Sequence record: OL631479.1
Source of the DNA: Escherichia phage ECML-10
Direction: 5' to 3' (one strand)
DNA length: 64,000 nucleotides
Under the pieces are notes generated by a model that worked only from the letters and a program-made list of their open reading frames with translations, was not told the DNA's origin and did no database searches. The position numbers and the translations under genes are program-made. This document shows positions 1 to 64,000 of the stretch, in pieces; within the stretch, counting starts at the first letter, position 1; each line of letters starts with the position of its first letter.

Positions 1-78
1 AGCTAAGTCGTTGGCAAAATCTATTGCATCATCCAGTGCACGAAATTCACCTTCATCTTCTAAATAATCCTCATTCAT
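1..78 (-). CDS. hypothetical protein, N-terminal fragment (gene runs off the left edge)
   Basis: Minus-strand ATG at 78 opens an acidic reading frame (MNEDYLEDEGEF...) that continues past position 1; weak RBS. Confidence 0.3.
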   Translation of the reverse strand, partial: MNEDYLEDEGEFRALDDAIDFANDLA

Positions 79-184
79 GGAACGAAAAACGAGCTTAACC
101 TTAAACATAGCATTACCTGTAGACCTCGTAAGTTAAAATTGTAGCACATCATATTGCAGATCTTATCAGGTAACATTATTTTTG

Positions 185-394
185 TCAACAGATTCCGGCC
201 TTATCTCGCCTGTCTGCGTATTCTTTAATCGCAACCTCATCTGCATTAGTGACCAGGTCTTCAAAGTAACTCTCAAGCTCCTCGTCAATGTCAGGAGACC
301 AGCTCTTTTTCCTGTCAGTGTGAATTGCAGACTTGTTGAACTTATTACAGTTCTTTGCTACCGGATTATTCATTAAGCGCTCCTCAGCGTTCAT
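185..394 (-). CDS. hypothetical protein (69 aa)
   Basis: ORF track; start overlaps stop of upstream gene 384..962 by 11 nt; no clear SD. Confidence 0.4.
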   Translation of the reverse strand: MNAEERLMNNPVAKNCNKFNKSAIHTDRKKSWSPDIDEELESYFEDLVTNADEVAIKEYADRRDKAGIC

Positions 395-962
395 AGTAAA
401 TTTTATTTAACATTACCTCATCCTTTGCAGAAAGAATACCGAGATATGCATCACCGAATCTACCTGCAACAACCTCTGCGTGATACATCACTTCGTTAAT
501 ATCGTCAAGAGTGATAACTGGATGACCGTATCTCTCTGAGTATTGTCTCAGAGTGCGATGTAGGGAGTCATCATCATAGGCAGACTTTTTAATATCACAA
601 ACACGACGAATAGCCTTGATGTCGAAAAACCCTGTACGATACCAACCAAGAAAAAGGTTTCGTGCAGTGTCAACATCTACATCAATACCATCAAGAACCT
701 TATCTACAAGATAGCTGTCATCCTTTGGACCTGCTTCCTTAGTGCGAATGTAGTTGCCATCTTTTCCAGGTGACAGCTCCTTCTCATCACCAACCTGAAT
801 GCCATCATTTGGCGGTGTTAACCACTTATCCGGATGCTTACGATCACGAGCGTTAGAATGATTACGCTGGAAACCTGGCTTCCACTTGAAAGTTTTCTCC
901 ATCTGTTCTTCATTCTGATAACGTTTTGCAATCTTTTCACGGTCATCTTTGCGTGAGCTCAT
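384..962 (-). CDS. hypothetical protein (192 aa)
   Basis: ORF track; SD GAGGAGG 6 nt upstream of ATG at 962. Confidence 0.6.
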   Translation of the reverse strand: MSSRKDDREKIAKRYQNEEQMEKTFKWKPGFQRNHSNARDRKHPDKWLTPPNDGIQVGDEKELSPGKDGNYIRTKEAGPKDDSYLVDKVLDGIDVDVDTARNLFLGWYRTGFFDIKAIRRVCDIKKSAYDDDSLHRTLRQYSERYGHPVITLDDINEVMYHAEVVAGRFGDAYLGILSAKDEVMLNKIYYER

Positions 963-1467
963 AGCTGCCTCCTCTTCAAGTTATAGAAAAACTCACTGTA
1001 TCGCTTTGTAACGAGCTTTTCTATCAAACTGGTGCGATTGCATTACTTGGTATGGTTTATACAGCTGTGGAGCGATTTAGGGGCCTCATTATCCGTTTCC
1101 ACACATAAACTTTATCCAAACTCGCGCGGGAGTCTCTCAACCGACTCCTTACGGCGCTGGCAAGCTTTCGTCGGTGGCCCACATTAGTGCTCGGCCTTTG
1201 GCCTGCGCTATCGCTTCGCTCCCACACATGTTAACAGACCTGCATGTATGCACTTCTGTTATTGTGTGCACTATGGAGGCCCGGCATCTCGCCCCCTCGT
1301 AGGCGAGTGCCAATGAAGGGCCGACACTACCTATAGAAAGTAATAAATTTAAAACATGGTACTTAGGATCTAGTATATTCTACATAAGTTAAGTATATGT
1401 ACTTAGTACCATAAGTACTAGATCTTTTATTTTTTATTATTTAGTTATTTTAGTTATATTCTTTATG

Positions 1468-1548
1468 TGTCCGTATCACGGACAGTTAGTGTCCGTATTA
1501 CGGGCAGATGTGTCCGCGTGACGGACAGTAGTGTCCGTATCACGGACA
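1468..1548. promoter_or_regulatory. array of four 17-bp palindromic operator-like sites (TGTCCGTATCACGGACA and variants)
   Basis: Copies at 1468-1484, 1490-1506, 1511-1527, 1532-1548; centre-to-centre 21-22 bp. Confidence 0.6.
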
Positions 1549-1623
1549 GTTACTAGCCTCTGTTCCAGGGCGAACATAAAACATACGAATCCTTATAGTA
1601 CAGATATTTAAGTTTTTACTGGT

Positions 1624-1974
1624 CTAACCAGTTGTTGACATCCGAATAACTTCTTCTGGTGGCAAAACTTTGGAAAATGTGCATCTTTTACCTCTCCCTT
1701 GTGTGGATATTTCAACCACTCCCGCACATTCTAAAGTTTTAACGCACGCTGCTGCTTTTGTTTTCTTTATCCCAACATCTGCTGCAATTTTCCTTGTGCT
1801 GGGTGTGAAGCGTGAATTTCCTCCAAGCTTATACCAGTTGTGCAGGTAGCAGTATACAATCTTGTCATACAAGTCAAGAACAACAACCTCTCCAGTTGTG
1901 TCATTCAAAACTTTTGACATAGACAGTATTTCAAGGGGGACTTTAAGATATAGCAGCTTATCCCCATCTTTCAT
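1624..1974 (-). CDS. putative DNA-binding protein (possible HTH)
   Basis: ORF track; SD AGGAGA before ATG at 1974; C-terminal RKIAADVGIKKTKAAACVKTLECAGVV resembles a helix-turn-helix; adjacent to palindrome array. Confidence 0.5.
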   Translation of the reverse strand: MKDGDKLLYLKVPLEILSMSKVLNDTTGEVVVLDLYDKIVYCYLHNWYKLGGNSRFTPSTRKIAADVGIKKTKAAACVKTLECAGVVEISTQGRGKRCTFSKVLPPEEVIRMSTTG

Positions 1975-2021
1975 ATCTCCTGATTCTCCTTGTGTGGCAA
2001 TTTTCTTTAAAATAGCAGGGA

Positions 2022-2576
2022 TTACTCCCCGCTGTCAATAGCAAGACTCATTGCAATACGGTATGCCTCTTCTAATGGTAAGAGTCTCCCCCACACATCC
2101 CAACCGACATCAAGCTGCCTGCCAAACAACTGTTGTGTGGTTCCGTGAGCATGACCGAACAGTTGGACTGATCCATGAGGCTTTCTGTTCCACTTTGCAA
2201 ACTGGTAATGGCTCATACAGATCAAATTCTTGTTGTGGCGAAGCTCGTAATAATCTACAACCTCGTGATAGAACTCTTTCATAATTCTGACAGTCGTCCT
2301 TGTGTCATGGTTGCCACGAACAAGAATAATATGTCCGTTCAACATATTTAGAATATCCGGGAGTAAGTTGTTGATATTCTTATCATTAGTGCACGCAATA
2401 TCTCCCAAGTGGAACACAGTGTCTGCAGGTGACACAACAGAGTTCCACTCGGCGATGATTCCTGCATTCATACTGTCAAGATTGTGATCATACTGAGATC
2501 TGTGTTTTTGACATGAATCAAACTCCATGACCCGCTGGTGGAGAAAGTGTGTGTCGCTTGTTACAAAGTATTTCAT
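2022..2576 (-). CDS. calcineurin-like metallophosphoesterase (protein/polynucleotide phosphatase)
   Basis: Start moved to internal ATG (MKYFVTSDTHF); motifs DxH, GDIACTNDKN, GNHD, GHAH typical of the family. Confidence 0.75.
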   Translation of the reverse strand: MKYFVTSDTHFLHQRVMEFDSCQKHRSQYDHNLDSMNAGIIAEWNSVVSPADTVFHLGDIACTNDKNINNLLPDILNMLNGHIILVRGNHDTRTTVRIMKEFYHEVVDYYELRHNKNLICMSHYQFAKWNRKPHGSVQLFGHAHGTTQQLFGRQLDVGWDVWGRLLPLEEAYRIAMSLAIDSGE

Positions 2577-2583
2577 ACATTCC

Positions 2584-2994
2584 TCATTTAAGTTTAATGC
2601 AGTTTTTAAGCTGGCGTTCCATACGATCCACAACCCTGTCTGGAACATCATGAATGCTTTTATTACCGTGGCGGTTTTCAACCACGATCACGGTATAACT
2701 ATACCCATGACTGATTGCCATGTCAATATATTCTTGCACATGTTTTTCTTTTGTAAACGTATTACTTACCACGATACGGTCGTATCCCATACGCATCATA
2801 TCTTCTACGTTATCTTTGCACCATTTTGCTGCAAGTGTTACTTTACTTGCATCCCAGTTGTAATTTCCGTCATCGTCGTACCAGAACATGTCGTTCTCAA
2901 AATGTGGATACAGACCTTCTAAAGATAGAGCATTTGCCAGTGTTGATTTGCCAGACCCTGGTATACCACGCACGATATATAGCATTTTAGACAT
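2584..2994 (-). CDS. polynucleotide kinase-like P-loop kinase (T4 Pnkp kinase-domain homolog)
   Basis: Start moved to ATG 2994 (SD GGGGGA); P-loop GIPGSGKST, RIVVSNT and HDVPDRVV align with T4 Pnkp N-terminal kinase domain. Confidence 0.65.
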   Translation of the reverse strand: MSKMLYIVRGIPGSGKSTLANALSLEGLYPHFENDMFWYDDDGNYNWDASKVTLAAKWCKDNVEDMMRMGYDRIVVSNTFTKEKHVQEYIDMAISHGYSYTVIVVENRHGNKSIHDVPDRVVDRMERQLKNCIKLK

Positions 2995-3112
2995 AGCAAT
3001 CCCCCGTTTTAATTTTAATGATAGTATACCTAACTGTTTTGTTAATTTCAAGTGTTGACACTAGGTTGTTTGTGTGGCAGGATAGACTGACAAAATGACA
3101 AATGAGGAACGT

Positions 3113-4030
3113 ATGATGAAGTATTTTAATGCAGACGATCTAGTTGACAAAGGTCTTGTAACCAGTCGATATTATCCAGATCTTGGATTAAAGATCTATA
3201 AATATGCCAGAAAAGTATTCTACAACAATCTGTGGCATTTGTCCCCTCGTTTGCTGGAGTGCCGAGGCATTGTTGTCGGTAATGAAGGAAATGTTGTGGC
3301 ATGGCCCTTCACAAAAGTGTTTAACTTGGGAGAAAATCACACCAACCTGCCTGACAATAAGCTTGTGACGGCGGTAGAGAAAAAGAACGGATTCCTCGGC
3401 GTGGTGTCATCTCATAAAGGTGAACTATTGTTCTCAACAACCGGATCTCTTGATTCCCCATATTGTAACCTCGCAAAGGAAACCATCCGGGAGCAATGTG
3501 GTAATTTAGATCTTATCAAGAAGGTTATGGGCAATGAAAACATGACATTCATGTTTGAAATTTGTCACCCTTCAGATCCGCATATTGTTCAGGAAGATCA
3601 TGGCGCATATTTGATAGGTTGCAGATATAATGATTCTGGAATAATGCTGCCAGAAGCAGCTTTAGATGGGATTGCCAAATACCTTGGCGCAAAACGTCCT
3701 CACACTGTGCGTGAAATTCCGTTCAGCTATGCAAAAGAATTGGCTGCAGAAACAAGAGGTGAAGGGTATATGATTCGTAAGCCTTACTACCCTTATGATC
3801 TGCAGCTGAAGATCAAGTCTCCATACTATCTGGCACGGAAGGCCGTAATGAGGGGTAAAGCTTGGAAGATTTGGGATGATGATATCTTTAAACGTGTTGA
3901 CGAAGAGTTTTACGGCATGGTAAACTTCATTCGTAGCAATTACACAGAAGATGTGTGGAACTGCCTACTGGAGCAGGAACGCAGGGAGATACTCGACCAC
4001 TATTTCCACAACGAGGACTATATGCAATGA
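3113..4030 (+). CDS. RNA ligase, Rnl1 (T4 RnlA) type
   Basis: ECRGI, FNLGEN, KxNG (EKKNGFLG) lysine motif, EGYMIRK and LKIK match T4 Rnl1 motifs; start set to ATG 3113 (SD GAGGAA). Confidence 0.8.
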   Translation: MMKYFNADDLVDKGLVTSRYYPDLGLKIYKYARKVFYNNLWHLSPRLLECRGIVVGNEGNVVAWPFTKVFNLGENHTNLPDNKLVTAVEKKNGFLGVVSSHKGELLFSTTGSLDSPYCNLAKETIREQCGNLDLIKKVMGNENMTFMFEICHPSDPHIVQEDHGAYLIGCRYNDSGIMLPEAALDGIAKYLGAKRPHTVREIPFSYAKELAAETRGEGYMIRKPYYPYDLQLKIKSPYYLARKAVMRGKAWKIWDDDIFKRVDEEFYGMVNFIRSNYTEDVWNCLLEQERREILDHYFHNEDYMQ

Positions 4031-4377
4031 AGAAGTTGATTGTGTGGCTGGATGATTTGAGAGATCCGTCAAATTATGGACTCCCAGACGCTGTTTGGCT
4101 GAAGAATTCCTCCGAGTTTATGGATTTTATTAACGATAAGGGAAAGCTCTACAGACGCGTTTCTGAGTGGCATATGGACAACGACTTAGGAGAAGTATTC
4201 GAAGGATATGATTGCCTATCCATGTTGGAGGAAAAATTTGTATTCGGTAAGCCTCCAGTGGTTGACAACGTGAAGATTTTCGTACATACTTCTAATCCAT
4301 CAGCGGCTCGTAAATTCATGCTTGCAGCTGACTCGTTTAAAAAGTTTGGAATAGAGATTAAACAAAACATCTACTGA
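4027..4377 (+). CDS. hypothetical protein (117 aa)
   Basis: ATGA start/stop overlap with RNA ligase; WLDDLRDP, HMDNDLG and HTSNP conserved-looking motifs, family not recognised. Confidence 0.55.
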   Translation: MKKLIVWLDDLRDPSNYGLPDAVWLKNSSEFMDFINDKGKLYRRVSEWHMDNDLGEVFEGYDCLSMLEEKFVFGKPPVVDNVKIFVHTSNPSAARKFMLAADSFKKFGIEIKQNIY

Positions 4378-4385
4378 GGACACTT

Positions 4386-5147
4386 ATGCGACGACTGATT
4401 ATTATCTCCGGTGCTGGTTTGAGCGCTGAATCTGGTATTCCCACTTTCCGATCTGGTAGCACTGCAATGTGGGAGAATTTCAGCATCGATGAGGTGTGCA
4501 ACATCCACACCTTTGCCAAGAACTACTATAAGGTGCATGACTTTTACAATGCACGTCGTGTAGCTCTGGGCAGTGTTGATCCTAACCTTGCACATCTTCG
4601 GATCGCTGAGTGGTATTCCCGCTGGTCTGGTCGTGTGATCAACCTTACCACCAATGTAGATGATTTGCTGGAGCGTGCTGGTGTAAAACATGAAGATATT
4701 TTACATGTCCACGGGTATTTGCCTGAAATCACCTACGAAGATGCTGAAGGTAATGATGTAATTAAAAATATCGGATACACGGAGGTAGATACAGGTAAGT
4801 ATACCTGGGTTAAGCCCAATGTAGTGTTCTTCGGTGAGGTTGCTCCTAAGTATACAGACATGTATGACCTGTTGACATCTCTCACAAGCAATGATATGGT
4901 GATCCTGGTAGGTTGTTCTAACACAGTTATTAATTTTAACTGGGAATTGTTTCCTGCTACTTGTAAAGGCACAAAACTGCTGATTGTAAACAAGTATGAT
5001 TCGCAGAGTGCAGATGGAAGTGGCATTTCACGTAGCGACCTTTATCAATATGAGGATCGCGGGATCCCTGTATGGTTTAACGGTGCTGTTGACGCTTTCT
5101 CTGATAAAGTATTTATTGAAACTGTAGAAAACTTTATGGAACTTTAA
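4386..5147 (+). CDS. SIR2-family NAD-dependent deacylase/ADP-ribosyltransferase
   Basis: Sirtuin signature GAGLSAESGIPTFRSG near N-terminus and HVHG catalytic His motif. Confidence 0.75.
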   Translation: MRRLIIISGAGLSAESGIPTFRSGSTAMWENFSIDEVCNIHTFAKNYYKVHDFYNARRVALGSVDPNLAHLRIAEWYSRWSGRVINLTTNVDDLLERAGVKHEDILHVHGYLPEITYEDAEGNDVIKNIGYTEVDTGKYTWVKPNVVFFGEVAPKYTDMYDLLTSLTSNDMVILVGCSNTVINFNWELFPATCKGTKLLIVNKYDSQSADGSGISRSDLYQYEDRGIPVWFNGAVDAFSDKVFIETVENFMEL

Positions 5148-5160
5148 AAGGAGACCTTTA

Positions 5161-5874
5161 ATGCTGAATACTAAACTGATCGACAACCTGGAAAAACTGT
5201 CTCAGCCTGAAAACTACCTTTGGTCTGCCAACTGGGTGGAAAACTGGAACCGTGTGGCAGCTAAGGTGAAAAAATCATACACACCATTCGAATTACAGCT
5301 TAGCTTCATTGAGGAAGAGTTCAATGAAGTTTTGGAAGAGCTGGAGAAAGGTGATGGTGGAGATCACTTGCTAAAAGAGGCCTGCGATCTTCATGTTGTC
5401 ACAAGTTATGCCGCTTATCTTGTTAATGACAATCACGAAAAGTGGTCAAACCTGTTTGATAATCCACGAGGTATTAAGTTCAAGATTGGTGAGTTCTATG
5501 ATACACTGATCGCTGCGAAAAACACCTCTAAGCAAAGAGCGTCTGCTTACCGCTTAGCAGAGTTGTCAACAGCTTTGCTGTTCCAGCTTCGCGGTGATGT
5601 GTGCGGGATGATGCGTAAGGTTCTCAAATCGAATGACAGCAAGTTTGCACGGGTCAACCATCTACGGTATTCACACGGTGCCAGTGCAGATATGCCTGCT
5701 GAACAACTCATCGAGTTGGAGATTAAAGATCTTGAGCGACGCTTTGATGGTCGATATGAAGGTTTTGTTGCCAAGGAAGAATTCTACAACGGTAATAAAG
5801 TTATCATATTCCTTGACAGTAAAGGTAAGATCATGAAGCCTTCAAGCTTCAAGGATGTAACAGAGTATATTTAA
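5161..5874 (+). CDS. hypothetical protein; possible MazG-like NTP pyrophosphohydrolase N-domain
   Basis: ORF track; SD AAGGAG; EEEFNEVLEELEKGDGGD resembles the MazG/HisE EExxE..D motif (tentative). Confidence 0.5.
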   Translation: MLNTKLIDNLEKLSQPENYLWSANWVENWNRVAAKVKKSYTPFELQLSFIEEEFNEVLEELEKGDGGDHLLKEACDLHVVTSYAAYLVNDNHEKWSNLFDNPRGIKFKIGEFYDTLIAAKNTSKQRASAYRLAELSTALLFQLRGDVCGMMRKVLKSNDSKFARVNHLRYSHGASADMPAEQLIELEIKDLERRFDGRYEGFVAKEEFYNGNKVIIFLDSKGKIMKPSSFKDVTEYI

Positions 5875-5880
5875 CAACAT

Positions 5881-5906
5881 AGCCGGGTGATCCCGGCTTT
5901 ACTTGT
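5881..5906 (+). terminator. rho-independent terminator
   Basis: Hairpin AGCCGGG-TGAT-CCCGGCT followed by TTACTTGTTG, just after stop at 5874. Confidence 0.5.
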
Positions 5907-5916
5907 TGTGGAAAGT

Positions 5917-6246
5917 ATGCAAGTGAGGCAGATAGTTATGTACAAGCACTCTAGAGATCTTGAAAACGATGCTGTGTTTGGGGATCAGATGAAAGAGTTG
6001 GTTAAACTCATAGACAGGATAGAGGATAAGTTTGACACTAAGATCTACATCGACAGCAAAGTATTCAACCACAAAATATGGACAAATCTGTGTGTTGGGC
6101 TACATGGTGATAAAGATATTGTAAATTTGGTTGTAATAAAGTTCATAGTGTGGCAGAATAAGACTATACGTTATTCCGATCCACACTTACTTGTTTATCC
6201 TATAAAAGACCTACTACAGAAGGAGGACTGCAATGCCGTTATTTAA
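5917..6246 (+). CDS. hypothetical protein
   Basis: Track ORF 5887..6246 begins inside the terminator hairpin; start moved to ATG 5917. Confidence 0.45.
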   Translation: MQVRQIVMYKHSRDLENDAVFGDQMKELVKLIDRIEDKFDTKIYIDSKVFNHKIWTNLCVGLHGDKDIVNLVVIKFIVWQNKTIRYSDPHLLVYPIKDLLQKEDCNAVI

Positions 6247-6502
6247 TCTTGCTAAACCTGTAGAAGCCCACCAGTTTGACGGAAGCTCTTCATCAGTATC
6301 TGATCTGCAACGGTGGATTGATACAGGTGTGTTTACATCGTCACCTGTTCGGACCAGAGATCTTCGTCGCATGTGTGAGCTTGTCGAGCCTTTTGGTAAC
6401 CTTGTCTTGTACCAGGGAGATTGGCTAGTTGACTTTATGGGAGACTGGTTGGTAATGAGTAAAGAAGAGATGTTTAAAATTTTTAAGGAAGAGGCCGAGT
6501 AA
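6233..6502 (+). CDS. hypothetical protein (89 aa)
   Basis: ORF track; SD AAGGAGGA before ATG 6233. Confidence 0.5.
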   Translation: MPLFNLAKPVEAHQFDGSSSSVSDLQRWIDTGVFTSSPVRTRDLRRMCELVEPFGNLVLYQGDWLVDFMGDWLVMSKEEMFKIFKEEAE

Positions 6503-7785
6503 TGCATCAAATCAAAACAACACTGTACGCACTGAACAAAGATGGCAGCTACCAACAGTGGAAAGTATTCACTGATGGCGAAAAGGTTATCGTAGAGTTT
6601 GGCAAGCTTGACGGTAAATTGCAGTACAAAGAGACGGTATGCACACCTAAGAACGTAGGTCGTGCCAATGAGACTACAGCTGAGCAACAGGCCGAGCTTG
6701 AGGCTATCAGCAAGTGGGAAAAACAAGTCCGTCTGGGGTATGTTGAAAACATGGAAGATTGCGAGCAGGGTGTTGATCTTTTACCCATGCTGGTGCATGA
6801 CTACCTGAAGCGTGGCAAGGCACTTAAATTACCTTGCTGGATCTTGCGTAAGTTAGATGGCCTTCGTCTGCTTGTTGTTTTCCAAAATGGTGAGCCTAAA
6901 TTTATTTCCCGTGGTAATAAGTCCTATCCTATTCAAGGAAAGCTTTTAGAGCAACTTCGTTCTTTCCATTCTACCACTGGGATTAAACAACTTGATGGGG
7001 AACTATACATTCATGGTCTTCCTTTGCAGAAAATAGTGTCTCTTGCTAAACGGTGGCGCACACAGGAAGAGATTCAGGCCGAGATCGATAAAGACTATGA
7101 GGCAGATAAAAAACGCCGTCATGCCGCAATTAAGGCAGGCTTATCAACATACAAAAACTTCAACAAGGTAGATATTCCTGTCGATGTTGAGCCTGTTCGT
7201 GATGATTTGCGTTACGGTGGGTACTGTAGCTACGATCTTGAGTATCACATTTTTGATATTCCTAGCGACAAGGTGTGGTGGGATCCAGAAACAGAGTCTG
7301 GACGCTGCAAGGATCTTATGGATGCAGAGGATACCGTTACCACTCTGATGCTTGACCATATCAAGGTTGTTGACGCAGAGCTTGCGTACACAGTTGATCA
7401 TTGCGAAGAATCTGTTGGTATATTCATGTCCGAAGGATATGAAGGTACCATTATGCGTAACTTCTGTGGTAAATATGAGTATGGTCAGCGAACATCTGAA
7501 GCATTGAAATGGAAAAAGTTCAACGACGCAGAGGTGAAAGTTATTGACGTTGAGAAAGATAAGAATGATGAAGGTGTTCTTATCTGTGTTGACAAGGAAG
7601 GTGTTGTTGTTAAAATGAAGATGAAAGGCACGCACGAGGAGCGTAGCTATGACAGGATGCAGAAAATGATCGGCAAGTTTGTCACCTTCAAATATCAAGC
7701 AAGGACAGAAGACAACAACTACCAATTCCCTGTCGGTATCTGCGTCCGAAATGTTAACCCAGACACTTGGGAGGTTCTGGAATGA
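6502..7785 (+). CDS. ATP-dependent DNA ligase
   Basis: Motif I KLDGLR, motif IV EGTIMRN, motif V KWKKF, and C-terminal GKFVTFKY...FPVGICVR like Chlorella-virus/T7 ligases. Confidence 0.8.
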   Translation: MHQIKTTLYALNKDGSYQQWKVFTDGEKVIVEFGKLDGKLQYKETVCTPKNVGRANETTAEQQAELEAISKWEKQVRLGYVENMEDCEQGVDLLPMLVHDYLKRGKALKLPCWILRKLDGLRLLVVFQNGEPKFISRGNKSYPIQGKLLEQLRSFHSTTGIKQLDGELYIHGLPLQKIVSLAKRWRTQEEIQAEIDKDYEADKKRRHAAIKAGLSTYKNFNKVDIPVDVEPVRDDLRYGGYCSYDLEYHIFDIPSDKVWWDPETESGRCKDLMDAEDTVTTLMLDHIKVVDAELAYTVDHCEESVGIFMSEGYEGTIMRNFCGKYEYGQRTSEALKWKKFNDAEVKVIDVEKDKNDEGVLICVDKEGVVVKMKMKGTHEERSYDRMQKMIGKFVTFKYQARTEDNNYQFPVGICVRNVNPDTWEVLE

Positions 7786-7912
7786 TGTAGGATGGTTTAG
7801 TAGATAACGGTAGCCAATTGAATGATGGTTTTTCAATTGGCACCTACATAACCACACTATGCAGTGTTGTTGTTGATCGGGTTAGTTATGAGTAAACTGG
7901 AGAGTATGAAAA

Positions 7913-8410
7913 ATGAAACTTGATAAAAATGTTCAACGAAAAGCTTTCTTGGATCTTATTGGCTGGGCAGAGGGAACAACAACCCACCCTGCCACCAAAT
8001 GTGGAGGATACGATGTTGTAGCATACGGGATGGACGGAAAACCTGAAATCTTTACAGATTTTTCTACGCACCCTTTTGCAAACGGTCGCCCTGGTAAAGT
8101 GTTTAACTCAAAAGGGCAAAGAACTACAGCCTGCGGTAAATATCAATTTCTTGTCAAATACTGGGAACACTACAAAAAACAGCTTAAGTTGCCGGATTTT
8201 GGACCAGATAGCCAGGATAAGTGGGCAATCCAGTTGATCAGGGAACGTAAAGCACTTGAAGACATAGATAACGGTCATATTAAATCTGCTATACGTAAGA
8301 CCTCAAATATTTGGGCTTCGTTCCCATACAACCAGTACGACCAAAATCCAAAAACCATTGACAAGTTGCTTAAGAAATTTGTAGAGTTTGGAGGTGTTGT
8401 TCTGGATTAA
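7913..8410 (+). CDS. endolysin, lambda R-type lytic transglycosylase
   Basis: KAFLDLIGWAEGT, GYDV, FTDFSTHP, YQFL, SNIWASFP align closely with lambda R lysozyme. Confidence 0.9.
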   Translation: MKLDKNVQRKAFLDLIGWAEGTTTHPATKCGGYDVVAYGMDGKPEIFTDFSTHPFANGRPGKVFNSKGQRTTACGKYQFLVKYWEHYKKQLKLPDFGPDSQDKWAIQLIRERKALEDIDNGHIKSAIRKTSNIWASFPYNQYDQNPKTIDKLLKKFVEFGGVVLD

Positions 8411-8418
8411 TGATCAAA

Positions 8419-8446
8419 AGGTAGGCCACTCGCCTACCTTTCTACA
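8419..8446 (+). terminator. possible terminator hairpin
   Basis: AGGTAGGC-CACTC-GCCTACCT followed by TTCTAC (weak U tract). Confidence 0.35.
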
Positions 8447-8464
8447 CCAGAGGTGTGTTGAGAT

Positions 8465-9226
8465 ATGAAGATACATTTCTTTTTTAATGATCACTATCCT
8501 TATTGGTACAAGGATGGTGATCTAATCTTTTGGAAACCTGGCTACAGTAGGAATGGAAATAGGGCTGGACACTACAACAAAAAGACTGGATATTTCCAAG
8601 TGTACAATAAGCTGACAAATGTTAAACGTGGCAGACATAGGGAAATTTTTGACATGTTTTACGGATGTGTCACAGATACTTGGCATATCGATCATATCGT
8701 CTCTAAGAAAAATTCTACTAACGGAGTGCCTGTAGACAAGATAGAAAACCTTCAAATGTTGAAGCCTTGGGATAACTACTGTAAGAGAGCCTTGGAAAAT
8801 GTGCAAAGCAATAACACCTCTACAGTGACTGGTGTGGTATGGCTGAAAAGAGAGGGTAAGTGGAGGGCAAGTAGAAGGATAAATAGGGTAAATGTTAGGT
8901 TGGGAGATTTTGACACTTTCGAAGAGGCTAAGTCTAGGGTTGAATGGTCAATAGCCAACCCGGAAGAGGCTTTAAAGATAGTTCCAAACCCGCACAAGAA
9001 TAATATCCTGCCAGGTATTGATTGGTCTAAGAAAGATACCTGTTGGAGGGCACGAGATAACAAAGGAAGAAACTTAAGATGCTTCAACGACAGGAAGTGG
9101 CTAAATCCGTGGTGGGAGGCAGTTTGTGCAAGAAAGTCTTGGGAAGTAAACTGTCTCTACGGAGGGATGTCACTAACTGAGTGGAAGTTATCCAGAGGCT
9201 ATCCAAGACCTTGTGTTGAGGATTGA
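8465..9226 (+). CDS. HNH homing endonuclease with AP2-like DNA-binding domain
   Basis: HIDHIVSKKNSTNG...NLQML HNH motif; GVVWLKREGKWRASRRINRVNVRLGDFDTFEEA AP2-like. Confidence 0.75.
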   Translation: MKIHFFFNDHYPYWYKDGDLIFWKPGYSRNGNRAGHYNKKTGYFQVYNKLTNVKRGRHREIFDMFYGCVTDTWHIDHIVSKKNSTNGVPVDKIENLQMLKPWDNYCKRALENVQSNNTSTVTGVVWLKREGKWRASRRINRVNVRLGDFDTFEEAKSRVEWSIANPEEALKIVPNPHKNNILPGIDWSKKDTCWRARDNKGRNLRCFNDRKWLNPWWEAVCARKSWEVNCLYGGMSLTEWKLSRGYPRPCVED

Positions 9227-9289
9227 TCATTGACATAACCACACGGACGTGGTACTGTTACCTCATAAAATGTTTGAGGGGGTTTAACC

Positions 9290-9496
9290 ATGAAAGATTT
9301 TCTGTTGGCAATTTTGTTCATGGCGGCATGTCTGGCCTGTGGTGTCGTGTTTGCAGGTGAAACAGCGTATCTTGTCGATGTATATCGTGACAATGGTAAA
9401 CGTATTTGCCTTTATGAGACAAGCCAAGGTGAGCTCTACGAGCTTGTGAAACAAGGTGAGGCAGGTTCCTGCCCTCGCACCAATTTCTTTGAATGA
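9290..9496 (+). CDS. small protein with N-terminal hydrophobic signal-like segment
   Basis: SD GAGGGGG; MKDFLLAILFMAACLACGVVFAG hydrophobic N-terminus. Confidence 0.45.
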   Translation: MKDFLLAILFMAACLACGVVFAGETAYLVDVYRDNGKRICLYETSQGELYELVKQGEAGSCPRTNFFE

Positions 9497-9506
9497 GGGA
9501 GAACAC

Positions 9507-9971
9507 GTGGAAGACGGACGTTTAATGAAGTCTGAACGAAGGCTTATTGTGCAACTGATCCCAGAAACAGCTTGGTATAATAACCTCCGAAACGCTGTGA
9601 AGAAGAGTGAGTGGGATAAGATCCGCAAGAAGTGCTATAGAGAAGCCAACTACACCTGTGAGGTGTGCGGCGGTAAAGGCAGCAAACACCCAGTGGAGTG
9701 TCATGAACTTTACACTTTCGAAGAGGGAGTGATCCGGCTTGTCGGACTGATAGCACTGTGCCCGGATTGTCACACATCGGTGCATCCTGGGTTAGCAAAT
9801 ATCCGTGGAAAGTATGCTCAGGCAGTTAATCAGTTGGCTAAGGTGAATAAGATCACCAAGAGTATGGCAGAGGCGTATTACCGAGACTGCTTTGCAGAGT
9901 GGCGTGAGCTTAGTAAAGTTCCAGAATGGAAGACTGACTTTTCGTGGATAGAGGGTTACCTTGATGGCTAA
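9507..9971 (+). CDS. HNH-like zinc-finger nuclease, putative
   Basis: Start moved to GTG 9507 (SD GAGGGAG); CEVCGG...H...CPDCH Cys/His cluster. Confidence 0.5.
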   Translation: MEDGRLMKSERRLIVQLIPETAWYNNLRNAVKKSEWDKIRKKCYREANYTCEVCGGKGSKHPVECHELYTFEEGVIRLVGLIALCPDCHTSVHPGLANIRGKYAQAVNQLAKVNKITKSMAEAYYRDCFAEWRELSKVPEWKTDFSWIEGYLDG

Positions 9972-10254
9972 GAGACCTGTAAAAGAGAAATTCGATAAGA
10001 CAGCTTTTGTATTCGATACACCTCTGGACGACATCATTAGAGGTATGCAATCATTGTATCGGAAGGCTGAATCTGAGCAGCTGTCGGAATCAGAACTTTA
10101 CTGGCTCGGTTGGTGGGAGTTAAACCTGCCTAAAGCTGAAAGTTCTTCTCTGAGAACTGTTAAAACGTGCGCCCAAGAAAACGCTGCACTTGGAATCTAC
10201 CACAAAAGGAAAAGATCAACAAAAAGCTCTCCAAGAAAGACTAAAAAGTCTTGA
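9964..10254 (+). CDS. hypothetical protein
   Basis: ORF track; ATG 9964 overlaps upstream stop. Confidence 0.45.
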   Translation: MAKRPVKEKFDKTAFVFDTPLDDIIRGMQSLYRKAESEQLSESELYWLGWWELNLPKAESSSLRTVKTCAQENAALGIYHKRKRSTKSSPRKTKKS

Positions 10255-10280
10255 CAAAAGTGTTATTAATCTGATATTAT
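10251..10280 (+). promoter_or_regulatory. sigma70-type promoter (TTGACA-18-TATTAT)
   Basis: -35 at 10251-10256, -10 at 10275-10280, AT-rich context, 34 nt before gene start. Confidence 0.5.
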
Positions 10281-10313
10281 CGGTCAGATATCTATAAACT
10301 AGGAGAACTAGAT

Positions 10314-10622
10314 ATGCTTAAAATTTTTATTGTTGAAGATAAAGATATTGTCCAGTTGTATGCAAACGAGAATCATAAAGGTATGATTCTGAAGAAGGCA
10401 AGCAACCTTCATGAAAACACAATTCAACCTGGCGATGTAATTAAGATCTGTGGTTATATGATACCAGACTCCTTGATGAAAATAACCCACCACTGGGGGT
10501 CTAATCCGTTCCTTTTTGAAAAGTATTGGGATGTTGAGTCACTTATTGCAGAGAGTGATGATGCATTCCATTACAGCATCCAACCATCTTGCAGAATAAC
10601 TAACAGGAGGGTCTTTGAGTAG
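10314..10622 (+). CDS. hypothetical protein (102 aa)
   Basis: ORF track; SD AGGAGAA. Confidence 0.5.
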   Translation: MLKIFIVEDKDIVQLYANENHKGMILKKASNLHENTIQPGDVIKICGYMIPDSLMKITHHWGSNPFLFEKYWDVESLIAESDDAFHYSIQPSCRITNRRVFE

Positions 10623-11754
10623 AGAATATCCACTTATTGAGTCCATAGATTGTCTGGCTGATCTTCTTGAACCTGACGCTATAGTTTATTATGACTTCGA
10701 TCAGGTTGCATATCAAGCTGCAGCAAGTTGTGAAAAAAGGACAATTGAGGTAACACACAAAGCCTCCGGACGTAAGAAGATGTTTAAAACACGAACAGAG
10801 TTCTGGGGGCGGCAGAAGAACACAGTTGGTGGTTGGTTAAAAGCTGAGAATACCAACCGTGAAGCTGCATGTAAAAAGGCTGGCAAGGAGTTTATTCCGT
10901 GGACACGAGAAGATTTCGATGTCTTGGATATCCAAACCCCTGATCCTGTAGAGAACTGCTTGCACACAATTAAGTGTAAAGCGAATGCAGTCCTTAATTA
11001 TCTCGGTATTCCGGAAGATCGGTGCGTGGGGGTACTTGGAGGCACAGGTAATTTCAGACTAGATCTTCCCATGCCGGAAAGATATAAAGCCAACCGTAAC
11101 AATACTCTTCGACCACTGCTGCTTGGAGATGCAAGACAGTATCTCCAAAAGCAGTATAATGCTCAAGTGATCAACGGTATCGAGGCTGACGACTGGTTAG
11201 CTATCCAGCAATTTGAAGGTTGGAACCACTACCAAAAAACAGGTAAGTTCAACAAGTTTATTATCTCTATTGATAAGGACCAAAGAACACTGCCGGGGCT
11301 TGTGTTCGATCCCATGCGAAACGATAAGGGAGATTTTGTAAGGGAAACCCCTATGCTGATCGATAACGGTATGGGGAACATCTTCATGAAGCCTAATGGA
11401 GAGGTTGGTGGTTACGGAATGCTGTTCTTCGGATACCAAATGCTGTGTGGTGACTCTGCCGACAATATCAAGCCGTATCAAGGACTTATCGGTAAGGGTA
11501 AGTTCGGGGATGCCTCAGCATTCTACCTACTGTCTCAGTGCAGCACTCCAAAGGAGATGTGGGTGGCTATTATTGATCAGTACAAGAAGTGGTTCCCGAA
11601 AGGTGTTGTTAAGTATACTGACTTCAATGGTGTTGATCGTAGAATTTCCGTAGGTCAATGGATGAGTATAATTTTTGACTGTTTGTATATGAAGCGAACA
11701 TTCAATGATCAAACAAAACTTGTTAACGTTCTTAGAAATGTTGGAGCAATTTGA
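10615..11754 (+). CDS. 5'-3' exonuclease / flap endonuclease (T5 D15-like)
   Basis: GIEADDWLAIQ, SIDKDQ, LCGDSADNIKPYQGLIGKGKFG match FEN motifs; TTG start with SD AGGAGG. Confidence 0.65.
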   Translation: MSREYPLIESIDCLADLLEPDAIVYYDFDQVAYQAAASCEKRTIEVTHKASGRKKMFKTRTEFWGRQKNTVGGWLKAENTNREAACKKAGKEFIPWTREDFDVLDIQTPDPVENCLHTIKCKANAVLNYLGIPEDRCVGVLGGTGNFRLDLPMPERYKANRNNTLRPLLLGDARQYLQKQYNAQVINGIEADDWLAIQQFEGWNHYQKTGKFNKFIISIDKDQRTLPGLVFDPMRNDKGDFVRETPMLIDNGMGNIFMKPNGEVGGYGMLFFGYQMLCGDSADNIKPYQGLIGKGKFGDASAFYLLSQCSTPKEMWVAIIDQYKKWFPKGVVKYTDFNGVDRRISVGQWMSIIFDCLYMKRTFNDQTKLVNVLRNVGAI

Positions 11755-12086
11755 TGACTAAAAATTCTGTAGATAGTGCAATTATGGAAGCTGTTTTTGA
11801 GGATGATCATACAACAGGGACACTTAAAACAAAAAATACATTCGTTGTTGCCACAGGTATGTGGCGGTTGTATGAAGATGACACCATTTCATACATCCTG
11901 TACACTGATGATTACGCAGATGACCGTGTATGGTCTGCTGTTTTAAAAGAGGATTGTGAACTGATTGAGGGCGAGCGGTTATGCATGTTCCCCAGTGTGG
12001 AAACAGATGTTAAGCTTTGCTCTCTCGTCTTGTTCAAAGATAAGGCTTATGCTCCTGATGAAGGAGAGGAGGATGAGGAAGTATGA
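11754..12086 (+). CDS. hypothetical acidic protein
   Basis: ORF track; ATG 11754. Confidence 0.5.
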   Translation: MTKNSVDSAIMEAVFEDDHTTGTLKTKNTFVVATGMWRLYEDDTISYILYTDDYADDRVWSAVLKEDCELIEGERLCMFPSVETDVKLCSLVLFKDKAYAPDEGEEDEEV

Positions 12087-12712
12087 GAGAGCGTCTATTA
12101 TCCATAGACCAGTCGTTGACACACACAGCTTGCGTTGTATGGGACGATGGAAAGCCTGTTCATAAGGTTGTGTTACGAACTCAAAGCTCATCTGCAAAAG
12201 AGAAGAAACCAGGGACGGTTTCTTTTGCAACAGCTGCTGAGCGTATTGACTGGATCTGCAAACAGGTCAGATATTATATCCACACGCACGGAGTTGACAC
12301 CGTGGTTATGGAAGGACTTTCCTTCGGATCTCGCGGGGATGCCACACGTGAACTGGCTGGGTTGTTTTACGGTCTCGAAGTTATGCTTTGGGATGCTTTA
12401 GCTGATTGTGAAAATGACGGCCTGTTTAAGGTTCACACAGTGACACCAACAACTGCCAAAAAGTTTGCTCGTAGTCATCTTCCTGAAGAACTTGCTTTTG
12501 AGGAGAAGAAAAAGCTTGACAAAAAGACAGGTAAAGAGCATACTGTGAAGAAACCTGTTACGATGGATAAAAAGTTGATGGTTAAGGCCTGCGAAGTATC
12601 TGAACCAGGGTTCCTAGATGGGATCAATTTGGTACAAGGTAAGGCCGATCTCGCAGATGCTTATTGGATAGGCAGGGCGCATCTGGAGGGGTTATCGCAA
12701 AGCGTAAAATAA
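12083..12712 (+). CDS. RuvC-like Holliday junction resolvase
   Basis: LSIDQSLTHTACVV, VVMEGLSFGSRG, KADLADAYWIGRAHL match RuvC catalytic D/E/D-containing motifs. Confidence 0.6.
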   Translation: MRERLLSIDQSLTHTACVVWDDGKPVHKVVLRTQSSSAKEKKPGTVSFATAAERIDWICKQVRYYIHTHGVDTVVMEGLSFGSRGDATRELAGLFYGLEVMLWDALADCENDGLFKVHTVTPTTAKKFARSHLPEELAFEEKKKLDKKTGKEHTVKKPVTMDKKLMVKACEVSEPGFLDGINLVQGKADLADAYWIGRAHLEGLSQSVK

Positions 12713-13269
12713 GAAAGAAAGCTGTCAAAGCCCCCGTTCATAGCGGGTGGCTAAAAGATTCTAAGGACATAGCCAACTTTCGAAAAGAATTGTCAGAGGA
12801 GCAGGATGGTCTTGATCCGATCTTGTGCGAGCCACTTCGTAAGCCTTGTTTAGATCATGATCATCTGACTGGTCGTTGCAGGGGTGTTTTGTCTCAGTGC
12901 ACTAATACCTTTGAGGGGTATGTGCTTAAATACTGGATGAAATACTGTAACGAGTATACAGATTGCAGTTTATCAGAGGCGTTGCGCCGGATGGCTGACT
13001 ATCTGGAGAAAGACTACAGCGACTTCCCGCTCCACAAAAACTACAGAGATGATATGACAAAGTTCTTGAGGAGATGCTCTAAAGCTACGATTATTGCACG
13101 AGCAGAATCAGATCTCAATCTTGTCATTAATCCAGAGTGCACCAAGCATGAGGCTATTGAGTCCTACATGCAGGAGTTTATAAAGAAAACTGAGGAGAGA
13201 GATTTCTATGGGGATGAAAAAGGTATTCAATCCTTGCGACTCAGTCCTGATCAGGATGAAATACCGTAA
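12664..13269 (+). CDS. endonuclease VII-family nuclease (T4 gp49-like)
   Basis: CEPLRKPCLDHDHLTGRCRGVLSQCTN motif; start uncertain (no ATG; TTG at 12664 overlaps upstream gene). Confidence 0.6.
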   Translation: MDRQGASGGVIAKRKIRKKAVKAPVHSGWLKDSKDIANFRKELSEEQDGLDPILCEPLRKPCLDHDHLTGRCRGVLSQCTNTFEGYVLKYWMKYCNEYTDCSLSEALRRMADYLEKDYSDFPLHKNYRDDMTKFLRRCSKATIIARAESDLNLVINPECTKHEAIESYMQEFIKKTEERDFYGDEKGIQSLRLSPDQDEIP

Positions 13270-13429
13270 CTGGAAAGGTGTTGTTGCAGATCGCTGCGTT
13301 ACTGAGCCTAATTTATGGTTTGGCTCTACAGAGTATCATAAAGAAGAGCAGTGGTTGATGCATGCCTTTGATGTAGACAAGGGCGAATATCGTGACTTCG
13401 CTTTAAAAGACATTCTTCAGTTTTACTAA
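13208..13429 (+). CDS. hypothetical protein (73 aa)
   Basis: SD GAGGAGAGAG before ATG 13208; overlaps 3' end of upstream gene by 62 nt. Confidence 0.4.
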   Translation: MGMKKVFNPCDSVLIRMKYRNWKGVVADRCVTEPNLWFGSTEYHKEEQWLMHAFDVDKGEYRDFALKDILQFY

Positions 13430-13441
13430 GGAATTTTGACG

Positions 13442-14425
13442 ATGATGGCAAAGTTAACTCTTGAGCAAATTTTAACACTAAAGCAGCAGGGATACACTAA
13501 TAGACAAATTGCTCGTGAATTTTTAGGCCGTGAGTCACGTGAGAGTTGGATCCGACTACAGCTTAAACGTGCACAAGAGAATATGTCAGAGATTGTAGGA
13601 GAAGCAACGGAGCGCTTCCTTGAAGAACACAAAGGAGCTAAAGTTTGGGTGTATGATACAGAAACATCACCAACAAACGGCTGGTTCTTTGGGCACTATA
13701 AGACCAACATTCAAACCTGCGGTATTGAAATTATGCCCTATATGCTAACTTTCGCAGGTAAGTGGTTAGACAGTCCTAGTGTGGTTGACTGCGCTCTTCC
13801 CGATTACAAAATGTGGGATGAGGATATTCACAATGACCTCGAATTGATTCAGGACTTGTGGTATTATCTGGATAAATGTGATGTCGCAGTAGCCCACAAT
13901 TCAGGTTTTGACTGTGGGTGGGCAAACCAACGATTTGCATTTCACGGGTTGCCTCCAACAAGCCCATACAAAGAGGTTGACACCCTTAAAATGATCAAGA
14001 AGGCATTCCGTTTGAATGCAAACACTTTGGAGTATGCATGCAAATACTTCCAACTTGCCAGACAGAAACTGATTGACCACACATTTGAAATGTGGATCAA
14101 GTGTGTTCATGGTGATCTTGAGGCGTTTAAACAGATGCGGGAGTACAATGTTGGTGATATCCTATCTCTGGAAGGCCTGTATTTGCTGGCACGCCCGTTT
14201 GCTAAGCAGCACCCCAACATGTCATTGTACTACCAGGATGAGGAGCCAAAAGTTCGTTGCCCACGCTGCGGTGGAGAACACCTTCACGAGGAAGAAGCTT
14301 TGGCGTATACTCAACTGAGTGCATTTAAAACATATCGCTGCGAAGGTTGTGGATCTGTTGTTCGTGACCGTAACAACATCCGTACCAGAGAAGAAATGAA
14401 AAACACCCTGATTCAGATAATCTAA
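13442..14425 (+). CDS. DEDD-family 3'-5' exonuclease with C-terminal zinc ribbon
   Basis: VYDTETS and AHNSGFD exonuclease motifs; CPRCGG...CEGCG; start moved to ATG 13442. Confidence 0.7.
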   Translation: MMAKLTLEQILTLKQQGYTNRQIAREFLGRESRESWIRLQLKRAQENMSEIVGEATERFLEEHKGAKVWVYDTETSPTNGWFFGHYKTNIQTCGIEIMPYMLTFAGKWLDSPSVVDCALPDYKMWDEDIHNDLELIQDLWYYLDKCDVAVAHNSGFDCGWANQRFAFHGLPPTSPYKEVDTLKMIKKAFRLNANTLEYACKYFQLARQKLIDHTFEMWIKCVHGDLEAFKQMREYNVGDILSLEGLYLLARPFAKQHPNMSLYYQDEEPKVRCPRCGGEHLHEEEALAYTQLSAFKTYRCEGCGSVVRDRNNIRTREEMKNTLIQII

Positions 14426-14434
14426 TCAAGTATA

Positions 14435-14458
14435 GGGAGGCTTGCGCCTCCCTTTTCC
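14435..14458 (+). terminator. rho-independent terminator
   Basis: GGGAGGC-TTGC-GCCTCCC followed by TTTTCCTTTT. Confidence 0.6.
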
Positions 14459-14471
14459 TTTTGGAGGCACT

Positions 14472-15290
14472 TTGAGCAAGAAAGAGTCCAACGACAAATA
14501 TTACACAAACCCTGAGTATGCAGAATATCTTGTTGGTAAAGTAAAAGATAAGTATGGAAATTGTGCATACGTTGAGCCTTCTGCTGGAAGGGGTTCTTTT
14601 TCAAAACTATTTTCAGAGATACTGTCTTACGATCTAGTACCAGATCCTGAATTTGAAGGACCAACACCGTGCATTCAGGCAAACTTCTTGGAGGTGCATC
14701 CCAAGGCAGATGTCTTCATAGGTAACCCACCATTTGGCAAGAATTCATCTTTAGCTTGCAAATTCTTTAACCATTGTGCATCATTGCTAGAGCTTGGAGG
14801 GGCTATAGCCTTCATCTTGCCACGGACATTTGAAAAAATATTTTTTGCAAACAAACTGGACATGTCGATGCACCTTGTCTACAGTGAAAGGTGCCCTAAG
14901 AACTCGTTTCTACTTAATGGCAAACCTTATGACGTGCCGTGTGTTTTCCAAATTTGGGAGAAAAAGGCGTGCAACAGGGATCCTGTAGAGATTGGGGAGA
15001 ATAAGTTATTTTCTTTTAGCACTCCAGATGACTACGACTTCTGTGTAAGACGTGTTGGGTATAATGCTGGAAAAGTATTGGGGGAGGATGACCCAAAATC
15101 TGAAGAATCAACATATTTCATAAAATCTTTAGTTGACGGTGTTGACAGAGTGTTTGCTGAATGCTATTCTTCTTTTCAAGAAGAAGCAGGTAAGACTGCC
15201 GGAATGAAGAGTATAGGTAAGAAAGAACTACAATACATTTTGGAGACTAGGTATGATCAAAAGCATAGACTTGACCAAAGAACTTACTGA
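14472..15290 (+). CDS. DNA N6-adenine methyltransferase
   Basis: Motif I VEPSAGRGSF, motif IV GNPPFG, YYTNPE; start set to TTG 14472 (SD GGAGG) because track start lies inside the terminator hairpin. Confidence 0.65.
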   Translation: MSKKESNDKYYTNPEYAEYLVGKVKDKYGNCAYVEPSAGRGSFSKLFSEILSYDLVPDPEFEGPTPCIQANFLEVHPKADVFIGNPPFGKNSSLACKFFNHCASLLELGGAIAFILPRTFEKIFFANKLDMSMHLVYSERCPKNSFLLNGKPYDVPCVFQIWEKKACNRDPVEIGENKLFSFSTPDDYDFCVRRVGYNAGKVLGEDDPKSEESTYFIKSLVDGVDRVFAECYSSFQEEAGKTAGMKSIGKKELQYILETRYDQKHRLDQRTY

Positions 15291-15711
15291 TGCAAAAGCT
15301 TTTGGTGAGACAGCGGTACAAAGGGGGCAGGCGATGGGACTGGCACTACCTTTCGTATTAAAAGAGCACTTTACAGATTTTCAACTTATCAAGGGTGATA
15401 AGGGAATGCTTATCCTGGAGCATAAGTTGAGTAAGAAACGCTATAAAGTTGTTTTTAATTCTAAAGCTCCAACAAAACTGGGATTCAGAACTTACAATCT
15501 TAACCCATCCTACACTAAGGGTGTTGGAAGGGTAGAACAACAGCATTTCAGTGCCAGAGCTTCTTTAGCCCCTTTGATGCTAAATTTCTCAGGGGTGGCT
15601 TTAGGATACCTTGATAAGAAAAGAGTTCTTCATGTCCGTTTCACAGACTTTGTAACGCTTCTAGCCAACAACGAGGTTGATGAAAAGGGACGTGTAAAAA
15701 CAAACTTCTAA
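15253..15711 (+). CDS. hypothetical protein (152 aa)
   Basis: ORF track; SD GGAGA. Confidence 0.5.
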   Translation: MIKSIDLTKELTDAKAFGETAVQRGQAMGLALPFVLKEHFTDFQLIKGDKGMLILEHKLSKKRYKVVFNSKAPTKLGFRTYNLNPSYTKGVGRVEQQHFSARASLAPLMLNFSGVALGYLDKKRVLHVRFTDFVTLLANNEVDEKGRVKTNF

Positions 15712-15738
15712 TAACGCATAGTATGATTGGAGAACGCA

Positions 15739-15930
15739 ATGACACTAAAGTTAACAATTCCAGACAGCTTTTCAGAAGACTTTATCCCAGAAATGATGGG
15801 TAAGATGCGATCATTGCTTGATCAGATCGAGGAAGCTGTTTGGGAAGACGATGCTGTAGTGGCTAACGAGCTGGTAGATAAGTGTAAAAGTATTATTGAT
15901 GCAGTTGAAGAATACCACGGAGGTTTTTGA
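15739..15930 (+). CDS. hypothetical acidic protein
   Basis: Start moved to ATG 15739 (SD GGAGAA). Confidence 0.45.
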   Translation: MTLKLTIPDSFSEDFIPEMMGKMRSLLDQIEEAVWEDDAVVANELVDKCKSIIDAVEEYHGGF

Positions 15931-16544
15931 TGGATATTATTGTTCTTAACGCCCCACCCAGCAGTGGTAAGGATCACATTGCAGATCTCTTGTTGGAAGC
16001 TATTCCTAACTCACACCACCGTGAGGTTAAGGAGATGCTCTTCAGTGTGGCAATTAAGGCAGCTGGTGTAACTCCTCAACTCTGGAATGCACTTTATGAC
16101 CGCCACTACAAAGAAGAGCCTTGCCCTTTCTTAATGATAGACGGCAAGCATGTTTCTCCGCGAGAATGGATGATCCATTGTAGTGAAAATCTGATTAAAC
16201 CTATCTTTGGTGAAGATGCTTTCGGTAAAGCCGCAGTCGCATCTTTGAAGAAAGATTTCCCTAAAGGTAAAGGGGTTGTTGTTTACTCCGATGGTGGATT
16301 CAAAGAGGAGCTGGCATGCCTTAGCGAGTACGCGTACAGCACAGGTGGAGATCTGTTGTTGTTCCGTATTCACCGTGTCGGATATGACTGGGGAAATGAT
16401 TCCAGAACCTATCTAAGTCTGGAAAAGAACGGAATAAAAGGAATTGAGTTCGATGTTGTAAACCCTGAAGGTGCACCTTGGGAATGTGCATCGGAGATTG
16501 TGTGCAAGTATATTGATGCTAAAGAGGCCCAAGAAGAATGTTAA
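15930..16544 (+). CDS. dNMP kinase-like P-loop protein
   Basis: NAPPSSGKDHIADLL resembles T4 gp1 dNMP kinase P-loop; ATGA overlap with upstream gene. Confidence 0.45.
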   Translation: MDIIVLNAPPSSGKDHIADLLLEAIPNSHHREVKEMLFSVAIKAAGVTPQLWNALYDRHYKEEPCPFLMIDGKHVSPREWMIHCSENLIKPIFGEDAFGKAAVASLKKDFPKGKGVVVYSDGGFKEELACLSEYAYSTGGDLLLFRIHRVGYDWGNDSRTYLSLEKNGIKGIEFDVVNPEGAPWECASEIVCKYIDAKEAQEEC

Positions 16545-17131
16545 TCGGTATTGATGTAGATTTGACACTGGTAGATTCAGGAACAGCATGGTGGGAGTGG
16601 TTGGAGCGTTTATATGGTCCAGCCAGTAAGACAGTCACTAAACCTTCTAATGGGTTAATGTATTACGATCTGTCAAAGTATTGGCCTGATCGCCCCAAAG
16701 AAAACATCATAGGGCCTTTTGATTTCTGGAGTGACCCGTTCCTCTACGACTTTCTTAAGCCTGAAGAGGGGGCTATTGAGGTTATGAAAGATTTGGTGGC
16801 TCGTGGTCACAAGCTTGCATTTATCTCGGTATGCAAGAAAGGTCACCTTGCATCTAAATCAAGGTTCTTAAAGCGTTGGACTAGTGATTTTATGGATCTG
16901 GACGATCACACCCAGGGTCACGGCTTCTACGCCACGCATTTCAAGGGAAATGTGGCTGTAGATGTTATAATTGACGACAGGCATGAATACCTGAACCAAT
17001 TCGCTTCACGCCCTGAAGTTATTAAAATCCTAAAAGATACGCCTTATGAGCAATTTGAGGAGTTAAAGGTTAGTGTTGACTATACCGCTAATAGCTGGTA
17101 TAAAATAGGAAAGTTTTTAGAAGGTATTTGA
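16538..17131 (+). CDS. HAD-family 5'-deoxyribonucleotidase-like phosphatase
   Basis: HAD motif I IGIDVDLTLVD; KLAFISV motif-II-like; C-terminal DDRHEYL. Confidence 0.6.
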   Translation: MLIGIDVDLTLVDSGTAWWEWLERLYGPASKTVTKPSNGLMYYDLSKYWPDRPKENIIGPFDFWSDPFLYDFLKPEEGAIEVMKDLVARGHKLAFISVCKKGHLASKSRFLKRWTSDFMDLDDHTQGHGFYATHFKGNVAVDVIIDDRHEYLNQFASRPEVIKILKDTPYEQFEELKVSVDYTANSWYKIGKFLEGI

Positions 17132-17132
17132 A

Positions 17133-17333
17133 ATGGGCAGATGTTCTAAAGGTGGCGATCCTGTAGTCAGATACGGTGACTGGCTAGAGGTGTATGATCT
17201 GGGAGGTAAGCTGGTGTATGCCTCCAGGATCACCCAAGACATGTGCTCCGATATGTTCAACAGATACCTTGCATTTAAGGCCAACATAAACCCAGACGAA
17301 ATTTCCAAAATTAAAACAAGGAGAGCTAAATAA
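17133..17333 (+). CDS. hypothetical protein (66 aa)
   Basis: ORF track; stop overlaps next start. Confidence 0.45.
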   Translation: MGRCSKGGDPVVRYGDWLEVYDLGGKLVYASRITQDMCSDMFNRYLAFKANINPDEISKIKTRRAK

Positions 17334-18316
17334 TGCTAAAACTGTGCACTGCAAAGATCATTGCTGACAGCATTTCCGAGAAAGGTAAGCGCATCACAAC
17401 TTTTGAGCTAGAGTATCCTCGAATTATTCACTCAGAGCTTATGACGCACCGAGTGTTCAGCCGAAACGCCATGTCTTCCCGTGCAGTGCCTGTCGGAAAG
17501 ATGCTGCAACAGATTGTGGAGAATCCGGCAATGCCAGTTCGCTTCGGTGTAAATAAGCGAGGAATGGAAGATGGTGGGGAACACGATCAAAAGATCCGTG
17601 TAGAGTACACTGATATGGAGCTAACTCCGGAAGAGTTTTGGAAAGAAGCTGCAAAAAACGCCGCTTGGCATGCAGAGAAGTTTGCCCTTGCTGGTTACCA
17701 TAAGCAAGTATGTAACCGCTTAGTGGAGCCTTTTCAGCGCATGAAAACAGTTGTAACAAGCACCGAGTGGAATAATTTTTTCCACCTCCGTTGCTGGCAC
17801 GATGCGGATCCTACGATTCAGATGTTAGCTAATTGTATGTGGGAGGCTCTTGTGAATAGCACTCCTGAAATCCTTAAACCGGGTCAATGGCACACTCCAT
17901 ATGTAGAGCACGTTTATTTGGACGGGGAGTTTAACTACGCTGTACGTGACACAGAAGGAAAGCTCTGCATTCTCGATACTAAAGAAGCTCTGTCTATCAG
18001 TGCTAGTTGCTGTGCACAAGTATCTTATCGAAATATTGACAGCACGTTTGAAAAGGCAGACAGTGTGGCTAAAAAATTGATTGGTGGGGATCGTATTCAT
18101 GCAAGCCCTTACGAGCACCAGGCAACACCTATGGATCACGATAACGCAATGGAACGTTTAAACTACTACCTGTCTTCATGTGAAATCACACAAGACATCA
18201 GTACTTGGCAGGAAGGTGTAACCCATCAAGACCGTGATGGTAAATTCTGGTCTGCCAACTTTTGTGGGTGGGTTCAGCACAGACAACTGCTTAATAACCA
18301 CTTCGTGAAAGGTTAA
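17333..18316 (+). CDS. thyX: flavin-dependent thymidylate synthase ThyX-like
   Basis: THRVFSRNAMSSR resembles ThyX signature RHRxxSxNxxSxR (first Arg replaced). Confidence 0.5.
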   Translation: MLKLCTAKIIADSISEKGKRITTFELEYPRIIHSELMTHRVFSRNAMSSRAVPVGKMLQQIVENPAMPVRFGVNKRGMEDGGEHDQKIRVEYTDMELTPEEFWKEAAKNAAWHAEKFALAGYHKQVCNRLVEPFQRMKTVVTSTEWNNFFHLRCWHDADPTIQMLANCMWEALVNSTPEILKPGQWHTPYVEHVYLDGEFNYAVRDTEGKLCILDTKEALSISASCCAQVSYRNIDSTFEKADSVAKKLIGGDRIHASPYEHQATPMDHDNAMERLNYYLSSCEITQDISTWQEGVTHQDRDGKFWSANFCGWVQHRQLLNNHFVKG

Positions 18317-18345
18317 TCCTATCACAGCGATAGGTAACTTTTGTG

Positions 18346-18374
18346 TTGACTAATAGTATTAGATAATCTATAAT
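18346..18374 (+). promoter_or_regulatory. sigma70-type promoter (TTGACT-17-TATAAT)
   Basis: -35 at 18346-18351, -10 at 18369-18374. Confidence 0.5.
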
Positions 18375-18414
18375 AATGGCTCACTTTGTTGGTGAGCCAG
18401 AAATGGAGACAGAT

Positions 18415-18876
18415 ATGAGTAATGTTATGATTCCTAAAAAGACATTTATTTCAGTTACTTTGGATTTCCTATCTACCGTTCCCGGGTTTAACGTTCGCAC
18501 ACGAAACGGTCTCCGAGCTGCACTCTTTGCCGTAGGGTTTGATTTAAAAAGTATTGATGTTCTTCGTGGAAAAAACGTTCGATGCAAAAATAAGCCAACA
18601 CATTATCGAAAGGCAGATGTATTTGCTGGTGTCATGCGTGCAGACTTTAGATACCCGCAAATGTATAACGGTGTAGATATTTTAGATGTGGATAAAGCAC
18701 CTGGTGAGGCAATGCTTGTTCAAGATCTTCCGTATGATATTCCTGTAGAGGATCGTGTTAATGTAAGAAAGTATACAAAACAATCTGAAAAGGCTGAAGA
18801 TATTCATATTGTTGATGAACCTTTCAATTTTGAAGATCTGCATCGCCTGGAAAAATTATTCGGTATTGAAAGCTAA
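18415..18876 (+). CDS. hypothetical protein
   Basis: Track start 18376 lies upstream of predicted transcript start; moved to ATG 18415 (SD GGAGA). Confidence 0.45.
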   Translation: MSNVMIPKKTFISVTLDFLSTVPGFNVRTRNGLRAALFAVGFDLKSIDVLRGKNVRCKNKPTHYRKADVFAGVMRADFRYPQMYNGVDILDVDKAPGEAMLVQDLPYDIPVEDRVNVRKYTKQSEKAEDIHIVDEPFNFEDLHRLEKLFGIES

Positions 18877-18886
18877 GGTGGTGAAG

Positions 18887-19117
18887 ATGAGTCATAACTC
18901 CAAGTGGAAGGATCTTGGTTTTGCAAGTCGGTCAGAGTATGTTGGTTGGCTTTGGTTCAACGGCCTGACAAATGATATTAAAATGTATGATGATGTTTAT
19001 TATGACGAGTATACAGGCAAAATTATAAATATCTCTGTAGAAGAGGATACCTTTATCCAGCAAGATACTGATACCTGCCTTGATAAATACGTTGATGAAG
19101 TGGAGGAAGCAAATTGA
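18887..19117 (+). CDS. hypothetical acidic protein
   Basis: Start moved to ATG 18887 (SD AAGGTGGTG). Confidence 0.5.
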   Translation: MSHNSKWKDLGFASRSEYVGWLWFNGLTNDIKMYDDVYYDEYTGKIINISVEEDTFIQQDTDTCLDKYVDEVEEAN

Positions 19118-21429
19118 TCACCAAGGTAATTAAAAGCAACGGATGTGAAGTGGCATTCGATCCAGAACGTTTAAATAAGGCAGCTATTTTCGGTGACGAC
19201 GGTAACGGCAATTGGTCACATATTGCACTGGATGCATACAAACGACTGTATGATGGATGTACAACCAAAGAAGTTAACCAAGCTATCATAGACTCCTGTG
19301 TTAGCCGTAAAGACGAAGCACATTCCTGTATGGCTGGTCGTGTTCTTATTGGTCAGATTTATAAAGAGGCTTTTGGAGGGTTTACAAAGATCCCTTCCTT
19401 ACCATCATTTTACAACGACATGGTTGAGAAAGGGTATTGGGAGGATATGGGATATAGCTTTACCGAGCTAAACACTTTAGACGCTGTTATTGACCACAGT
19501 AAAGATCTCGGTTATGGCTATGCAGTCCTTAAACAGTTTCGCGACAAATACGGGATCAAGGATACTCTTAAAGACACCTTGTTTGAATCTCCCCAGATGA
19601 TGTTTATGGGGATAGCAATGGCTGTCATGAAGAATATGCCGAAAGAACGTCGTATCAACGATGTTGTAAAATTATACACTTATCTGTCCGACTTAAAGAT
19701 CAATGCCCCGACACCGTACTTAAACGGGCTGCGCACAGGTAAGACAGGGTATGCATCTTGTTGTGTAATAAAAGCTGACGATACAGCAAAATCTATTGGT
19801 GTGGCACGTGAAGTTGCGTACACAATGACGGTTAACCAAGCAGGTATCGGCTACTATTTATCATCAAGATCTGCAGGTGATGGTGTTCGCGGTAACACTA
19901 TTAAACACATGGGTAAGATTCCATATTATCGAGGTATTGACGCTGGGGTTAAGGAGAACAGGCAACAATCACGTGGCGGTTCTGCAACAGTATCATTCCT
20001 TGCACTAGACCCGCAGATTGATGAGCTAATCCGCTTGAGAAACCCTATGACTGTTGCTTCAAAAAGAATCAACACCATGGACTACTCCATCGGTATTAAT
20101 AGGTCGTTTATCAACCGTGTGGCTAAGAATTTAGATTGGATGCTTGTTTCTTATAAGCACGCTCCTCAACTGCATGAGGGTATCTTCACCATGTCTATGG
20201 AGGAGTTTGATGCAGAGGTTGATCGTATTGCTAAAGATGACAGTATCCCTAAAACATGGATCCGAGCCAGAGATCTTGCTGTTGAACTGATCACGCAGCG
20301 TACTGAGGTGGGAAGGCTGTATGTATACTGGACAGATGAGATGAATAGACATACACCTTTTAAAGATGTGATCTATTCAAGTAACCTGTGTGCAGAAATA
20401 GCCCTCCCTACAAAAGGCTATTCAGATATGCGTAATATCTTCAAGTACGATGCTGATGATGGAGAGGTTGCATTGTGCTTCCTGTCATCTCTTGTAGCTG
20501 GAAGGGTTACTCCAGAGGAGTATGAGGATGTTGCATACTACACGGTGCTTATGATTGACAATGTTATGGAAATCATGACATATCCGTATGAAAATATGGA
20601 AAGCACAGTTAAAAAACGCAGATCCATCGGGGTTGGCCTTACCAATGTTGCACATTTTATTGCCAGCCACAAGGTTACTTACGGATCTCCTGAAAGTAAA
20701 CAGCTTGTTCACGATCTTGCAGAACTTCACAGCTACAGCTTGCATAAGGCAAGTTTACGGTTGGCAAAAGAGCGTGGTGTCTGCGAGTGGATGCATAAAA
20801 CAAAATATCCAGAAGGTTGGTTACCAATCGACACCTATAACAAAGAGGTCGATAGCGTGGTGAAAGATCCTTCTCTTAAACAGGATTGGGAAGGGTTACG
20901 TAAAGAAATTATTGAAAATGGTGGGCTACGTAATAGCGTTCTTGAAGCATATATGCCTAATGAAAGCTCTTCGCTGGCAACAAACACCACTAACGGGGTT
21001 TATCCTGTCCGTGAGCACATTATCTTTAAAAAGTCGCCACAAGGGCAGGTGCTGTTTATCGTTCCTGACTATGATGAGTTGAAAGAGTATTACACCTCGG
21101 CTTGGGACGTTGATACTAACGACATGATCGATATGTATGCTGTGATTCAAAAATTTACAGGTCAGGCAATCAGCGCGGATTTATACATAGACTACACCAA
21201 GTTGAAAGATGGTAAAATTTCAATGAAGGAGCAGCTAGGGTACCTTATCCGTGCCACTAAATTCGGGATGAAGACATGGTATTATTTAAACTCCAGGGTT
21301 GGTGCTGGTGACTCATTGGCAGAGGAACTTCATGCCAAGAAACAGGCTGAAGATGAAACCAGAAAGAACTACCCTTTGATTGCAGATAGTTCGGTTGAAG
21401 ATCCGTATTGCGAAAGTTGTGCACTATAA
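19114..21429 (+). CDS. nrdA: ribonucleotide reductase class Ia large subunit
   Basis: 771 aa; N-terminal ATP cone; active-site SNLCAEI; TTG start with SD GGAGGAAG. Confidence 0.9.
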   Translation: MITKVIKSNGCEVAFDPERLNKAAIFGDDGNGNWSHIALDAYKRLYDGCTTKEVNQAIIDSCVSRKDEAHSCMAGRVLIGQIYKEAFGGFTKIPSLPSFYNDMVEKGYWEDMGYSFTELNTLDAVIDHSKDLGYGYAVLKQFRDKYGIKDTLKDTLFESPQMMFMGIAMAVMKNMPKERRINDVVKLYTYLSDLKINAPTPYLNGLRTGKTGYASCCVIKADDTAKSIGVAREVAYTMTVNQAGIGYYLSSRSAGDGVRGNTIKHMGKIPYYRGIDAGVKENRQQSRGGSATVSFLALDPQIDELIRLRNPMTVASKRINTMDYSIGINRSFINRVAKNLDWMLVSYKHAPQLHEGIFTMSMEEFDAEVDRIAKDDSIPKTWIRARDLAVELITQRTEVGRLYVYWTDEMNRHTPFKDVIYSSNLCAEIALPTKGYSDMRNIFKYDADDGEVALCFLSSLVAGRVTPEEYEDVAYYTVLMIDNVMEIMTYPYENMESTVKKRRSIGVGLTNVAHFIASHKVTYGSPESKQLVHDLAELHSYSLHKASLRLAKERGVCEWMHKTKYPEGWLPIDTYNKEVDSVVKDPSLKQDWEGLRKEIIENGGLRNSVLEAYMPNESSSLATNTTNGVYPVREHIIFKKSPQGQVLFIVPDYDELKEYYTSAWDVDTNDMIDMYAVIQKFTGQAISADLYIDYTKLKDGKISMKEQLGYLIRATKFGMKTWYYLNSRVGAGDSLAEELHAKKQAEDETRKNYPLIADSSVEDPYCESCAL

Positions 21430-21435
21430 TTTTAA

Positions 21436-21457
21436 AGGGGCTTCGGCCCCATTTTAG
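21436..21457 (+). terminator. rho-independent terminator
   Basis: GGGGC-TTCG-GCCCC followed by ATTTTA. Confidence 0.55.
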
Positions 21458-21468
21458 AGGTTAGAATA

Positions 21469-22557
21469 ATGGCTGTATTTAATGCTGAGAACACCGCTCA
21501 TAAAACTGGTGACTATCCGCTGTTTCTAGGACAGCAAATGGGTATGTATGACTCTATCAACAAAAAATATCCACAACTGTTTGAACTATACAAAAAACAA
21601 AAAGAGCAAGATTGGGCAGAGGATGAAGTGGATTTGTCGCAATCTATTTCAGATTTTGTAACATGCTCCAAGTCAACTTATGACGTGATGGTGCAGACCT
21701 TGATGTGGCAATGGGAGGCTGATAGCGTTGCGGCAAGATCGATCATCTGCCTCTTTTCACCATTCATCACTAATAGTGAGCTTTTCACTCTATTGATGAA
21801 ACAGTCAGAGATTGAAGTTCTTCACGCACTAACTTACTCAGAGATTGTTAGACAATGCCTCCCCAATGCCCGTGAGATTATAGAAGAGATTCAGGAAAAC
21901 CAAAACGTTCTGAGCAGATCTGGCGTTATTGTCAAATACATGCAAGAGCTCGAGGTTATTGGTGCAAAATACCGACTGGATCCTTCTAGTGTTGAAGAAG
22001 ATGTTGTGCGGAAATGCATTCTTAGAGCGCTTTTTGCACTTTTAGCCCTGGAAAGTATTGAGTTTATTGCAAGTTTTGCATGCACTTTCGCAGTAGCTGA
22101 ACAGGGTATCTTTGTTCAGGTGGCGCAGCTTGTTCAAAAAATCATGCTTGACGAAATGCTACATTCGAAAGGTGATTTTGCCATCATTGATATCCTGCTT
22201 AATGATCCCACATGGGAGAAAAGCTTCCTTGAGATAAAGGGGGAGTTAAAAGAGATTCTTGATGAAGTACGAACCAAAGAGTACGGTTGGAGTGACTATA
22301 TTTTCAGCGAAGGAAGGGCGATTATAGGTCTTAACTCACCGTTGCTTAAAGAATGGGTTGACTATAACTGCTCACCGATTTATGATTACTACGACATCGA
22401 CAAAGACTTTGTGCCGCCAACAAAGGACCCGCTACCGTTTATGCAGGTGTGGATGAAACCTTCATTGCAACAGACGGCGAACCAAGAAATGTCGAACACT
22501 GACTACCGCGTCAACACAACTGTTAACGACGCTGAAGAAGAAATTTGGGAGTTTTAA
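21469..22557 (+). CDS. nrdB: ribonucleotide reductase class Ia small subunit
   Basis: 362 aa directly downstream of nrdA; size and position typical of the radical-generating subunit. Confidence 0.8.
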   Translation: MAVFNAENTAHKTGDYPLFLGQQMGMYDSINKKYPQLFELYKKQKEQDWAEDEVDLSQSISDFVTCSKSTYDVMVQTLMWQWEADSVAARSIICLFSPFITNSELFTLLMKQSEIEVLHALTYSEIVRQCLPNAREIIEEIQENQNVLSRSGVIVKYMQELEVIGAKYRLDPSSVEEDVVRKCILRALFALLALESIEFIASFACTFAVAEQGIFVQVAQLVQKIMLDEMLHSKGDFAIIDILLNDPTWEKSFLEIKGELKEILDEVRTKEYGWSDYIFSEGRAIIGLNSPLLKEWVDYNCSPIYDYYDIDKDFVPPTKDPLPFMQVWMKPSLQQTANQEMSNTDYRVNTTVNDAEEEIWEF

Positions 22558-22560
22558 TAT

Positions 22561-22839
22561 ATGAGCTGCGAAAAATCTTTTTTCATCATCATTTACGGTA
22601 AGGATAACTGCCCACATTGTGTCAGAGCAAAAGAATTTGCAATCAGCAAAGGTCTGCCTTTTGTATATAAGACACTTGGCGAGGGCTACACAAAAGAAGA
22701 GCTTATTGAGAAGTGTAGTCCAATCGTCCCCCGAACGTTGCCGCAGATCTTCTTAGAAAGCGATCTTGACAGTATCCATATAGGCGGTGCCGACGATTTC
22801 ATCTCTTTTGTTAAGAATGGTTTTGGAGAGAAAAAGTGA
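22561..22839 (+). CDS. glutaredoxin-like redoxin
   Basis: CPHC active site, GGADDF motif, 92 aa, between nrdB and nrdD. Confidence 0.7.
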   Translation: MSCEKSFFIIIYGKDNCPHCVRAKEFAISKGLPFVYKTLGEGYTKEELIEKCSPIVPRTLPQIFLESDLDSIHIGGADDFISFVKNGFGEKK

Positions 22840-23681
22840 AAGTTGTAAAACGGGACGGTAGAGAAGAGTTCTATAACGGAATTAAGGTGATCAAGGCGGC
22901 AGAGTCCGCCTTATTTGAGTCTGGACATACTGAAGAAGAAGCTTACCGGATCGCCTGCGAGGTTAATGAAGTTGTTGCTAACAATCTACCAACCGACCAG
23001 TGCACGATCTCTGTAAAAAATATCCATATCCTTGTTGAAGACGCTCTTATGGATATGGGTTTAAAATGTGCAGCCAGAGAATACATCCAGTATAGGCAGA
23101 CAAGAGATAATAACAGAGAGGCAGGTGGAAAACTGCTCGCAGATATTAGTGGCTTCTTGGATCGCACTTGTGATGAATTTACAAAAGAAAACGCAAATAA
23201 GCCTACCAATCATGTACACACTCATCGTGACCTGCTTGCAGGCATCCTTAGCAAACACCTTGCATCAACACAGATCCTGCCAGACCGTGTCTCAGAAGAG
23301 CACAATAAAGGCTTCATCCATGTGCATGATCTTGACTACTTGATCAGTCCGTTAACAAACTGTTGTTTGGTAAATTATCCAGATATGTTGGAAAACGGAT
23401 TCAACATTGGTAACGCCCATGTCAGTAAGCCGAAGTCAATAGGGGTTGCAACAACAATCCTTAGCCAAATCTCTAGTGCGGTAGCTAGTGCTCAATATGG
23501 GGGTCAGACTATGAGCCATATTGATCATTATCTGGCACAGTATGCTGAAGCGACCTATGAGAAGAACCTTAAATTTTGCCAGGAACATTGGTTGCCAGAT
23601 GCTGAGACTGTTGCAATGCAAATGACAGATAAAGACGTATTTGACAGTATGCAGACATTACTTTATCAAATCAACACGTTA
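22836..23681 (+). CDS. nrdD: anaerobic ribonucleotide reductase NrdD, exon 1 (3' boundary approximate)
   Basis: MKVVKRDGREEFYNGIK ATP cone aligns with E. coli NrdD N-terminus; frame stops at 23697 just after conserved NTL. Confidence 0.7.
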
Positions 23682-24483
23682 ACCTCTGTCAACGGTTAAC
23701 AAACTGGCCGTTGTAAAACTCTCCTAACCTCATAAGAGGGGTCGGTAAATCCGGCTAACGGGGAACGCTAAGGCGAAAGCTATGCCAATCCCGTGACTAG
23801 TTCTTACAGGAGTTGGAACGGTTGTAACGACTAACGAAAGGCAGAGATGCTTGACAAACATTTCTGAACCAAGTAGTGTAGGGGTTAGTTGAAATACTAA
23901 CTTCGAAATGGAGAGGCTCTATGAAAAAGATCATTCTTAATGGTGAAGAATCAAACTATGTGATTGATGAGGTTGGAAACGTATACGGAAAACGTGGAAT
24001 GCTACACCCAATATTGTGGGGAGGTTATGGAAAAGGTAACAAGCATGTTAAACGCCGTTATATGTACTCTTTCAACCACAAAGGTAAAAAGATTCGAATC
24101 CAAACCTCAAGGATTGTTGCCTTGTATTGTTTGCCGGATGTCCCAGAAGACCCTGAAAACTGGGAAGTGAATCATAAAGATGGCAATACATTGAATGATC
24201 ATCCGTCTAACCTAGAGTGGGTTTTGCCGGAAGATAATAAGAGACATGCTTTCCGAACAGGACTTTGTCCAGGTAAGTGCTATAGGAAAGTGCAGGCATA
24301 CAAAGGGAAAACCTTGGTGGGTGAATATCCTTCACTCTATGCCTGTGCAAAAGCCTTAAATTTGAACGTAGGTAACGTTCATAGGGCTATCGAAGGAAAT
24401 GCCGAAGGTAAGCATCTCACAATAAAGGGTTATTATCTTATTGAAGTAGAGTAAGAGATAGTCTGGCCCTGTGGAAACACAGG
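23682..24483 (+). mobile_element. probable group I intron interrupting nrdD (boundaries approximate)
   Basis: About 800 nt between two nrdD halves whose products align contiguously with E. coli NrdD; contains a free-standing HNH ORF; exon 1 would end in T and the proposed intron in G. Confidence 0.5.
23921..24454 (+). CDS. intron-encoded HNH homing endonuclease
   Basis: VNHKDGNTLNDHPSNLEWV HNH motif; NUMOD-like YVIDEVGNVYGKRG; SD GGAGAGG. Confidence 0.7.
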   Translation: MKKIILNGEESNYVIDEVGNVYGKRGMLHPILWGGYGKGNKHVKRRYMYSFNHKGKKIRIQTSRIVALYCLPDVPEDPENWEVNHKDGNTLNDHPSNLEWVLPEDNKRHAFRTGLCPGKCYRKVQAYKGKTLVGEYPSLYACAKALNLNVGNVHRAIEGNAEGKHLTIKGYYLIEVE

Positions 24484-25756
24484 GAGGAGACAGCAGACTC
24501 CATTCATCACATTAAGTTTAGGACTGGATACCTCGGTCTTTGGTAGAATGATTACCAAAAACTACTTGAAAGTCCACAAAATGGGTCTTGGTGAAGAACG
24601 TATCACACCTGTGTTCCCTAAAGTGCTGTTCTTCCTAGAAGAGGGTGTCAACATGAACCCTGGAGATCCTAACTATGATTTGAAACGATTAGCTCTGGAA
24701 TGCTCTGCAGAGCGGATTTATCCTGACTTTGTTTCTGTTCCACTAAATCGTAAAGTGACAGGCTCGACAGATGGTAAAGTAACGAGCATGGGTTGCCGGA
24801 GTTTTCTTAGCAAATACAATGACTTGGAAACAGGCGAGGAGAAATACCTTGGTAGATTTAACTTAGGCGTTGTTAGCCTTAACCTGCCAATGATTGCGGC
24901 AAAAGCTAAGACGGAAGGTGTTGATTTCTTTGCCGTTCTTGACGAGTATCTGGATTTGGCATATGAAGCTCACCTTGTAAGGGTTAACCGTCTGAAAGGC
25001 ACCAAAGCAGGGCAGAACCCTATCATGTGGTGTGAAGGCGCTCTTGCTCGCCTGGATCCTGAAGAGAGTATTGATAAACTCTTCTATGACGGGTACGCTT
25101 CCATCAGTATTGGGTATATTGGTGTGTATGAAACCTGTCAGATTTTGGGCAGGGAGGGTGACAAGGCTTTAGCTCTTGGAATACTTCAGCACATGAGAGA
25201 TGCTTGTGAGCGATACAAGAAGGAAAGTAGACTAGCGTTTAGCTTGTACGGCACCCCTTCTGAGAGTCTATGCTATAAAGCTGCAACCTGTCTGGATCGT
25301 GAATATCCTGAAGTGTTGAAGCACGAGCATGAATATCTCACCAACAGTTTCCATCAGCCAGTATGGATCAATAGCTCTCCTTTTGATAAGTGGGAGTATG
25401 AGGAAGGTTTTGCTATGATCTCCTCTGGTGGCAACATCGGATACGTAGAGACACCAAATCTGAAAAACAACTTAGATGCTTTGGAAGCTCTTGTTGATTT
25501 CGGATATAAACACATTATGTATTTTGGTATCAACCAGCCTGTGGATAAATGTCTCAAGTGTGGTTTCTCTGGTGAGTTCAGTGCAACAGCTAAAGGCTTT
25601 GTATGCCCAGAGTGCGGAAACCATGAAGAGGGAACGATCAGCGTAATTCGACGTGTGTCTGGATACCTTTCCAGTCCTAACTCTCGTCCTTACAATAAAG
25701 GTAAGCAAGCGGAAGTTATCGAGCGAGTTAAGCACTACGGAAGTTGTGGTTGCTGA
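24484..25756 (+). CDS. nrdD: anaerobic ribonucleotide reductase NrdD, exon 2 (5' boundary approximate)
   Basis: GLDTSVFGRM...EEGVNMNPGDPNYD aligns with E. coli NrdD; C-terminal Zn ribbon and glycyl-radical motif RVSGYL. Confidence 0.7.
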
Positions 25757-25822
25757 TACTTGACAAAAGCCACAAGGATGTGGCACACTTAGTTCAAAGA
25801 TTAGAGCTAAGAAGGTTCAGCA

Positions 25823-26950
25823 GTGTCCAGAAAACTTACAACAGATGAGTTTATAAAGAGGGCAAAAGCAGTTCATGGAGATAAGTATGATTACTCTAAG
25901 GTTGAGTATGTAAATGCCTGCACCAAGGTTATAATTATCTGCCCATATCATGGAGAATTTGAACAAGCTACCCACCAACACCTTGCAGGACGAGGCTGCC
26001 GGGAATGTGGAAAGCTAAAAATGGCACAAAGCCACATTATACCACATAAGGAGTGGTTGAATGTTATCCAAGAGGTCAATCCTTATGTCGAAGTGATTGG
26101 AGAAATAATAAGCTGCAGAACAAAAGTGCCGTGCCGCTGCAAAATTTGCAGTCATGAATGGTCAGCAATGCCTTATCTTCTTAAACAAGGACATGGGTGC
26201 CCTAGATGCGGCAAGCTAAAATTCGCACAAAGCAGAGCTATAGCCCATACCGAGTGGGTCGAGGACATAACGAAGAAAAATACATATATTGAAATAGTAG
26301 AAAGGGTTAAAAATAGCGATACACCAGTATTGGCACGATGCAAAATTTGTAGTCATGAATGGTTAGCAAGACCATCCCATCTTAAACGAGGGCATGGGTG
26401 CCCTAGATGTAAAGGCAATGCAAAGAGATCCCATGTGGAATGGGTAGGGCATATAAAGGTTGTCAATCCAAGTATTAAAGTGCTTGGAAAAATTAAAAAC
26501 GGCAGTGCAAAAGTATTATGTAGGTGTAAGATTTGTGATTATGAATGGTCTCCTGCTCCTATTAGGCTCAAGCAAGGACATGGGTGCCCTAGATGTGCTA
26601 ACTACGGCTTTTTATCGTACAATCACGGCAAACTTTACATTATGGTTGATGACTTAGAAGTACCAACACTTATGAAGATCGGTATTAGCGTCAGTGTCGA
26701 AGAGAGAAAAGATAGGATATTGAAAAGTGCCAAAAGGGCAGGGGTAGGTATTTATGATCTCTACCTGGCGAAAACGTGGGAAGGATCAACTCAAAACATG
26801 GCAGATTTAGAAAAATCTGTGCATAAGGCCTTCAGCAAGTATAAAATAAACTTCCCTGTAAAATTTGATGGTAGCACAGAATTCTTCTACTACAGGCCTG
26901 AAGTGTTTGACACGGTGGAAGAAGTATACAGGAAGATTTGTGGTAAATGA
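25823..26950 (+). CDS. T5orf172-domain (GIY-YIG superfamily) putative homing endonuclease with four N-terminal Zn-ribbon repeats
   Basis: Four CxxC...GHGCPRC modules; C-terminal KLYIMVDD...LMKIGISVSVEERKDRI resembles the T5orf172 domain; GTG start. Confidence 0.6.
   Translation: MSRKLTTDEFIKRAKAVHGDKYDYSKVEYVNACTKVIIICPYHGEFEQATHQHLAGRGCRECGKLKMAQSHIIPHKEWLNVIQEVNPYVEVIGEIISCRTKVPCRCKICSHEWSAMPYLLKQGHGCPRCGKLKFAQSRAIAHTEWVEDITKKNTYIEIVERVKNSDTPVLARCKICSHEWLARPSHLKRGHGCPRCKGNAKRSHVEWVGHIKVVNPSIKVLGKIKNGSAKVLCRCKICDYEWSPAPIRLKQGHGCPRCANYGFLSYNHGKLYIMVDDLEVPTLMKIGISVSVEERKDRILKSAKRAGVGIYDLYLAKTWEGSTQNMADLEKSVHKAFSKYKINFPVKFDGSTEFFYYRPEVFDTVEEVYRKICGK
26104..26610 (+). repeat. intragenic tandem repeats (about 190-200 nt period) encoding the Zn-ribbon modules
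   Basis: Near-identical stretches GCAAAATTTG(C/T)AGTCATGAATGG and GGACATGGGTGCCCTAGATG recur three times. Confidence 0.6.
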
Positions 26951-27002
26951 TCGTAGAAAGATATGCATATCTTAAATATGCTATTAACTAAGGAGGTTCA
27001 GT

Positions 27003-27119
27003 ATGTCATCGGGTATCTATAAAATCTGCAAGTGCGGTTGTCATTGTAATCTTCGTTGGTGCAAGGCACTGGACGATTTTATTTGGCATTGCCCTAAATG
27101 TGATGCGGAGTATCTATGA
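27003..27119 (+). CDS. Cys-rich 38-aa micro-protein (putative zinc ribbon)
   Basis: SD AAGGAGG before ATG 27003; 8 Cys in 38 aa (CKCGCHC...CPKC); stop overlaps nrdG start (ATGA). Confidence 0.4.
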   Translation: MSSGIYKICKCGCHCNLRWCKALDDFIWHCPKCDAEYL

Positions 27120-27589
27120 ACATTGCCGGATACACAGAAATATCTTACACCGAAGGGCCAGGTATTAGAACTGCCTTATGGGTATCTGGGTGCCCACACG
27201 CCTGCCCTGGTTGCTTTAATCAGGCATTTTGGTCAAAAGATAAAGGAAGAGAGTTCACTGAAGAAGACTTGCAAAAAATCTTGTCAGATTTAGATAACCC
27301 GTCTGTGTGCGGTATCTCTCTGCTGGGTGGAGAACCCTTAGCATACTATAATGAGCCAGATATTATTAACCTGATGGAGAAAATTAAGGAAAAATTTGGT
27401 GACAAGAAAACTATTCTTGTATATACTGGGTTCACATTTGACCATATCTCTAGCGATGTTCTTAAACTGGCTGATATCATCATTGACGGTAAGTATGTAA
27501 AAGATTTACCAACCAAGAAACCGTTCCGAGGTAGCGATAACCAAAGAATGTTTAAAAAAGTATCAGGCGGTTGGGTTCAGGTAGACTAG
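27116..27589 (+). CDS. nrdG: anaerobic ribonucleotide reductase activating protein (radical SAM)
   Basis: Radical-SAM cysteine cluster GCPHACPGC; 157 aa. Confidence 0.85.
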   Translation: MNIAGYTEISYTEGPGIRTALWVSGCPHACPGCFNQAFWSKDKGREFTEEDLQKILSDLDNPSVCGISLLGGEPLAYYNEPDIINLMEKIKEKFGDKKTILVYTGFTFDHISSDVLKLADIIIDGKYVKDLPTKKPFRGSDNQRMFKKVSGGWVQVD

Positions 27590-27592
27590 TTG

Positions 27593-27622
27593 TTGACAAA
27601 GCTTTGTTTAGATAGGTATAAT
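27593..27622 (+). promoter_or_regulatory. sigma70-type promoter (TTGACA-18-TATAAT)
   Basis: -35 at 27593-27598, -10 at 27617-27622. Confidence 0.55.
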
Positions 27623-27653
27623 TATCGTAAAATGAAAGCAGAGGAGGTGCCAA

Positions 27654-27767
27654 ATGGCTAAAAAAGCCTTGAAGAAGGCGTACAAGAAAGAGATTGCGCT
27701 TGAGCTTAAGAAAAAACACAAGCGTGAAAAGAAACATCATGAGGATGAAGAGGGGGTGCAACAGTGA
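27654..27767 (+). CDS. small lysine-rich 37-aa protein
   Basis: SD GAGGAGG before ATG 27654; MAKKALKKAYKKEIALELKKKHKREKKHH; below track size cutoff. Confidence 0.4.
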   Translation: MAKKALKKAYKKEIALELKKKHKREKKHHEDEEGVQQ

Positions 27768-28114
27768 CACAAGAACGTATCGATTTGGCTAATAAGTTTG
27801 TAGATCTCATTTTGCCACGGTTAGTTACTCAACATGCAGACGCTATTTCTACTAATCTTGATGGCTTACGTCTAATGCTAAATCGCACAGATGACCCTCG
27901 TATTCGGGCTGATTTAGAAGCCTCTGCCAACAAACTGGAAAAGTTCTTGCAAGTAGATACGCAAGAAGCCTTACACAAGATTATGGTGGAAGGTTTCTCT
28001 AAAGAATTTACCATTAAAGAGCTTAAGGAGCTGATCCACCAAGAAGAGATGAATATCCGAGTTCAGGCTGTTGCAAGCAGCATGGAGGCGGCTATTGAAA
28101 AACTGTTGCAGTAA
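27764..28114 (+). CDS. hypothetical protein (116 aa)
   Basis: ORF track; GTG start overlapping upstream stop. Confidence 0.5.
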   Translation: MTQERIDLANKFVDLILPRLVTQHADAISTNLDGLRLMLNRTDDPRIRADLEASANKLEKFLQVDTQEALHKIMVEGFSKEFTIKELKELIHQEEMNIRVQAVASSMEAAIEKLLQ

Positions 28115-28152
28115 AAGTACTTGGCACATCTCAATCTGAAAGGAGTCCCAAC

Positions 28153-28941
28153 ATGGGTCGAGCTAAAGAAACAAAACGCATGCGTGATGAAGCTAGAGAG
28201 GCTCGCAAATCTGATCGCCTGCGTAAGGCTGCTGAGAAATTTGCTGACGAACGAGAGCACACCGCTCCAGCTCTCCGACCAATGAATAAAAAGCAGCAAA
28301 AGTATCTTGATTATCTAGGGTCACGTAAGATTATTATTGTAAACGGTGTGTTTGGATCCGGTAAGACATTCATGGCATCTGCATATGCAGGTGATCTTCT
28401 GCGTAAGAATGAGATTGATAAGATCATTGTTGCACGTCCTTATGTACAGACCGGAAAATCAAGCGGATACAAACCGGGAACGTCAATGCAGAAGCTTTGG
28501 CCTTACCTTCGTAGTATGATGGACACGATTTGTCGTCGTGTTGGCAAAGGTGCTTTTGCCGCAATGCTGGGAGACGGTCAGAACAGCCGTATCGAGATTT
28601 GTGAAGTTGAAAGCATTCGTGGTCGTAGTTTCGATGAGCGATGCTTTGTCCTGATTGACGAGGCACAGCAAACTAACCCTGAAGAAATGTTGTCAATTAT
28701 CACAAGGATCTCTGATCAGGCCACCCTTGTAATTATGGGCGATAATAGCCAACGTGACATCCCTGGTAAATCTGGCCTTGCATGGGTGACGGATTTCTTT
28801 ACTCGTCATCCAGATCCTGAGGTTGGAATGATCAGCTTTGATAGTCCAGACGATGTCGTTCGTTCCGGGTTGGGTCGTCAGATTGCACTCAATCTTATTG
28901 AGGATCGTGCAAATCATATTTGGACCCCTGTTTCCGAGTAA
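28153..28941 (+). CDS. phoH: PhoH-like ATPase
   Basis: P-loop GVFGSGKTFMA; 262 aa; SD AAAGGAG. Confidence 0.8.
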   Translation: MGRAKETKRMRDEAREARKSDRLRKAAEKFADEREHTAPALRPMNKKQQKYLDYLGSRKIIIVNGVFGSGKTFMASAYAGDLLRKNEIDKIIVARPYVQTGKSSGYKPGTSMQKLWPYLRSMMDTICRRVGKGAFAAMLGDGQNSRIEICEVESIRGRSFDERCFVLIDEAQQTNPEEMLSIITRISDQATLVIMGDNSQRDIPGKSGLAWVTDFFTRHPDPEVGMISFDSPDDVVRSGLGRQIALNLIEDRANHIWTPVSE

Positions 28942-28985
28942 TACAGAAGGGTGGTTATTCCACCCTTAAATATCTAAAACAGTTG

Positions 28986-29014
28986 TTGACAAATAGGCAA
29001 GCTTTAGATATTAT
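28986..29014 (+). promoter_or_regulatory. sigma70-type promoter (TTGACA-17-TATTAT)
   Basis: -35 at 28986-28991, -10 at 29009-29014. Confidence 0.5.
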
Positions 29015-29042
29015 TATCGGACAAAACAAGGAGAAGGACAGT

Positions 29043-29354
29043 ATGGCCACAATACAAGAGAAACTGAATAAAATATACTGCCTGTTTGTCTATAACGGCG
29101 AGACAATTTTGGCATATAAAGGATCCAAGAATGTATGGATCAAGGACAGTGGTGGTAATATAATCAATTTAGCGTTGCTACGTGAGCGCCGACACAGATT
29201 CTTTATCGAGTCTAGAATTATTGAAAGTAGTACCTGCTACAGAACAGGCGATAAAGTAATTGTTGACAATGATACGTGGTATGTGGTAGACTGGCAATCA
29301 TTGAGCTGTGATGCTTCTGACAATCGTAAGTACTCTATAGTGATTGCTAAATAA
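29043..29354 (+). CDS. hypothetical protein
   Basis: Track start 28920 is upstream of the promoter; moved to ATG 29043 (SD AAGGAGAAGGA). Confidence 0.5.
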   Translation: MATIQEKLNKIYCLFVYNGETILAYKGSKNVWIKDSGGNIINLALLRERRHRFFIESRIIESSTCYRTGDKVIVDNDTWYVVDWQSLSCDASDNRKYSIVIAK

Positions 29355-29414
29355 AGGTAAATGTGAATCAGGTTTAAATAAATAGCTTTCAACTTCCAAT
29401 ATTAAGGATTTCTC

Positions 29415-30464
29415 ATGAATTTAACACCTCGCAGCACCATGGTACACGGCATGAAAGAAAAACAGAACGGTTTCGAACCTATGAGTAATAAAATGTTCGG
29501 TATGCCGGGTGGTATTATGGAAACATACAGCTACCCAACACCAGTTGTTGACCACGTTCTTTATATCGACGATTTGGAAGACTTACAAGATCATATGTCT
29601 CGTCTGCAGACGATCCGTATGGCTCAGCCGGAAGAAAGCATTCGGGTGATCATCAATAGCCCTGGGGGTTGCGTGCACATTGCAATGGCTTATCTGCAGG
29701 CATTCCGCGAGTCTCAGGCAAGCGTTGTTGCACATGCTGAAGGGATGTGTTGCTCTGCTGGAACAATCTTATGGCTTGGTTGCAAAGAACGTACTGTGGC
29801 TCCGGACACAGAATTTATGTTCCACTACTATCAAGGTGGCACTTATGGTAACGGTGTGAACATGAATACTCAGGTCAGCTACTGGAAAAAACGTTTTGAA
29901 CGCCTGATCGAAAAATACTACGGTGAGGTGCTGACAGAAGATGAGATCGCATCCATCACAGCTGGTGGCGAAGTGTGGTTGGACGGAGAAGAGCTGGCAG
30001 CACGCACTGGAGCTATTATTCTGGATGAAGGCAACATACAACGCATCCAGAACGGACAAAAACCGAAAAAGCTTCTGGCAAAAGGTGATGAGGAAGGCGT
30101 GTTAGGTGAAGCAGGTCTTCCGGAGATTCACCAGTGCACATCTTTAGATGAGTTAGTTCATGCTGTTGAATCTGCAAAAGAGGGTGGTTCGAAAGGTGAT
30201 GTTCACACTGTGTTCCTGAATCTGCAGATGGAAAGTGGCGAGACCGTCCGAATTGCCCTGGGTGAGATTACTTCAGAAGATCTGCAGAGATTCTCTGTCG
30301 TTGAACTTCAGGATATTCTGTCTCAATTGAAGACCACTCTGAACGGCGGTGAAGAGGTTAAGGTGAAAGATAAGACTCGCAAGCGTCTTGTGGACAATAT
30401 TATTAAAACAGCAAAAGAGCTCAATGAAAAAATCCTGGGTGCAGGAATTGTCGAAGAAGCTTAA
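29415..30464 (+). CDS. ClpP-like serine protease
   Basis: VINSPGG, GMCCSAG (Ser) and FMFHYYQGG (His) resemble ClpP catalytic motifs. Confidence 0.6.
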   Translation: MNLTPRSTMVHGMKEKQNGFEPMSNKMFGMPGGIMETYSYPTPVVDHVLYIDDLEDLQDHMSRLQTIRMAQPEESIRVIINSPGGCVHIAMAYLQAFRESQASVVAHAEGMCCSAGTILWLGCKERTVAPDTEFMFHYYQGGTYGNGVNMNTQVSYWKKRFERLIEKYYGEVLTEDEIASITAGGEVWLDGEELAARTGAIILDEGNIQRIQNGQKPKKLLAKGDEEGVLGEAGLPEIHQCTSLDELVHAVESAKEGGSKGDVHTVFLNLQMESGETVRIALGEITSEDLQRFSVVELQDILSQLKTTLNGGEEVKVKDKTRKRLVDNIIKTAKELNEKILGAGIVEEA

Positions 30465-30476
30465 ACATTAATTCTA

Positions 30477-30499
30477 AAGCCCTCTTCGGAGGGCTTTTA
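30477..30499 (+). terminator. rho-independent terminator
   Basis: AGCCCTC-TTCG-GAGGGCT followed by TTTTAT. Confidence 0.65.
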
Positions 30500-30515
30500 T
30501 GATCTGGAGATTTGC

Positions 30516-31049
30516 ATGACTTGTGCTAGAAAACCTGATGAACAACGTAACGCATACGATGAGTATGTGACACCGGAGTGGTGTGCAGAAGGGCTGTATG
30601 ACCTCATTCCGTTCCCAGAAGATTGGACCTATTTGGAGCCTTGCAGAAATAGCGCCTCAGGCGTGTTCTACTCCCGTATGCCGTTAGGATCTGCATGGGG
30701 AGAAATCCAAGAAGGTGTTGACTATCTGAATACAGAATACAACCATGTTGACTGTATTATCACCAACCCACCGTACAGCTTGGCTCGTGAGTTTGTAGAC
30801 AAGGCGTTGAAAGATGCTGACGTAGTTATTATGCTTTTGCGTCTTAATTTTCTGGAAAGCAAAGCCAGATTTGAATGGTGGCTTGATAATGCACCTACCA
30901 CTGTGATCACAATATCTAAGCGTCCATCATTCCAATCGAATGGCAGAACTGACGGGCAAGCATATGCATATTTTGTATGGGACAAGAAAAACCGTCTAGA
31001 CTTGCCGCCATTTATGTGGTTGGCACCACCAGAGGCAGATTTGAAATGA
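30516..31049 (+). CDS. DNA N6-adenine methyltransferase (phage Dam-like)
   Basis: CIITNPPYSLAREF motif IV (NPPY). Confidence 0.7.
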   Translation: MTCARKPDEQRNAYDEYVTPEWCAEGLYDLIPFPEDWTYLEPCRNSASGVFYSRMPLGSAWGEIQEGVDYLNTEYNHVDCIITNPPYSLAREFVDKALKDADVVIMLLRLNFLESKARFEWWLDNAPTTVITISKRPSFQSNGRTDGQAYAYFVWDKKNRLDLPPFMWLAPPEADLK

Positions 31050-31330
31050 AAATGAGTGCTAAGGACAAGTTGCACCAGTTAGCGCTAAAACGTCCTGTAA
31101 CGCTCCCTGACGAGCTTAACTCCATTTATGATGCGATTGTAGGGGAGATACAAAATAAAGCGTTAGCAGGCTTTCTGGGATGCGGATTTTCGATAAATCT
31201 ACCCTCACATCTCTCAGATTACTTCCCGCATATTGTTGGGGATTTGAGGGCAGGAGGTCTGCAGGTAGATGTTGTTGGCATCTCTCCAGAGAAAAATAAC
31301 ACGGTTGCCTACTTGACAGTAACCTGGTAG
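31046..31330 (+). CDS. hypothetical protein
   Basis: ATGA overlap with upstream gene; start moved to ATG 31046. Confidence 0.5.
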   Translation: MKMSAKDKLHQLALKRPVTLPDELNSIYDAIVGEIQNKALAGFLGCGFSINLPSHLSDYFPHIVGDLRAGGLQVDVVGISPEKNNTVAYLTVTW

Positions 31331-31364
31331 TTGTGTATTGTTGTTATCAACAAGGGGGTCATTT

Positions 31365-31604
31365 ATGTACAAGTCATTTTCAATTTACTCAAGACAGGCG
31401 AAACACTACACAGAGATCCTGATTACTCAGAAAAAATCTGTAGAGGGTGAGTGGGAGTATCACCATAAAATGTTGCGTCCAGCTTGGGTTTTTGATAGAC
31501 TTATTGCTATGATCCCTCTTGGAGAAGTATACCCTCTGACAGGTCATAGGGATGCTTGGGATTTAATTGATTACATAGATTCATTTAAGGAGCCCAGTGT
31601 ATGA
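31365..31604 (+). CDS. hypothetical protein
   Basis: Start moved to ATG 31365 (SD AAGGGGG). Confidence 0.45.
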   Translation: MYKSFSIYSRQAKHYTEILITQKKSVEGEWEYHHKMLRPAWVFDRLIAMIPLGEVYPLTGHRDAWDLIDYIDSFKEPSV

Positions 31605-31999
31605 AGATTGAGATCACTAAAGAAGGTAAGAAAGTGTCTGGAGACTATGCAACAGTAATTCGAGATTTAATGTTTGAAACCACCAAGTTCGGCACATCTA
31701 AAGTTGGTCAAACGGTGAGTGTGCAAGGTAATATCACCTCAGGAGAGAAGATAATCATCGTGATCAAAGGACAAGATCCTGTGGAAGGAACAGTGGGCCG
31801 AGGAGGCTACCTGTGCATTTCTGAAGAACCGCGCATGCTGGTTGCTGATGACTCCACAGGTAAAAAGCGGGTATGTAACACTGACGAGGTGATGATTATC
31901 TATCCAGTCAACCCAGATGATCCTGCAACATGGATTGTGGGGAATGAAATCTTCTCTTTAGAAGAGTTATCCTTCCCAGCTCCGCGCTCTGTTCAGTAA
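31601..31999 (+). CDS. hypothetical protein (starts MKIEIT)
   Basis: ORF track; ATGA overlap. Confidence 0.5.
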   Translation: MKIEITKEGKKVSGDYATVIRDLMFETTKFGTSKVGQTVSVQGNITSGEKIIIVIKGQDPVEGTVGRGGYLCISEEPRMLVADDSTGKKRVCNTDEVMIIYPVNPDDPATWIVGNEIFSLEELSFPAPRSVQ

Positions 32000-32038
32000 T
32001 AATTTATCTTACCAGGGACGGTAGAAGTAGGAGGTAGC

Positions 32039-32272
32039 ATGAAAGTTAAATTTCTTACAGATTTAGGGTACCCTTCCTTGGTTGACTGCGTTGGTAAAAT
32101 TGTGGAAGCAAAACGACTATCTGCAAACGATAATGTTGTCATGGTTAAGGGAAAAGATTTACTATCTGCAGGTGCAGAGTCTGGCAGGATCTCTCCTGAC
32201 TATACGTATTACCTGTCTTTAAGTAATCTACCAGAACGAGGCGGCAAAGGCCTTGAAGTTGTGGAGGAGTGA
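32039..32272 (+). CDS. small acidic protein, MK(V/I)K family member
   Basis: SD GGAGG; MKVKFL start, C-terminal LEVVEE shared with paralogs. Confidence 0.5.
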   Translation: MKVKFLTDLGYPSLVDCVGKIVEAKRLSANDNVVMVKGKDLLSAGAESGRISPDYTYYLSLSNLPERGGKGLEVVEE

Positions 32273-32796
32273 CAGGTATGCTACTGGTTGATTGGAAAGA
32301 TTTTTATGGCGATAAAGACCCGAAAGCATTTATATATAAGCCTTGGAGATACTCAGAGAGTCAAATTGCTGCAATAAACCTTACAGCAAAGCGCCGAAAA
32401 ATTATTGAAAGTAAATATAGATACGCCCAGCTAGTGGCTGGTGTTTCTCCACAGGTAGAGGGTTTTGTACTTAAACTGTACGAAAAGTTTATGAATTACG
32501 ATTTGTCATTCGTGAAGGTGGGCGAGGATTTATCCCCTGGTAACAACGTAACCCGTTGGAAAGTTTCGTGTGACAAAAAACTCCCGATCAGTATTGAGGT
32601 GTGTCGATACTGGGGGTATCATGATTGTGGATTGTATGACTACCATGATGTGGAAATAAAGCCACGCAATCATCTAAGCGACCCAGAAAAAGATTACTTG
32701 AAGCATGTGATTCTTTCCATGTTTGGAGGGTATATCACAGAGAAAAATAGCGAAGACAGAGTATCCTTTCTTAACAGTTTGAACCAGGAGATGTAA
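32269..32796 (+). CDS. hypothetical protein (175 aa)
   Basis: ORF track; SD GGAGGAG. Confidence 0.55.
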   Translation: MTGMLLVDWKDFYGDKDPKAFIYKPWRYSESQIAAINLTAKRRKIIESKYRYAQLVAGVSPQVEGFVLKLYEKFMNYDLSFVKVGEDLSPGNNVTRWKVSCDKKLPISIEVCRYWGYHDCGLYDYHDVEIKPRNHLSDPEKDYLKHVILSMFGGYITEKNSEDRVSFLNSLNQEM

Positions 32797-32797
32797 T

Positions 32798-33034
32798 ATG
32801 GCCATAGATACTGTGTTGGTTTGGTATTGCGCATTGACCTTTCTGACAATGGTTGTTTTAGCAACTCTTTGCATCATATCTTGTAGAAAAATTAAGTTTG
32901 ACGACTTTATAACTATAATCACTGCCGCACCTTTTTGGCCTGTCGTTCTCTTCATTGTTGTTATGTGCTTGGTAGATCACTGTAAAACCGTCAGAAAAAT
33001 GAAGGAGGCAGATAAGAATGGTAACAGTGACTGA
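32798..33034 (+). CDS. small membrane protein (2 predicted TM segments)
   Basis: Hydrophobic stretches VLVWYCALTFLTMVVLATLCIIS and ITAAPFWPVVLFIVVMCLV. Confidence 0.5.
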   Translation: MAIDTVLVWYCALTFLTMVVLATLCIISCRKIKFDDFITIITAAPFWPVVLFIVVMCLVDHCKTVRKMKEADKNGNSD

Positions 33035-33254
33035 AACTGTTTATACTGTTCTTAGGGAGATTGCATTCTATACAGACCTTAGTTCAGTATCTTCATGGGA
33101 AAAGAGTGTGTATTTAAAATGGTGCGTGAAATTAGAGGTGACCTTCTAATGTTTCAAGCCATGTTTATTGAAATGCTCTCCGGAGTATTACTGCTGGTAG
33201 CCATTTTGGGTGGTGCGGCACTAATGTATAATTATCTTGAAAAAGGGGACAGTA

Positions 33255-33440
33255 ATGACAAAAAATAAATCCTTAGAACAGGCTGAAAACCTTCTCCACG
33301 AGCTGGTAAAGGAGTGGAAAGTTGAATACTCAGATTTTAATGCAAGAGAGGGGGAAGATTATTGGCCTACGGAGCGCTCAGAGGGAGAGTGGTATCAAGA
33401 TTTCATAGAATGGTTATATCAGACGTGTGATGAGGGGTGA
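33255..33440 (+). CDS. hypothetical acidic protein
   Basis: Start moved to ATG 33255 (SD AAGGGGA); a 39-aa hydrophobic ORF at 33149-33268 overlaps in another frame. Confidence 0.4.
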   Translation: MTKNKSLEQAENLLHELVKEWKVEYSDFNAREGEDYWPTERSEGEWYQDFIEWLYQTCDEG

Positions 33441-33898
33441 CGATGTTTGTTAAATATGTAAAAACGTGCCTCAACAACCTTGGTAGAGAGCATTGGTACA
33501 CCTTGCTTGAAAAAGGAGAAATTTTAACAAAATCTGGAAAGATAACTTTGATACCCTTGGATGATAAAGACCCGTCACTACTTGTCATAGATGATTACGT
33601 TACAGGTGTGTCGTACGAGGTCTCTGTGGAGAGGTTAATACGCAGATCTGGAGGGCCTTATGACCGAAGAGAGTATGTTTTCGATTCTGTTACAGAGAAG
33701 GAGGATCCGTCTCTAATGTTTAGGATGGTAATCAGGGATATGAAATCATCTATAAATAGGATCGTAAAGGACATTAAAGAGCCTTTTAGGGTAAAAGTTA
33801 AGAAGTTTTTTGATTCTAAGATTAACATACTCGCCGTTGTGCTAGGCGTAATTCAACTTCTGTTAATTTTGCACTATCTTGAACTGTTGTTCAAGTAG
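33437..33898 (+). CDS. hypothetical protein with C-terminal TM helix
   Basis: ORF track; ILAVVLGVIQLLLILHYLELL. Confidence 0.5.
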   Translation: MTMFVKYVKTCLNNLGREHWYTLLEKGEILTKSGKITLIPLDDKDPSLLVIDDYVTGVSYEVSVERLIRRSGGPYDRREYVFDSVTEKEDPSLMFRMVIRDMKSSINRIVKDIKEPFRVKVKKFFDSKINILAVVLGVIQLLLILHYLELLFK

Positions 33899-33958
33899 TG
33901 TGCAACAAGGCACAAAGGATGTGCCATGATTAAATAAACTAAGAAAGAGGTAGAGAGA

Positions 33959-34306
33959 ATGCCAAAGATTAAGTCGGTATTAATGTGGGCAGCTGTTGTA
34001 GCTTTTGTAGGATACTGGACTTGGGAAACTGAATTAAAAGATATCGGATATACCAGTCTTGAGAGCAAGGCATGCATTGGCATAACCGATGCATTCAGGC
34101 AAAATGCTATGGATCACGAATGTGTTGATGCAGATATAGATGAGAAACTGTCTAAGGACAAGGATTTTTACCATGGTCATGCCTTGCTTGATAGTGGTGA
34201 CACTGTGGAATTCTGGTCGTGGTTCCGTGAAGATGGAACAATAAAGACAGCAGTAAAGATTTCCAACAAAGAGTTAATGCTGTTGCAGCAGAAGGAGGTG
34301 CAATGA
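33959..34306 (+). CDS. membrane-anchored protein (N-terminal TM)
   Basis: SD AAGAGG; VLMWAAVVAFVGYWTW. Confidence 0.5.
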   Translation: MPKIKSVLMWAAVVAFVGYWTWETELKDIGYTSLESKACIGITDAFRQNAMDHECVDADIDEKLSKDKDFYHGHALLDSGDTVEFWSWFREDGTIKTAVKISNKELMLLQQKEVQ

Positions 34307-34590
34307 TTTGGATATCCTACACTGATGGCACCATGCTGTATACCGCAGGTACTAGGTATGAAGTTCAGGAGGACGATAAAAAATTTATCGTAAAAACATT
34401 TGACAAGGACGACAACCTTTTGCTAGAATTGACTTACAAGGTTGGAGAGGTATCCGATATCCAATTGGATTGTGGTCATAAAGATAATCCACTCAAAAAA
34501 CCTGGAATAGGCAAGGCTTCAGAAGAACGTTTGTCTCGTATTGCAGAAAGCGTTTCTCCCCAAAAATCTAAGAAGAGGAGTAGAAAATGA
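34303..34590 (+). CDS. hypothetical protein
   Basis: ORF track; ATGA overlap. Confidence 0.45.
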   Translation: MIWISYTDGTMLYTAGTRYEVQEDDKKFIVKTFDKDDNLLLELTYKVGEVSDIQLDCGHKDNPLKKPGIGKASEERLSRIAESVSPQKSKKRSRK

Positions 34591-34787
34591 GTGACAAAAT
34601 TCTTAAATTTAATACCTACTATGAGAATGATTTGAACGATCTGTATTATATAGTGCGTAGCGAAAACCCGAATGTAGTACTGTTTTGCCGAGAACCTTTC
34701 AAAGGAGAGGAGATTGAATCTACCATGAATGTGGATCAGATTTCACACCTGCTGCTCCTTGGATCATTAAAAGAGGCAGTATTCTAA
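34587..34787 (+). CDS. hypothetical protein
   Basis: ORF track; ATGA overlap. Confidence 0.45.
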   Translation: MSDKILKFNTYYENDLNDLYYIVRSENPNVVLFCREPFKGEEIESTMNVDQISHLLLLGSLKEAVF

Positions 34788-34806
34788 ACCAGGATGGAGG
34801 GTTTTT

Positions 34807-34992
34807 ATGAAGCACTATTGTCTGTCTGGCAGAATGGGTGCAGATTGTGATTGGGTTTTCTTAAAACTTGTCAGTATTCGAGAGTTCATTCCAGAGGAAG
34901 AGCAAGAAAGTGAGCTGATGTCATGGATCAACCATTACGGTAACACTTTTCGGCATGTTAAGGTGGAAGAGTTGCCAAGCGAGGCTGATTGA
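34807..34992 (+). CDS. hypothetical protein
   Basis: ORF track; SD GGAGGG. Confidence 0.4.
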   Translation: MKHYCLSGRMGADCDWVFLKLVSIREFIPEEEQESELMSWINHYGNTFRHVKVEELPSEAD

Positions 34993-35087
34993 CTATGATT
35001 GCATCAATATTAACGTTTATGGGTGGCGTGGCATTCGGATTCATTGTTTGCCTGTTTATAGTGATTATGTCTATGCGAGGCTGAATT

Positions 35088-35381
35088 ATGAAACTTTTTG
35101 AGTGGTTTAAAAAGTTTAAATATAAAGCTGTAGCCATCGTGCCGTGGTCCATTCAGTGGGTGGACGATGAGGGATTACCAATTCCAGGTGATAAAGACAC
35201 GGGATACTGGATCATGCTTGAGAACGGGTTCGGTAAACGGAAATATTCCTGCACGGATACCTCAGGAGCATCTTTTAGGAGAATTCCTGGGTATAAATGT
35301 ATGATTGTGTGGAAGATGTCTGGTGTACCTCCGGCCAATGCACAATATCTTACTACCAATCCAACCACAGAAGAGGACTAG
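35088..35381 (+). CDS. hypothetical protein
   Basis: ORF track. Confidence 0.45.
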   Translation: MKLFEWFKKFKYKAVAIVPWSIQWVDDEGLPIPGDKDTGYWIMLENGFGKRKYSCTDTSGASFRRIPGYKCMIVWKMSGVPPANAQYLTTNPTTEED

Positions 35382-35383
35382 TA

Positions 35384-35665
35384 ATGAAAAAGATTTGCGA
35401 TACAGATGTGGAGTTCAAGGTGTGTAGTAAGGAGACCTATTGGGAAGTGAGACAAAAGGTATATTTGTTTGGACTTATCCCATATTGGTCCAAATTCTAC
35501 TGGGGAGCAGATGAATTAGGGAGATATGCCACCAAAGCTATGGCGCTTATAGGTATAGCTGAATATATTGCTGCTAGGGACAGGGCTGGAAAAACCTGCT
35601 ACTACACTGCTGACGAGATTCGTAACAGTGTTTACGTCCCCCAACCACCTGAAGGAGACCGTTGA
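35384..35665 (+). CDS. hypothetical protein
   Basis: Start moved to ATG 35384 (track start overlapped upstream gene). Confidence 0.45.
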   Translation: MKKICDTDVEFKVCSKETYWEVRQKVYLFGLIPYWSKFYWGADELGRYATKAMALIGIAEYIAARDRAGKTCYYTADEIRNSVYVPQPPEGDR

Positions 35666-35889
35666 TGAAAGTTAAAGTTTTAGATTCAAGCTTCTATATT
35701 GGTCAGGAGCCTTTAGTGGGTAAAGTGTTTACCGCTGTCCATAACGAAGATTATCCTGACCTTTTAAAAATAAAGGGTGCAGATCTTATTGCCGCTGGTG
35801 CATCTCAGGAATGCTTTGACAGTCAGTGGACCTACAACTTTGCCCTAGGTGAGGATGTAGAGATAGTGGAGGACGATCATGAAGGTTAA
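35665..35889 (+). CDS. small acidic protein, MK(V/I)K family member
   Basis: MKVKVLDSSFYIGQ start; C-terminal EDVEIVEDDHEG. Confidence 0.5.
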   Translation: MKVKVLDSSFYIGQEPLVGKVFTAVHNEDYPDLLKIKGADLIAAGASQECFDSQWTYNFALGEDVEIVEDDHEG

Positions 35890-36133
35890 AATTCTTGATT
35901 CTAACGTCTACTTGGGGCAATCCTTCCTGAAAGGAAAGGTCGTACCTGCGGTATACTTTGAAGGGTTGCCGTGGGATGATCCTGTGCGGCAACATCACAG
36001 TTATGTAGGCCACAACGTGGTGTTTATCTTGGGATCAGACCTGATCACCGCTGGTGCACCTGAATATTATTTCGGGGAAGAGTCCTATTATGCCTTTGGG
36101 GTAGGGTCAGATGCAGATATTGTAGAGCTGTGA
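35879..36133 (+). CDS. small acidic protein, MK(V/I)K family member
   Basis: MKVKILDSNVYLGQ start, very similar to preceding gene; C-terminal GSDADIVEL. Confidence 0.5.
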   Translation: MKVKILDSNVYLGQSFLKGKVVPAVYFEGLPWDDPVRQHHSYVGHNVVFILGSDLITAGAPEYYFGEESYYAFGVGSDADIVEL

Positions 36134-36145
36134 TGGGTAACCGTT

Positions 36146-36544
36146 GTGAAAAATAAACTGTTCAAAGTTACAATGAAAATTCGCGGAGCTTGGAGCGTAA
36201 AGCAAGGGCGTATCCCAGAATTTGAGAAAGATTTCTACGTAGTCTCCACCTCGGAGGAGGCTGCATGCTGGCAGGCTGGCTATGCCTATGCAAGAACCTG
36301 GTACGAAGGATACCAGACTGGGGGCTATGACGGAGAAATTGTCAGCAAGGGTGTAGAAGAAATTAATGTGTTGACAAGTGAAAAAGTTTTTGTTATAGTG
36401 CATCCAGATTCCAGAGTGAAGCATTACTGGAATGCCAGAACAAAAACTTGGACACCGTTTGCAGACTCTGCTACACCACTTTTAAACCAAAAAGCTCTTG
36501 ACTCTGCCCCGAGCTATGGGGTTGTTGAAGAAAAGCTAAACTGA
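36146..36544 (+). CDS. hypothetical protein, paralog of 38355..38750
   Basis: Shares HP.S...YW....WTP motif block with 38355..38750. Confidence 0.5.
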   Translation: MKNKLFKVTMKIRGAWSVKQGRIPEFEKDFYVVSTSEEAACWQAGYAYARTWYEGYQTGGYDGEIVSKGVEEINVLTSEKVFVIVHPDSRVKHYWNARTKTWTPFADSATPLLNQKALDSAPSYGVVEEKLN

Positions 36545-36561
36545 AACAGTGAGGTGTCACT

Positions 36562-36852
36562 ATGATGGATTTAATTCTAAATATTGATAACGCAGAAGAA
36601 TTTAAAGACGATGGTGTAACAAGCATGGACAAACCCTGCTCTGCTAAGGTTGACTCAAAATGGACCTACAAGTTTGACGGAGAGATCTTTGCAAATGATG
36701 AGAAGGTTGTAGATGCTGCAGCCATTTTAAACGCTCTAGGGTACGACCCTGTGAATTCTTTGATCAAGGATCCTGTTGAGTTTGCAGAGTATGTTCGAAA
36801 AATGGCAGATCTTGCTGCGGATATTTTAAAAACTATAGACAACAAGCTGTAA
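36562..36852 (+). CDS. hypothetical acidic protein
   Basis: ORF track; SD GAGGTG. Confidence 0.5.
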   Translation: MMDLILNIDNAEEFKDDGVTSMDKPCSAKVDSKWTYKFDGEIFANDEKVVDAAAILNALGYDPVNSLIKDPVEFAEYVRKMADLAADILKTIDNKL

Positions 36853-36934
36853 AAACTGTTGACACAACGCTTCAGATTTAGTATCATTGTTTTCAAAGAG
36901 GGTTTGGTTCCCTCTTCTTTAAAAGGAACACGTT

Positions 36935-37252
36935 ATGCAAATTGAAATCACTGGCAACGTAGAAATCACTGAAGGTATGGTGTCTTTCATTTCCCACAAA
37001 ATGTCTAAGCTGGAGCGTTTGCACCCCTCTGCCAACTATACACGTGTGAGTGTAAAAGTTGAAAATGATCACCAGGAAGTCATGGCGTTCATTTTTGACA
37101 CTTCCGGAAAAGAAGTTATTGCCAAAGCTAAAGGCAGTGACGCTTACGAGGCAACTGACCGTATGGTAGATGTTGCAGCACGTCAGTTGGCTAAATGCGG
37201 TGGAAAGAAAGGTAAAGGGAAGGGCAAAGTAAAGATTGACTTTGGAGAATGA
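36935..37252 (+). CDS. hpf: ribosome hibernation promoting factor (HPF/RaiA/YfiA family)
   Basis: MQIEITGNVEITEG, KLERL, VSVKVEN and GKEVIAKAKGSDAYEATDRMVDVAARQLAK align with E. coli HPF/YfiA (from memory). Confidence 0.7.
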   Translation: MQIEITGNVEITEGMVSFISHKMSKLERLHPSANYTRVSVKVENDHQEVMAFIFDTSGKEVIAKAKGSDAYEATDRMVDVAARQLAKCGGKKGKGKGKVKIDFGE

Positions 37253-37389
37253 GGTGCTACAATGGGCGTGATTAAGAAATTAGTACCAAATGTAGAGATT
37301 GCATGCTTTGAAATTATGTTTGCAATCGCAGTTGTAGTTAATGTGTTAGGTTACGGCTATTAATATCAAATAATTGAGGAGACCTCTAA

Positions 37390-37659
37390 ATGAAAATTAA
37401 ATTATTCAAAACTGAGCTGGCAGACAAAAACTGTGGACTGGTTGAAGGCATGATCGTTGAAGCACAACCAGTGGACTACATGAAGGTAGTTCGTGATGCC
37501 TTGGGTGAAGGCTTTGATCTGATGGAGCCAGCTCTGCGAGAAGATGTTATCGAGATGGCTAAAAAGCACACACCTGAAGGCTTGGTGGTGTTTGTTGCAC
37601 CGGGTAACGGAGAAGAGTTGATTGTAACTCCTGATGTGTATGAGATTGTAGAAGAGTAA
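37390..37659 (+). CDS. small acidic protein, MK(V/I)K family member
   Basis: MKIKLFK start; C-terminal VYEIVEE; SD GAGGAGA. Confidence 0.5.
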   Translation: MKIKLFKTELADKNCGLVEGMIVEAQPVDYMKVVRDALGEGFDLMEPALREDVIEMAKKHTPEGLVVFVAPGNGEELIVTPDVYEIVEE

Positions 37660-37754
37660 TCCTGCTTGGATTAGCATACTTCTCTCAATAAAAAGAAAAG
37701 TTTGTAATTATTTGTGGGAAAGGAATCCCCATCTCTTGCCAGAGGTGATACTAT

Positions 37755-38018
37755 ATGATTGTTTATTTTAAAACTTCAGGTGGATACCCTGATTCTCAAA
37801 GCTTGATCGGAAAAACGTGCACAGCATACTCACCTCTTGATGAGGAGGTAAGCGATATTCTACGAGATATGTATCGGATTGATCCCCAAGAAGCTTTTGA
37901 TCAAAACCTTGTATTTGTCAAGGGCTCAGACATGAAGTCTTTGGGAGCATTCCCTGAAGCAGATGATGATGCCGTTTATTCGTTCATGACTCCTTTTGAA
38001 GCTATGGTTGTTGGGTGA
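37755..38018 (+). CDS. small acidic protein
   Basis: ORF track; SD AGAGGTGA. Confidence 0.5.
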   Translation: MIVYFKTSGGYPDSQSLIGKTCTAYSPLDEEVSDILRDMYRIDPQEAFDQNLVFVKGSDMKSLGAFPEADDDAVYSFMTPFEAMVVG

Positions 38019-38022
38019 GAAT

Positions 38023-38355
38023 ATGAAAGTACGATTTATTGGTGAAACAATTCCTGTGCATCTCCGGTCGCCTGAAGATTCTGCAGATCTTGCATCTCAG
38101 AAGGCGAGAGGTTATGATAAGAAAGTAATCTCAAACGATGTAGAACTTGAGGCTACTAGTTTACCTGACCCTGCTGCATTCTTTAATCATTATGGATACT
38201 ATTTCAGCAATCTGATGAATATCGGTGAGCTTGTGTTTATTAGTGGTGGAGAAATTGTTAGCAAGCTTGGCGGCGATCCGGATGTCTTTCATGAAACCTG
38301 TCCTTTTGCATTTGTGGTAGGTTCAGATGTGGAAGTTATTGAGGAGGTGCGGTAA
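38023..38355 (+). CDS. small acidic protein, MK(V/I)K family member
   Basis: Start moved to ATG 38023 (MKVRFIG); C-terminal GSDVEVIEEV. Confidence 0.5.
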   Translation: MKVRFIGETIPVHLRSPEDSADLASQKARGYDKKVISNDVELEATSLPDPAAFFNHYGYYFSNLMNIGELVFISGGEIVSKLGGDPDVFHETCPFAFVVGSDVEVIEEVR

Positions 38356-38750
38356 TGGTAAGACTATACCGTGTTGAGTATAGCTCAGATACTGTATACA
38401 ACGTAAGAAGCAAAGATCGCAGCGACAGAGTGCAAGAAATGTATGTTCTTGCCGACAGTCCGCTATCTGCAGCGTTCAAGGCAGGGGCTCTTGCATCTCG
38501 TTGGAAATTTGAAGGTGGATCTTTCTATGAAGAAACCCTTGAAGATTCTGTTGTTATTTCTTCTGTAGAGGTTTCAGATGACTACGAAGGGAAAAAGTTC
38601 GTAATGCGGCACCCACACAGCAACATTGCGTACTACTGGGATGTTCTGAACAACGAGTGGACCCCAGATCTTCAGAAGGCTACTGTGCTAACACCGTTTT
38701 TGGCAGATAAGTTTCCACCAGAAGGTAATTTATCCGCACTGTTTCAGTAA
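38355..38750 (+). CDS. hypothetical protein, paralog of 36146..36544
   Basis: FVMRHPHSNIAYYWDVLNNEWTP matches VFVIVHPDSRVKHYWNARTKTWTP. Confidence 0.5.
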   Translation: MVRLYRVEYSSDTVYNVRSKDRSDRVQEMYVLADSPLSAAFKAGALASRWKFEGGSFYEETLEDSVVISSVEVSDDYEGKKFVMRHPHSNIAYYWDVLNNEWTPDLQKATVLTPFLADKFPPEGNLSALFQ

Positions 38751-38826
38751 TTTTCTTGCACACAGGTGTTGACAACGCCAACCCTGTGTGAAATAATACC
38801 TTCATCTTAACAAGACAGGAGACCGA

Positions 38827-39087
38827 TTGATGAAGATTAAATTGAAAAACCTTGAAACGGCAGAGATTCAGGACGGTGTAGATTTCCGTTCTAAAGATGG
38901 TGACATCTTAGAGGTAAATCTTCCAACCTACACGCTGATTAAAGGTTTTGGCAACGTTCCGGAAGAGGATATTCCAGAAATTCTTATGATGTTGATTCTT
39001 GACGGAACTGTGTTTGTAGGTGAAGGTGAGAACGCTATTGCAATCCCAAGCCATTTTTATGAAGTAGTCGACGAAGAGGTGCTGTAA
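38827..39087 (+). CDS. small acidic protein, MK(V/I)K family member
   Basis: MMKIKLKN start; C-terminal FYEVVDEEVL. Confidence 0.5.
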   Translation: MMKIKLKNLETAEIQDGVDFRSKDGDILEVNLPTYTLIKGFGNVPEEDIPEILMMLILDGTVFVGEGENAIAIPSHFYEVVDEEVL

Positions 39088-39438
39088 ATGAAAGTAGAAA
39101 TTACCGGTTTTGATGTGAATGCGGTTCCGGAAGATATTTTATCTAAATTGCCGGAAGGTTTTGGTAACGGTGTTGTGGTGGATGCTGTTCCTCCTACCAA
39201 AGACATTCTGCTGCAGTATGGTGTAGCAGAGGAAGATGTTGATAAAGTTCTTACAATGATGGCAATCGATCGTGTTGTCGTTGTTAAAGGTCTCGATAAT
39301 TTTGAGAGTGATCCTCTGATTATTCGTGGAGATGACTACAAAATCATCGATAATGAAGGCCAAGAGTTCTATGAGCCTTGTGCAGAAGATATTCTTAACT
39401 TATTACTGGAAGCAGGCACCGAAGAGGAGGACGAATAA
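39088..39438 (+). CDS. small acidic protein, MK(V/I)K family member
   Basis: MKVEITGFD start; acidic tail. Confidence 0.5.
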   Translation: MKVEITGFDVNAVPEDILSKLPEGFGNGVVVDAVPPTKDILLQYGVAEEDVDKVLTMMAIDRVVVVKGLDNFESDPLIIRGDDYKIIDNEGQEFYEPCAEDILNLLLEAGTEEEDE

Positions 39439-39767
39439 TGAAGATTGACCCGTTACTGAAGGCTCGTGCAGAAAAAGCGTACACCATTAAGCTGACCAAC
39501 CTGGTTCCTACTTGTCATCCAGATGTAGGTTGGCCCGAAGGTTTGGTGGAGGGAACTGTAACAGCTGCATACCTTCCTAACATCAAATACCTCATGGAGA
39601 TCTTAGAGATGGATGAGGAAACTGCAGAACAGTTCCAGTTGGATATGAAACAGAGTGGGACTCTGGTTATTCACGGGTGGTATAATACTAAAGATGCAGA
39701 AGACCCTCTGGTAACTTCTAATCTGGCATATGAAATCTTAGGGCCTTTGAACCTGGAGGAAGACTAA
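39438..39767 (+). CDS. small acidic protein
   Basis: ORF track; ATGA overlap; MKIDPLL start. Confidence 0.5.
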   Translation: MKIDPLLKARAEKAYTIKLTNLVPTCHPDVGWPEGLVEGTVTAAYLPNIKYLMEILEMDEETAEQFQLDMKQSGTLVIHGWYNTKDAEDPLVTSNLAYEILGPLNLEED

Positions 39768-40054
39768 TGAAAGATCTGGTTAAGATTAAGATTAAAGATA
39801 CCAATGGGGAGCTCAGCCATTTTGGAATTAATGATGGTGACGAGCTGATCGCACACCTGCCTACCAAGGAGGTTGTAAGCAAAGCAGTTGCCGGAGAAGA
39901 AGCTGCAATGCAGGCTGCAGGTGTGGATGAAAACTATGTAGCTATGTGCATGTGCCGAGATCAGGTTGTTCTGTATAAAGCGTATCGACCAAACGGAGCC
40001 ACGGAGTGGCTTGTATTCCGACCCGAAGGATATGAAATCTTAGAGGCACTATGA
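39767..40054 (+). CDS. small acidic protein
   Basis: ORF track; MKDLVKIKIK start. Confidence 0.5.
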   Translation: MKDLVKIKIKDTNGELSHFGINDGDELIAHLPTKEVVSKAVAGEEAAMQAAGVDENYVAMCMCRDQVVLYKAYRPNGATEWLVFRPEGYEILEAL

Positions 40055-40143
40055 TAAATCTTGCCAAGGTTGCAACGGCACTGTTAATTATTTGCTGGTC
40101 AGTAACCTTAACACTGTGTCTTGTATTTCAGTGAGGTGCTTGT

Positions 40144-40407
40144 ATGAACATCCTGATGTGGGTTATAGCAGTGGCGTTTGTTGCATGTTTTTGCTGCTGG
40201 GTTGCGGTGAGGATTTCTGTAGCTACCCTTCGGAAGTTGGGGTTCTCAGAATGGGATATTAATATCCTTTCTTTTCGCAATGAGACAATATCAGCCGCCC
40301 TGCTTTGTAAGAAATTCAAGTGGGAACCTTGTGAGGTCATGAACTATCTAAGAACGGGAGATATCCCTGAAAGATTTAAAAAAGTTCTTGACGGTAAGGA
40401 TAAATGA
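40144..40407 (+). CDS. small membrane protein
   Basis: MNILMWVIAVAFVACFCCWVAV hydrophobic N-terminus. Confidence 0.45.
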   Translation: MNILMWVIAVAFVACFCCWVAVRISVATLRKLGFSEWDINILSFRNETISAALLCKKFKWEPCEVMNYLRTGDIPERFKKVLDGKDK

Positions 40408-40435
40408 TAGTATAGTGACTAACAAGAGGTGAGGA

Positions 40436-40576
40436 ATGACAGATTTTACTGAAGCTTTAATGATGGCCTTGTCTGTTTTAGCGCTATCGGTGTGTTTTGG
40501 GGCGTTATTCACATCTCTGGTTAAAGTTTTACATACAGTATTATTACCCAAGGAGCGCAGTAATGACGAAGATTGA
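40436..40576 (+). CDS. 46-aa hydrophobic micro-protein
   Basis: SD AAGAGGTGAGGA before ATG 40436; ALMMALSVLALSVCFGALF TM-like; below track cutoff. Confidence 0.35.
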   Translation: MTDFTEALMMALSVLALSVCFGALFTSLVKVLHTVLLPKERSNDED

Positions 40577-40814
40577 CTTGAATGCTGGCGACCATGTTGT
40601 TGTCAAATGCATCGGAGATTATCTTGGATTCACAATCGGCAATACTTACGAGGCGGTAGTGGCGAAGGTTTATCATGATAAAGTCCTCAGTCTTGTATTT
40701 GACTGCGATGATGATGGGGATGACCGATACGTCTGTGAGGTGCTGGCACGAGACGATAGTGAAGACCAGAAATTCCTGGTTATTGAACTGAACGGTATTT
40801 TTGTAGAACGTTAA
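40563..40814 (+). CDS. hypothetical protein
   Basis: Start moved to ATG 40563 (SD AAGGAG). Confidence 0.45.
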   Translation: MTKIDLNAGDHVVVKCIGDYLGFTIGNTYEAVVAKVYHDKVLSLVFDCDDDGDDRYVCEVLARDDSEDQKFLVIELNGIFVER

Positions 40815-40842
40815 TTTAAAACAACATAAGGAGACTCTTACT

Positions 40843-41148
40843 ATGGCTAAATCTAAAGTTGAACTGTTCACCTCTCTTCCTTCTGACACTGCAGAGCGTG
40901 ATCGCCTTCGCAAAACAATCGAAGAACTGGTGGAACTCCAACTTCAGATTAAAGATCTGAAAGATGCCATCAAGGATATCATTCTTGTTGAGAAGCAGGA
41001 TCATCTGTATTCTCCTAAATTCATCAAATCTCTGGTGGCTACCGAGTTCGATATTCGATATGAGGCTGAAAAACGTCGAGCTAAAATCGAAGAAGAGGTT
41101 GAGCACATGTCCGAGGCAGACATTCTGTTCAAACGCTCTGTAGAATAA
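40843..41148 (+). CDS. hypothetical protein, predicted coiled coil
   Basis: SD AAGGAGA; charged heptad-like sequence. Confidence 0.5.
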   Translation: MAKSKVELFTSLPSDTAERDRLRKTIEELVELQLQIKDLKDAIKDIILVEKQDHLYSPKFIKSLVATEFDIRYEAEKRRAKIEEEVEHMSEADILFKRSVE

Positions 41149-41156
41149 TGACAAAG

Positions 41157-41181
41157 AGAGGGGCTTGGGCCCCTCTTTTTA
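41157..41181 (+). terminator. rho-independent terminator
   Basis: AGAGGGGC-TTGG-GCCCCTCT followed by TTTTT. Confidence 0.65.
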
Positions 41182-41203
41182 CTATCTATGAAGGAGATTT
41201 GAG

Positions 41204-41530
41204 ATGGGTATACCGATCACTGTAAAAGAATTGAATGAACGTGATGCAGGTGGTCTATGGCCTGCACGAAAAATACGCTGCGTCTACATGAAAGAGAACC
41301 TTGAACATCTTGATCAACAGATCAAGGTCGGTGATATTTTCGAGGTCTTCTATTCCAATCGTCGCAACTGGGAAACCATTCAGCCTTCTGGTTTTGTTCT
41401 TGCCAAACTTGACACTGGAGAAGTGATTATCCCAGGGTTGGATATTGTCTTCGAAATTATCCAGGAGTGGGATCCGGATAAGATTAGATATGAAGAGTTA
41501 TTCGGTGAAGGTATTATCAAACCTGTGTGA
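41204..41530 (+). CDS. hypothetical protein (108 aa)
   Basis: ORF track; SD AAGGAGA. Confidence 0.5.
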   Translation: MGIPITVKELNERDAGGLWPARKIRCVYMKENLEHLDQQIKVGDIFEVFYSNRRNWETIQPSGFVLAKLDTGEVIIPGLDIVFEIIQEWDPDKIRYEELFGEGIIKPV

Positions 41531-41538
41531 GGTGGATT

Positions 41539-41838
41539 ATGTCTACAAAGACGGCTAAATACTCCTACATGCCATCAACCTCTGCAGAGGTAGATTTTAG
41601 TTTCGATGTGTTTCCACTGTTTGAGGTGGTTCTGGCATACCCAACAATACTATCTACTCCGGAATCACTTGTGCCTGTTAAGTTGCAGAACGCCATGCAT
41701 TCTATGCACTACAACAATAAATGCAGGCACAGATGGTGTCAGGACGAGGAAAAAGATCTGGATAGTTTGAGAGATTTTGACAGTCACCTTTTGACACCTT
41801 TCAGCTACTCCAACCTTGATAAGCCATCATGGGTATAG
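41539..41838 (+). CDS. hypothetical protein
   Basis: Start moved to ATG 41539 (SD GAGGTGG). Confidence 0.45.
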   Translation: MSTKTAKYSYMPSTSAEVDFSFDVFPLFEVVLAYPTILSTPESLVPVKLQNAMHSMHYNNKCRHRWCQDEEKDLDSLRDFDSHLLTPFSYSNLDKPSWV

Positions 41839-41862
41839 CAAAATATCAAATTTAAGACACCT

Positions 41863-41890
41863 AGGACGCTCTGTGGCGTCCTTTTCTTTA
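41863..41890 (+). terminator. rho-independent terminator
   Basis: GGACGC-TCTGTG-GCGTCC followed by TTTTCTTT. Confidence 0.6.
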
Positions 41891-42051
41891 TCTGGTGCAC
41901 GATTGCATACCTTGGACAGATAATCTCCTTACAGAGCGTTTAAGAGCTTCCTACAAACAACTCTCTTTTTCGAGCGTAGCGAGAACGCACGTCCGTTTTG
42001 ACCCAAATCCCCATACGCTCGGATTTTAACCAAACCCTCGCGGCGTTTCTA

Positions 42052-42080
42052 TTGACACATTACCGCTCCAGTGATAGTAT
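42052..42080 (+). promoter_or_regulatory. sigma70-type promoter (TTGACA-17-TAGTAT)
   Basis: -35 at 42052-42057, -10 at 42075-42080. Confidence 0.45.
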
Positions 42081-42198
42081 CCACACATAGTTTGTAGAAT
42101 ATGGAATACACAATGAGAACATTGTCCGAAGTTTTAGTAGTGATCCTGATGATCATTACGTCCATAGCGGCTGTTGCCGGAATACTCACGGGTGGAAC

Positions 42199-42411
42199 AT
42201 GATCAACACGCATGCACCTGAAGAGACATCCGAAGGAGTGACCATATGTCCATTGTCTGAGCCAGTGAAAGAGGAAAACTTCGATTCTGAAGATTCTCCA
42301 TCTTCGCTCCAGGTAGATCCTGAGGCTGATGACCTAACGTGGGAAGACATCGTAGACATCTGGTTCTCCATTATGCCTGAGCACGAAGAGTTCAGAGGTG
42401 GTAGACTATGA
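42199..42411 (+). CDS. hypothetical acidic protein (70 aa)
   Basis: ORF track; weak SD. Confidence 0.4.
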   Translation: MINTHAPEETSEGVTICPLSEPVKEENFDSEDSPSSLQVDPEADDLTWEDIVDIWFSIMPEHEEFRGGRL

Positions 42412-42532
42412 AGCACCGAGCCCACACAGGTTCCTCATGCTAAAGCATGGCCTGAAGAGGCAAACGTGTATAATTCCAGTGCATTGGAACGTATAAAACC
42501 CTGTTCACACTCTCATTTCCAGAGGAGATTTC

Positions 42533-42748
42533 ATGAAGATAGAAATATTTGGTGGAGCTGACAACACTCGTGGCCTGATTTACCTTGAATTCGATGAAAC
42601 ATACCTGCCAGAGGTGTTAAATATAGACTCTGTTGCTGAGGCTTTGGGAGTAAACCCTAAAGAACTCCACTCTTGTGCTGAGATCGATGGTTGGGAAGAG
42701 ACCATGAACATTGATTTCAGTGAAGTAGAGGATGAACCGCTGGACTGA
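42533..42748 (+). CDS. small acidic protein, MK(V/I)K family member
   Basis: MKIEIFGG start; SD GGAGA. Confidence 0.5.
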   Translation: MKIEIFGGADNTRGLIYLEFDETYLPEVLNIDSVAEALGVNPKELHSCAEIDGWEETMNIDFSEVEDEPLD

Positions 42749-44329
42749 CACACAATTAGCTGCCCGGCTAAAGTGCTGGAAGCACCTATAACACATCTTT
42801 CAACTAAATTTCCCACCACCACAATCACTTACCTCCCACACATGACTGTTTGCTTGTTTAGTGAGCAGTCATGCCTTGACATTCTTGCCTATCCTGATAA
42901 AATTAAGTTCTTCTCTTTTCTTTTACCGAGTAATTCGGGTTTTCTGTTCTCTTCGGTTTGAAGGGGTATGGAGATACACCTGAGTGAACAGGGTGAACAA
43001 CCGAACATTTGGCTATGGCATTAGCATGGCGAAGCGGACGGGTGACGAAAGAGGGGCCGGAGGACACCAGTCACTGCCATATGATATATGGGTGATAACC
43101 TGAAGAGTCTGAATAAGTGTTTAAGTACCAGTCAGAGGAAAAGGTGAATGGTAGCCGAAGGGGGAGGGGGTTTCTTGTATCTTTAATTTGTATATTATGT
43201 ATACATTCGTAAACCAATCTCATCTGAATCTGTTTACCACACAAAGTGGATAGAGACAAATATTACCTATTAAACTTGAATTATTTATAGAAAATACTAC
43301 AACACTACTTAAGTATTTGATTTTACACACAAATCCTGCAGATATTCACCCCCCATATTTAACATACTTGTAACATATTCCATACTCTACCTGACCGATC
43401 AACTCACCCAACTACATCCTCCATATTTCCCCTGTCTGTACTACCCCTGCCCAGCCGGGAGTCCCGTCATATCTGGCTTTCCAGCAAATATCACACCCAC
43501 AAATATCATTGCCTGAAGAGGGTTTCATCCCATAATACATGCCTTACCTGAAGAGCGCTTCATATACCCCGTAAATTTTTTAATTGACACCCTCCCCGCC
43601 GCCGGAGGGGGTTGGCTTTTCCCACACAGACCCGAAGAGCCAGCCAGAAATATCTGAACAGGTCCAGCTATGCCACGATTTTGACCTGACCTACAGGAGT
43701 GCTTCCCTGTCAGGAGCCGGTAGCGACTGGAGTGCTGCCAGGCGGACGAAATGGGAATACTTCTCATTCTTATAATAATTCTCAAATATCGAGGCAGTGA
43801 GGCAAATTAATAGGTGAGGCCGTTCACACAGTGGCACAACATTTGCAACCTATCTTGTGTGGGGGAATGAGAATACCTATCATTGTGAGAATAGTTATCA
43901 TTACGGGCAATTTAACATAATACCCATTATGCGCACCACTGGCGATCCATACAGGGATTGATAACATGAGTTACTGTTTATGCATATAACAATTATATTT
44001 CTTACTATTTGTGTGGGATATAGTTAGCAGCCAATAGATTAGATATTGACCTGTAGACTTCTGACCGTCCAGACGTCTAAACGCCCACACAACAAGGCTT
44101 ATACATACATCGCTGAATGTAAACAGGGCCGCAAAAATGCTACCATACCAGATTGTAAATTTTTCATACAGCACTTGACAAAGAGGAGAAAAACTTGTCT
44201 GACACTTTAGACACAATAGTGACATAATGGTGACACACTGGGCATACTCAACACACTGGATACAATAACAGTTGTTACTATTGCATGCTTCACTGTTCAC
44301 GTATAGATTGTTTACACAGAGATGATAAG

Positions 44330-44620
44330 CCATGCCATTCGTTTGCATGACAATAATTAACTTGTTTACAATCTTTCACTGGCTATGCCAGGTGACCTTT
44401 GGTCACCCCTTCGGGTGTTTCTATGACATAATATAAAAGCAGGGCAACTATTAGAAGATCTATAGTTGCCTTGCTTGTTATGTCACGATTAACTAAATAC
44501 AAGGCAACTATGATCTGATTAATAGTTTGCAGACAAACTATCACGGGGGTGATGGTTACTGCTTTTATATTATGTCGCGACTCCGTCGCGCCATGCCATT
44601 CGTTTGCATAGTTGCCTTAT
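44330..44620. repeat. complex of direct and inverted repeats (GGCAACTAT iterons, 18-bp inverted pair, CCATTCGTTTGCAT direct pair)
   Basis: GGCAACTAT/ATAGTTGCC four times; GACATAATATAAAAGCAG at 44424-44441 with reverse complement at 44561-44578; CCATTCGTTTGCAT at about 44334 and 44596. Confidence 0.55.
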
Positions 44621-45234
44621 TGTTACGAATAAAACAATTGCATTGTTAATGATTTCTTATCTTTCTCTTAGTCATCTAATGATTCCAGTCAGTATAGTAA
44701 TGTACAGTAAACATTAGACGACTAAAGATTTCTCTGTTTATTATAACTCACCGTTATAATTTCGAGCTGTTTACGAAAAATGTTGACATCCTAGCCGATT
44801 TATGTTATGCAGTTTACACGAATAATTATTTTATGCAGGTATTGACTATTCCGTTATTCTATGGTTGGAATAAATACTTAGCAGGCTATAGACTGGTGAG
44901 CGTACGTAAATTCTGAGATCTGGCGGCTATAGTTATACTCGATTTTTCACGTAGAACACGCTTTTGTGGTTATGTAAGTGCATGAATTATAAGAATTTTT
45001 ATTTGTTGACAAGATATTGAAGATATGCATCAGGTTAAAATTTATGCAATAGCGGCATTACGTGCAATTTTGGAAGGAAAAGCGTGTAAAAATGGCCCTG
45101 CTACCACACAATGAAAGGTTATGCAATAGCTATTTTACATGTATATTTGTACAGTGTGTGGGATTGATGGCTCGTCAATTATTCCACTTGCCAGGTAGGG
45201 CCGTTTGTGGTAGGAAAAGAGAAGACAAAAAGAA

Positions 45235-45251
45235 AGGGGCTTTAAGCCCCT
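45235..45251 (-). terminator. rho-independent terminator for minus-strand block
   Basis: AGGGGC-TTTAA-GCCCCT; minus-strand reading is followed by TTTCTTTTT. Confidence 0.55.
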
Positions 45252-45270
45252 GACCGTTCATCTTGTTGTA

Positions 45271-45534
45271 TTATTTGTTGCTCATCCAGTTTTCCCAAGC
45301 TGCCTGATAATCTGCCTCACTACGGCGGATCTCTTCTTGTTCTTCAAGTCGGATCTCTTCTTCCAGGTACCCCAAGATGTCAGCCTTTTTGGTCTGGCGT
45401 AGCATCCAGTCATCTTTTTTGCGGGTAAAGATCTTATAAGCTTTCTCGCAAACCTCTTTTTTGCTACCTTTCTGGACTTCCAGAACACGATAAGCCATAT
45501 ATTGAACTAGTTTGAGCTGGTCAAGACGTTTCAT
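45271..45534 (-). CDS. hypothetical protein (87 aa)
   Basis: SD AAAGAGGAAAAA before ATG 45534. Confidence 0.55.
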   Translation of the reverse strand: MKRLDQLKLVQYMAYRVLEVQKGSKKEVCEKAYKIFTRKKDDWMLRQTKKADILGYLEEEIRLEEQEEIRRSEADYQAAWENWMSNK

Positions 45535-45596
45535 GATGTTTTTCCTCTTTATGTGGTTTTTGTTCAGTGGGCCTTTTGGCCCGTGTCATTATCTTA

Positions 45597-45869
45597 TTAC
45601 TTACGGCGGCAGAATTCAAGCGTTTTTAATTGATAATCTTCCTCAGCCTGGAGTACAACCGCCTCGATCATTTCGTTGGCATTGTTGAAGCCATACCCTT
45701 TAGCGAACTCATCCGCACCACCTTCGTGATCATGTTCTGCGTTCATCGCTTCCACGAAATGGAATTCAAGATTATTGAGATAAGGGCTTGATGTTCCGTC
45801 CTCTTTTTCGATGAGATCCCAAATAGCATTAAAACGTGATTCGACTTCTTGATTAATCCAGCTTGACAT
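45597..45869 (-). CDS. hypothetical acidic protein (90 aa)
   Basis: SD GAGAGGAAAA before ATG 45869. Confidence 0.55.
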   Translation of the reverse strand: MSSWINQEVESRFNAIWDLIEKEDGTSSPYLNNLEFHFVEAMNAEHDHEGGADEFAKGYGFNNANEMIEAVVLQAEEDYQLKTLEFCRRK

Positions 45870-46080
45870 AATGTTTTCCTCTCTTCTGGTTGTTGTGTGG
45901 GCACTTTTGCCCCTTCAAGATAAATGTTACCCCACCACCTGGCAGATGTCAACGGTTTTTATAGTTCTTATATGACAGGCAGGCCCGGTGATTGTCTCCC
46001 CCCGTCGCCAGGTGCCTGCCGTGTAATAAGTATAACAAAAAACAGGACCATTGCAAGCCCTGTTTTCTAGTTAATAAGGA

Positions 46081-46272
46081 TTATATTTTTTCGCCTATGT
46101 AGTCCGGTCGGTTTTTCTCTGTCATGCGCTTTAGCAATTCTTGCATGTTACTTATGGCTTGTAGTGTATCCTCTTCCAGACTTGAATCAACATAATCAGG
46201 ATCGTCTATGACCTTTCTATGATTATGATAACGCAGTACCGCCAATACCTTTCTAACTTGTTCAACATTCAT
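46081..46272 (-). CDS. hypothetical protein (63 aa)
   Basis: ORF track; weak SD. Confidence 0.45.
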   Translation of the reverse strand: MNVEQVRKVLAVLRYHNHRKVIDDPDYVDSSLEEDTLQAISNMQELLKRMTEKNRPDYIGEKI

Positions 46273-46421
46273 TTTTATCGCTCTTTAAAACAAGGTGCCA
46301 ACCGTTTCTAGTAGATCACTGACCACCAGGACAATACTGATCAGCACATATCTAACCATAAGGGGAAAGAGCGCCAGCGATCCCGCCACAATCCCCAAGG
46401 TAATGATTATCTTTTTCACGG

Positions 46422-46706
46422 TTAACGGTTAACGTAAGCTTTACCGTTCACGGTTATGGGTAGATCCTCCAGGTCTGGATCTTCCTTAAGGTCGCGAGCA
46501 AGCTCACCGCACCGGATACCCTCGAATCCGTAGTACTCTGTTGTACCGTCATTAAAAGTTTTAGCGGCAAGGCATAAGCGATAAGTAACCCCGATTTGAT
46601 TGACGGCATGGATATCCGTTAGATCAACCTCTTTTGCCAGCTCTTTAGCCATTACAGGCGCATTAAGTCCAACAACCAGGGCAACTACTGCGATCATCTT
46701 TTTCAT
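46422..46706 (-). CDS. secreted/periplasmic small protein (signal peptide)
   Basis: MKKMIAVVALVVGLNAPVMAKE signal-peptide-like N-terminus; SD AGAGGA. Confidence 0.55.
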   Translation of the reverse strand: MKKMIAVVALVVGLNAPVMAKELAKEVDLTDIHAVNQIGVTYRLCLAAKTFNDGTTEYYGFEGIRCGELARDLKEDPDLEDLPITVNGKAYVNR

Positions 46707-46797
46707 TGTGTCTATCCTCTTTCTGCTACGTTTAAGGCGGCGGTAACCGCCTGTTTATGTTTTGTTGGTTAATTTTCGGGTATCGGTATAAATTAAA

Positions 46798-47031
46798 CTA
46801 TGCTGTACGCTCAACTATAACAACGGCTTGAGGGATCTCACCTTCAACCACTATCAAGGCTTTTTTCTGCGTGATAGATATCTTTACCCGCTTCAGTGTG
46901 GCGGTAAAATCTTTCATTTCGTCACGTGGTGTTTTAGTGCAATGCCAGATCTCGGGCTTGCCGATCTGTAAGCTGCGCAAGAATTCCGTTTTACCTGTTT
47001 TATTCGTGATCATTTGATTCACCTTATCCAA
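46798..47031 (-). CDS. hypothetical protein
   Basis: ORF track; alternative ATG at 47013. Confidence 0.45.
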   Translation of the reverse strand: MDKVNQMITNKTGKTEFLRSLQIGKPEIWHCTKTPRDEMKDFTATLKRVKISITQKKALIVVEGEIPQAVVIVERTA

Positions 47032-47180
47032 TACCGTGGGAAGATAGGATCATGTTAGCCATAGTTGCAACCACTCCAACCGATAATGCCAGGCCAACTA
47101 CTACAACCGTGAAAATTTTATCTAACATGATTCTACCCTCATTAATGGGCGTTGCCTTATTGCCCCGCCCTACGAAATAC

Positions 47181-47208
47181 ATTCTACCTGATTTACAATT
47201 GTTGTCAA
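47181..47208 (-). promoter_or_regulatory. sigma70-type promoter on minus strand (TTGACA-16-TAGAAT)
   Basis: Plus-strand tgtcaa at 47203-47208 and attcta at 47181-47186. Confidence 0.45.
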
Positions 47209-47214
47209 ACTATT

Positions 47215-47394
47215 TTAACGATAATCATCATATGCTTTATTGACCTGGCGAATATAACATTCAAAAGCTAGATCAATAGATTTATATTCACGGATATATT
47301 CACCATAGGAAACCACATACATTTCTATAGCTTCCTCATATGCGAGGAGAATAGAATCTAAGCCTACGATCTCAGTCTTTGCAATAATAGCCAT
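47215..47394 (-). CDS. hypothetical protein (59 aa)
   Basis: SD GAGGA before ATG 47394; just below track size cutoff. Confidence 0.4.
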   Translation of the reverse strand: MAIIAKTEIVGLDSILLAYEEAIEMYVVSYGEYIREYKSIDLAFECYIRQVNKAYDDYR

Positions 47395-47470
47395 GATTTT
47401 TATCCTCTTTGTGGTTGGTGGGGCTTGTTGCCCCCATTTGATTTATATATTACAGTCTTATATGGTCATG

Positions 47471-47704
47471 TCAACTATTTTCAAAAAATTTTTCTGCTGT
47501 GATATTTTTCCCGGTAGGGTTCGCTACTTTTAAAATTCTATCATGCACCGGACGCCCGAAAGAATAAGATCCGTATACAGTAAACCAATAATTGCCGTCA
47601 GGCTGTACTATTACCGTCGCATATGGTACGCCTTTTTCGTTTTTGCTGACAAAATAGATCACATTGCCATTAATAGCCTCGGCGCGTTTAATTTGTTCCA
47701 TCAT
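47471..47704 (-). CDS. hypothetical protein (77 aa)
   Basis: SD AGGTGA; 5' leader hairpin GGGGCC-GAAAA-GGCCCC upstream. Confidence 0.55.
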   Translation of the reverse strand: MMEQIKRAEAINGNVIYFVSKNEKGVPYATVIVQPDGNYWFTVYGSYSFGRPVHDRILKVANPTGKNITAEKFFENS

Positions 47705-47767
47705 GATGATTCACCTATCTTTATTTTTTCATAGTTTCAGGAGGGGGCCTTTTCGGCCCCGCCAGGT

Positions 47768-48052
47768 TTATTTATTGATAGCGTGCAGCGGGAAAGGTAC
47801 GCCAGGTTGATAGATAACCTTTACAACCTCATCAGGACAAAAGAAATTGCAGAACTCACCGCAATAGGCCTCATCCTCTTTCAACTCTTCATCAACATAC
47901 TCAAAAAAGTAGTCGATGCTTGGATAATCTTGACCAGGGTTATAATCAACCATAGTGAGGACCAGTTCAAGATCATTGCGGATGATATGCATACCAGCTT
48001 TTAAATACTTCGCTTCCATTTTTACTACATCGCCAGCGGTAACAATAGCCAT
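47768..48052 (-). CDS. hypothetical protein
   Basis: Start moved to ATG 48052 (SD AGGAG). Confidence 0.5.
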   Translation of the reverse strand: MAIVTAGDVVKMEAKYLKAGMHIIRNDLELVLTMVDYNPGQDYPSIDYFFEYVDEELKEDEAYCGEFCNFFCPDEVVKVIYQPGVPFPLHAINK

Positions 48053-48184
48053 GGTTTTAACTCCTGTTTCTGTTAATGATTGGAGGCATAACCCCCCTCG
48101 ACAACTCTTATTATCCATATTGTAGGGCTTGATGCAAGTACTTCTTTAAAAAATTTTTAAGTGCCTTGGAGGCCGCTGTAACGC

Positions 48185-48219
48185 CAAAATAATAAAGGCC
48201 ATGCAACCGCATAGCCTTT
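48185..48219 (-). terminator. possible terminator hairpin
   Basis: AAAGGCCATGC-AACC-GCATAGCCTTT (one mismatch); minus-strand reading followed by ATTATTTTGG. Confidence 0.4.
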
Positions 48220-48277
48220 ATGTGATTATATCGCTGCAGGCCCTGCTAGGGGCCTTATTTTGCATCATTTGCCGGAA

Positions 48278-48586
48278 CTATACAGAGAAAACATCGTTCA
48301 CAATAGCGATCACAATGCCGCCCACCTTGTCACGGTCAACAATGCACAAATCACCATAGATCATGTGGTAGTCTGGATGATCTTTCACGGAATAGTCAAT
48401 GAGCGTTTTCTTGTCGTCCAGCTTTGTAACTTCCATTCTCATAACGATATGAGAATCATCAAAGGCATTATTCCGAAAAGTCATAGCCTGACCACCATGG
48501 CACCCAGTGATCTCCACTTCCACACCGTCTACGATCTGACCATTAAAGAAATAAAGATTATTAGCCAGGATAAACATGTTTATCAC
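48278..48586 (-). CDS. hypothetical protein (102 aa)
   Basis: SD AAGGAG before ATG 48586. Confidence 0.55.
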   Translation of the reverse strand: MINMFILANNLYFFNGQIVDGVEVEITGCHGGQAMTFRNNAFDDSHIVMRMEVTKLDDKKTLIDYSVKDHPDYHMIYGDLCIVDRDKVGGIVIAIVNDVFSV

Positions 48587-48635
48587 TCCTTGTTAACTGC
48601 GTGTTATTTTTACCACGATTAAAATTTACTTTACT

Positions 48636-48659
48636 GATGGCCCTGGCGTCAAGGCCATC
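48636..48659. repeat. conserved stop-codon-adjacent stem-loop element, copy 1 (GATGGCC-N10-GGCCATC)
   Basis: Element tttactttactGATGGCCctggcgtcaaGGCCATCtaaaaataaattta; core ends 12 nt before stop of 48671..48871. Confidence 0.6.
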
Positions 48660-48670
48660 TAAAAATAAAT

Positions 48671-48871
48671 TTACAGGCCTACAATCTCTTTGATTCGTTT
48701 AACTGCTGCCTCAGCGCCTTGGGGGTAGAAATTATGGTAACCGATCACGCGAGTGATACTAATTGCAGTTTGATGATCTTCATAATAGCCCTTGAAGATT
48801 TCTTGACCGTCAATCAGCACGGCAATTTTTTCTTCTTTTTTGAAGTTAATAACGCGGATATTGTTGCTCAT
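48671..48871 (-). CDS. hypothetical protein (66 aa)
   Basis: SD AAAGGAGAAA before ATG 48871. Confidence 0.55.
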   Translation of the reverse strand: MSNNIRVINFKKEEKIAVLIDGQEIFKGYYEDHQTAISITRVIGYHNFYPQGAEAAVKRIKEIVGL

Positions 48872-48974
48872 TTTGTTTCTCCTTTCTGGTTTTTGTGTTG
48901 GTGGGGATTAGCTCCCCGTTGATTATTATTATCCATATTTCGGACCGGATTGCAACACCCCGGAAGAAAAATTT

Positions 48975-49008
48975 TTTGAAAAAGTTAGGCCCCCAGGGAT
49001 CGGGGGCC
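48975..49008 (-). terminator. rho-independent terminator
   Basis: GGCCCCC-AGGGATC-GGGGGCC; minus-strand reading followed by TAACTTTTTCAAAAAATTTTTC. Confidence 0.55.
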
Positions 49009-49012
49009 GTTA

Positions 49013-49132
49013 TCAGTTACTTACAGCGATAAAATACATCCCTACGCCTAACAATATTTCAAGGGCGATGATCTCAAGCCATACCATAACCCGGCGCACC
49101 TTATCGGTGCGGGGCTTATCCTTGGTTGTCAT
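49013..49132 (-). CDS. 39-aa membrane micro-protein
   Basis: SD AAAGGGGGAGA before ATG 49132; hydrophobic VMVWLEIIALEILLGVGMYFIAV; below track cutoff. Confidence 0.4.
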   Translation of the reverse strand: MTTKDKPRTDKVRRVMVWLEIIALEILLGVGMYFIAVSN

Positions 49133-49374
49133 CGTCTCCCCCTTTCATCCTGGTAGTAGTGACGTGGTTTACAATGGCCCCCAGGAGTACCATCACCACG
49201 CACATCACAAGAAAAATTATCTCTGTCGTTGTTCGATCCATTGTTATAAAATTCCTTAAGATCAGGCCTGAAAATAAAGCGTTCGTTATTGAATCCATCA
49301 CGCCAGGCGGCTGGCTTCAAATCTTCATCAAAGGGATTAATTAACGTGGTATTATTTAAACGGCTGGCCCACAT
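49129..49374 (-). CDS. hypothetical protein
   Basis: Start moved to ATG 49374 (SD GAGAGGAA). Confidence 0.45.
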   Translation of the reverse strand: MWASRLNNTTLINPFDEDLKPAAWRDGFNNERFIFRPDLKEFYNNGSNNDRDNFSCDVRGDGTPGGHCKPRHYYQDERGRR

Positions 49375-49723
49375 ATTTTCTATTCCTCTCAAATAGGCGA
49401 TCCGCCTCAGTTAAACAAATCTCATGGGCGTGATCTCTGGTTTTAGCTTCATCGAAAACCTGTTGTGCAAGGCTGCAGCGTAGGGAGACTGGAAGATCAC
49501 TATAATAGGCGTTGACAAATGTTTGCGCGTCATACAGGTCGGAAAATACTTTACCCTTTCTATTATCGCCTTTGTCAACAATTGCAAGGATAACAAGTAC
49601 AATAGTTGCAACCACCCCCAGGAAAATAGATATAATAAACCATAAAAAGGCGGATCTACCCATCTTGCCAGCGATCCAGGCGTTAAACAAGGCAACTAAT
49701 ACGGCCAAAATAATAAATTCCAT
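49352..49723 (-). CDS. membrane protein (2 N-terminal TM helices)
   Basis: Start moved to ATG 49723 (SD AAAGAGGT); MEFIILAVLVALFNAWIAG and FLWFIISIFLGVVATIVLVILAIV. Confidence 0.5.
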   Translation of the reverse strand: MEFIILAVLVALFNAWIAGKMGRSAFLWFIISIFLGVVATIVLVILAIVDKGDNRKGKVFSDLYDAQTFVNAYYSDLPVSLRCSLAQQVFDEAKTRDHAHEICLTEADRLFERNRKYVGQPFK

Positions 49724-49787
49724 TCTATGTACCTCTTTTGCAGTTCTGTTTAACAATAAGGCGGCAAATATGCCGCCTGTTACCTGA

Positions 49788-50168
49788 TTAAAAATTATCG
49801 CCGTAAATCTTTCCGCTTTCTGCCCACACCACCACGCGGGGCATACTATCCCACACGTCTTGTTTTAGATTGAGCGCGTGCAATTCTTCGGTGGTGCCCA
49901 TACCAGGCACGGGCTGATTGTATACTGCAAAACGACCACCTGCATAATCATAGGCCAGGGTTAAATCACACTGAATCATCTTTTTGATCATGGCGTTGAG
50001 CATAGCGTTAGCCGCATACTGGTCACGTTTTAAAGGCAACTCTTTGATTAGTTTGCGATAGTTTTCAATGTGATCGCACACTGTTTCACGTGGAAGATCT
50101 TTCATATCCTCGCGAAAGGTAACCAGGTTAAACATAACGGTGTCAATAGCTTTAGTAGTGTTTTTCAT
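49788..50168 (-). CDS. hypothetical protein (126 aa)
   Basis: SD AAAGAGGAAAAC before ATG 50168. Confidence 0.55.
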   Translation of the reverse strand: MKNTTKAIDTVMFNLVTFREDMKDLPRETVCDHIENYRKLIKELPLKRDQYAANAMLNAMIKKMIQCDLTLAYDYAGGRFAVYNQPVPGMGTTEELHALNLKQDVWDSMPRVVVWAESGKIYGDNF

Positions 50169-50482
50169 AATGTTTTCCTCTTTGTTTTGTGTGGGGCAAA
50201 CGTCTTGCCCCCCTTGAGTTTTAATATAGCAAGTTTTTAGATTATTGCAACACTTTATTTATGAAAAACTCATCTCTCCATATTCATCCACATCAAACCG
50301 CCAATCATTGGCCTCAATAAGGCCGATCAGGTTTTCGGTAGTGAACTGTTCTAGATAGGCCTCCTCCAGGTCTACGTAAACCTTGCGGGATAGCTCCCGT
50401 ACCGTCTCGGTGATCAGCTCTTCCAGGTCTTCCACTTTGTTTTCTTTGTTAGTGGCGGGAAGTTTTCCCGTTTACATGCTTA

Positions 50483-50510
50483 AGTATACTTATCGAGATT
50501 TACTTGTCAA
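50483..50510 (-). promoter_or_regulatory. minus-strand promoter (TTGACA-16-TATACT) with downstream GGGAAAACTTCCC hairpin
   Basis: Plus-strand tgtcaa at 50505-50510, agtata at 50483-50488; hairpin at 50457-50469. Confidence 0.5.
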
Positions 50511-50760
50511 CACTATTTTTTAAATTATTGTGGCGCAAAATGTTTAAAATCTCTTCAACGTCATCAACACGGCGGCAATTTTTAAACGCTACCAATTGCC
50601 CCAAGATTTTGATCACTGGGCGGCCTTGCCAGTGCCCCTGGAGAAAGCGCGCTTTAACTTTATCGGTGGAACTATCACGCCACCAAACTGCTTTATTATT
50701 GCAGTAGTAAAAATTATTCAGGACAACATCAACTTTATCAAAATTTTTTAATTTACGCAT
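50500..50760 (-). CDS. hypothetical protein (86 aa)
   Basis: SD AGGAAGGAG before ATG 50760. Confidence 0.55.
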   Translation of the reverse strand: MRKLKNFDKVDVVLNNFYYCNNKAVWWRDSSTDKVKARFLQGHWQGRPVIKILGQLVAFKNCRRVDDVEEILNILRHNNLKNSVDK

Positions 50761-50795
50761 GGCGTTTACTCCTTCCTTCTTGCTTTGATGTGGTT

Positions 50796-50824
50796 AGTAT
50801 ATCCGGACTGTTCCAAGGTGTCAA
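50796..50824 (-). promoter_or_regulatory. minus-strand promoter (TTGACA-17-TATACT)
   Basis: Plus-strand tgtcaa at 50819-50824, agtata at 50796-50801. Confidence 0.5.
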
Positions 50825-50969
50825 TCTTTAAATAAAATCACTGTTAATGATATTTTTAACACCATAAAACGGCCCTAGGTGATGTTTTCAGGTCAATAAA
50901 GGGGATTGCATAGGTAGGGGCTTTTGTGGCGTTTGTGGGGCCAACCAGGGGCGCTATTCGTAGGATAGA

Positions 50970-50999
50970 AATAAAAAGCCCCGCACAATGGCGGGGCGT
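50970..50999 (-). terminator. rho-independent terminator
   Basis: GCCCCGC-ACAATG-GCGGGGC; minus-strand reading followed by TTTTTATTTC. Confidence 0.6.
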
Positions 51000-51005
51000 T
51001 GGTTG

Positions 51006-51203
51006 CTATTTGTCTTTATGGCGGTACCGTTCCGCCTGTCGTTCACGTTCCAAAAGCAGGCCCGGCAGTTTACGATCATAATGATTCCGCCAGATCTTCC
51101 CAAATCTTTTTGGCTTATTTAGTTTATTGTTACGCTGGCGGCGTTCCGGCAGCTCTTCGGAATCATGAGATCGCTTTACAATCTTTTCAAAATTAATCTT
51201 CAT
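51006..51203 (-). CDS. small basic protein
   Basis: Start moved to ATG 51203 (SD AAGGGGGG); Arg/Lys-rich. Confidence 0.5.
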   Translation of the reverse strand: MKINFEKIVKRSHDSEELPERRQRNNKLNKPKRFGKIWRNHYDRKLPGLLLERERQAERYRHKDK

Positions 51204-51540
51204 ATATTCCCCCCTTGCTAACTTCAATATTGGCCTGAATAGCCCGGATACGGCGCTTTATAACTTCCTGATCTGTGTGATCGTATCCCCAAAAGTCTAC
51301 AATTTTTGCGCCCCCCGCTTCCAGGCGGTACAGTGTTTCCTGCATTTTGTAAGCCGGGATCGGTCGCGGTGTTACTTGGTCACCTTCTTTATTTTTATAC
51401 TTTATAATATAATCTTCATTATCGTTGAATGTCCAAAATGGATATTCTGCAAGGGCGGTACTTTCCTTTTTATCCTGGATCTTGTTTACAATTAAAGCCG
51501 TAGCAATAGCGCCAATAATAAAACTAGCCCCGCTGATCAT
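51193..51540 (-). CDS. membrane-anchored protein
   Basis: Start moved to ATG 51540 (SD AAAGGAGA); MISGASFIIGAIATALIV. Confidence 0.5.
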   Translation of the reverse strand: MISGASFIIGAIATALIVNKIQDKKESTALAEYPFWTFNDNEDYIIKYKNKEGDQVTPRPIPAYKMQETLYRLEAGGAKIVDFWGYDHTDQEVIKRRIRAIQANIEVSKGGIYED

Positions 51541-51615
51541 GTACTTTCTCCTTTCATTGTGTTGATAAACTATCTTTATAGATGGCCCTGCTACCAGGAC
51601 CACCGAAAAACCAGC

Positions 51616-51861
51616 TTATTTGACGATACCGACAAAACAGATCCCGCCTTCCCCTATATAGGCAATATCGGTAATTTGATAATTTGTCAAGATCCGCGTG
51701 TTCAGATCATTAATAAAATCGGTCATCGCGTTGGTGTAGTTGTCTTCCGTGTCTAAGGCATAATCCCAGGTGTAAACCTTTTTACGTCCGAAGCCTTTTA
51801 CCATGATACGGGCGCTTTTGGTGTTGGTAGGGGCATAATATTTGGTGATTAGTGCTGCCAT
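51616..51861 (-). CDS. hypothetical protein (81 aa)
   Basis: SD AGGAG before ATG 51861. Confidence 0.55.
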   Translation of the reverse strand: MAALITKYYAPTNTKSARIMVKGFGRKKVYTWDYALDTEDNYTNAMTDFINDLNTRILTNYQITDIAYIGEGGICFVGIVK

Positions 51862-51915
51862 GGTTTTAACTCCTATGCATTAGTTCAGTGTTAACAGTAT
51901 AACGTTTACTTTATT

Positions 51916-51939
51916 GATGGCCCTGGAGTCAAGGCCATC
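51916..51939. repeat. conserved stop-codon-adjacent stem-loop element, copy 2
   Basis: tttactttattGATGGCCctggagtcaaGGCCATCtaaaaataaattta; core ends 12 nt before stop of 51951..52292. Confidence 0.6.
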
Positions 51940-51950
51940 TAAAAATAAAT

Positions 51951-52292
51951 TTACTCGTTTTCTTCCAGTTCTGCAAGCTCTTCTTTCACTTCTTCAAGCT
52001 CTGTATGCAATTCCTGGTATTCTTCATCGTCCTCAATATCCAGGCTGTCGATGTAGTCGCTAAATCCGCAGCGGTAAGCGATAGGATCTAGCTCCTTGAG
52101 GATACGCGACGGAAGAAAAGAAATGTTTCCGATCATAATTTCGCCGTAGATCTCGTCTAACCATTCATCATAGTTTTCGTCGTACTTGTCCTCGTCGATT
52201 TCAAAGTTATCGATCTTGTTCTCAAGGTCTGCGATCTGTTTTTTCAGCGCGGCGATCTGCATAGCTTTTTCTGCGGCGGTCATAGTAGTCAT
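51951..52292 (-). CDS. hypothetical acidic protein, predicted coiled coil
   Basis: SD AAAAGGAGAAAA before ATG 52292. Confidence 0.55.
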   Translation of the reverse strand: MTTMTAAEKAMQIAALKKQIADLENKIDNFEIDEDKYDENYDEWLDEIYGEIMIGNISFLPSRILKELDPIAYRCGFSDYIDSLDIEDDEEYQELHTELEEVKEELAELEENE

Positions 52293-52343
52293 AGTGTTTT
52301 CTCCTTTTGTGTGCTCTGGGAAGTTTTCCCGTTTACGTGTTTA

Positions 52344-52371
52344 AGTATATCGATCTAAGTTAGTTTGTCAA
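52344..52371 (-). promoter_or_regulatory. minus-strand promoter (TTGACA-16-TATACT) with downstream GGGAAAACTTCCC hairpin
   Basis: Plus-strand tgtcaa at 52366-52371, agtata at 52344-52349; hairpin at 52317-52330. Confidence 0.5.
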
Positions 52372-52491
52372 TTAAAAATTTAAGAAAAATTTTGCAAAAC
52401 TGTTAGCGCTACTCATTAACATTTGCGCCAGGATGTAACCGACAACGCAAACGATAATAGTTATCTTTGTGTATTGGCGTGTAGTGCTCAT
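52369..52491 (-). CDS. 40-aa hydrophobic micro-protein
   Basis: SD AAAGGGGG before ATG 52491; below track cutoff. Confidence 0.35.
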
Positions 52492-52536
52492 CTTAAAGCC
52501 CCCTTTTTCGCTTAGTTGAGATTAGTTTACTTTATT

Positions 52537-52560
52537 GAAGGCCCTGGAGTCAAGGCCATC
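52537..52560. repeat. conserved stop-codon-adjacent stem-loop element, copy 3 (one mismatch in stem)
   Basis: tttactttattGAAGGCCctggagtcaaGGCCATCtaaaaataaactta; core ends 12 nt before stop of 52572..52976. Confidence 0.55.
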
Positions 52561-52571
52561 TAAAAATAAAC

Positions 52572-52976
52572 TTAGTAAGTTTTCAGTACTTTACCGTCCA
52601 ACCTGTCAAGCTGGATCTCGATAGCTGCAGAAAACCTATTGTAAACCACATCGCCCATAGAATCCAACCAGTCTATGACATTATACACTTGCTCTTTGTT
52701 CTTGCAGGTCCGGATCCGTTTCATGATGTAAGCCGGATCAATATTGGTACTCTCGTTGGTGTTCCCCTGTACCTGGTTTGCCGTATTAGTTACATCTTTA
52801 ATGGCCTTTACCACCACCTGGAATGGCTTTAAGGTGCCTTTTGCGTTCATCTCACGCGCTTTTGCGGCGCGGTTGTTATATGTTACACAACGGCGGCAAA
52901 TGTTGACCAAATGCATGTCAATAATTTTTTCATCGTTTGCCAGTTCGTTCATGATGCGGCGTACGTTCTTATTCAT
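52572..52976 (-). CDS. hypothetical protein (134 aa)
   Basis: SD AGAGGAAAAG before ATG 52976. Confidence 0.55.
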   Translation of the reverse strand: MNKNVRRIMNELANDEKIIDMHLVNICRRCVTYNNRAAKAREMNAKGTLKPFQVVVKAIKDVTNTANQVQGNTNESTNIDPAYIMKRIRTCKNKEQVYNVIDWLDSMGDVVYNRFSAAIEIQLDRLDGKVLKTY

Positions 52977-53055
52977 AGCTTTTCCTCTGTGTTGGCGGGA
53001 TGTTCCCCGCCTTTTGTGTCTAGTTTACTTAAATTTTGCAGCGTGTCAATGATTT

Positions 53056-53454
53056 TTATTCGTGGGCGCATGTTACAATGTGCTTTTTATAGCCTAGGTG
53101 GTCAGCAAGTGCCGACAAAAACTCTTCTTCGTAGATCCAGCCGTCGGCAGTGATCCCCATAGCATTTAATGCGCTCTCAAGTGCTGCGTTAGCTTTATCA
53201 TAACCGTGACCGCCCGCCTTGCCGCCAGTATAGCCGTACTTATTGTTCTTGTTGTCGTGTATCCAAAAAACGCAGTAGTGAGTGTTCCCGCTGGCGGCGG
53301 CATAATACCGGATCTCAGCTACTTCGTGCAAATTATTGTCATCGTCCAGGCCCACCAGATTATAAGCCTTGTAAAATCCACGATCACGGCGGCAGTTCTT
53401 GACATCAGAAAAAGAAAAGTCCGCATTATCAAAATTAAAGGTAGTGGTTTTCAT
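53056..53454 (-). CDS. hypothetical protein (132 aa)
   Basis: SD AAGAGGA before ATG 53454. Confidence 0.55.
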   Translation of the reverse strand: MKTTTFNFDNADFSFSDVKNCRRDRGFYKAYNLVGLDDDNNLHEVAEIRYYAAASGNTHYCVFWIHDNKNNKYGYTGGKAGGHGYDKANAALESALNAMGITADGWIYEEEFLSALADHLGYKKHIVTCAHE

Positions 53455-53486
53455 GATTTTATCCTCTTAGTGTCTTTTGTGCTTTT

Positions 53487-53515
53487 AGTGTATTTTGTGT
53501 CAGGCCATATGTCAA
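53487..53515 (-). promoter_or_regulatory. minus-strand promoter (TTGACA-17-TACACT)
   Basis: Plus-strand tgtcaa at 53510-53515, agtgta at 53487-53492. Confidence 0.45.
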
Positions 53516-53518
53516 TAC

Positions 53519-53716
53519 TTATTTTTTATTAAACCAGTGGTTGATCTGGCCTTTTGTCAGGGCGCAACGATTAAGTTGGTGCCGGGTATAGCTCTGACCG
53601 CGACGGAATTTATAAAGGCCTTGCCCGTTGTTGATGGTTACGTCCACCTGGCAAACCATTTGATCGGTGACCACCTGGCGAGTGCTGCGACGTACTTTGA
53701 TTCCGTAGGCGTTCAT
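53519..53716 (-). CDS. hypothetical protein
   Basis: Start moved to ATG 53716 (SD GAGAGGA). Confidence 0.45.
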   Translation of the reverse strand: MNAYGIKVRRSTRQVVTDQMVCQVDVTINNGQGLYKFRRGQSYTRHQLNRCALTKGQINHWFNKK

Positions 53717-53795
53717 GATTTTTTTATCCTCTCTGTTAATTAGTGTGGTGTTGTTCACCTTGCGAGGATAAGAATAACAAGAACTGTCCGAGCTG

Positions 53796-53957
53796 TCAAC
53801 CATTAGTTAAAATTATTTTTGCCCCTGCCAGGTTAACCATCATTTTTTCGTACTCTTCTTTATGTTCCAACGCTCCCGCCATAGCCTTTTCAACCAGGGC
53901 GATAGCCTCAGCGTCATTAATAGCTACATTTTCCAGGGGGATTATATTACCTTTCAT
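53796..53957 (-). CDS. 53-aa hypothetical protein
   Basis: SD GGGGAGGT before ATG 53957; below track cutoff. Confidence 0.4.
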   Translation of the reverse strand: MKGNIIPLENVAINDAEAIALVEKAMAGALEHKEEYEKMMVNLAGAKIILTNG

Positions 53958-54149
53958 TTTTGTACCTCCCCTTCAATTGTTACCTATCCTATAGCATAGG
54001 CCCACCAGGTTTACAAGCCTTCATTCTCTCCTGCCTGGTCAGTTAGGTCCTGCCAGGCTGGCCCCGCCAGGTTGCAGCGGTTAGCGCATCAGGTTAGAAA
54101 AATTTTTTGAAAAGTGTTGACAGCGGCCCCGCCAGGTGGCACAATATAC

Positions 54150-54400
54150 CTATCGAAAGGACGGCAGGCACCGGTGACGGGGGAGACAACCACCGGGGAT
54201 GGGCGCTGCATAAAATGAGAACGGTTATCATTATCATTTAAAAATTTATGCAAAAAATCCTTGCTTTCTTTGTCCTGTGTGATACTATAATAACAAGCCG
54301 GGGCAACAGGGGCCGGGAGACAATCACCGGGCCTGCCCGTTATTCTGCAAACGAGAATGATTATCATTCAAAATTCTAAATGAGAACTCCTCGCATTTAA
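54150..54400. repeat. two copies of a duplicated noncoding unit carrying Fur-box-like palindromes
   Basis: GGGAGACAA(C/T)CACCGGG and ...GAGAA(C/T)G(G/A)TTATCATT... occur twice; GAATGATTATCATTC is a perfect 15-bp palindrome. Confidence 0.5.
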
Positions 54401-54419
54401 TAAATTTAATTAGCATGCT

Positions 54420-54960
54420 AATTACCCTCCGTAACAATTTCCTATAAAACAGTATCCCATAAAATATTCCCATATAGAAATTTTAAAAATCCATTTCTGA
54501 AAACGAAAAATCGATTTCGTCCCCAAAAATTTCAGGTCGAGATCCGGAACGATTTCCAGAAAATCCGATTCAGAAAACGAAAAACAGATCGAGTACTGAG
54601 AAATTTATCGAGAAAAATTTTCAGAAAATCCAAGCCATGAAATGAAAAGTAGATCGAGTACTTGGAAAGCTGCACCGCAACTTCAAGATAGTGGTTAGAT
54701 TGTTACCATAGAAGGTTAAGGGCAAGTGGAGGAAGTTCTAGTAGAGGGAGGTTAGCATGTGTGGGAAATCTATAATGGTGGCCTGGAATATGGTGCAAAC
54801 GATAGGATGAGTTATTCAGCTTGTCGCGCCTACTCTGAAAAATCCATTTTAGTTTTCGATCCATTTTCTGATTTTCTAAGAATTTTAAAATATCCAGCCC
54901 GGTGAAATATCAAAAGGAGGAAATCCATTTTAGAAATCCCCCTTACACTTGATATGCCAG
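54420..54960. repeat. AT-rich iteron-dense noncoding region
   Basis: Repeated GAAAATCC, TTCAGAAAACGAAAAA, AGATCGAGTACT and AAATCCATTTTAG motifs; no credible ORF. Confidence 0.55.
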
Positions 54961-54973
54961 GAATTTTCAAGTA

Positions 54974-55303
54974 TCAGCTGTCTTTGTTTTTAGGTTTGTA
55001 CATGCGTAAAGGTATGGTCTTTGTAACATTCCATTTCCTCAATCCTTCCCAGCTCCAGTTGTGGGCGTGGTATCCGGTTATGCATGCACTACTGGAGTGA
55101 TCGTAAGCATAAGAGAACGCTAAGCGCACCAGGTGGGGCCAGTCCTTCCATGGTTGTGGACCGTAAGCTTTTCTCCAACACCGACACAAACTAAATGTCT
55201 CAAGGATAGGAAGGATAACAAACCCATACACTGTCACCAAAATAGTCAGTGCAATGATTGTCAGGAACACATACCCTGCAGTTGAAATGATGATCTCTGT
55301 CAT
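54974..55303 (-). CDS. membrane protein (N-terminal TM helices)
   Basis: SD AAAGGGGA before ATG 55303; ISTAGYVFLTIIALTILVTVYGFVILPIL. Confidence 0.55.
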   Translation of the reverse strand: MTEIIISTAGYVFLTIIALTILVTVYGFVILPILETFSLCRCWRKAYGPQPWKDWPHLVRLAFSYAYDHSSSACITGYHAHNWSWEGLRKWNVTKTIPLRMYKPKNKDS

Positions 55304-55497
55304 TTGTCGTCCCCTTTCTTACGGATATAAATGTGAGAACCTGCCTGTATATAAATTTCTCGACCATCTTCTGCGAAGATGTGGAATACACGGTCACCTT
55401 CGTACTCAATACGAGATATCTTCATAATGGTCTTTCCACCTGGGATACGGATCTCGTCCCCCACAGCGATGTTCCATGCAGATTTAAGCTTAAACAT
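55300..55497 (-). CDS. hypothetical protein
   Basis: Start moved to ATG 55497 (SD AAAGGAGGGTG). Confidence 0.5.
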   Translation of the reverse strand: MFKLKSAWNIAVGDEIRIPGGKTIMKISRIEYEGDRVFHIFAEDGREIYIQAGSHIYIRKKGDDK

Positions 55498-55735
55498 CTG
55501 CACCCTCCTTTGGGAACTTGAACTCTGGCATAGCCATATACGCTACAACAGGGTTGTGATCAAAGTAGAACTGACCGTTAATTATCCCGGTTTTACTCAC
55601 ATAGTTACCAGATCCTGCAAGAACAACCTCGCAAGCTCCGAAATCTACATTGCCATCCTCATCAGCCATGGCTACGATATACTTTCCTAGAGGCATGTTT
55701 TTAACGCCGTCTACAAATGTCCACCCTTTGTTCAT
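55490..55735 (-). CDS. hypothetical protein (81 aa)
   Basis: SD AGGAGA before ATG 55735. Confidence 0.55.
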   Translation of the reverse strand: MNKGWTFVDGVKNMPLGKYIVAMADEDGNVDFGACEVVLAGSGNYVSKTGIINGQFYFDHNPVVAYMAMPEFKFPKEGADV

Positions 55736-55755
55736 ACTTTATCTCCTGCACTTTC

Positions 55756-56088
55756 TTAAGGTAACCAGTAAACAATCTCGCCTTTCAGCTTCATGTCGTT
55801 TCCAACATAAATTTCCCAGCCATCCATCTTAGCAACTGTAGGCCCAAAGTCATCCGCACCCCTTACCTCTTTCCAGGCTCCGTAGTCAGGTTGCCAGATA
55901 TAGAATCCACCTTCTTTGTCCCATGCTCCGTACACTACGTTTAACAGGTTTCCCATTGCAACAATGGTGGGCCGTGGGAATAATACATCTACAGATGCGC
56001 CACAATTTCGGGTATCTTTTAAGTTGCAATCCCAAAAGATGTCTGCCAGTGTGGCGGCGATAGCTTTACGTCTTTCTAATGTTACCAT
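55756..56088 (-). CDS. hypothetical protein (110 aa)
   Basis: ORF track; weak SD. Confidence 0.5.
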   Translation of the reverse strand: MVTLERRKAIAATLADIFWDCNLKDTRNCGASVDVLFPRPTIVAMGNLLNVVYGAWDKEGGFYIWQPDYGAWKEVRGADDFGPTVAKMDGWEIYVGNDMKLKGEIVYWLP

Positions 56089-56097
56089 GTATCATAC

Positions 56098-56289
56098 TCA
56101 CTTGTTGTTAATAAGTTCTAAAACTTTCTGTCTTACTTTGTCAAGGTCTGTTGATTCAAAAACTGTGCGATATCCCCAACTTTGCCCATAGGAGTGACTG
56201 CAATCTCCGTAGCACCATTGCTCAATTTGATAGTATTCAAGGAAGGGGTGCTGTCTAACTATGATGCCATCCCGGTTAAAAATTACCAT
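56098..56289 (-). CDS. hypothetical protein (63 aa)
   Basis: ORF track. Confidence 0.45.
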   Translation of the reverse strand: MVIFNRDGIIVRQHPFLEYYQIEQWCYGDCSHSYGQSWGYRTVFESTDLDKVRQKVLELINNK

Positions 56290-56352
56290 AATACGTCGCT
56301 CTCTGTTAGTCTGTGCGTATATTATACACTGTAGTTTTCAGATGTCAATCTT

Positions 56353-56547
56353 TTACAGGTTACTCCAGTATGCTCGGCATTTACATTTCGGGCAATGAGG
56401 CTCTTTTATGTAATAACCATCAGTCTTTGGAACACTTTTTGGTGCAGTTTTAAGATTGTACCGAGTAAAACACCGGAAGCAGGTTACCTCTCCAACCTGT
56501 TGATCGTTTATCCACTCGCCAGAGTAAAGCTCTCTCTTGTTTCTCAT
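56353..56547 (-). CDS. small zinc-ribbon protein
   Basis: Start moved to ATG 56547; CFRCF...CPKCKC Cys cluster. Confidence 0.45.
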   Translation of the reverse strand: MRNKRELYSGEWINDQQVGEVTCFRCFTRYNLKTAPKSVPKTDGYYIKEPHCPKCKCRAYWSNL

Positions 56548-56576
56548 AATTCTCTCCCAAATCCTCTGCAATCTTA

Positions 56577-56744
56577 TACCAAAATCTCCAGCCAGAAAGC
56601 ACACGGGAACACTTTGATGATTGAATCTTTACCTGGTTCAGCAGTTCTTTTTCCGTAGGGTAGGTAGAAATACCCTCCTGCAGATTCGAACACAGCCCCT
56701 TCGGTTGTATCTATCACAGCCAGAATTAAGATTTTAGTCTCCAT
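56577..56744 (-). CDS. 55-aa hypothetical protein
   Basis: SD GAGAGGGAG before ATG 56744; below track cutoff. Confidence 0.35.
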
Positions 56745-56797
56745 AGTGCTCCCTCTCTCAATCGTTGTGGTGACTATACCATCTCAAAAACCAGCTG

Positions 56798-57256
56798 TCA
56801 ACACTTTTTGTACTCCACCACGATAATATTCATATCAAAAGTGGCAAGGTTAATAACGTCCTCTACGTGCTCCCACTTCAAACCGCCTATGCCGCACCCG
56901 ATCTTAGGGATGTAGAATGGTAAAGTCGATCCACTGAATACCTCATTGACTAGCTCAAAGCCTTTCAGGATTGAGAAATATTCAGCATTAGGCCCTGGGT
57001 AGAACTGAGTATACAGATTGATTCCGTAGACAATACCTCTCGGAGATAAGTGCTCCCATCGGGAGAACGCACCCAGTTTACTTAGGCAACCATATCTAGT
57101 CTCTTTGTCAGCTGCCAATGCTTGAGGGAACTCACGGGAAATCTGTTTTGCTATCCCCTTGCCCATTGTGTGGAAGCAGTTACAACCGTGGATCAGGTGA
57201 CCAGCACCGCTCTTAAAAAGGGAGATTAAATCTCCCTCTACAGTATCAATAATCAC
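56798..57256 (-). CDS. macro-domain protein (ADP-ribose binding/processing)
   Basis: EGDL, HLIHGCNCFHTMGKGIAKQI and PKIGCGIGGL match macro-domain motifs; start set to GTG 57256 (SD AGAGGAG). Confidence 0.6.
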   Translation of the reverse strand: MIIDTVEGDLISLFKSGAGHLIHGCNCFHTMGKGIAKQISREFPQALAADKETRYGCLSKLGAFSRWEHLSPRGIVYGINLYTQFYPGPNAEYFSILKGFELVNEVFSGSTLPFYIPKIGCGIGGLKWEHVEDVINLATFDMNIIVVEYKKC

Positions 57257-57671
57257 GGTATGCCAGCTCCTCTTCCGCAATTTCAAAAAACTCAGTCCAG
57301 CACTGTGGCATATTGGAGTTACCGAAGTGGCTTTCATAGTAAAGGTTCTCACCACTTGGAAGATAGAAATCTGTTACCTCATAGAATCCACAATCGTCGC
57401 ACTCGCCTTCTTCAAACTTAGCCTCAACCTTAATACCGAGGAAGGTGAAAAGTTTATGGATATCTTCAGTTTCGAACTCCCAGTGAATGTTGTTTTCCGC
57501 ATCGGTGTAGAACTGGATCAGCAGACCATTGTCCAGTTTACCAAAATACTCTGTGAAGTAACTTCCTTCCCAGAAATCTTTATGACAAATAATATCCATG
57601 CGTTTGCCCATAATAATGGTGTGAGCGTTTTGGGCATCGTCACGAATCAGTTTTGGCATTTCATAGATCAT
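57246..57671 (-). CDS. hypothetical protein (141 aa)
   Basis: SD GGAGAA before ATG 57671. Confidence 0.55.
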   Translation of the reverse strand: MIYEMPKLIRDDAQNAHTIIMGKRMDIICHKDFWEGSYFTEYFGKLDNGLLIQFYTDAENNIHWEFETEDIHKLFTFLGIKVEAKFEEGECDDCGFYEVTDFYLPSGENLYYESHFGNSNMPQCWTEFFEIAEEELAYRDY

Positions 57672-57739
57672 CTTAGTTCTCCGGGTTCAACAGGTGGTGG
57701 TGCTACAGGAAGATCATAAAACATGGCTATCACAGTCTC

Positions 57740-57937
57740 TTACACAGGAATTGCTTCAAATAGACCGTTATCTATACCGTCCTTCAGATAGAGATTATAT
57801 TCTATGTCGGTATCTGTATAAAGGGCAGCATCCAGCATTCTATCCGTGAGTCCATCCATCGGGTGGAGAAACCACCACCCACGCCAGTCAAAGTAACAGC
57901 CTGGTGCATCTTCTCTTACACGGATTCGATAAATCAT
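57740..57937 (-). CDS. hypothetical protein (65 aa)
   Basis: SD AGGAGG before ATG 57937. Confidence 0.55.
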   Translation of the reverse strand: MIYRIRVREDAPGCYFDWRGWWFLHPMDGLTDRMLDAALYTDTDIEYNLYLKDGIDNGLFEAIPV

Positions 57938-58033
57938 GGGCAGTGGCCTCCTGTTAGCTATACATCCCAGTTTTCTTCGTTCATCACGTCCTCCCGTTCT
58001 ATGAAGTTATAATTGCACACCTTTCAACCTGTG

Positions 58034-58450
58034 TCAACAGAAAACTTCAACAAATTCTTCCACAGTTTTAATGTCGTGGGAAAAAGGTTTACGGCTATAG
58101 CGGGCAATAGCACTATCAACCACCGCCCGGTACTCCAAATCTTCAGAATATTTCATGAAGCATTGCAGCGTCTCTGGGCAGATAGCTAAATAGCTCCACC
58201 ACCCCTCTTCAGATTGGTAGTCGAATCCCATACTCTCCAACCATGAAGCATATACTCCTGCACCCTCTAGCCAGTGGGTATTTTCATCAAGAAATTTATT
58301 CACCGACATGTGTGCTTCCAGGCACTCGTCAAGCTCTTTTCCGTTAACCAGCCATGCACTGACTGTGGCGCATCCGAGGTCTACAGATTGAGTTGGCAGG
58401 TTGTATTGGTCATAGTTCTCAGGTTTAACAATGATATCTTCTAATGTCAT
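58034..58450 (-). CDS. hypothetical protein (138 aa)
   Basis: SD AAGGAGA before ATG 58450. Confidence 0.55.
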   Translation of the reverse strand: MTLEDIIVKPENYDQYNLPTQSVDLGCATVSAWLVNGKELDECLEAHMSVNKFLDENTHWLEGAGVYASWLESMGFDYQSEEGWWSYLAICPETLQCFMKYSEDLEYRAVVDSAIARYSRKPFSHDIKTVEEFVEVFC

Positions 58451-58512
58451 TTTTCAGATCTCCTTATACAAAAATGCCCCACCCTTTCGGGCAGGGCTAT
58501 GTTAGTTAGGTG

Positions 58513-59136
58513 CTAAAAGTATTCATAGAGGTATCCATCTGGGGCTGGAATTTTTTCATGAATGTAGTAATCAACACATATTCCGGTTTCTCTTCTGCAA
58601 GAATTGTGGGATACCCATTCTTTGAGAACGTTGCCATTCATGTCCAGCCTCCTTACATTTTTACACCGTCTACCGCTGGTGCTTCTATGCAACAGAATAT
58701 CCTCTGTCTGCTTGTCTTTATTTTCTCCCCAAGTCGTTAAACGGATATTATCAAAAGAGTACCCTTTGAAATCATCTATCCTGTCACAAGAAGGCTTTTT
58801 CCTTTTGTCGTATCCGCTGGCTACCCACTGGTCATACAACTCTTTGTAACCGTTTAGGTATAGCCACTCCTTAAACTCTTTTTTGGTGTAAGTCGGAGGT
58901 GGGTGACCTCTCTTCTTACTGTTGCACTTTTGAGTCTTGTACAACACGCGGATCACACCTTTTTCTGAAGAGTCGTGGGAAAATTGGTCAGCCTCCCTGC
59001 TGGCCTTCTTGCAACACTCTTTGCACTTATTAAGATGACCGTCAGACATCTTTGGGTGTTTGTAGAACTCGGAGAGGTTTTTCACCTCTCCGCACTTGAT
59101 GCACCTCTTACAATGCGTGGATTCTACTTTTGCCAT
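58513..59136 (-). CDS. putative HNH-type homing endonuclease with N-terminal Cys-rich finger
   Basis: [10 protein letters not shown]...CKECC finger; [23 protein letters not shown] resembles HNH_3; C-terminal [20 protein letters not shown] resembles endonuclease DNA-binding modules; start approximate. Confidence 0.5.
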
Positions 59137-60379
59137 ATTGCAAACCCACCGGAGCGAAAGGTATGTCATCACAGAAGTCGTACTGTGCTGGATTCTGATC
59201 CATCGGGTCATCTTCCTCATCATTTACAGGAGGGGCGTCTACAGTGTTTTGCTGTGGAGCTGCTTCCTGTTTGGCAGCCTGAGGTTCTTGATGGTCAGTT
59301 GACCCAGCACCGTTCTTGATCCAATCGTACAACGGCTCAGCCAGATTAGTCAAGACATCTTTTGCTTCTACAGTAATTGCCGCTGCAAAATCATCAACTT
59401 TCGTTTTCTTGTCAATACGGCGACAAGCGTTCAACACTGCATTACCGACACTGGCACCTACTTCATCTTCAGTTCGGTTGGTGGCTTGAGCATACTCTTT
59501 CTTAAGCTCAATGGTGACTACGTGCAGTGTTTTAGCCACGCCCAGTGGGTCGTCTACCTTAAACCCGCGATCCAGGATGATCTGCAACGCATTGATGCTA
59601 TGCCCCGTTTCCACACCGATAGGGTCGTAAGAGGATTTACGCTTGCCACCGGAGCCTTGAGTGCCGTTCTCTGCCTTAGGAGGATAGGCCTTGAAACCAC
59701 TGATAATGTTTCCAGTGTCTTTGTCAACAATGGCTGCAACACGACCACCTACCACCAGGTCTTTAAGCTGCTCATCAGTGACAACCATAGCACCTTCGCC
59801 AATCTTGTGGTCATTAACAGTAACCACGTTGCCAACAATCTGAGTCACATCACCATAGATGCGTAAAACGTCCTGATTGGCATTCTGCTGAGGTTTCTGC
59901 TTCTGGCCTTGTGATTGTGCACCTTGTTGCTGTTTTTGCTGCTGAGTCGCTGCTGGAGCCTCTCCTGCACCCAGCTTGACCATCTTAGCCAGTGAGCCTT
60001 TGTAATAGGTCTTACCGTTATGCTCGTTTGCCTTCAAAGGGATATTTACGATCCATCCTGGCGTTACGGTTTCCCACTTGTCATCAATCTTAACAGAGAC
60101 AGAGTCTTGATGCCCCGGTTTAAGCAGCTTATCACCCATGCTGATCCAGACTTCTTCACCGCCTTGAAGCAGGTTATCAGAGGAATCCAGTTCAGAAATC
60201 AGTAAAGAGATAGTGTGGCTGGATTCAATTTTCTTACCTTGCCACACGGTGGTTTTAATACCTGTTGCAGGATCAGCCCCTTTAATAGGTTTAATGCTAA
60301 CACGCTTGATCATGCCGTGAGCCAGTAAAACAGTTTCACGCGGATTCATCGGGTTAGCGAATTGTTGAATAACGCTCAT
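59108..60379 (-). CDS. hypothetical protein with Gln-rich linker and acidic tail containing DDIPF
   Basis: 423 aa; [20 protein letters not shown] low-complexity linker; C-terminal DFCDDIPF resembles SSB tail motif; ATG overlaps upstream stop. Confidence 0.55.
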
Positions 60380-60744
60380 TATTTGTCTCCTTGTTCTTCG
60401 TTAGTGTTTGCCGTGTGTGCAAACCCTGCTTGAATTAATTTGTCCTGAACTTGAGCCAACAGGCCCATTGCAAAACTTGTGGTCCCAGAGAGGGCCATCA
60501 ACATATCTCGTTGTTGAGCTACCCAACCTAAGGCATAGTCCAAACGACGATATTTTTCTTCTTCACGCAGAGCCTGAAATAATTGTTCAGCCTCCGGTTG
60601 TTGTGTGAGCTCCTGAAGTCTTCCCATGAAAGAAGAAAGCACTAGCAAAAGAGACACTTGATCTTTACTTAACCCTAAGAAAAATTCTTGAGGTTGTTCT
60701 TGCTCGTTCATCGCAACCGACTCTTGATCGTTCATTTGTTCCAT
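60379..60744 (-). CDS. hypothetical protein (121 aa)
   Basis: SD GGAGAT before ATG 60744. Confidence 0.55.
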   Translation of the reverse strand: MEQMNDQESVAMNEQEQPQEFFLGLSKDQVSLLLVLSSFMGRLQELTQQPEAEQLFQALREEEKYRRLDYALGWVAQQRDMLMALSGTTSFAMGLLAQVQDKLIQAGFAHTANTNEEQGDK

Positions 60745-60827
60745 TATGGAATCTCCGATTTTATTTGAACAACATAGAAGGAGACACTATTTTAGCATCC
60801 CCTTCTGTAAATTACAATAGGTATTTG

Positions 60828-61073
60828 TTAGCCAATCACTTCGAAAGTTCCCCAATTCCCGTCCAGCAGGCAGGTGATCGGATCCCCATCGTCGTCAAAG
60901 ATTTCAAAGTTTTCAGCATCCAGGATGTGGCCCTCGAACACAATACTTTCGTCGCCACCACCAGAGATAACAGCGTATTCCTTACCTTGTGTCAAGTTTT
61001 GACACCCTTTGCCACCAAAACCTACTTCAACACAACGTACTTTCTGTCCTGCGCGAGCAACTACTTCAGCCAT
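60828..61073 (-). CDS. hypothetical protein (81 aa)
   Basis: SD AGGAGA before ATG 61073. Confidence 0.55.
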   Translation of the reverse strand: MAEVVARAGQKVRCVEVGFGGKGCQNLTQGKEYAVISGGGDESIVFEGHILDAENFEIFDDDGDPITCLLDGNWGTFEVIG

Positions 61074-61090
61074 CTTAAGGTCTCCTGATA

Positions 61091-61393
61091 TTAATCGTCA
61101 AGTTCAAAATAGATTTTAACAGCTTCATCAAAGATTGGAATCCCGATGTTGTTGATAAGCTGCCAAACTACCATATCTTTACCGGGGTCTGGGAGAATGT
61201 CAACCTTTCTCCATGCGCTGTATATCCAGTTCGGACCACCTTCTGCACTAACTGGCAGATTTTCACCAGCCTCCTGCAGATACTTATACAGCAAAAGATA
61301 TTCTGGATACTCTAGAACACTGTCCTCTGTAGTGTATAGCAGTTCACGGTATACTTTTAAGAACCCTGCGGGGGTGATGTTTTCAGTCTTCAT
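61091..61393 (-). CDS. hypothetical protein
   Basis: Start moved to ATG 61393 (SD AGGAGAGG). Confidence 0.5.
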   Translation of the reverse strand: MKTENITPAGFLKVYRELLYTTEDSVLEYPEYLLLYKYLQEAGENLPVSAEGGPNWIYSAWRKVDILPDPGKDMVVWQLINNIGIPIFDEAVKIYFELDD

Positions 61394-61772
61394 TTGCTGC
61401 CTCTCCTGCATTCATCAGATCTGCCATAGCGTCACCAACGAAGAGAACAACCACATCGTTGACAGCGTCAGTATCATCTTTGTTGACGTTGCTGAATTTA
61501 GGACACACAGCAATGATCATATAGACACCGTTACCCACCTGAACTGTCCGTGTGGTGCACATCATGGCGGTATTTGTGCCTTCTTTGAAGGCGAAGCCTT
61601 GAAGACGCTCCTCTAAAGTGTTACCGGTAGATTTCAGAAGCGCCAGCTCGTCCAAGGCATAGATGATATCTCCGGAAGTTAGTGTTGCCTTGCCATCAGA
61701 CACCATAATCACTCCATCAGCACCGTCAAGCTTAGAGGCTTCAAAGATATCAATATCCCAAATATTTTTCAT
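61383..61772 (-). CDS. hypothetical protein
   Basis: Start moved to ATG 61772 (SD GAGGAAG); ATGA overlap with upstream stop. Confidence 0.5.
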   Translation of the reverse strand: MKNIWDIDIFEASKLDGADGVIMVSDGKATLTSGDIIYALDELALLKSTGNTLEERLQGFAFKEGTNTAMMCTTRTVQVGNGVYMIIAVCPKFSNVNKDDTDAVNDVVVLFVGDAMADLMNAGEAANED

Positions 61773-62032
61773 CACGCTTCCTCGTCGTCTAAGGAGTTGA
61801 AGATTTCACCGAAGTATTCTAAGACTTCTAGCTCCCGTGTGGTGCAGAAAACACAGTCACCGTTGTCATCCTCGATAACGGCCTCTTTACCCAGCACATC
61901 TACTTCAAGTTTATCGTTCAACAGGACAGCCCCTGTGTAAACTTTGTCGGCTGTGCAGTCCCGAAAAGCAGAGTCCTTCTCCAGATAGTCTGGCTTAACC
62001 TTGGCTTTAATTCGTTGATATTGTTTGGTCAT
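61772..62032 (-). CDS. small Cys-containing protein, paralog of 62096..62350
   Basis: Start moved to ATG 62032 (SD AAAGGGGA); AFRDCT...DDNGDCVFCTTRELEV matches AFKDCT...DDEGDSVWCTVNEVVFV. Confidence 0.5.
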   Translation of the reverse strand: MTKQYQRIKAKVKPDYLEKDSAFRDCTADKVYTGAVLLNDKLEVDVLGKEAVIEDDNGDCVFCTTRELEVLEYFGEIFNSLDDEEA

Positions 62033-62095
62033 TACTGTGGTCCCCTTTCGTTTGGATAGGGCCATTATAATAGGTCCTATCACTGTTGTCAAGTA

Positions 62096-62350
62096 TTAAT
62101 GTTCAGGTTTTACAAAAACTACCTCGTTAACAGTGCACCAGACAGAGTCCCCTTCATCATCTTTAAAGGTAAGGCACTGTGCTGAGTTTTCCAGCTCATC
62201 AATCTCTTCTTGTGATAAAGGAGCCCCTTCTTCCAGAAGGGCTTTTACCAAAGGGTTCTCACAAAACTCTGCTTCATAAATTGCACCGACTGTGCAATCT
62301 TTAAAAGCTCGGTCATTTGCAACGCATTCTGGCTTCAAAGTAATTTTCAT
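62096..62350 (-). CDS. small Cys-containing protein, paralog of 61772..62032
   Basis: SD GAGGAGA before ATG 62350. Confidence 0.55.
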   Translation of the reverse strand: MKITLKPECVANDRAFKDCTVGAIYEAEFCENPLVKALLEEGAPLSQEEIDELENSAQCLTFKDDEGDSVWCTVNEVVFVKPEH

Positions 62351-62426
62351 CTTGGCAGTCTCCTCAGTTATTTAAAAATCAACGCTCTGTTTGTGTGAAG
62401 CATCTTATATCTAATCTTACTTCTTG

Positions 62427-62798
62427 TCAATGGCTATTTTCAATCAGCCACGCAGGGTCGAGGTAAATTTGTTGGCGTGTTGCCCAATGACAAACTTCAT
62501 TGTACATCTGAATCTCTTTGTCTGTCAATTCACGAATAGGCTCATCTATACCCTCATTTTTGTGGTAATCCCAGTCGGCATCGATTTCCCACAGCCATGA
62601 CTTGTTGTCACCACGCTTACGCACACAAAAGTCACCCGGACGGCCTGCCAATGCATTTAAGAACTCGTTCTCCGCTCGCTCTTGGAGAATACTAAGGAGC
62701 AAAACGTTAGAACATGACCGTAGAATATGCTTCAGCTCACAATCATCAATCTCAACTTCAATACGTTGTTTGACTGTGTGGGTACCTTTTACTAACAT
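62427..62798 (-). CDS. hypothetical protein
   Basis: Start moved to ATG 62798 (SD GAGGAGG). Confidence 0.5.
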   Translation of the reverse strand: MLVKGTHTVKQRIEVEIDDCELKHILRSCSNVLLLSILQERAENEFLNALAGRPGDFCVRKRGDNKSWLWEIDADWDYHKNEGIDEPIRELTDKEIQMYNEVCHWATRQQIYLDPAWLIENSH

Positions 62799-62808
62799 CC
62801 TACCTCCT

Positions 62809-63003
62809 CTAAACGAACTCTGCAAGGGTTGTGTTGTTCACTGCACCGCAGTAAATGGAGTATCCCAGCCCATTAGAGTGCAGAAACCACGGCGTTCCGA
62901 AATTATCTTTCACGTAGACATCGCCGTTGCTTGTAAAGGGCCAATATTCTTCGCCAAGGGTAAAATACCTACTCATACCTTCAGCAAGATACTTTACTTT
63001 CAT
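62809..63003 (-). CDS. small protein, member of a three-gene paralog run
   Basis: SD GAAGAGGA; GTPWFLHSNGLGYSIY motif shared with neighbours. Confidence 0.5.
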   Translation of the reverse strand: MKVKYLAEGMSRYFTLGEEYWPFTSNGDVYVKDNFGTPWFLHSNGLGYSIYCGAVNNTTLAEFV

Positions 63004-63227
63004 AGGTCCTCTTCTACAGCTACAAACTTGGCAAGCAGGGTGGTTCCGTAGATATGATACTCACCGTTTGCCAGATGGGAGATAAACCAGGCAATCCCTT
63101 CCTCGTCTTTAATCATCTTGTTTGCACGATTTTTATCGTAATAAACCTCGTAGGTCTTTCCTTCTTTAAAGAATGACAGGTCTGTCATCTTTTCTTCTAC
63201 AAAAGTAGCTTTAACCAAAGTTGTCAT
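63000..63227 (-). CDS. small protein, member of a three-gene paralog run
   Basis: SD AAGGAGA; GIAWFISHLANGEYHIY. Confidence 0.5.
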   Translation of the reverse strand: MTTLVKATFVEEKMTDLSFFKEGKTYEVYYDKNRANKMIKDEEGIAWFISHLANGEYHIYGTTLLAKFVAVEEDL

Positions 63228-63508
63228 TGATCGGTCTCCTTCTTGTTAAGTCTGAATACTGCAATAATAACATTCCCAAGGTGCAGTGTCAAATCATTTC
63301 CAAGATACCACAACATTCCACGGTCATCTTTGATGAAAGGGTAACAATCTGGTGCCTTCCAGACATTGTACACTTTCCCAACCTGAAAGAAATCAGGCCC
63401 TGTTGGGATTTTGGTACCAGGCCACACTTGAGATACCTGAACACACTCCACCTGCATAATAACAGGGATAGTCATAGATGTAAATGTTTTTGTTGGTTCT
63501 ACTACCAT
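63224..63508 (-). CDS. small protein, member of a three-gene paralog run
   Basis: Start moved to ATG 63508 (SD AAAGAGGAGA); RGMLWYLGNDLTLHLGNVI. Confidence 0.5.
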   Translation of the reverse strand: MVVEPTKTFTSMTIPVIMQVECVQVSQVWPGTKIPTGPDFFQVGKVYNVWKAPDCYPFIKDDRGMLWYLGNDLTLHLGNVIIAVFRLNKKETDQ

Positions 63509-63557
63509 AAAAGTCTCCTCTTTGCTCAACAACACTTCCATGTGTTGATAGTTTACA

Positions 63558-63914
63558 TTAGTGACAATCACCCCAATTACGACCACACAAGTATTCACCT
63601 GTGATCTGGAACGGGACTCCCATCATTTTAGAAGCTTGCCAGAAGCAATGTACCACCATTTCGCCCACAGGACTCCAGATAAGTTCAAGCTTTCCGTCAT
63701 CGTTCAGGATAGGATCGTACACCGTGTTTCCGTCTCTGTCAACCACTTCGTTTCCGTTTTCATCCTTGCGTGCCTTTTTGTACTTATGACCGTCAAACAC
63801 ATGAAGTTTGGCCTCCTGCTCTGCCTTAAATGCTTCCAATTCTTCAATTGTGTCGAAGGTGTACACAGTCTTATACTTAGGCGTGTCAGGAACCTGAAGT
63901 TGGTACTCATCCAT
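63558..63914 (-). CDS. hypothetical protein (118 aa)
   Basis: ORF track; weak SD. Confidence 0.45.
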   Translation of the reverse strand: MDEYQLQVPDTPKYKTVYTFDTIEELEAFKAEQEAKLHVFDGHKYKKARKDENGNEVVDRDGNTVYDPILNDDGKLELIWSPVGEMVVHCFWQASKMMGVPFQITGEYLCGRNWGDCH

Positions 63915-64000
63915 CTGTTCAGGTAGGTCGTTAAGCTACCCCGCACCATTACGTGCATAGCCATACAGTTTCCTGTATGGATCGGACTACCTCACTGCCT

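Follow-up and report, generated by a model that had tools for sequence, protein, structure and literature searches.

Before this analysis, phage Fur boxes were known at toxin and transporter cargo genes of temperate phages. The stx1 gene of Shiga-toxin phages and the tox gene of corynephage beta are Fur/DtxR-controlled genes of this kind. In addition, lambdoid coliphages carry Fur boxes upstream of sitABCD (PMC6969025). The locus described here, found in a 64,000-nt stretch of DNA (the window) from the rV5-like Vequintavirus ECML-10, resembles these cargo genes (stx1, sitABCD and tox) in that a phage-borne sequence appears to be wired into the host iron regulator. However, the cargo genes have single operators at protein-coding promoters of temperate phages, whereas ECML-10 is strictly virulent and carries arrays in noncoding DNA, with no protein gene attached. 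[quoted passage not shown] However, the ryhB box covers the spacer and -10 of the gene's own promoter, whereas in the phage the RNA element comes first, then the boxes and then the next promoter; the two RNAs are unrelated in sequence, and that of the phage has neither a Rho-independent terminator nor an obvious Hfq-type 3' end. The same 19-bp box also occurs in Repeat Region 3 of phage T5 (direct repeat C copies 1-4 and palindromes E, G and I), at the injection-stop or first-step-transfer boundary, a region whose function was described as unknown in a preprint that does not mention Fur (10.1101/866236). Fur sites are likewise unmentioned in the rV5 genome paper (PMC3606486), and our literature search found no report of Fur sites in rV5-like or other virulent phages, nor of Fur in T5. 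On balance, the ECML-10 units probably represent a duplicated noncoding control module in which predicted host-Fur operators are coupled to phage noncoding transcription.

The locus comprises two tandem units at 54098-54400 that are 61% identical (91 of 149 alignment columns), each with a plus-strand sigma70 promoter, a GC-rich hairpin containing the 17-mer GGGAGACAAYCACCGGG and a 19-bp palindromic box (Table 1). The original prediction had recognized two related units of about 70 nt; the duplication is real, but the aligned units span 54098-54239 and 54240-54375, about 140 nt each, and are thus roughly twice the predicted size because the promoter falls inside the duplicated unit. They lie among early genes, in a gene-free gap of about 1 kb whose flanking genes all point leftward, and are adjoined by 62-74-bp iteron-like repeats (54468-54668) and several promoters. 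Pfam searches with nine neighbouring small proteins returned nothing informative. A location in a terminal repeat was suspected because the phiWec189 record starts and finishes in the locus, and was rejected: the 148-bp overlap falls within the duplicated unit and appears to be an artefact of assembly.

Table 1. Features of the ECML-10 locus and related sites in the window
Feature	Position	Strand	Basis
Unit 1 promoter	54098-54145	+	promoter scan, 10/12 matches; sequence
Unit 1 GC-rich imperfect hairpin with 17-mer GGGAGACAACCACCGGG	54164-54209	+	fold, 17-mer statistics
Unit 1 Fur-type operator (predicted), primary box AATGAGAACGGTTATCATT	54214-54232		28.2 bits with phage-box matrix; 16/19 consensus
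Unit 1 overlapping second site	54220-54238		12.2 bits; offset 6 bp
Unit 2 promoter	54240-54291	+	sequence
Unit 2 transcribed element (predicted)	54291-54355	+	covariance model, fold
Unit 2 Fur-type operator (predicted) AACGAGAATGATTATCATT	54350-54368		28.1 bits; 15/19 consensus
Unit 2 degenerate second box AATGAGAACTCCTCGCATT	54379-54397		19.9 bits; starts 29 bp after first
Candidate leftward promoter with Fur box as spacer	54342-54371	-	hypothesis; flanking hexamers conserved
Third promoter-plus-hairpin copy	45978-46056	-	17-mer, covariance model, fold
Second cluster of Fur-type boxes, noncoding	43750-43768, 43866-43884, 43884-43902		22.8, 24.1, 19.0 bits
13-mer GGCCCCGCCAGGT copy	54060-54072	+	exact
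13-mer GGCCCCGCCAGGT copy in unit 1 promoter spacer	54125-54137	+	exact
13-mer GGCCCCGCCAGGT, third exact copy	47755-47767		exact match
Annotated 92-aa ORF198 (rV5) or ORF185 (JES2013), hypothetical protein	54089-54367	-	annotation in rV5 and relatives

The unit 1 promoter combines an A/T-rich UP-like tract (54098-54116) with the TTGACA expected at 54117 (54117-54122), a 17-nt spacer and CACAAT (54140-54145) with TG upstream, and the promoter scan calls it in this form. Its UP/-35 part (54109-54122) resembles the corresponding part of the ryhB promoter, AAAAAGTGTTGGACA. In unit 2, an A/T-rich tract is followed by TTGCTT (54261-54266), a 16-nt spacer and TGaTACTAT (54280-54288); a TATAAT placed near 54283 by the original prediction is present, but at 54286-54291, where it provides an alternative -10 with a 19-nt spacer. 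The unit 2 promoter is nearly identical in relative L041 (about 75% identity to the window across the region), and in TH18 and Av-05 the third rightward promoter, TTGCTT-N17-TGaTAGAAT, is similar to it. In the unit-1-type promoters of L041 and L013, TTGACA and a -10 hexamer are kept and the spacers are unrelated. The same pattern, with -35/-10 hexamers at a constant distance from the element and divergent spacers, extends across at least eight genera, including Vequintavirus, Seunavirus, Certrevirus, Mydovirus, Avunavirus, Phapecoctavirus, Justusliebigvirus and phages of Erwinia, Pantoea and Enterobacter, and the units thereby appear to possess promoters of their own, as a small RNA gene would. 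The thrice-repeated 13-mer GGCCCCGCCAGGT of the original prediction occurs exactly where described (47755, 54060 and 54125). With up to two mismatches it has five matches in the window against 0.44 expected, degenerate relatives lie at 53821, 54000 and 54046, and copies in either orientation are found at or close to promoters and hairpins. The equivalent promoter spacers of L013 and L041 lack it, so that its position there is not conserved; neither the settings of the copies nor these spacers revealed a specific function, and the 13-mer needs no Fur-linked explanation.

The repeated (C/T)CACCGGG motif that had drawn attention to the units corresponds to the 17-mers GGGAGACAACCACCGGG (54181-54197) and GGGAGACAATCACCGGG (54315-54331). 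The 17-mer pattern has three matches in the window versus 0.07 expected, the third, overlooked originally, being an exact copy with its own promoter on the opposite strand (45984-46000). The unit 1 hairpin folds at -20.1 kcal/mol (z = -2.0) and matches weakly (12.7 bits, E about 1) a covariance model derived from seven other phages, and unit 2 reaches 45.4 bits (E = 1.4e-9) with a hairpin at 54301-54338, a predicted GACAA pentaloop and the conserved tail ATTCTGCAA after it. In the third copy, a promoter (TTGCAA at 46056-46051, 16-nt spacer, TGtTATACT ending at 46029) precedes the hairpin GGCAGGC...GCCTGCC (46020-45978), which scores 19.2 bits (E = 0.017) and folds at -23.8 kcal/mol (z = -2.9); a second promoter, TTGACA-N17-TAACAT (45952-45924), lies downstream. 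This hairpin has no Fur box after it, suggesting that the RNA element and Fur control are separable.

The covariance model links homologues across all the genera with conserved promoters, and covariation lends modest support to an RNA structure. Single-sequence folds (z = -0.05 to -2.9) were mostly no better than shuffles, RNAalifold found no consensus structure in an unguided MAFFT alignment of 16 copies, and a covariation test on seven sequences was not significant (271 of 500 shuffles equally good). In a model-fitted alignment of 23 sequences, which is biased towards the structure, pairing was 78% versus 74%, none of 500 shuffles being as good, and the outer helix was 90% paired with four of six pairs varying on both sides. 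No Rfam family was detected in the whole window at gathering thresholds, and lenient searches, at E up to 10 for 53700-54800 and E up to 1 for four homologous loci, gave chance-level matches only. A terminator scan of the plus strand from 53600 to 55200 found no terminator-like site and no intrinsic terminator after the hairpin, whose tail reads AUUCUGCAA, and no transcriptome for any rV5-like phage was found in the literature searched. A conserved predicted hairpin within the first ~60 nt of transcripts from strong early promoters, at several promoters per genome, may be comparable to lambda/P22 nut boxB and HK022 put. A GACAA pentaloop, as predicted in unit 2 and the third copy, is also the loop of P22 boxB. 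However, no boxA-like motif accompanies the phage hairpin, formation of the pentaloop is not possible in unit 1 or the PVP-SE1-type homologues, and no N-like protein was identified.

The suggestion of small RNA genes and/or Fur-like sites is supported for both, as separate parts of each unit; in silico, the Fur part is strongly supported and the small-RNA part less firmly so. Both AT-rich palindromes are present (GAGAACGGTTATCATTATCATTT at 54216-54238 and GAGAATGATTATCATTC at 54353-54369, the latter a true 7-1-7 palindrome), and their proposed iron-box likeness is reflected in 16 of 19 matches to the Fur consensus GATAATGATAATCATTATC at 54217-54235 and 15 of 19 at 54352-54370. Among 35-nt windows of the phage, one in about 1800 reaches 16/19, and 3 of 1828 reach at least 14. 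The degenerate box of unit 2 and the cluster at 43750-43902, which was left out of matrix building, had both escaped the original prediction. Boxes of at least 19 bits are confined to two noncoding regions of the 64-kb window, and matches of at least 15 bits number six, compared with 0.32 in shuffles. Baichoo and Helmann reportedly reinterpreted the Fur box as the 7-1-7 inverted repeat tGATAATnATTATCa; six of seven positions in each half of this repeat agree with the phage consensus tGAGAATnATT[A/C]TCa, and the right half of the unit 2 box, ATTATCA, is a perfect half site. Fur sites in overlapping clusters are offset by 3 or 6 bp, with 6 bp being a reported spacing in E. coli (PMC2189734). Unit 1 and many homologous boxes have a partner at +6, with five mismatches in the homologues, and the main spacing, 29 bp, is not a multiple of this register and is more like that of an iteron array.

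The palindrome arms vary one-sidedly (the pair 6/14 is G/A in 12 boxes and G/C in 12 others, with no case of T/A), which fits a protein site and not an RNA stem. That the palindromes are AU-rich terminator hairpins of a small RNA, or that the region encodes ORF198, is scarcely credible, although the palindromes directly follow the hairpin and are followed by UU(U/C), and ORF198 is annotated in many GenBank records. The RNA-hairpin reading was rejected because the arm changes are not compensatory and no terminator was called; the stems are also weak. ORF198 is not a gene: substitutions are evenly distributed over codon positions (3/3/4, 1/2/2, 7/7/5 and 26/23/23), the frame is broken in relatives by stops (L036 and L041) or a frameshift (L019), and its ATG, which no Shine-Dalgarno sequence precedes, falls within the Fur box. 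The noncoding nature of the region is thus established by these comparisons.

A weight matrix built from 28 distinct phage boxes only was used to scan 250 kb (499,820 positions) of E. coli K-12 MG1655. The three best matches were ryhB (28.1 bits), fecI (25.2) and fhuA (19.8), followed by entC, fecA, cirA, fepB, fepA-fes and fepD-entS, so that 9 of the 11 best matches are classic Fur-repressed promoters, although these Fur-regulated intergenic regions make up about 0.6% of the scanned sequence. The ryhB operator AATGAGAATGATTATTATT is one position off the phage consensus, and the unit 2 and fhuA operators share AACGAGAATGATTAT. Bona fide host operators match the 19-bp consensus at 12-16 positions (ryhB 16, fecI and entC 15, fhuA and cirA 14), a range that includes the two main boxes of the window. 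The sites ryhB, fecI and entC are among the strongest experimentally supported Fur sites of Chen et al. 2007, whose table also includes yeiL and yrhB (PMC2189734). The latter two are weaker matches of the phage-box matrix, and the result agrees with the information-theory model of that study. In their sequences, the phage boxes are therefore indistinguishable from the best host Fur sites. A tblastn search with E. coli Fur found no homologue in any Vequintavirinae, Stephanstirmvirinae or Demerecviridae record.

The module is common to rV5-like and phi92/phAPEC8-like phages, recurring in Seunavirus, Certrevirus, Mydovirus, Avunavirus, Phapecoctavirus and Justusliebigvirus with one to five boxes, often exactly 29 bp apart; the 29-bp start-to-start spacing is seen in L003, L005, L006, L042, L043, L054 and L055. 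The number of boxes per locus ranges from one (PVP-SE1, Hena1, TH18) to at least five, and unit 2 of L041 has no box. In the sequences read, a gap of about 9-10 nt separates the hairpin from the start of box 1. In PVP-SE1, EC152, Seu621, TH18 and Av-05, a -35 hexamer comes after the last box, with about 17 nt of A/T-rich sequence in between, and the unit 1 box and unit 2 promoter of the window are arranged in the same way. A tandem-box scan of viral contigs yielded 11 loci. In bacterial genomes (596 Gb), the RNA-plus-box pattern gave chance matches only, in unrelated taxa, because it is too loose for a search of that size. Box arrays also occur in T5-like phages, where they correspond to T5 direct repeat C and palindromes E, G and I; the T5 boxes at 9473-9631 score 23.5-29.6 bits, and up to nine boxes are present in T5-like phages. 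The T5-like phage pork27 additionally shares with the rV5-like module a GC hairpin and AATTCTCAAATGAGAAT junction. However, the T5 arrays, located in terminal repeats next to paired DnaA boxes, have no GAGACAAnCACCG hairpin element.

The regularity of the arrays bears on an unlikely alternative, namely that the boxes bind a phage-encoded or other host protein, for example as replication-origin iterons or as a DNA-entry structural element like the T5 injection-stop region, and resemble Fur sites by coincidence or mimicry. The origin of phage lambda contains four O-protein iterons, which the 19-bp inverted repeats at regular 29-bp spacing resemble. The gene-free gap of about 1 kb beside iteron-like repeats and several promoters, and the proximity of the T5 boxes to DnaA boxes at the first-step-transfer boundary, would also fit. 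However, the three phage families that share the box differ in their replication proteins, and this suggests a host factor; moreover, the matrix retrieves host Fur operators, not random A/T-rich sites. In addition, some phages have a single box, no DnaA box was found within 10 kb and no GATC excess in 54000-55000, and the published rV5 skew analysis gave no origin signal beyond changes in transcription direction (PMC3606486).

If the protein is Fur, the boxes could have no cis role and act as a decoy, with replicating phage genomes titrating the host Fur pool, although we consider this rather doubtful. Hundreds of genome copies, each with at least six predicted high-affinity operators and more in T5-like phages, would derepress iron uptake and RyhB and redirect iron to phage needs such as ribonucleotide reductase. 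Box number is flexible, with a second cluster in the window, and arrays occur in unrelated families and varied genomic contexts, including T5 terminal repeats, so that a function driven by copy number fits better than precise promoter control. The boxes also equal the strongest host operators in matrix strength, their placement is atypical for Fur repression, and multicopy Fur boxes derepress the Fur regulon in the Fur titration assay. However, in many genera box 1 keeps a constant distance and conserved flanks with respect to the hairpin and the promoter that follows, which a pure sponge would not need, and the phages with single boxes would titrate poorly.

Under the preferred reading of a Fur-coupled control module, three parts would act together. 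A host-type sigma70 promoter would fire rightward, opposite to the flanking genes; an element of about 50 nt, transcribed from near the transcription start, would form an imperfect GC-rich hairpin with the near-invariant GAGACAAnCACCG in its apical region; and about 10 nt further on, at least one 19-bp palindrome of consensus AATGAGAATGATT[A/C]TCATT would serve as a host Fur operator. E. coli Fur sites usually overlap the -35 or -10 of the repressed promoter (PMC2189734). The phage boxes instead follow the hairpin-RNA promoter and precede the next rightward one, at about +60 from the former and about -50 to -100 from the latter, a placement atypical for repression; they are clear of the strong rightward promoters and cover, besides a weak candidate leftward promoter, only the UP-like tract ahead of the next rightward promoter, with the last box ending about 17-22 nt upstream of its -35. 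Given this placement between promoters, we infer two effects of Fur binding in vivo: in iron-replete cells, Fe-Fur dimers on the boxes would halt or restrict hairpin-RNA read-through, and would damp the downstream promoter and possibly also the weak leftward promoter that has a box as its spacer. Iron limitation would release these effects, making rightward noncoding transcription into the neighbouring repeats responsive to iron.

That leftward promoter (TTGAAT at 54371-54366, 18 nt, CAGAAT at 54347-54342) could itself be the Fur target, a convergent-promoter switch that we judge quite improbable. Departure of Fur would then send antisense transcription through the hairpin element and promoter into the leftward early genes and impede the rightward RNA. 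The hexamers beside box 1 are kept in PVP-SE1, CR3, Hena1, EC152, TH18 and L015 (of 17 lineages, about 11 have TTGAAT and about 13 have nAGAAT), and a leftward promoter would explain the puzzling conservation of ATTCTGCA and CAA there. The flanking genes are all leftward, and ryhB exemplifies the classical architecture, in which a Fur box covers spacer and -10. However, the promoter has 8 of 12 consensus matches and an 18-nt spacer, below the scanner's threshold for a call; CAGAAT is equally readable as a further Fur hexamer, because it is 18 bp in phase with GAGAAT; and no credible -35 is present in unit 1 and several lineages (anhysbys, SD2, UPEC06).

Collectively, the anatomy and conservation of the module suggest that ECML-10 and its relatives may read or manipulate host iron status. 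A broader and more tentative possibility is that virulent families (rV5-like, phi92/phAPEC8-like and T5-like) carry conserved arrays of predicted top-affinity Fur operators in noncoding control or terminal regions, and that these arrays serve either for iron sensing or for a Fur titration that would reprogramme the iron metabolism of the host. Such arrays could, in T5, join the injection-stop protein-DNA complex, and the hairpin RNA, together with a second conserved RNA of the relatives, would represent new phage noncoding RNA families of this circuit. If Fur binds, rV5-like phages would tune early noncoding transcription to host iron or disturb the Fur regulon, the long-unexplained T5 injection-stop palindromes would gain a testable candidate ligand, and a spurious hypothetical protein of many related genomes would give way to a regulatory module and a new candidate phage RNA. 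The rV5-like phages are used for O157 typing and biocontrol, and the gut and infection sites are iron-limited, so that a Fur link would also bear on the efficacy of phage therapy.

All elements named in the original prediction were found in the sequence of ECML-10, which over 3 kb around the finding shares 97.6% identity with Escherichia phage JES2013 and ~95% with the Vequintavirus rV5. The 17-mer GGGAGACAAYCACCGGG occurs in both units as claimed and once more on the opposite strand (3 matches vs 0.07 expected), and the 13-mer GGCCCCGCCAGGT has three exact copies. The duplication itself stands, but the proposed unit size of ~70 nt does not: because the two tandem stretches align (91/149 columns identical), the real unit is ~140 nt long, with an A/T-rich tract and a promoter inside it. 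The observation is thus confirmed, and its hedged interpretation as possible small RNA genes or Fur-like sites is supported in silico.

The annotated genes flanking the units on both sides all lie on the minus strand, and a 92-aa hypothetical protein (ORF198 in rV5, ORF185 in JES2013) is annotated exactly over both units. This ORF was rejected as a gene, since substitutions are evenly spread over codon positions (3/3/4, 1/2/2, 7/7/5 and 26/23/23 against four Vequintavirus relatives), the frame is broken by stop codons in two relatives (L036 and L041) and by a frameshift in another (L019), and the ATG lies within the palindrome and lacks a ribosome-binding site. A 53-aa ORF to the right (ORF199/ORF186 in relatives) may likewise be spurious; it lies in a stretch that resembles the noncoding repeat region and corresponds by homology to the right-hand portion of the gene-free gap in relatives. 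This part of the window also holds a 30-nt inverted repeat with 70% complementary arms, both carrying a strong Shine-Dalgarno-like GGAGGG/GAGGGAGG and then an outward-facing ATG, the left one a putative start of a 30-codon ORF across the unit 2 boxes.

Coordinates of the features at the locus and of related features (window positions unless another locus is named)
Feature	Position	Strand	Remarks
Unit 1	54098-54239		promoter TTGACA-N17-CACAAT, TG upstream, A/T-rich UP-like tract (promoter scan)
Unit 2	54240-54375		promoter TTGCTT-N16-TGaTACTAT, alternatively TATAAT with 19-nt spacer
Third copy, without box	46056-45978	minus	promoter TTGCAA-N16-TGtTATACT, directly following a terminator
17-mer	54181; 54315; 45984-46000		last copy on opposite strand
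13-mer	47755; 54060; 54125
Matches to Fur consensus	54217-54235; 54352-54370		16/19; 15/19
Boxes of at least 19 bits	54214; 54350; 54379; 43750; 43866; 43884		no others in the 64-kb window
ORF198/ORF185	54089-54367	minus	92 aa
30-codon ORF	54416-54324	minus
Inverted repeat arms	54414-54443; 54730-54759
Iteron-like direct repeats	54468-54668		three of 62 nt, spacing 74 and 65 nt
ORF199/ORF186	54703-54864	minus	53 aa
AAATCCATTTTAG repeats	54840; 54921		in the ORF199/ORF186 stretch
Second noncoding region	43300-44400		~1.1 kb
AAATATCA repeats	43486; 43501		second noncoding region
TTGACA, then GC hairpin	43584-43625		second noncoding region
phiWec189 record overlap	54213-54360		148 bp
Unit 1 UP/-35 part	54100-54122		AAATTTTTTGAAAAGTGTTGACA
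ryhB UP/-35 part (E. coli, L049)	~21045-21070	minus	TTTTTTTGCAAAAAGTGTTGGACA
~85-nt RNA candidate	L004 1340-1425; L005 1330-1415; L006 1320-1405		and 14 other loci
GTAAA-N5-GTAAA	L005 ~1432-1448; L004 ~1430-1447; L003 ~1483-1499; L006 ~1417-1433
T5-like box arrays	L052 1064-1580; L053 700-1590		scored with phage matrix
T5 box array (L071, AY587007)	9473-9631		23-30 bits

The Fur-like palindromes hold up on closer inspection, and allowing at most three mismatches to the Fur consensus returns only two sites in 64 kb. The 28 distinct 19-mers collected from 16 phage loci yield the consensus AATGAGAATGATT[A/C]TCATT, which is the 7-1-7 Fur motif tGATAATnATTATCa, but with G replacing T once per half. 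A weight matrix built from these phage boxes alone served as an independent test on five 50-kb pieces of E. coli MG1655 picked for known Fur-regulated genes (499,820 positions). The best non-overlapping matches were, in order, the promoters of ryhB (AATGAGAATGATTATTATT, 28.1 bits), fecI (25.2) and fhuA (AACGAGAATGATTATTATA, 19.8), the yeiS-preT spacer (18.6), entC (17.9), the fecA-fecR spacer (17.4), the map-tff spacer (16.9), cirA (16.5), fepB (16.0), fepA-fes (15.7) and fepD-entS (14.5); classic Fur-repressed promoter regions thus take 9 of the 11 top matches, yet make up ~0.6% of the scanned sequence. In Chen et al. 2007, ryhB (25.2 bits), fecI and entC (both 23.1) rank with the strongest Fur sites that have experimental support; yeiL and yrhB, weaker matrix matches here, are tabled there as well (PMC2189734). 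The window boxes score 28.2, 28.1 and 19.9 bits, equal to or above the best host operators, and by this measure the phage boxes are predicted Fur-type operators. Changes in the palindrome arms affect one side without the other (G/A at positions 6/14 in 12 boxes, G/C in another 12, T/A in none), which argues for a protein site and disfavours an RNA stem. No Fur homologue was detected by tblastn with E. coli Fur in rV5-like, phi92-like or T5-like records, which makes host Fur the likely ligand. The unit 2 box and its adjoining flank, read on the minus strand (ATAATCATTCTCGTTTGC), agree with the fhuA operator region at 17/18 positions, and the UP/-35 part of unit 1 is similar to that of ryhB; these likenesses could reflect chance or ancestry.

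Distant BLAST searches with the 381-nt finding and the homologous CR3 segment returned 263 and 516 phage records, respectively. Loci were read in Seunavirus (PVP-SE1, GEC_vB_MG, EC152), Certrevirus (CR3 and a Pantoea phage), Mydovirus (Seu621, NDO71), Avunavirus (Av-05), Vequintavirinae without a given genus (TH18, UPEC06), Erwinia phage Hena1, Phapecoctavirus (anhysbys, AV125), Justusliebigvirus (SD2, phi92), KP13-16 and several IMG/VR contigs. They share a layout within a ~0.9-1 kb gene-free gap between leftward genes, comprising, rightward, a small plus-strand ORF, a promoter with a conserved 85-nt structured RNA, a promoter with a hairpin element homologous to the window units, 1-5 palindromic boxes, another rightward promoter, and repeats of 62-75 bp. 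In Vequintavirus, unit 1, an additional copy of the hairpin module, takes the place of the first RNA, and the unit 2 promoter resembles the third promoter of relatives. In relatives other than Vequintavirus, the ~85-nt noncoding RNA candidate, absent from the window, immediately precedes the hairpin module and has its own sigma70 promoter. Its sequence is near-invariant (CGCCACCCCACGGCG-AAAA-GGCGGGGCUAAC, followed by a variable hairpin and GGAAGGUGGAUCGCCGGUAG); 16 pairs are predicted by RNAalifold, one of them AU/GC-compensated, and no Rfam family matches it. The direct repeats immediately right of the window units are positionally homologous to the relatives' GATC-containing 65-75-bp repeats (AAATACGATCT...CGATCGAGAACC). 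The phiWec189 record (LC739538; L072/L073) starts and ends within the duplicated unit, most likely an assembly artefact of the tandem repeat and not a physical terminus. At this locus, some 17-21 records that carry the name of Campylobacter jejuni phages (e.g. MG065662, MG065650) share 95-99% identity with rV5-like or phAPEC8-like coliphages, which suggests mislabelled or contaminant entries.

In the relatives, the promoter hexamers (TTGCAA/TTGACC/TTGATC/TTGCTT with TATATT/TATTAT/GATAAT/TATTCT) lie 16-17 nt apart and ~7 nt before the hairpin element, while the spacer sequences are wholly different. Fixed hexamers with divergent spacers are the mark of selection on a predicted sigma70 promoter, and chiefly for this reason plus-strand transcription is thought likely. 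In CR3, PVP-SE1, anhysbys, Seu621, SD2, phi92 and KP13-16, but not in the window, a GTAAA-N5-GTAAA direct repeat abuts the -35 of the hairpin-RNA promoter on its upstream side; it fits the consensus of the CpxR box, a hint of a second host regulator. The 13-mer, found in the unit 1 promoter spacer, 65 nt upstream of it and beside a hairpin at its third site, is a genuine short repeat of the early region. Its shorter version YGCCAGGT has 15 copies (12 within 44-54 kb), which face either way with respect to nearby promoters. The equivalent spacers of the relatives L013 and L041 lack the 13-mer, and its positions, orientation and occurrence in relatives' spacers revealed no specific function and no Fur link.

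The hairpin element has a 6-bp outer helix whose first position lies at ~+1 to +3. Inside it come a variable middle part, a short inner stem of CGG/CCG type and an apical region with the near-invariant GAGACAAnCACCG. A covariance model of seven non-Vequintavirus sequences recovers unit 2 (45.4 bits, E = 1.4e-9), the minus-strand copy (19.2 bits, E = 0.017) and, marginally, unit 1 (12.7 bits). Structural support is modest: fold z-scores range from -0.05 to -2.9, RNAalifold on an unguided alignment gave no consensus structure, and the seven-sequence test was not significant. When 23 distinct sequences are aligned by fitting them to the model, a procedure that favours the structure, 78% of cells are paired vs 74% when shuffled (0/500 shuffles as good), and the outer helix is 90% paired with 4/6 pairs changed on both sides. 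Since no Rfam family matched and no intrinsic terminator lies 3' of the hairpin, we call it a putative conserved transcribed element, not a proven small RNA.

Boxes of at least 15 bits number 6 in the window vs 0.32 in shuffles, and the second trio among them (43750, 43866 and 43884), which did not contribute to the matrix, lies in a separate noncoding region. This region also holds short repeats and may correspond to the 'non-coding' block on the rV5 genome map. In the sequences read, box 1 starts ~9-10 nt past the hairpin, and ~17 A/T-rich nt separate the last box from the -35 of the rightward promoter that comes next. Between the unit 1 box and the unit 2 promoter of the window this distance is ~22 nt. 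Neighbouring boxes start exactly 29 bp apart in anhysbys (four boxes), CR3, Seu621, EC152, the Pantoea phage, KP13-16 and AV125, as do the two boxes of unit 2 in the window. Conservation extends to the sequences that border box 1 on its two sides, ATTCTGCA and CAA. On the minus strand they read TTGAAT-N18-CAGAAT and could form a weak promoter whose spacer is the Fur box; that Fur gates leftward transcription from it, towards the RNA promoter, is a rival mechanism and very unlikely.

The CR3 array also matches T5-like phages: pork27 and Yersinia phage phiR2-01 carry 4-9 boxes of 19-32 bits in the terminal-repeat noncoding region. In T5 itself the boxes coincide with 'direct repeat C copies 1-4' and 'palindromes E, G, I', adjoining the 7.9% nick and the first-step-transfer shear point (injection-stop boundary). 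The most detailed analysis of this region found the function of its repeats and palindromes impossible to guess and mentions neither Fur nor iron (10.1101/866236). That the boxes serve another protein, for instance as origin iterons or in a DNA-entry complex, seems quite improbable; a search for origin signatures in the window found none, and the skew analysis of the rV5 authors gave no origin.

Taken together, sequence comparison establishes a duplicated, non-coding, conserved module of predicted promoter, hairpin and operators, the last equivalent in sequence to the host's strongest Fur sites. Simple Fur repression sits poorly with boxes that do not overlap strong promoters, with a 29-bp spacing that is no Fur register, and with the lack of a box in the third hairpin copy and of the unit 2 box in L041. 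A Fur sponge, in which genome amplification titrates Fur and derepresses host iron uptake, is conceivable but unlikely. Under the reading that we prefer, Fe-Fur would occupy the boxes in an iron-replete cell and, lying between tandem rightward promoters, would limit read-through of the hairpin transcript and dampen the next promoter, an effect that iron limitation would lift. In temperate phages, cargo genes are known to carry Fur boxes, stx1 being one example. Another is sitABCD (PMC6969025). The literature search returned no report of Fur sites in virulent phages, no rV5-like transcriptome and nothing tying T5 to Fur. The operator type is classical; its arrayed, noncoding use across several families of virulent phages, together with the attached hairpin, appears to be new.

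What the first reader, a model, noticed from the sequence alone, without database searches (positions are those of the whole stretch)
54420..54960. AT-rich iteron-dense region between two minus-strand blocks
About 540 bp without ORFs is packed with short direct repeats: GAAAATCC at least five times, TTCAGAAAACGAAAAA twice, AGATCGAGTACT(G/T)G twice, AAATCCATTTTAG twice, and the palindrome AATTAGCATGCTAATT at its left edge. It lies between the 3' end of the right-hand minus block (54974) and the promoters of the left-hand minus block, so it is a candidate replication origin, terminator cluster or packaging (pac/cos-like) site.
Basis: seen in the sequence. Interest (0 to 1): 0.6.

Follow-up and report, generated by a model that had tools for sequence, protein, structure and literature searches.

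The report
Conserved noncoding hub: iterons plus Fur boxes
The repeat-rich stretch is real and is the right half of a 1-kb gene-free control region shared by all rV5- and phi92-like phages, most likely their replication origin and clearly not the packaging end; it carries host iron-regulator (Fur) binding-site look-alikes that nobody seems to have described.

Summary
The window is a Vequintavirus (rV5-like coliphage). The finding lies in a 1,016-bp gap (53958-54973) between two leftward gene blocks. The repeats are real but were miscounted. The true units are three 62-74-bp iterons (54468-54668) and a cluster of AAATCC and AAATATC boxes (54834-54945).

The gap is noncoding. Its modules are more conserved than the flanking genes. 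The same order of modules recurs in five Vequintavirinae lineages and two Stephanstirmvirinae genera:
- two or three rightward sigma-70 promoters, pointing against the neighbouring genes;
- short leaders carrying a GAGACAAUCACC motif;
- 1-6 palindromes at a 29-bp period that match the published Fur-box consensus;
- an easily melted AT-rich stretch;
- exactly three iterons spanning about 140 bp;
- phased short boxes.

The physical genome end (459-bp terminal repeat, 43741-44199) lies 10.7 kb to the left, so a pac/cos reading fails. The terminal repeat does carry the same Fur-like boxes, in both subfamilies.

The best explanation is a transcription-activated, iteron-type replication origin (confidence 0.4). 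Rivals are a transcriptional boundary or regulatory hub, and a T5-style injection-stop region (the hub sits about 8% from the end). No experiment or paper settles the function.

The parts
53988..54016 (-). Weak putative promoter (TTGTAA-17-TATAGG) for the first gene of the left block (ATG at 53957).
   Evidence: Read from the sequence. It is below the threshold of the scan. Better minus-strand promoters occupy the same place in other genera.
54001..54141 (.). Cluster of GC-rich CCWGG motifs. GGCCCCGCCAGGT occurs at 54060 and 54125, with variants nearby.
   Evidence: Five matches in the window against 0.44 expected. One copy forms the spacer of promoter P1.
54096..54145 (+). Promoter P1. It has a UP element AGAAAAATTTTTTGAAAAGTG, a -35 TTGACA (54117), a 17-nt spacer, TG, and a -10 CACAAT (54140-54145). 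It points right, against the neighbouring genes.
   Evidence: Scan score 10/12 with TG. The same UP plus -35 sequence recurs at two minus-strand sites (47495, 56808); the UP part alone also matches on the + strand at 48965.
54152..54210 (+). Leader U1, carrying the motif GAGACAACCACC (54183-54194).
   Evidence: It is a paralogue of U2. Its hairpin fold has a z-score of -2.8.
54214..54232 (.). Fur-box-like palindrome 1 (AATGAGAACGGTTATCATT).
   Evidence: It matches the E. coli Fur consensus at 16/19, against 0.02 such sites expected by chance in the window.
54261..54288 (+). Promoter P2. It has TTGCTT, a 16-nt spacer, and (TGa)TACTAT, an extended -10. The start site is predicted near 54295.
   Evidence: Assigned by position-for-position homology with the P2 promoters predicted in every other genus. 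In the window itself it scores below the scan threshold.
54295..54345 (+). Leader U2, carrying the motif GAGACAATCACC (54317-54328). This is the most widely conserved piece of the gap.
   Evidence: Window 54313-54404, which holds most of U2 and the two Fur-like boxes after it, is the only part of the gap matched in other genera, at 72-86% identity. Columns ACAAnCACC..TG are invariant in 16 sequences. The structure is inconclusive.
54350..54397 (.). Fur-box-like palindromes 2 and 3 (54350-54368 and 54379-54397), 29 bp apart.
   Evidence: The phage consensus AATGAGAATnATTCTCATT equals the published Xanthomonas Fur-box consensus (PMC1790865).
54408..54423 (.). Perfect 16-bp palindrome AATTAGCATGCTAATT. 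It was seen only in the Vequintavirus sequences read here.
   Evidence: FV3 has one change in it.
54395..54494 (.). The least stable 100-bp stretch of the gap (24% GC). It is a candidate DNA-unwinding element.
   Evidence: It is the 4th least stable 100-bp window of the 64 kb.
54468..54529 (+). Iteron 1, a degenerate copy ending in ..GAAAACGAAAAATCGATTTCG.
54542..54603 (+). Iteron 2 (..AAAATCCGATTCAGAAAACGAAAAACAGATCGAGTACT).
54607..54668 (+). Iteron 3. It begins with a UP-like AGAAAAATTTTCAGAAAATCC and ends in AGATCGAGTACT.
54669..54830 (.). Less conserved spacer of ordinary composition.
   Evidence: Conservation is 0.88-0.95 here, against 0.95-1.0 in the modules. The ORFs in it are broken in FV3.
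54834..54945 (+). Right-hand box cluster. It holds AAATCCATTTTAG twice (54840, 54921), GATCCATTTTCT, and AAATATC twice (54888, 54905).
   Evidence: Conservation is 0.97-1.0. Equivalent arrays of AAATATC(A) at 10-13-bp spacing sit at the same place in all genera.
43741..44199 (.). Direct terminal repeat (the physical genome ends). It carries three palindromes of the same family, at 43750, 43866 and 43884.
   Evidence: Published termini are in PMC6563267 and PMC6658697.
45972..46055 (-). Third copy of the promoter-plus-leader module. It has TTGCAA-17-TATACT followed by ..GGCAGGC..GAGACAATCACC..GCCTGCC, in the 5' leader of a minus-strand gene.
   Evidence: Its fold has a z-score of -2.55.

Best explanation
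The finding is the core of a conserved, gene-free control region that most likely serves as the phage's origin of DNA replication, of the transcription-activated kind.

Proposed mechanism:
1. Host RNA polymerase starts at two sigma-70 promoters (P1 at 54117-54145, P2 at 54261-54288) that point rightwards, against all neighbouring genes.
2. It transcribes short non-coding leaders, passes an array of Fur-box-like palindromes, and enters an easily melted AT-rich stretch (about 54395-54494).
3. Beyond that stretch lie three long iterons (54468-54668), followed by phased short boxes (54834-54945).
4. The iterons would be bound by a lineage-specific phage protein that bends or wraps about 140 bp of DNA.
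5. Transcription would open the AT-rich DNA or provide the primer for the phage's T7-like primase-helicase and polymerase.
6. The Fur-like boxes would let the host iron regulator, or a protein with the same specificity, gate that transcription.

What is shown: the anatomy, its conservation, its noncoding nature, and its distance from the genome ends. What is inferred: protein binding, transcription, priming and any role of Fur.
For: - The gap is noncoding. In six Vequintavirus genomes its modules are more conserved (0.95-1.0) than the flanking genes (0.91-0.97).
- The same order of modules recurs in Mydovirus, Certrevirus, Seunavirus, a Serratia phage, Phapecoctavirus and Justusliebigvirus, although the flanking genes belong to different PHROG families.
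- Every lineage has exactly three iterons, 63-78 bp apart (48-90 bp in ESCO13). The distance from the first to the third is 131-142 bp, even in Stephanstirmvirinae, where the iteron sequence is unrelated. This fits a lineage-specific binding protein working on a constrained scaffold.
- The Vequintavirinae iteron core is AATACG-N18-GATCGAG(A/T)AC with a fixed 18-nt spacer. It occurs nowhere else in the 64 kb.
- Rightward promoters are predicted at the same positions in every genus. A third, TG-extended promoter sits just before the iterons in Mydo and a Salmonella phage. No conserved ORF lies downstream of them on that strand in the gap.
- Segment 54354-54653 is the 4th least stable 300-bp segment of the window.
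- rV5 encodes a T7 gp4-type primase-helicase, and its origin was not located by skew analysis (PMC3606486).
Against: - There is no experimental evidence of any kind, and no paper in the held library describes the region.
- No initiator-like gene is adjacent. The neighbours have no known domains and differ between genera.
- The window's gap holds no DnaA-box or IHF consensus.
- GC skew at third codon positions does not differ significantly between the two sides (p = 0.17). Its sign is opposite to that expected for an origin here.
- The region has no similarity to plasmid origins.
- A spacing of 65-75 bp between iterons is unusual for known iteron origins.
- The same palindromes and AAATATC boxes also lie at the genome end. 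This suggests a function tied to the ends rather than to replication alone.
Confidence: 0.4

Rival explanations
1. The region is a transcriptional boundary and regulatory hub, not an origin. It separates two blocks of early genes. The rightward promoters would make small RNAs that collide with, or are antisense to, read-through from the right block. The palindromes would be operators for Fur or a phage repressor. The iterons and boxes would be binding sites for a phage regulator that times early gene expression.
For: - P1 shares its UP element and -35 with minus-strand sites at 47495 and 56808.
- The promoter-plus-leader module also occurs as a normal 5' leader of a minus-strand gene at 46 kb.
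- The palindromes form operator-like arrays with a strict 29-bp period.
- A second conserved RNA candidate (RNA1) lies in the same place in other genera, with one covarying base pair.
- In Seunavirus and Mydovirus the last Fur-like box lies over the upstream region of a third promoter.
Against: - This reading gives no natural role to three long iterons at a fixed 140-bp span, or to the AT-rich stretch.
- There is no consensus RNA structure for the leader. Rfam gives no match.
- No target complementary to the conserved loop was found above chance.
- There is no convincing terminator on either strand.
Confidence: 0.25
2. The region is a T5-style injection-stop or staging element. DNA entry, or expression, would pause at this hub after the first 8% or so of the genome has entered. 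That segment carries about 30 small early genes. Host Fur bound at the hub and at the terminal repeat would play the role proposed for DnaA in T5.
For: - The hub lies 10.3-11.2 kb from the left physical end. That is about 7.5-8.3% of a 135-137-kb genome.
- In Schickermooser it lies 13.7 kb from an end, about 9%.
- The T5 iss is a 1.2-kb untranslated region at 7.9% from the left end. It is full of repeats and palindromes, is better conserved than the neighbouring ORFs, carries host-factor boxes, and shares repeats with a second noncoding region nearer the end (bioRxiv 10.1101/866236).
- Here the hub and the terminal repeat share Fur-like boxes in two subfamilies.
Against: - Two-step injection is known only for T5-like siphoviruses.
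- It is not known which end of these myoviruses enters the cell first.
- The terminal repeat is 0.33-0.46 kb, not 10 kb.
- The ten largest ORFs of the left block have no domains resembling T5 A1, A2 or dmp.
- Both sides of the hub carry promoter-like sites of the same family.
Confidence: 0.1
3. The region is a cluster of terminators for the right-hand minus-strand block.
For: - The region directly follows the stop codon at 54974.
- In Seunavirus each iteron, read on the minus strand, has a short AT-rich hairpin followed by TATTTTTT.
- The scan gave one terminator-like hit at 54530-54493.
Against: - One hit against 2.3 expected from shuffles, and that hit has only 3 G-C pairs.
- The hairpin-plus-T-run is not conserved in Certrevirus or in iterons 2 and 3 of the window.
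- The apparent compensatory changes are explained by T-rich then A-rich low-complexity sequence.
Confidence: 0.05
4. The region is a packaging (pac/cos) site or genome terminus.
For: AAATATC boxes and the palindromes are shared with the terminal-repeat region, so a terminase or end-binding protein could in principle also bind here.
Against: - The termini map to 43741 and 44199 (PMC6563267; PMC6658697).
- No public record shows a repeat boundary here.
- The one record that starts inside the iterons (EC152) simply continues at its other end, with no terminal repeat.
Confidence: 0.03

Closest known systems
Phage T7 primary origin (tandem promoters phi1.1A and phi1.1B followed by an AT-rich region, about 15% from the left end). 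Recalled from established knowledge, not tested here.
   Same: Both have two tandem promoters firing into an AT-rich segment. Both lie near the left end of a genome with short direct terminal repeats. Both phages have a gp4-type primase-helicase (for rV5, per PMC3606486).
   Different: The promoters here are host sigma-70 type. They point against the neighbouring genes. Long iterons, Fur-like boxes and phased short boxes follow them, and T7 has none of these.
Iteron origins of lambda, P1 oriR and theta plasmids
   Same: Both have direct repeats next to an AT-rich, easily melted segment. The repeat sequence varies with lineage while the layout is kept.
   Different: The repeats here are 62-79 bp long and 63-78 bp apart, against about 19-22 bp for the known origins. 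There are always exactly three. No initiator gene is in cis, and the window holds no DnaA or IHF sites. There is no sequence similarity to plasmid origins.
T5 injection stop signal (Repeat Region 3; Davison, bioRxiv 10.1101/866236)
   Same: Both are untranslated regions of 1-1.2 kb, about 8% from the left end. Both are crowded with repeats and palindromes. Both are more conserved than the surrounding ORFs. Both carry boxes for a host DNA-binding protein and share repeats with a second noncoding region nearer the end.
   Different: The boxes here are Fur-like, not DnaA boxes. The hub is not inside a long terminal repeat. No A1 or A2 homologues were detected. The host phage is a myovirus with no evidence of two-step entry.
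Fur box (9-1-9 form; Xanthomonas consensus AATGAgAATcATTctCATT, PMC1790865)
   Same: The phage palindrome consensus AATGAGAATnATTCTCATT is identical to it. Of 76 half-sites, 27 are TGAGAAT and 9 are the classical TGATAAT. Matches to the E. coli 19-mer step in the 6-nt ladder expected from the hexamer-repeat form of the consensus.
   Different: The boxes lie in a virulent phage. They are not over an obvious -35 or -10 element. They form arrays of 1-6 at a 29-bp period and also occur inside the terminal repeat. Binding by Fur is untested.

Membership tests
Iteron-type replication origin | Several direct repeats (iterons) clustered at one locus | tested here: met
   There are three copies at 54468-54668, and three in every lineage examined. 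The core is unique to this locus in the 64 kb.
Iteron-type replication origin | An adjacent AT-rich, easily unwound segment | tested here: met
   Segments 54395-54494 and 54354-54653 each rank 4th least stable in the window.
Iteron-type replication origin | A cognate initiator gene in cis or overlapping | tested here: not met
   The flanking proteins have no Pfam domains and belong to different PHROG families in different genera.
Iteron-type replication origin | Host factor sites (DnaA boxes, IHF) | tested here: not met
   The window's gap has no TTWTNCACA and no WATCAANNNNTTR. Certrevirus and Mydo have only a box overlapping the -10 of P2.
Iteron-type replication origin | Replication starts here (copy-number peak, bubble, or autonomous replication) | not testable with these tools
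   This needs marker-frequency sequencing or an origin-trap assay.
Transcription-primed phage origin (T7 or T4 oriF/oriG type) | Promoter(s) directed into an AT-rich region, with no gene to express downstream | tested here: met
   P1 and P2 lie on the + strand. No conserved + strand ORF follows them in the gap. The AT-rich stretch lies directly downstream.
Transcription-primed phage origin (T7 or T4 oriF/oriG type) | An RNA-DNA transition or R-loop at the site | not testable with these tools
   This needs mapping of nascent strands.
Packaging site or genome terminus | Coincides with the physical ends or a terminal-repeat boundary | tested here: not met
   The ends are at 43741 and 44199 (PMC6563267; PMC6658697).
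T5-type injection stop region | A conserved untranslated repeat region about 8% from the leading end | tested here: inconclusive
   The distance is 7.5-8.3% from the left end. Which end enters first is unknown.
T5-type injection stop region | Lies within a long terminal repeat that carries the pre-early genes A1, A2 and dmp | tested here: not met
   The terminal repeat is 459 bp. No matching domains were found in the ten largest ORFs of the left block.
T5-type injection stop region | Paired DnaA boxes | tested here: not met
   No DnaA boxes are present. Fur-like boxes are present instead.
Fur box | A 19-bp 9-1-9 inverted repeat matching AATGAnAATnATTnTCATT | tested here: met
   There are six copies with at most 4 mismatches in the window, against about 1 expected. 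All lie at two loci. There are 38 copies in 12 lineages. The consensus equals the published one.
Fur box | Bound by Fur-Fe2+ and conferring iron-dependent control | not testable with these tools
   This needs EMSA, ChIP, or infection of a fur mutant.
Intrinsic terminator cluster | A G+C-rich stem followed by a T run | tested here: not met
   There is one weak hit against 2.3 expected.
Structured small RNA (for the GAGACAAUCACC leader) | A conserved secondary structure supported by covariation | tested here: inconclusive
   RNAalifold found no consensus structure. Single-sequence folds have z-scores from -2.8 to +0.5. Rfam gives no match.

The most novel reading that the evidence does not exclude
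The hub and the terminal repeat form a pair of cis-elements read by the host iron regulator Fur. Through this pair, rV5- and phi92-like phages would stage genome entry or the start of replication according to the iron status of the cell. This would be a myovirus counterpart of the T5 injection-stop system, with Fur in the place proposed for DnaA. Similar Fur-type boxes are scattered through the intergenic regions of many unrelated environmental phages.
Probability: 0.12. Interest if true: 0.8.

Novelty: new variant of a known kind. Interest (0 to 1): 0.55.

Why it matters
rV5-, phi92-, PVP-SE1- and CR3-like phages are widely used in typing, biocontrol and therapy. Their origin of replication and early control circuits are unknown.

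This analysis defines a 1-kb cis-acting region that is better conserved than the genes around it, and it gives exact coordinates for each module. If the region is the origin, it can be tested directly and is useful for engineering, for example in origin-trap vectors or replication-defective phages.

The Fur-box arrays are the more surprising part. They occur both here and inside the terminal repeat, in two subfamilies. If Fur binds them, a virulent phage would be reading host iron status at its genome ends and at its control hub. No paper in the held library reports this.

Tried and rejected
- Rfam searches, at gathering and at E-value thresholds, on the window and four related loci gave nothing. 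A tRNA search of the window gave none.
- RNAalifold on 16 leader sequences gave no consensus structure. I therefore do not claim a structured RNA.
- I first read apparent compensatory hairpins inside the iterons as evidence for RNA or single-stranded DNA hairpins, or for terminators. Once the iterons were aligned, the pattern proved to be a fixed 18-nt T-rich then A-rich core, and I dropped that reading.
- GATC/Dam-SeqA clustering as an origin hallmark did not hold up. GATC is common across the whole window. It is only modestly enriched in the arrays of Vequintavirinae and is absent from those of Stephanstirmvirinae.
- The ICP1 origin lead was uninformative. The origin was mapped only to 'near 60 kb', and no comparable gap exists there.
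They gave only 5 true relatives.
- Homology searches against E. coli genomes found nothing.
- A search for a target complementary to the conserved leader loop gave chance-level results.
- The GC3-skew comparison of the two sides was not significant.
- The EC152 record starts inside iteron 3, but its other end continues the region without a terminal repeat. The cut is arbitrary.

Full report
**Identity and setting.** The window is a Vequintavirus, an rV5-like myovirus of E. coli. The 1.5 kb around the finding is 99% identical to phage MaxTheCat, and 121 phage records match it. Genes run on the + strand from about 3 to 41 kb and on the minus strand from about 45 kb onward. The finding lies in a 1,016-bp gap, 53958-54973. 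On its right is the stop codon of a minus-strand gene (54974-55303). On its left is the start codon of the next minus-strand gene (53957). Public annotations place inconsistent small 'hypothetical' ORFs in this gap.

**Check of the observation.** The repeats exist, but the counts were partly wrong.
- Exact GAAAATCC occurs twice in the region, and the window total of three is at chance level.
- The core AAATCC occurs six times, all on the + strand, against 0.17 expected.
- AGATCGAGTACT and AAATCCATTTTAG each occur exactly twice and nowhere else in the window. TTCAGAAAACGAAAAA is exact only once. The 16-bp palindrome is at 54408-54423.
- These short matches are pieces of three long direct repeats, at 54468-54529, 54542-54603 and 54607-54668.

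Only the left part of the region is AT-rich. Segment 54354-54653 is 31% GC and is the fourth least stable 300-bp segment of the 64 kb.

The gap is noncoding. In six Vequintavirus genomes, every ORF in it is either broken by a stop or frameshift in at least one genome or shows flat substitution counts over the three codon positions. The neighbouring real gene shows 17/11/38. Despite being noncoding, blocks 54061-54660 and 54841-54930 are 0.95-1.0 conserved. The flanking genes score 0.91-0.97 and the spacer 54661-54840 scores 0.88-0.95.

**Not a terminus.**
- Korf et al. reported 458-bp terminal redundancies for EdH4 and HdK5 and opened their records at the ends they observed (PMC6563267).
- Position 1 of EdH4 maps to window 43741.
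- Other records begin at 43741 or end at 44199.

The physical ends therefore lie 10.7 kb to the left of the finding. The 'non-coding' box in the rV5 paper is that terminal region, not this one. The skew analysis in the same paper did not locate an origin (PMC3606486).

**Conserved architecture.**
- A sensitive search showed that only window 54313-54404 is recognisable at the DNA level outside the genus. It was always unannotated there.
- Reading the loci showed the same order of modules inside a comparable gap of roughly 1-1.3 kb. The lineages were Phapecoctavirus, Justusliebigvirus, Mydovirus, Certrevirus, Seunavirus, a Serratia phage and three metagenomic relatives.
- The flanking proteins are of unknown function and belong to different PHROG families in different genera.
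- The cis-region is therefore the constant and the genes around it are not.

**Modules in window coordinates.**

1. *Promoter P1* is TTGACA-17-(TG)CACAAT at 54117-54145 on the + strand. Its UP element and -35 recur at two minus-strand sites in the window (47495 and 56808).

2. *Promoter P2* is TTGCTT-16-(TGa)TACTAT at 54261-54288. It is weak by the consensus rule in the window. It aligns position for position with clear P2 promoters in every other genus.

3. *A leader after each promoter* carries the nearly invariant motif GAGACAA(U/C)CACC. A third copy, with its own promoter, lies on the minus strand at 46055-45972 as the 5' leader of an ordinary gene. Most copies can fold into an imperfect hairpin that presents the motif in the loop. 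Structure is therefore unproven.

4. *Palindromes* at 54214, 54350 and 54379.
   - Across 12 lineages there are 38 copies with the consensus AATGAGAATnATTCTCATT, arranged at a strict 29-bp period with 1-6 copies per hub.
   - This consensus is identical to the Fur-box consensus derived for Xanthomonas campestris (AATGAgAATcATTctCATT). That paper shows its consensus to match the Shewanella, Bacillus and (after a 3-bp shift) E. coli consensus sequences (PMC1790865). Fur boxes of Acinetobacter look alike (PMC3055841).
   - Against the E. coli 19-mer, the window sites score 16/19 and 15/19, with matches stepping in a 6-nt register. Sites at this level are expected 0.02 times per window.

5. *The AT-rich stretch* at about 54395-54494.

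6. *Three iterons.* Aligned over five Vequintavirinae lineages, the core is AATACG-N18-(C/A)GATCGAG(A/T)AC with a fixed 18-nt spacer. In most lineages (not Certrevirus) an A5T6 tract precedes it. Stephanstirmvirinae have an unrelated iteron sequence. Every lineage nevertheless has exactly three copies, and the first-to-third distance is 131-142 bp.

7. *A less conserved spacer*, followed by arrays of short boxes. AAATCCATTTT-type and AAATATC(A) boxes lie at 10-13-bp spacing just before the stop of the right-hand gene.

**Link to the genome end.** Within the 64 kb, all six matches to the palindrome (at most 4 mismatches, about 1 expected) fall in two places. Three are in the hub and three are in the terminal repeat, at 43750, 43866 and 43884. 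The first of these starts 9 bp in from the physical end. AAATATC boxes also cluster beside the repeat. In Schickermooser (Phapecoctavirus, 329-bp repeat) the repeat again holds two such boxes. A near-perfect classical Fur box lies about 680 bp before it. The hub lies 10.3-11.2 kb from the left end here and 13.7 kb from an end in Schickermooser.

**Interpretation.** The iterons, the melting-prone stretch, the conserved promoters aimed into them with nothing to express, and the lineage-specific repeat sequence on a fixed scaffold all point to a replication origin. The type would be transcription-activated or transcription-primed. This suits a phage with a T7 gp4-type primase-helicase (PMC3606486).

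I put this at 0.4 for these reasons:
- Nothing experimental exists.
- No initiator gene is adjacent.
- DnaA and IHF sites are absent from the window's gap.
- Third-position GC skew gives no support.
- The motifs shared with the terminal repeat hint at an end-related role.

A regulatory or boundary role (0.25) explains the promoters, leaders and operator-like arrays, but not the iterons.

The T5 injection-stop region is a striking formal parallel. It is 1.2 kb, untranslated, 7.9% from the left end, crowded with repeats, better conserved than its ORFs, and equipped with host-factor boxes. It also shares repeats with a second noncoding region (bioRxiv 10.1101/866236). Membership fails on the long terminal repeat, the DnaA boxes and the A1/A2 genes. 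I give this reading 0.1.

**Novelty.** Searches of the held library found no description of this region, of its RNAs, or of Fur boxes in virulent phages of this kind. The kinds of element are known: iteron and promoter origins, and Fur boxes. The combination and its pairing with the terminal repeat appear to be new.

Noticed in passing
window 43741-44199: The physical genome end lies inside the window. It is a 459-bp direct terminal repeat within a 2.5-kb gene-free stretch between convergent gene blocks. Three Fur-box-like palindromes lie in it (43750, 43866, 43884). AAATATC boxes lie at 43486, 43501, 43648 and 43784.
   Followed up: partly
window 45972-46055 (minus strand): A third copy of the promoter plus GAGACAAUCACC leader module lies between two minus-strand genes. 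It is followed by a second promoter (TTGACA..TAACAT). The module therefore also serves as an ordinary 5' leader.
   Followed up: partly
L004 2380-2495, L005 2310-2430, L006 2320-2440 and equivalents: Other genera carry a second conserved noncoding RNA candidate ('RNA1', ..GCCACCCCACGGCGAAAAGGCGGGGCUAAC..GGUGGAUCGCCGGUAG..) between P1 and P2. The consensus fold has 16 pairs, and one pair covaries AU/GC 5:5. It has no Rfam match. The window lacks it and has a duplicate of the RNA2-type leader in its place.
   Followed up: partly
IMG/VR loci L008-L127: The exact 18-mer ATGAGAATGATTMTCATT occurs at least 120 times in unrelated environmental viral contigs. The sites are mostly intergenic. Their flanks extend the palindrome to TGCAAATGAGAATGATTCTCATTTGCA. 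They lie next to phage genes such as portal and terminase. Fur-type boxes may be common in phage genomes.
   Followed up: partly
window 54096-54122, 47469-47495 (-), 56794-56808 (-), 48965-48982 (+): A family of promoter-like sites shares the UP element plus -35 sequence AGAAAAATTTTTTGAAAAGTGTTGACA. Iteron 3 begins with a near copy of the UP part.
   Followed up: no
window 47755, 53821, 54060, 54125, 55128: The motif GGCCCCGCCAGGT, which contains a CCWGG Dcm site, occurs 5 times against 0.44 expected. One copy is the spacer of P1. Similar GC-rich CCAGG spacers occur in promoters of other genera.
   Followed up: no
plasmid record CP057073.1 (L259): A complete rV5-like genome (137,565 bp, circular) is deposited as a plasmid of a cultured cattle E. 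coli isolate. This is either carry-over or a carrier state.
   Followed up: partly
phage records MG0656xx: Between 16 and 19 records named 'Campylobacter phage' are 94-97% identical to this coliphage region. The host label is probably wrong.
   Followed up: no
L005, L128, L131 (about 2070-2260), L004 and L133 (about 2010-2340), L129 (2082-2291): In most other genera a small + strand ORF (61-88 aa) with its own promoter precedes P1 inside the hub. The three ORF types appear unrelated to one another by eye. Vequintavirus has none.
   Followed up: no
window 54414-54443 and 54730-54759: A 30-nt inverted repeat, 70% complementary, brackets the three iterons. It may be chance.
   Followed up: no

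What the first reader, a model, noticed from the sequence alone, without database searches (positions are those of the whole stretch)
56798..57256. Macro-domain protein with start overlapping the upstream gene
Motifs HLIHGCNCFHTMGKGIAKQI and PKIGCGIGGL fit the macro-domain ADP-ribose pocket. The most plausible start is a GTG with a strong SD, 11 nt inside the upstream gene. Together with the SIR2 gene this suggests the phage handles ADP-ribose-type modifications, for example reversing host ADP-ribosylation or processing ADP-ribose 1''-phosphate.
Basis: partly seen in the sequence, partly recalled or inferred. Interest (0 to 1): 0.55.

Follow-up and report, generated by a model that had tools for sequence, protein, structure and literature searches.

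The report
Phage macrodomain, likely anti-DarT2 enzyme
This is a real, already-annotated macrodomain gene of an rV5-like coliphage whose closest studied relative (phage T4 Tk.4/AdfM) protects T4 from the DNA-ADP-ribosylating DarTG2 defence, so it is most likely an ordinary member of a recently recognised class of phage counter-defence enzymes.

Summary
Minus-strand ORF 56798-57256 encodes a 152-aa macrodomain: Pfam Macro is above its threshold, the AF2 model has pLDDT 96.6, and TM is 0.72-0.85 to TARG1, Poa1p and DarG. The GTG start, with GAGGAG 10 nt upstream and an 11-nt overlap of the upstream ORF, is supported because the same codon is ATG in relatives of 68-81% identity. The window comes from a JES2013-like Vequintavirus. 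GenBank records already call this gene "macro domain protein", "phosphatase" or "O-acetyl-ADP-ribose deacetylase".

The protein is a Gln-type ALC1-like macrodomain. Q84 sits where DarG K80 and SCO6735 Q85 sit. Its closest characterised relative is T4 Tk.4 (39% identity, E 6e-41), which a 2025 preprint showed is needed for T4 to resist DarTG2. Next comes Adpp of Vibrio phage Gary (34% identity), an ADP-ribose-1''-phosphate phosphatase that works with NARP1, but this phage has no NARP1.

Best reading (about 0.5): an early counter-defence enzyme that removes ADP-ribose from thymidines modified by DarT2. Main rival: an ADPR-1''-P phosphatase, possibly finishing the predicted sirtuin/cREC RNA-repair pathway. 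The Sir2 link is not obligate, since T5 has the Sir2 and no macro. Verdict: new member of a known kind, low to moderate interest.

The parts
56798..57256 (-). Macrodomain CDS, 152 aa plus TGA stop. It is a Tk.4/AdfM-type, Gln-class ALC1-like macrodomain.
57254..57256 (-). GTG start codon. The same codon is ATG in relatives of 68-81% identity.
   Evidence: public annotations
57267..57272 (-). Shine-Dalgarno GAGGAG, 10 nt upstream of the GTG. It is embedded in the coding sequence of the upstream ORF (codons E-E-E-L).
   Evidence: an RBS is annotated at the equivalent place in phage LL12
57246..57256 (-). The 11-nt overlap between the macro start and the end of the upstream ORF (GTGATTATTGA).
57246..57671 (-). 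Upstream ORF of 141 aa (phrog_8157, function unknown). It is probably co-transcribed or translationally coupled here, but it is not a conserved partner.
   Evidence: in L012/L013 its homologue lies elsewhere and in L014 it is absent
57179..57181 (-). Codon of Asn26. It is invariant and equivalent to DarG N22 and SCO6735 N27.
   Evidence: mutagenesis data in PMC9411070 and PMC13309987
57149..57163 (-). Loop 1, G32-K-G-I-A36, the phosphate-binding GxG loop.
57005..57007 (-). Codon of Gln84. It is invariant in 59 homologues and occupies the position of the catalytic Lys80 of DarG, Lys84 of TARG1 and the essential Gln85 of SCO6735.
   Evidence: (register counted from the printed alignments)
56882..56902 (-). 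Loop 2, I119-G-C-G-I-G-G125, the diphosphate/distal-ribose loop.
58009..58037 (-). Sigma-70-like promoter candidate (TTGACA-17-AATTAT, TG-extended) that could drive ORFs 57937-57740, 57671-57246 and the macro gene. This is a consensus match only.

Best explanation
The gene encodes a small stand-alone macrodomain ADP-ribosyl hydrolase of the Tk.4/AdfM type. It is probably expressed early, from host-type promoters, as part of a block of small genes. Its most likely job is counter-defence. When the host toxin DarT2 attaches ADP-ribose to thymidines in single-stranded phage DNA and blocks replication, the enzyme binds the ADP-ribose in its pocket (loops GKGIA and IGCGIGG). It then cleaves the ribose-C1''-to-thymine bond, releasing ADP-ribose and restoring the DNA. 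The chemistry would follow the Gln-type mechanism described for SCO6735, in which Asn26 positions Gln84, Gln84 positions the distal ribose, and a water molecule does the chemistry. It would not use the Lys mechanism of DarG and TARG1. Shown here: the gene and its start, the fold, the conserved pocket residues, and the homology ranking. Shown by others: T4 tk.4 is required against DarTG2, and SCO6735 hydrolyses dT-ADPr DNA. Inferred: that this Vequintavirus protein does the same, and that it is an early gene.
For: (1) The closest characterised homologue is T4 Tk.4: 39% identity over the full length, 121 bits, E 6e-41. It shares the motifs HGCNCFHTMG, NLYTQF-PGPN and the glycine-rich loop 2 (IGCGIGG here, IGAGIG in Tk.4), and has the same loop lengths. 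The Vequintavirus clade scores 121-132 bits against Tk.4, 60-74 against Adpp and 26-30 against PhiKZ AdfM. BFVD's second-best viral hit is a 'tk.4' protein with TM 0.88. (2) In the HIDEN-SEQ preprint, tk.4 was the single transposon hit conditionally required under DarTG2, and a clean knockout sensitised T4. (3) The Gln-type macrodomain SCO6735 hydrolyses DarT-made dT-ADPr DNA and requires Gln85 and Asn27. The equivalents here, Q84 and N26, are invariant in 59 homologues. (4) Like T4, this phage lacks NARP1. tblastn with Adps and Namat against the window and the whole JES2013 genome gave best E-values of 0.35 and 6.4, while controls gave 1e-15 to 1e-38 (annotation). The Adpp-type pathway role is therefore unavailable. 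(5) T5 is DarTG2-sensitive and has no family member anywhere in its genome. (6) The gene sits in a block of small minus-strand genes with consensus sigma-70 promoters, which is typical of early or anti-defence regions.
Against: No experiment exists on any Vequintavirus protein. 39% identity does not guarantee the same substrate. A member of the same family at 34% identity, Adpp, is a proven ADPR-1''-P phosphatase. For Tk.4 only the phenotype is shown, not DNA de-ADP-ribosylation. The protein lacks the longer lysine-bearing 'mobile loop' (K89, K94) that helps SCO6735 act on DNA; its loop is 5 residues shorter and has no Lys. By my own count of its sequence it is near neutral in charge (14 Lys/Arg, 15 Asp/Glu). 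Iyer et al. argued from genomic context that phage Macro domains mostly target soluble ADPr derivatives. Macrodomains are promiscuous in vitro.
Confidence: 0.5

Rival explanations
1. It is an ADP-ribose-1''-phosphate phosphatase (Poa1p/Adpp activity) acting on a soluble metabolite. The substrate could come from host RES-type NADases (aRES). It could also come from the phage's own predicted NAD+-dependent RNA-repair module: the sirtuin acting like KptA yields ADPr>P, cREC opens it to ADPr-1''-P, and the macro converts that to ADPr.
For: The protein is 34% identical (E 5e-20) to Adpp of Vibrio phage Gary, which converts ADPR-1P to ADPR in vitro and is required for NARP1-AP to overcome aRES. Adpp also has the N-x-Y-x-Q motif. 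Poa1p is among the best structural matches, and its H23 is conserved here. The window encodes the rV5-type sirtuin neighbourhood of Metallophos, kinase, Rnl1-like ligase, cREC and SIR2, which Iyer et al. predict generates ADPr>P. They noted that no Macro gene lies adjacent. PHROG 335 and RefSeq call the family 'phosphatase'.
Against: There is no Adps or Namat in the genome, so dephosphorylating ADPR-1P cannot rebuild NAD+. The protein is closer to Tk.4 than to Adpp and lacks Adpp's 7-residue insertion after the Gln. Sir2 and the macro are distributed largely independently: T5 has the Sir2 and no macro, and macro-bearing Pseudomonas, Acinetobacter, Aeromonas and T4-like phages are not in the Sir2 hit lists. 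Gary has the ligase, kinase and phosphoesterase genes but no Sir2 or cREC near Adpp. The two genes are 52 kb apart on opposite strands. The sirtuin pathway itself is only a prediction.
Confidence: 0.25
2. It removes ADP-ribose from another macromolecular or small substrate. Candidates are ADP-ribosylated proteins (Glu/Asp-linked, as for TARG1 and SCO6735), ADP-ribosylated RNA or phosphate ends, O-acetyl-ADP-ribose made by the phage Sir2, or an ADPr-derived immune signal.
For: TARG1/OARD1 is the best structural match, with TM 0.78-0.85. SCO6735 also de-modifies PARP1. One GenBank record names the protein O-acetyl-ADP-ribose deacetylase. A genuine SIR2 gene is present. Macro domains are versatile at the 1'' and 2'' positions.
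Against: The TARG1 catalytic Lys/Asp dyad is absent, with Gln at the Lys position. There is no obligate co-occurrence with Sir2. No ADP-ribosyltransferase partner is evident in the window. No homologue has been shown to have any of these roles in a phage.
Confidence: 0.15
3. It neutralises a defence protein stoichiometrically, or merely binds or sequesters ADP-ribose derivatives, without needing catalysis.
For: Catalytically dead SCO6735 Q85A still inhibits DarT by interaction. Other Adf proteins (AdfA, AdfB) act by binding DarT.
Against: There is strict conservation of residues needed for catalysis in SCO6735 (N26, Q84, H23 and the glycine loops) across homologues down to about 33% identity. 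There is no extra domain; the protein is 152 aa of macro fold only.
Confidence: 0.05

Closest known systems
T4 Tk.4 = AdfM (anti-DarT factor Macrodomain; HIDEN-SEQ preprint, bioRxiv 10.1101/2025.11.20.689424)
   Same: It is full-length homologous (39% identity, E 6e-41) and of similar size (155 vs 152 aa). It is also a stand-alone macro with the motifs HGCNCFHTMG and NLYTQF-PGPN, a glycine-rich loop 2 (IGAGIG in Tk.4, IGCGIGG here) and Gln at the catalytic position. It sits in an early small-gene region of a large virulent coliphage, and that genome also has no NARP1.
   Different: It comes from a different phage family (Straboviridae vs Vequintavirinae) and has different neighbours (tk/vs vs phrog_8157 and the Zn-binding ORFs). 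The DarTG2 phenotype is shown only for T4.
Adpp of Vibrio phage Gary (NARP1-AP; bioRxiv 10.64898/2026.01.28.702374)
   Same: It belongs to the same sequence family (34% identity, E 5e-20; PHROG 335). It shares H-x-C-N-C-F, the N-x-Y-x-Q motif and the IGCG-x-GG loop.
   Different: Adpp sits between Adps and Namat and works with them, and this phage has neither. Adpp has a 7-residue insertion after the Gln. Its proven substrate is the small molecule ADPR-1''-P.
SCO6735 (Streptomyces coelicolor) and BT1257: Gln-type ALC1-like macrodomains
   Same: These are the top profile hits in the PDB at 61 bits. The equivalents of Gln85, Asn27 and His are conserved. SCO6735 hydrolyses dT-ADPr DNA and protects against DarT.
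   Different: They are bacterial and only distantly related (about 23% identity in the structural alignment). SCO6735 has a 5-residue longer mobile loop with the DNA-contacting Lys89 and Lys94, which is missing here.
DarG2 antitoxin and chimallivirus AdfM (PhiKZ gp104; PMC13309987)
   Same: They share the macro fold and the Asn and glycine loops, and they carry out the anti-DarT2 function proposed here.
   Different: They use a catalytic Lys (the FPTK motif), where this protein has Gln. DarG has a C-terminal DarT-binding domain and an adjacent darT gene, and both are absent here. PhiKZ gp104 is only 23% identical (27 bits), and it scores 133 bits on the PADLOC DarG model against 48 for this protein.
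Yeast Poa1p and human TARG1/OARD1
   Same: They are the best structural matches (TM 0.72-0.85). Poa1p His23 is conserved here in the same H-x-C-N-C context.
   Different: They are eukaryotic. TARG1 uses a Lys84/Asp125 dyad, which is absent here. Poa1p F152 corresponds to Gly124 here.

Membership tests
Macro domain superfamily (Pfam PF01661) | Profile match above the curated threshold | tested here: met
   27.4 bits against a gathering score of 22, E 3.4e-6. PHROG 335 gives E 8e-59.
Macro domain superfamily (Pfam PF01661) | Three-layer alpha/beta/alpha macro fold | tested here: met
   The AF2 model has pLDDT 96.6 and pTM 0.91. Foldseek gives TM 0.72-0.85 to TARG1, Poa1p, DarG, BT1257 and SCO6735.
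Macro domain superfamily (Pfam PF01661) | ADP-ribose pocket: a conserved Asn plus two glycine-rich loops | tested here: met
   N26, G32-x-G34 and G120-x-G122-x-x-G125 are invariant or nearly so in 59 homologues.
T4 Tk.4 / AdfM-type phage macrodomain | Full-length homology with shared motifs and loop lengths | tested here: met
   39% identity over 153 aa, 121 bits, E 6e-41; alignment; bit-score matrix.
T4 Tk.4 / AdfM-type phage macrodomain | Required for phage growth in the presence of DarTG2 | not testable with these tools
   This is shown only for T4. No report was found for Vequintavirinae.
T4 Tk.4 / AdfM-type phage macrodomain | Hydrolysis of thymidine-linked ADP-ribose on ssDNA | not testable with these tools
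   It is inferred even for Tk.4. It is shown biochemically for SCO6735 and PhiKZ AdfM.
Adpp / NARP1-AP | Homology to the validated Adpp | tested here: met
   34% identity over 141 aa, E 5e-20.
Adpp / NARP1-AP | Encoded in an operon with Adps (Prs-like) and Namat (Nampt-like) | tested here: not met
   No Adps or Namat homologue is present in the window or the complete JES2013 genome (annotations). Compare the Gary and VPMCC14 layouts.
DarG2 antitoxin | Catalytic lysine (K80 in T. aquaticus DarG) | tested here: not met
   Gln84 aligns with the Lys of the FPTK motif. I counted the register from the printed alignments.
DarG2 antitoxin | C-terminal DarT-binding domain and an adjacent darT gene | tested here: not met
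   The protein is 152 aa of macro fold only. The NCBIfam antitoxin_DarG model scores 46 bits against a cutoff of 250 and covers positions 3-139 of 338. The neighbours are small phage ORFs.
SCO6735-type (Gln-class ALC1-like macrodomain) | Gln at the catalytic-Lys position, held in place by the conserved Asn | tested here: met
   Q84 and N26 are invariant and align with SCO6735 Q85 and N27.
SCO6735-type (Gln-class ALC1-like macrodomain) | Extended mobile loop with DNA-contacting lysines (K89, K94) | tested here: not met
   There is a 5-residue gap after Q84 relative to SCO6735, and the sequence FYPGPNAEY contains no Lys.
Sirtuin-Macro pair (SirTM/Macro-type operon) | Macro gene adjacent to and co-distributed with the sirtuin gene | tested here: not met
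   Sir2 lies at 4386-5147 on the plus strand, 52 kb away. T5 has a 57%-identical Sir2 and no macro. The two genes show different distributions among phages.

The most novel reading that the evidence does not exclude
The Gln-type orphan macrodomain may be bifunctional, or may serve as the missing last enzyme of the predicted sirtuin/cREC NAD+-dependent RNA-repair pathway of rV5-like phages (ADPr>P to ADPr-1''-P to ADPr). In that case one small enzyme would both clear the by-product of phage tRNA repair, or of host RES NADases, and erase DarT2 marks on DNA. The natural Q84K variant in a T4-like relative (L014) hints that the family can switch between Gln and Lys chemistries.
Probability: 0.12. 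Interest if true: 0.6.

Novelty: new member of a known kind. Interest (0 to 1): 0.3.

Why it matters
If the Vequintavirus protein is an AdfM, the Tk.4-type (Gln-class) macrodomain would be a widespread anti-DarTG2 factor. tblastn finds the family in about 2,800 of 50,697 phage records, spanning T4-like, FelixO1-like, Ackermannviridae, Pakpunavirus and rV5-like phages. That is relevant to choosing therapeutic phages, such as rV5-like O157 phages, against DarTG2-carrying hosts. The same family also contains a proven ADPR-1''-P phosphatase (Adpp). Working out what determines substrate choice in near-identical pockets, and what the roughly 90% of members not linked to NARP1 actually do, is a modest but real open question.

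Tried and rejected
(1) I tried the DarG-model score as a discriminator. PhiKZ AdfM scores 133 bits on the PADLOC DarG model, against 48 for the window protein and 45 for Adpp, which at first suggested the protein was not DarT-related. I rejected this because the genetically validated T4 Tk.4 scores only 36 bits.
(2) I tried ranking PDB relatives by profile score. BT1257, SCO6735, DarG, TARG1 and Poa1p all fall within 54-61 bits, so this gives no subtype assignment.
(3) I searched for NARP1 partners and found none.
(4) I searched for a NADAR (AdfN) companion among 76 window ORFs and found none.
(5) I tested the upstream ORF as a conserved functional partner and rejected it. Gene order differs in L012/L013 and the ORF is absent in L014.
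(6) I tested obligate Sir2-macro coupling and rejected it.
(7) I checked whether Gary's Adpp lies next to Sir2 or cREC. Only the ligase, kinase and phosphoesterase genes are shared.
(8) Rfam at gathering thresholds found nothing in the window.
(9) Two literature searches were badly framed and returned noise. The Poa1p structure paper is not in the library, so the Poa1p catalytic residues are known to me only from PDB entry titles (H23A, S30A, F152A).
(10) I rejected the alternative longer starts (GTG 57355, ATG 57337). They would overlap the upstream gene by 92-110 nt and add an N-terminal extension that no homologue has.

Full report
OBSERVATION. The feature is a minus-strand ORF. The start is GTG at 57256-57254. 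GAGGAG lies at 57272-57267, 10 nt upstream, which is a good core with spacing at the long end. The upstream ORF (57246-57671, minus strand, 141 aa) ends with TGA at 57248-57246, so the two genes share 11 nt. The mechanical ORF runs on to GTG 57355. A start there or at ATG 57337 would overlap the upstream gene by 92-110 nt and add an extension that none of 59 homologues has.

The strongest evidence for the start is comparative. In five related viral contigs the same codon begins the protein. It is GTG with the same overlap at 91% identity. It is ATG with a 4-nt ATGA overlap at 81%. It is ATG with its own SD, 12-19 nt after the upstream stop, at 74% and 68%. Four GenBank and RefSeq annotations use the identical 459-nt CDS.

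WHERE IT COMES FROM. The window is 95-98% identical to Vequintavirus (rV5-like) coliphages such as JES2013. In those records the gene is already called 'macro domain protein', 'phosphatase', 'macro domain-containing protein' or 'O-acetyl-ADP-ribose deacetylase'.

WHAT THE PROTEIN IS. Pfam Macro scores 27.4 bits against a gathering score of 22, and PHROG 335 'phosphatase' gives E 8e-59. NCBIfam and PADLOC DarG models match only over the macro part and far below the family cut-off. An AlphaFold2 model built on 59 homologues is very confident, with pLDDT 96.6 and pTM 0.91. It matches TARG1, Poa1p, DarG, BT1257 and SCO6735 with TM 0.72-0.85. This is the ALC1-like class of macrodomains.

A family profile scores all of these within 54-61 bits, so score alone does not assign a subtype. 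The alignments are informative at one position. The invariant motif N80-L-Y-T-Q84 aligns with N-M-I-G-Q of SCO6735 and BT1257, and with N-F-P-T-K of DarG. Counting the register from the printed alignments, Q84 occupies the place of the catalytic Lys80 of DarG (Lys84 of TARG1) and of Gln85 of SCO6735. In SCO6735, Gln85 and Asn27 are both essential, and the enzyme removes DarT-made ADP-ribose from thymidine in DNA by a water-mediated mechanism without a lysine (PMC9411070). N26 and Q84 are invariant in all 59 homologues. So are the glycines of both pocket loops, and H23 is nearly so. This pattern argues for an active enzyme and against a mere binder.

WHICH CHARACTERISED PHAGE PROTEINS IT RESEMBLES. 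Three phage macrodomains now have experimental support.

(i) PhiKZ gp104 'AdfM' is a Lys-type, DarG-like enzyme that removes DarT2 marks from DNA (PMC13309987). The window protein is only 23% identical to it, at 27 bits.

(ii) Adpp of Vibrio phage Gary is a Poa1p-like ADPR-1''-phosphate phosphatase encoded between Adps and Namat. It lets NARP1 rebuild NAD+ after cleavage by the aRES defence (bioRxiv 10.64898/2026.01.28.702374). The window protein is 34% identical to it, E 5e-20.

(iii) T4 Tk.4 was named adfM in the HIDEN-SEQ preprint. It was the only transposon hit conditionally required under DarTG2, and a clean knockout sensitises T4 (bioRxiv 10.1101/2025.11.20.689424). The window protein is 39% identical to it over its full length, at 121 bits and E 6e-41.

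Tk.4 shares the Gln motif and the loop lengths, whereas Adpp has a 7-residue insertion after the Gln. In an all-against-all comparison, the Vequintavirus proteins score 121-132 bits with Tk.4, 60-74 with Adpp and 26-30 with PhiKZ gp104. Among predicted viral structures, a 'tk.4' protein of Acinetobacter phage 133 is the second-best match at TM 0.88. The closest studied relative is therefore Tk.4.

CONTEXT TESTS. The Adpp role needs NARP1. Neither Adps nor Namat is detectable in the window or in the complete reference genome (best E 0.35 and 6.4, with positive controls at 1e-15 to 1e-38). None is annotated either. The macro is therefore an orphan, as in T4.

The family is very common: tblastn finds it in 2,814 of 50,697 phage records. 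The aRES preprint found a Macro gene beside only 15% of 859 NARP1 operons in 20,185 genomes. Most family members are therefore orphans. That comparison is my own rough inference across two datasets.

T5 is sensitive to DarTG2 and has no family member. Four macro queries by tblastn and the family HMM against the six-frame translation of all 121,750 bp found nothing, while the T4 control hit at 1e-51. This agrees with the anti-DarT2 reading, but it rests on only two phages.

THE SIR2 QUESTION. The Sir2 gene is real (4386-5147, plus strand; PF02146, 98 bits). It sits in a cluster of Metallophos phosphoesterase, AAA_33 kinase, Rnl1-like RNA ligase, cREC domain protein, Sir2 and a further ORF. Iyer, Burroughs, Anantharaman and Aravind described exactly this 'phage V5' neighbourhood. 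They predicted that the sirtuin acts like KptA/Tpt1 on RNA 2'-phosphates, producing ADPr>P that cREC or others process further. They also noted that no Macro gene is adjacent (PMC9503650).

The distributions argue against an obligate link. This Sir2 type is mostly found in T5-like phages. T5 has a 57%-identical Sir2 but no macro, cREC or ligase homologue. The many Pseudomonas, Acinetobacter, Aeromonas and T4-like macro carriers do not appear in the Sir2 lists. In Gary, Adpp lies two genes downstream of the ligase, kinase and phosphoesterase genes, but no Sir2 or cREC is nearby. I keep this as the main rival and as the most novel reading that remains open.

LOCAL ANATOMY. The upstream ORF (phrog_8157) is not a conserved partner. 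Its homologue lies elsewhere in L012/L013 and is missing from L014. The 11-nt overlap is therefore a clade-specific junction and not a sign of functional coupling. In the T4-like contig L014, the macro (68% identity) is followed directly by a 77%-identical homologue of the small Zn-binding ORF (56353-56547; PF23903). This points to a small cassette exchanged between phage families. That L014 protein carries Lys in place of Q84. Of the 92 database homologues, the 82 with a genuine motif match all keep Gln; the other 10 gave no match or a spurious match elsewhere in the sequence. Consensus sigma-70-like promoters lie on the minus strand at 58037-58009, 56801-56773 and 56348-56321, and a terminator-like hairpin lies at 58497-58476. 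This is compatible with early transcription by host polymerase, but these are pattern matches only.

MECHANISM AND CONFIDENCE. My best-supported account, at about 0.5, is an early-expressed Tk.4/AdfM-type hydrolase that removes ADP-ribose from thymidines modified by DarT2, using the Gln/Asn/water chemistry of SCO6735.

Shown here: the gene, its start, the fold, the conserved pocket, the homology ranking, and the absence of NARP1. Shown by others: the tk.4 phenotype, and the SCO6735 and PhiKZ AdfM biochemistry. Inferred: transfer of function across 39% identity, the expression timing, and the chemistry.

Several points count against this account. Adpp shows that the same family can be a small-molecule phosphatase. 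The protein lacks SCO6735's lysine-bearing DNA loop. For Tk.4, DNA de-modification has not been demonstrated.

The rivals are: an ADPR-1''-P phosphatase (0.25), another ADPr substrate including OAADPr (0.15), and a non-catalytic binder or inhibitor (0.05). These are not strictly exclusive, because macrodomains are promiscuous.

NOVELTY. The gene is annotated in public records, the family is large, and a close relative has a published phenotype in a preprint. No Vequintavirus member has been tested. I therefore rate it a new member of a known kind, of low to moderate interest. The open points are what sets substrate choice within this family, and whether the orphan members connect to the predicted sirtuin RNA-repair module.

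Noticed in passing
window 2022-5874: This is the rV5-type 'sirtuin RNA-repair' neighbourhood predicted by Iyer et al. 2022. It comprises a Metallophos phosphoesterase (2022-2681, -), an AAA_33/Zeta-like kinase (2584-3051, -), an Rnl1-like RNA ligase (3095-4030, +), a cREC_REC domain protein (3955-4377, +; PF20274, E 2.7e-14), SIR2 (4386-5147, +) and an ORF with no Pfam hit (5161-5874, +; annotated as a nucleotide pyrophosphohydrolase in JES2013). The ligase, kinase and phosphoesterase have 38-43% identical homologues just upstream of the NARP1-AP operon in Vibrio phage Gary.
   Followed up: partly
window 23696-24492: A 797-bp insertion relative to JES2013 lies exactly inside the anaerobic ribonucleotide reductase gene nrdD. 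It carries an HNH endonuclease ORF (23921-24454; PF13392) and a sub-threshold match to the group I intron model (RF00028, 24197-24484, 27.7 bits, E 8.8e-5). It is probably a mobile group I intron, as in T4 nrdD.
   Followed up: partly
window 25786-26990 and 7955-9220: There are two further insertions relative to JES2013. One holds a 375-aa ORF with T5orf172, CapR and treble-clef zinc-finger domains (25823-26950). The other holds a 253-aa ORF with a weak AP2 domain hit (8465-9226). Both look like free-standing homing-endonuclease-type mobile genes.
   Followed up: partly
window ~42750-45270: A gene-poor stretch of about 2.5 kb lies between the convergent plus-strand and minus-strand gene blocks. 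It is AT-rich (36% GC at 44400-45200) and has clustered GGCAACTAT/ATAGTTGCC direct and inverted repeats and an 18-nt perfect inverted repeat (44425-44625). The HIDEN-SEQ preprint reports that the equivalent ~2 kb intergenic region of the Vequintavirinae phage Bas54 tolerates no transposon insertions. It may be a replication origin or another essential cis element.
   Followed up: partly
L014:3001-3637 (IMGVR_UViG_2974573495_000001, 165-kb T4-like contig): This macro homologue is 68% identical to the window protein and has Lys in place of the otherwise invariant Gln84 (NLYTKF). It is followed immediately by a 77%-identical homologue of the window's Zn-binding ORF (56353-56547). This suggests a macro plus Zn-binding cassette exchanged between Vequintavirinae and a T4-like phage, and a natural Gln-to-Lys switch at the catalytic position.
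   Followed up: partly
window 56773-56801, 56321-56348 and 58476-58497 (minus strand): Near-perfect sigma-70 consensus promoters are present. One is TTGACA-17-TATAGT with a TG extension, overlapping the macro stop codon. Another is TTGACA-16-TATAAT, a 12/12 match. A strong terminator-like hairpin (GCCCTGCCCGAAAGGGTGGGGC followed by a T-run) lies upstream of the macro transcription unit.
   Followed up: no
L009:4001-4479 (Vibrio phage VPMCC14): The NARP1-associated macro gene (Adpp type) between the Prs-like and Nampt-like genes is split over three reading frames. Either it is a pseudogene or the record has sequencing errors. The close relative P018-4 has it intact.
   Followed up: no
literature (no coordinates): The name AdfM is now used for two macrodomain proteins that are only distantly related in sequence: the Lys-type PhiKZ gp104 (Cell Rep 2026) and the Gln-type T4 Tk.4 (HIDEN-SEQ preprint 2025). 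They score only 21 bits against each other. This may cause annotation confusion.
   Followed up: yes
L019-L021 (phage T5, complete genome): T5 encodes a Sir2 that is 57% identical to the window's Sir2 (56447-57265). It has no detectable homologue of the cREC, RNA ligase, kinase or phosphoesterase genes that surround Sir2 in the Vequintavirus. The sirtuin therefore occurs without the proposed RNA-repair partners in T5.
   Followed up: partly
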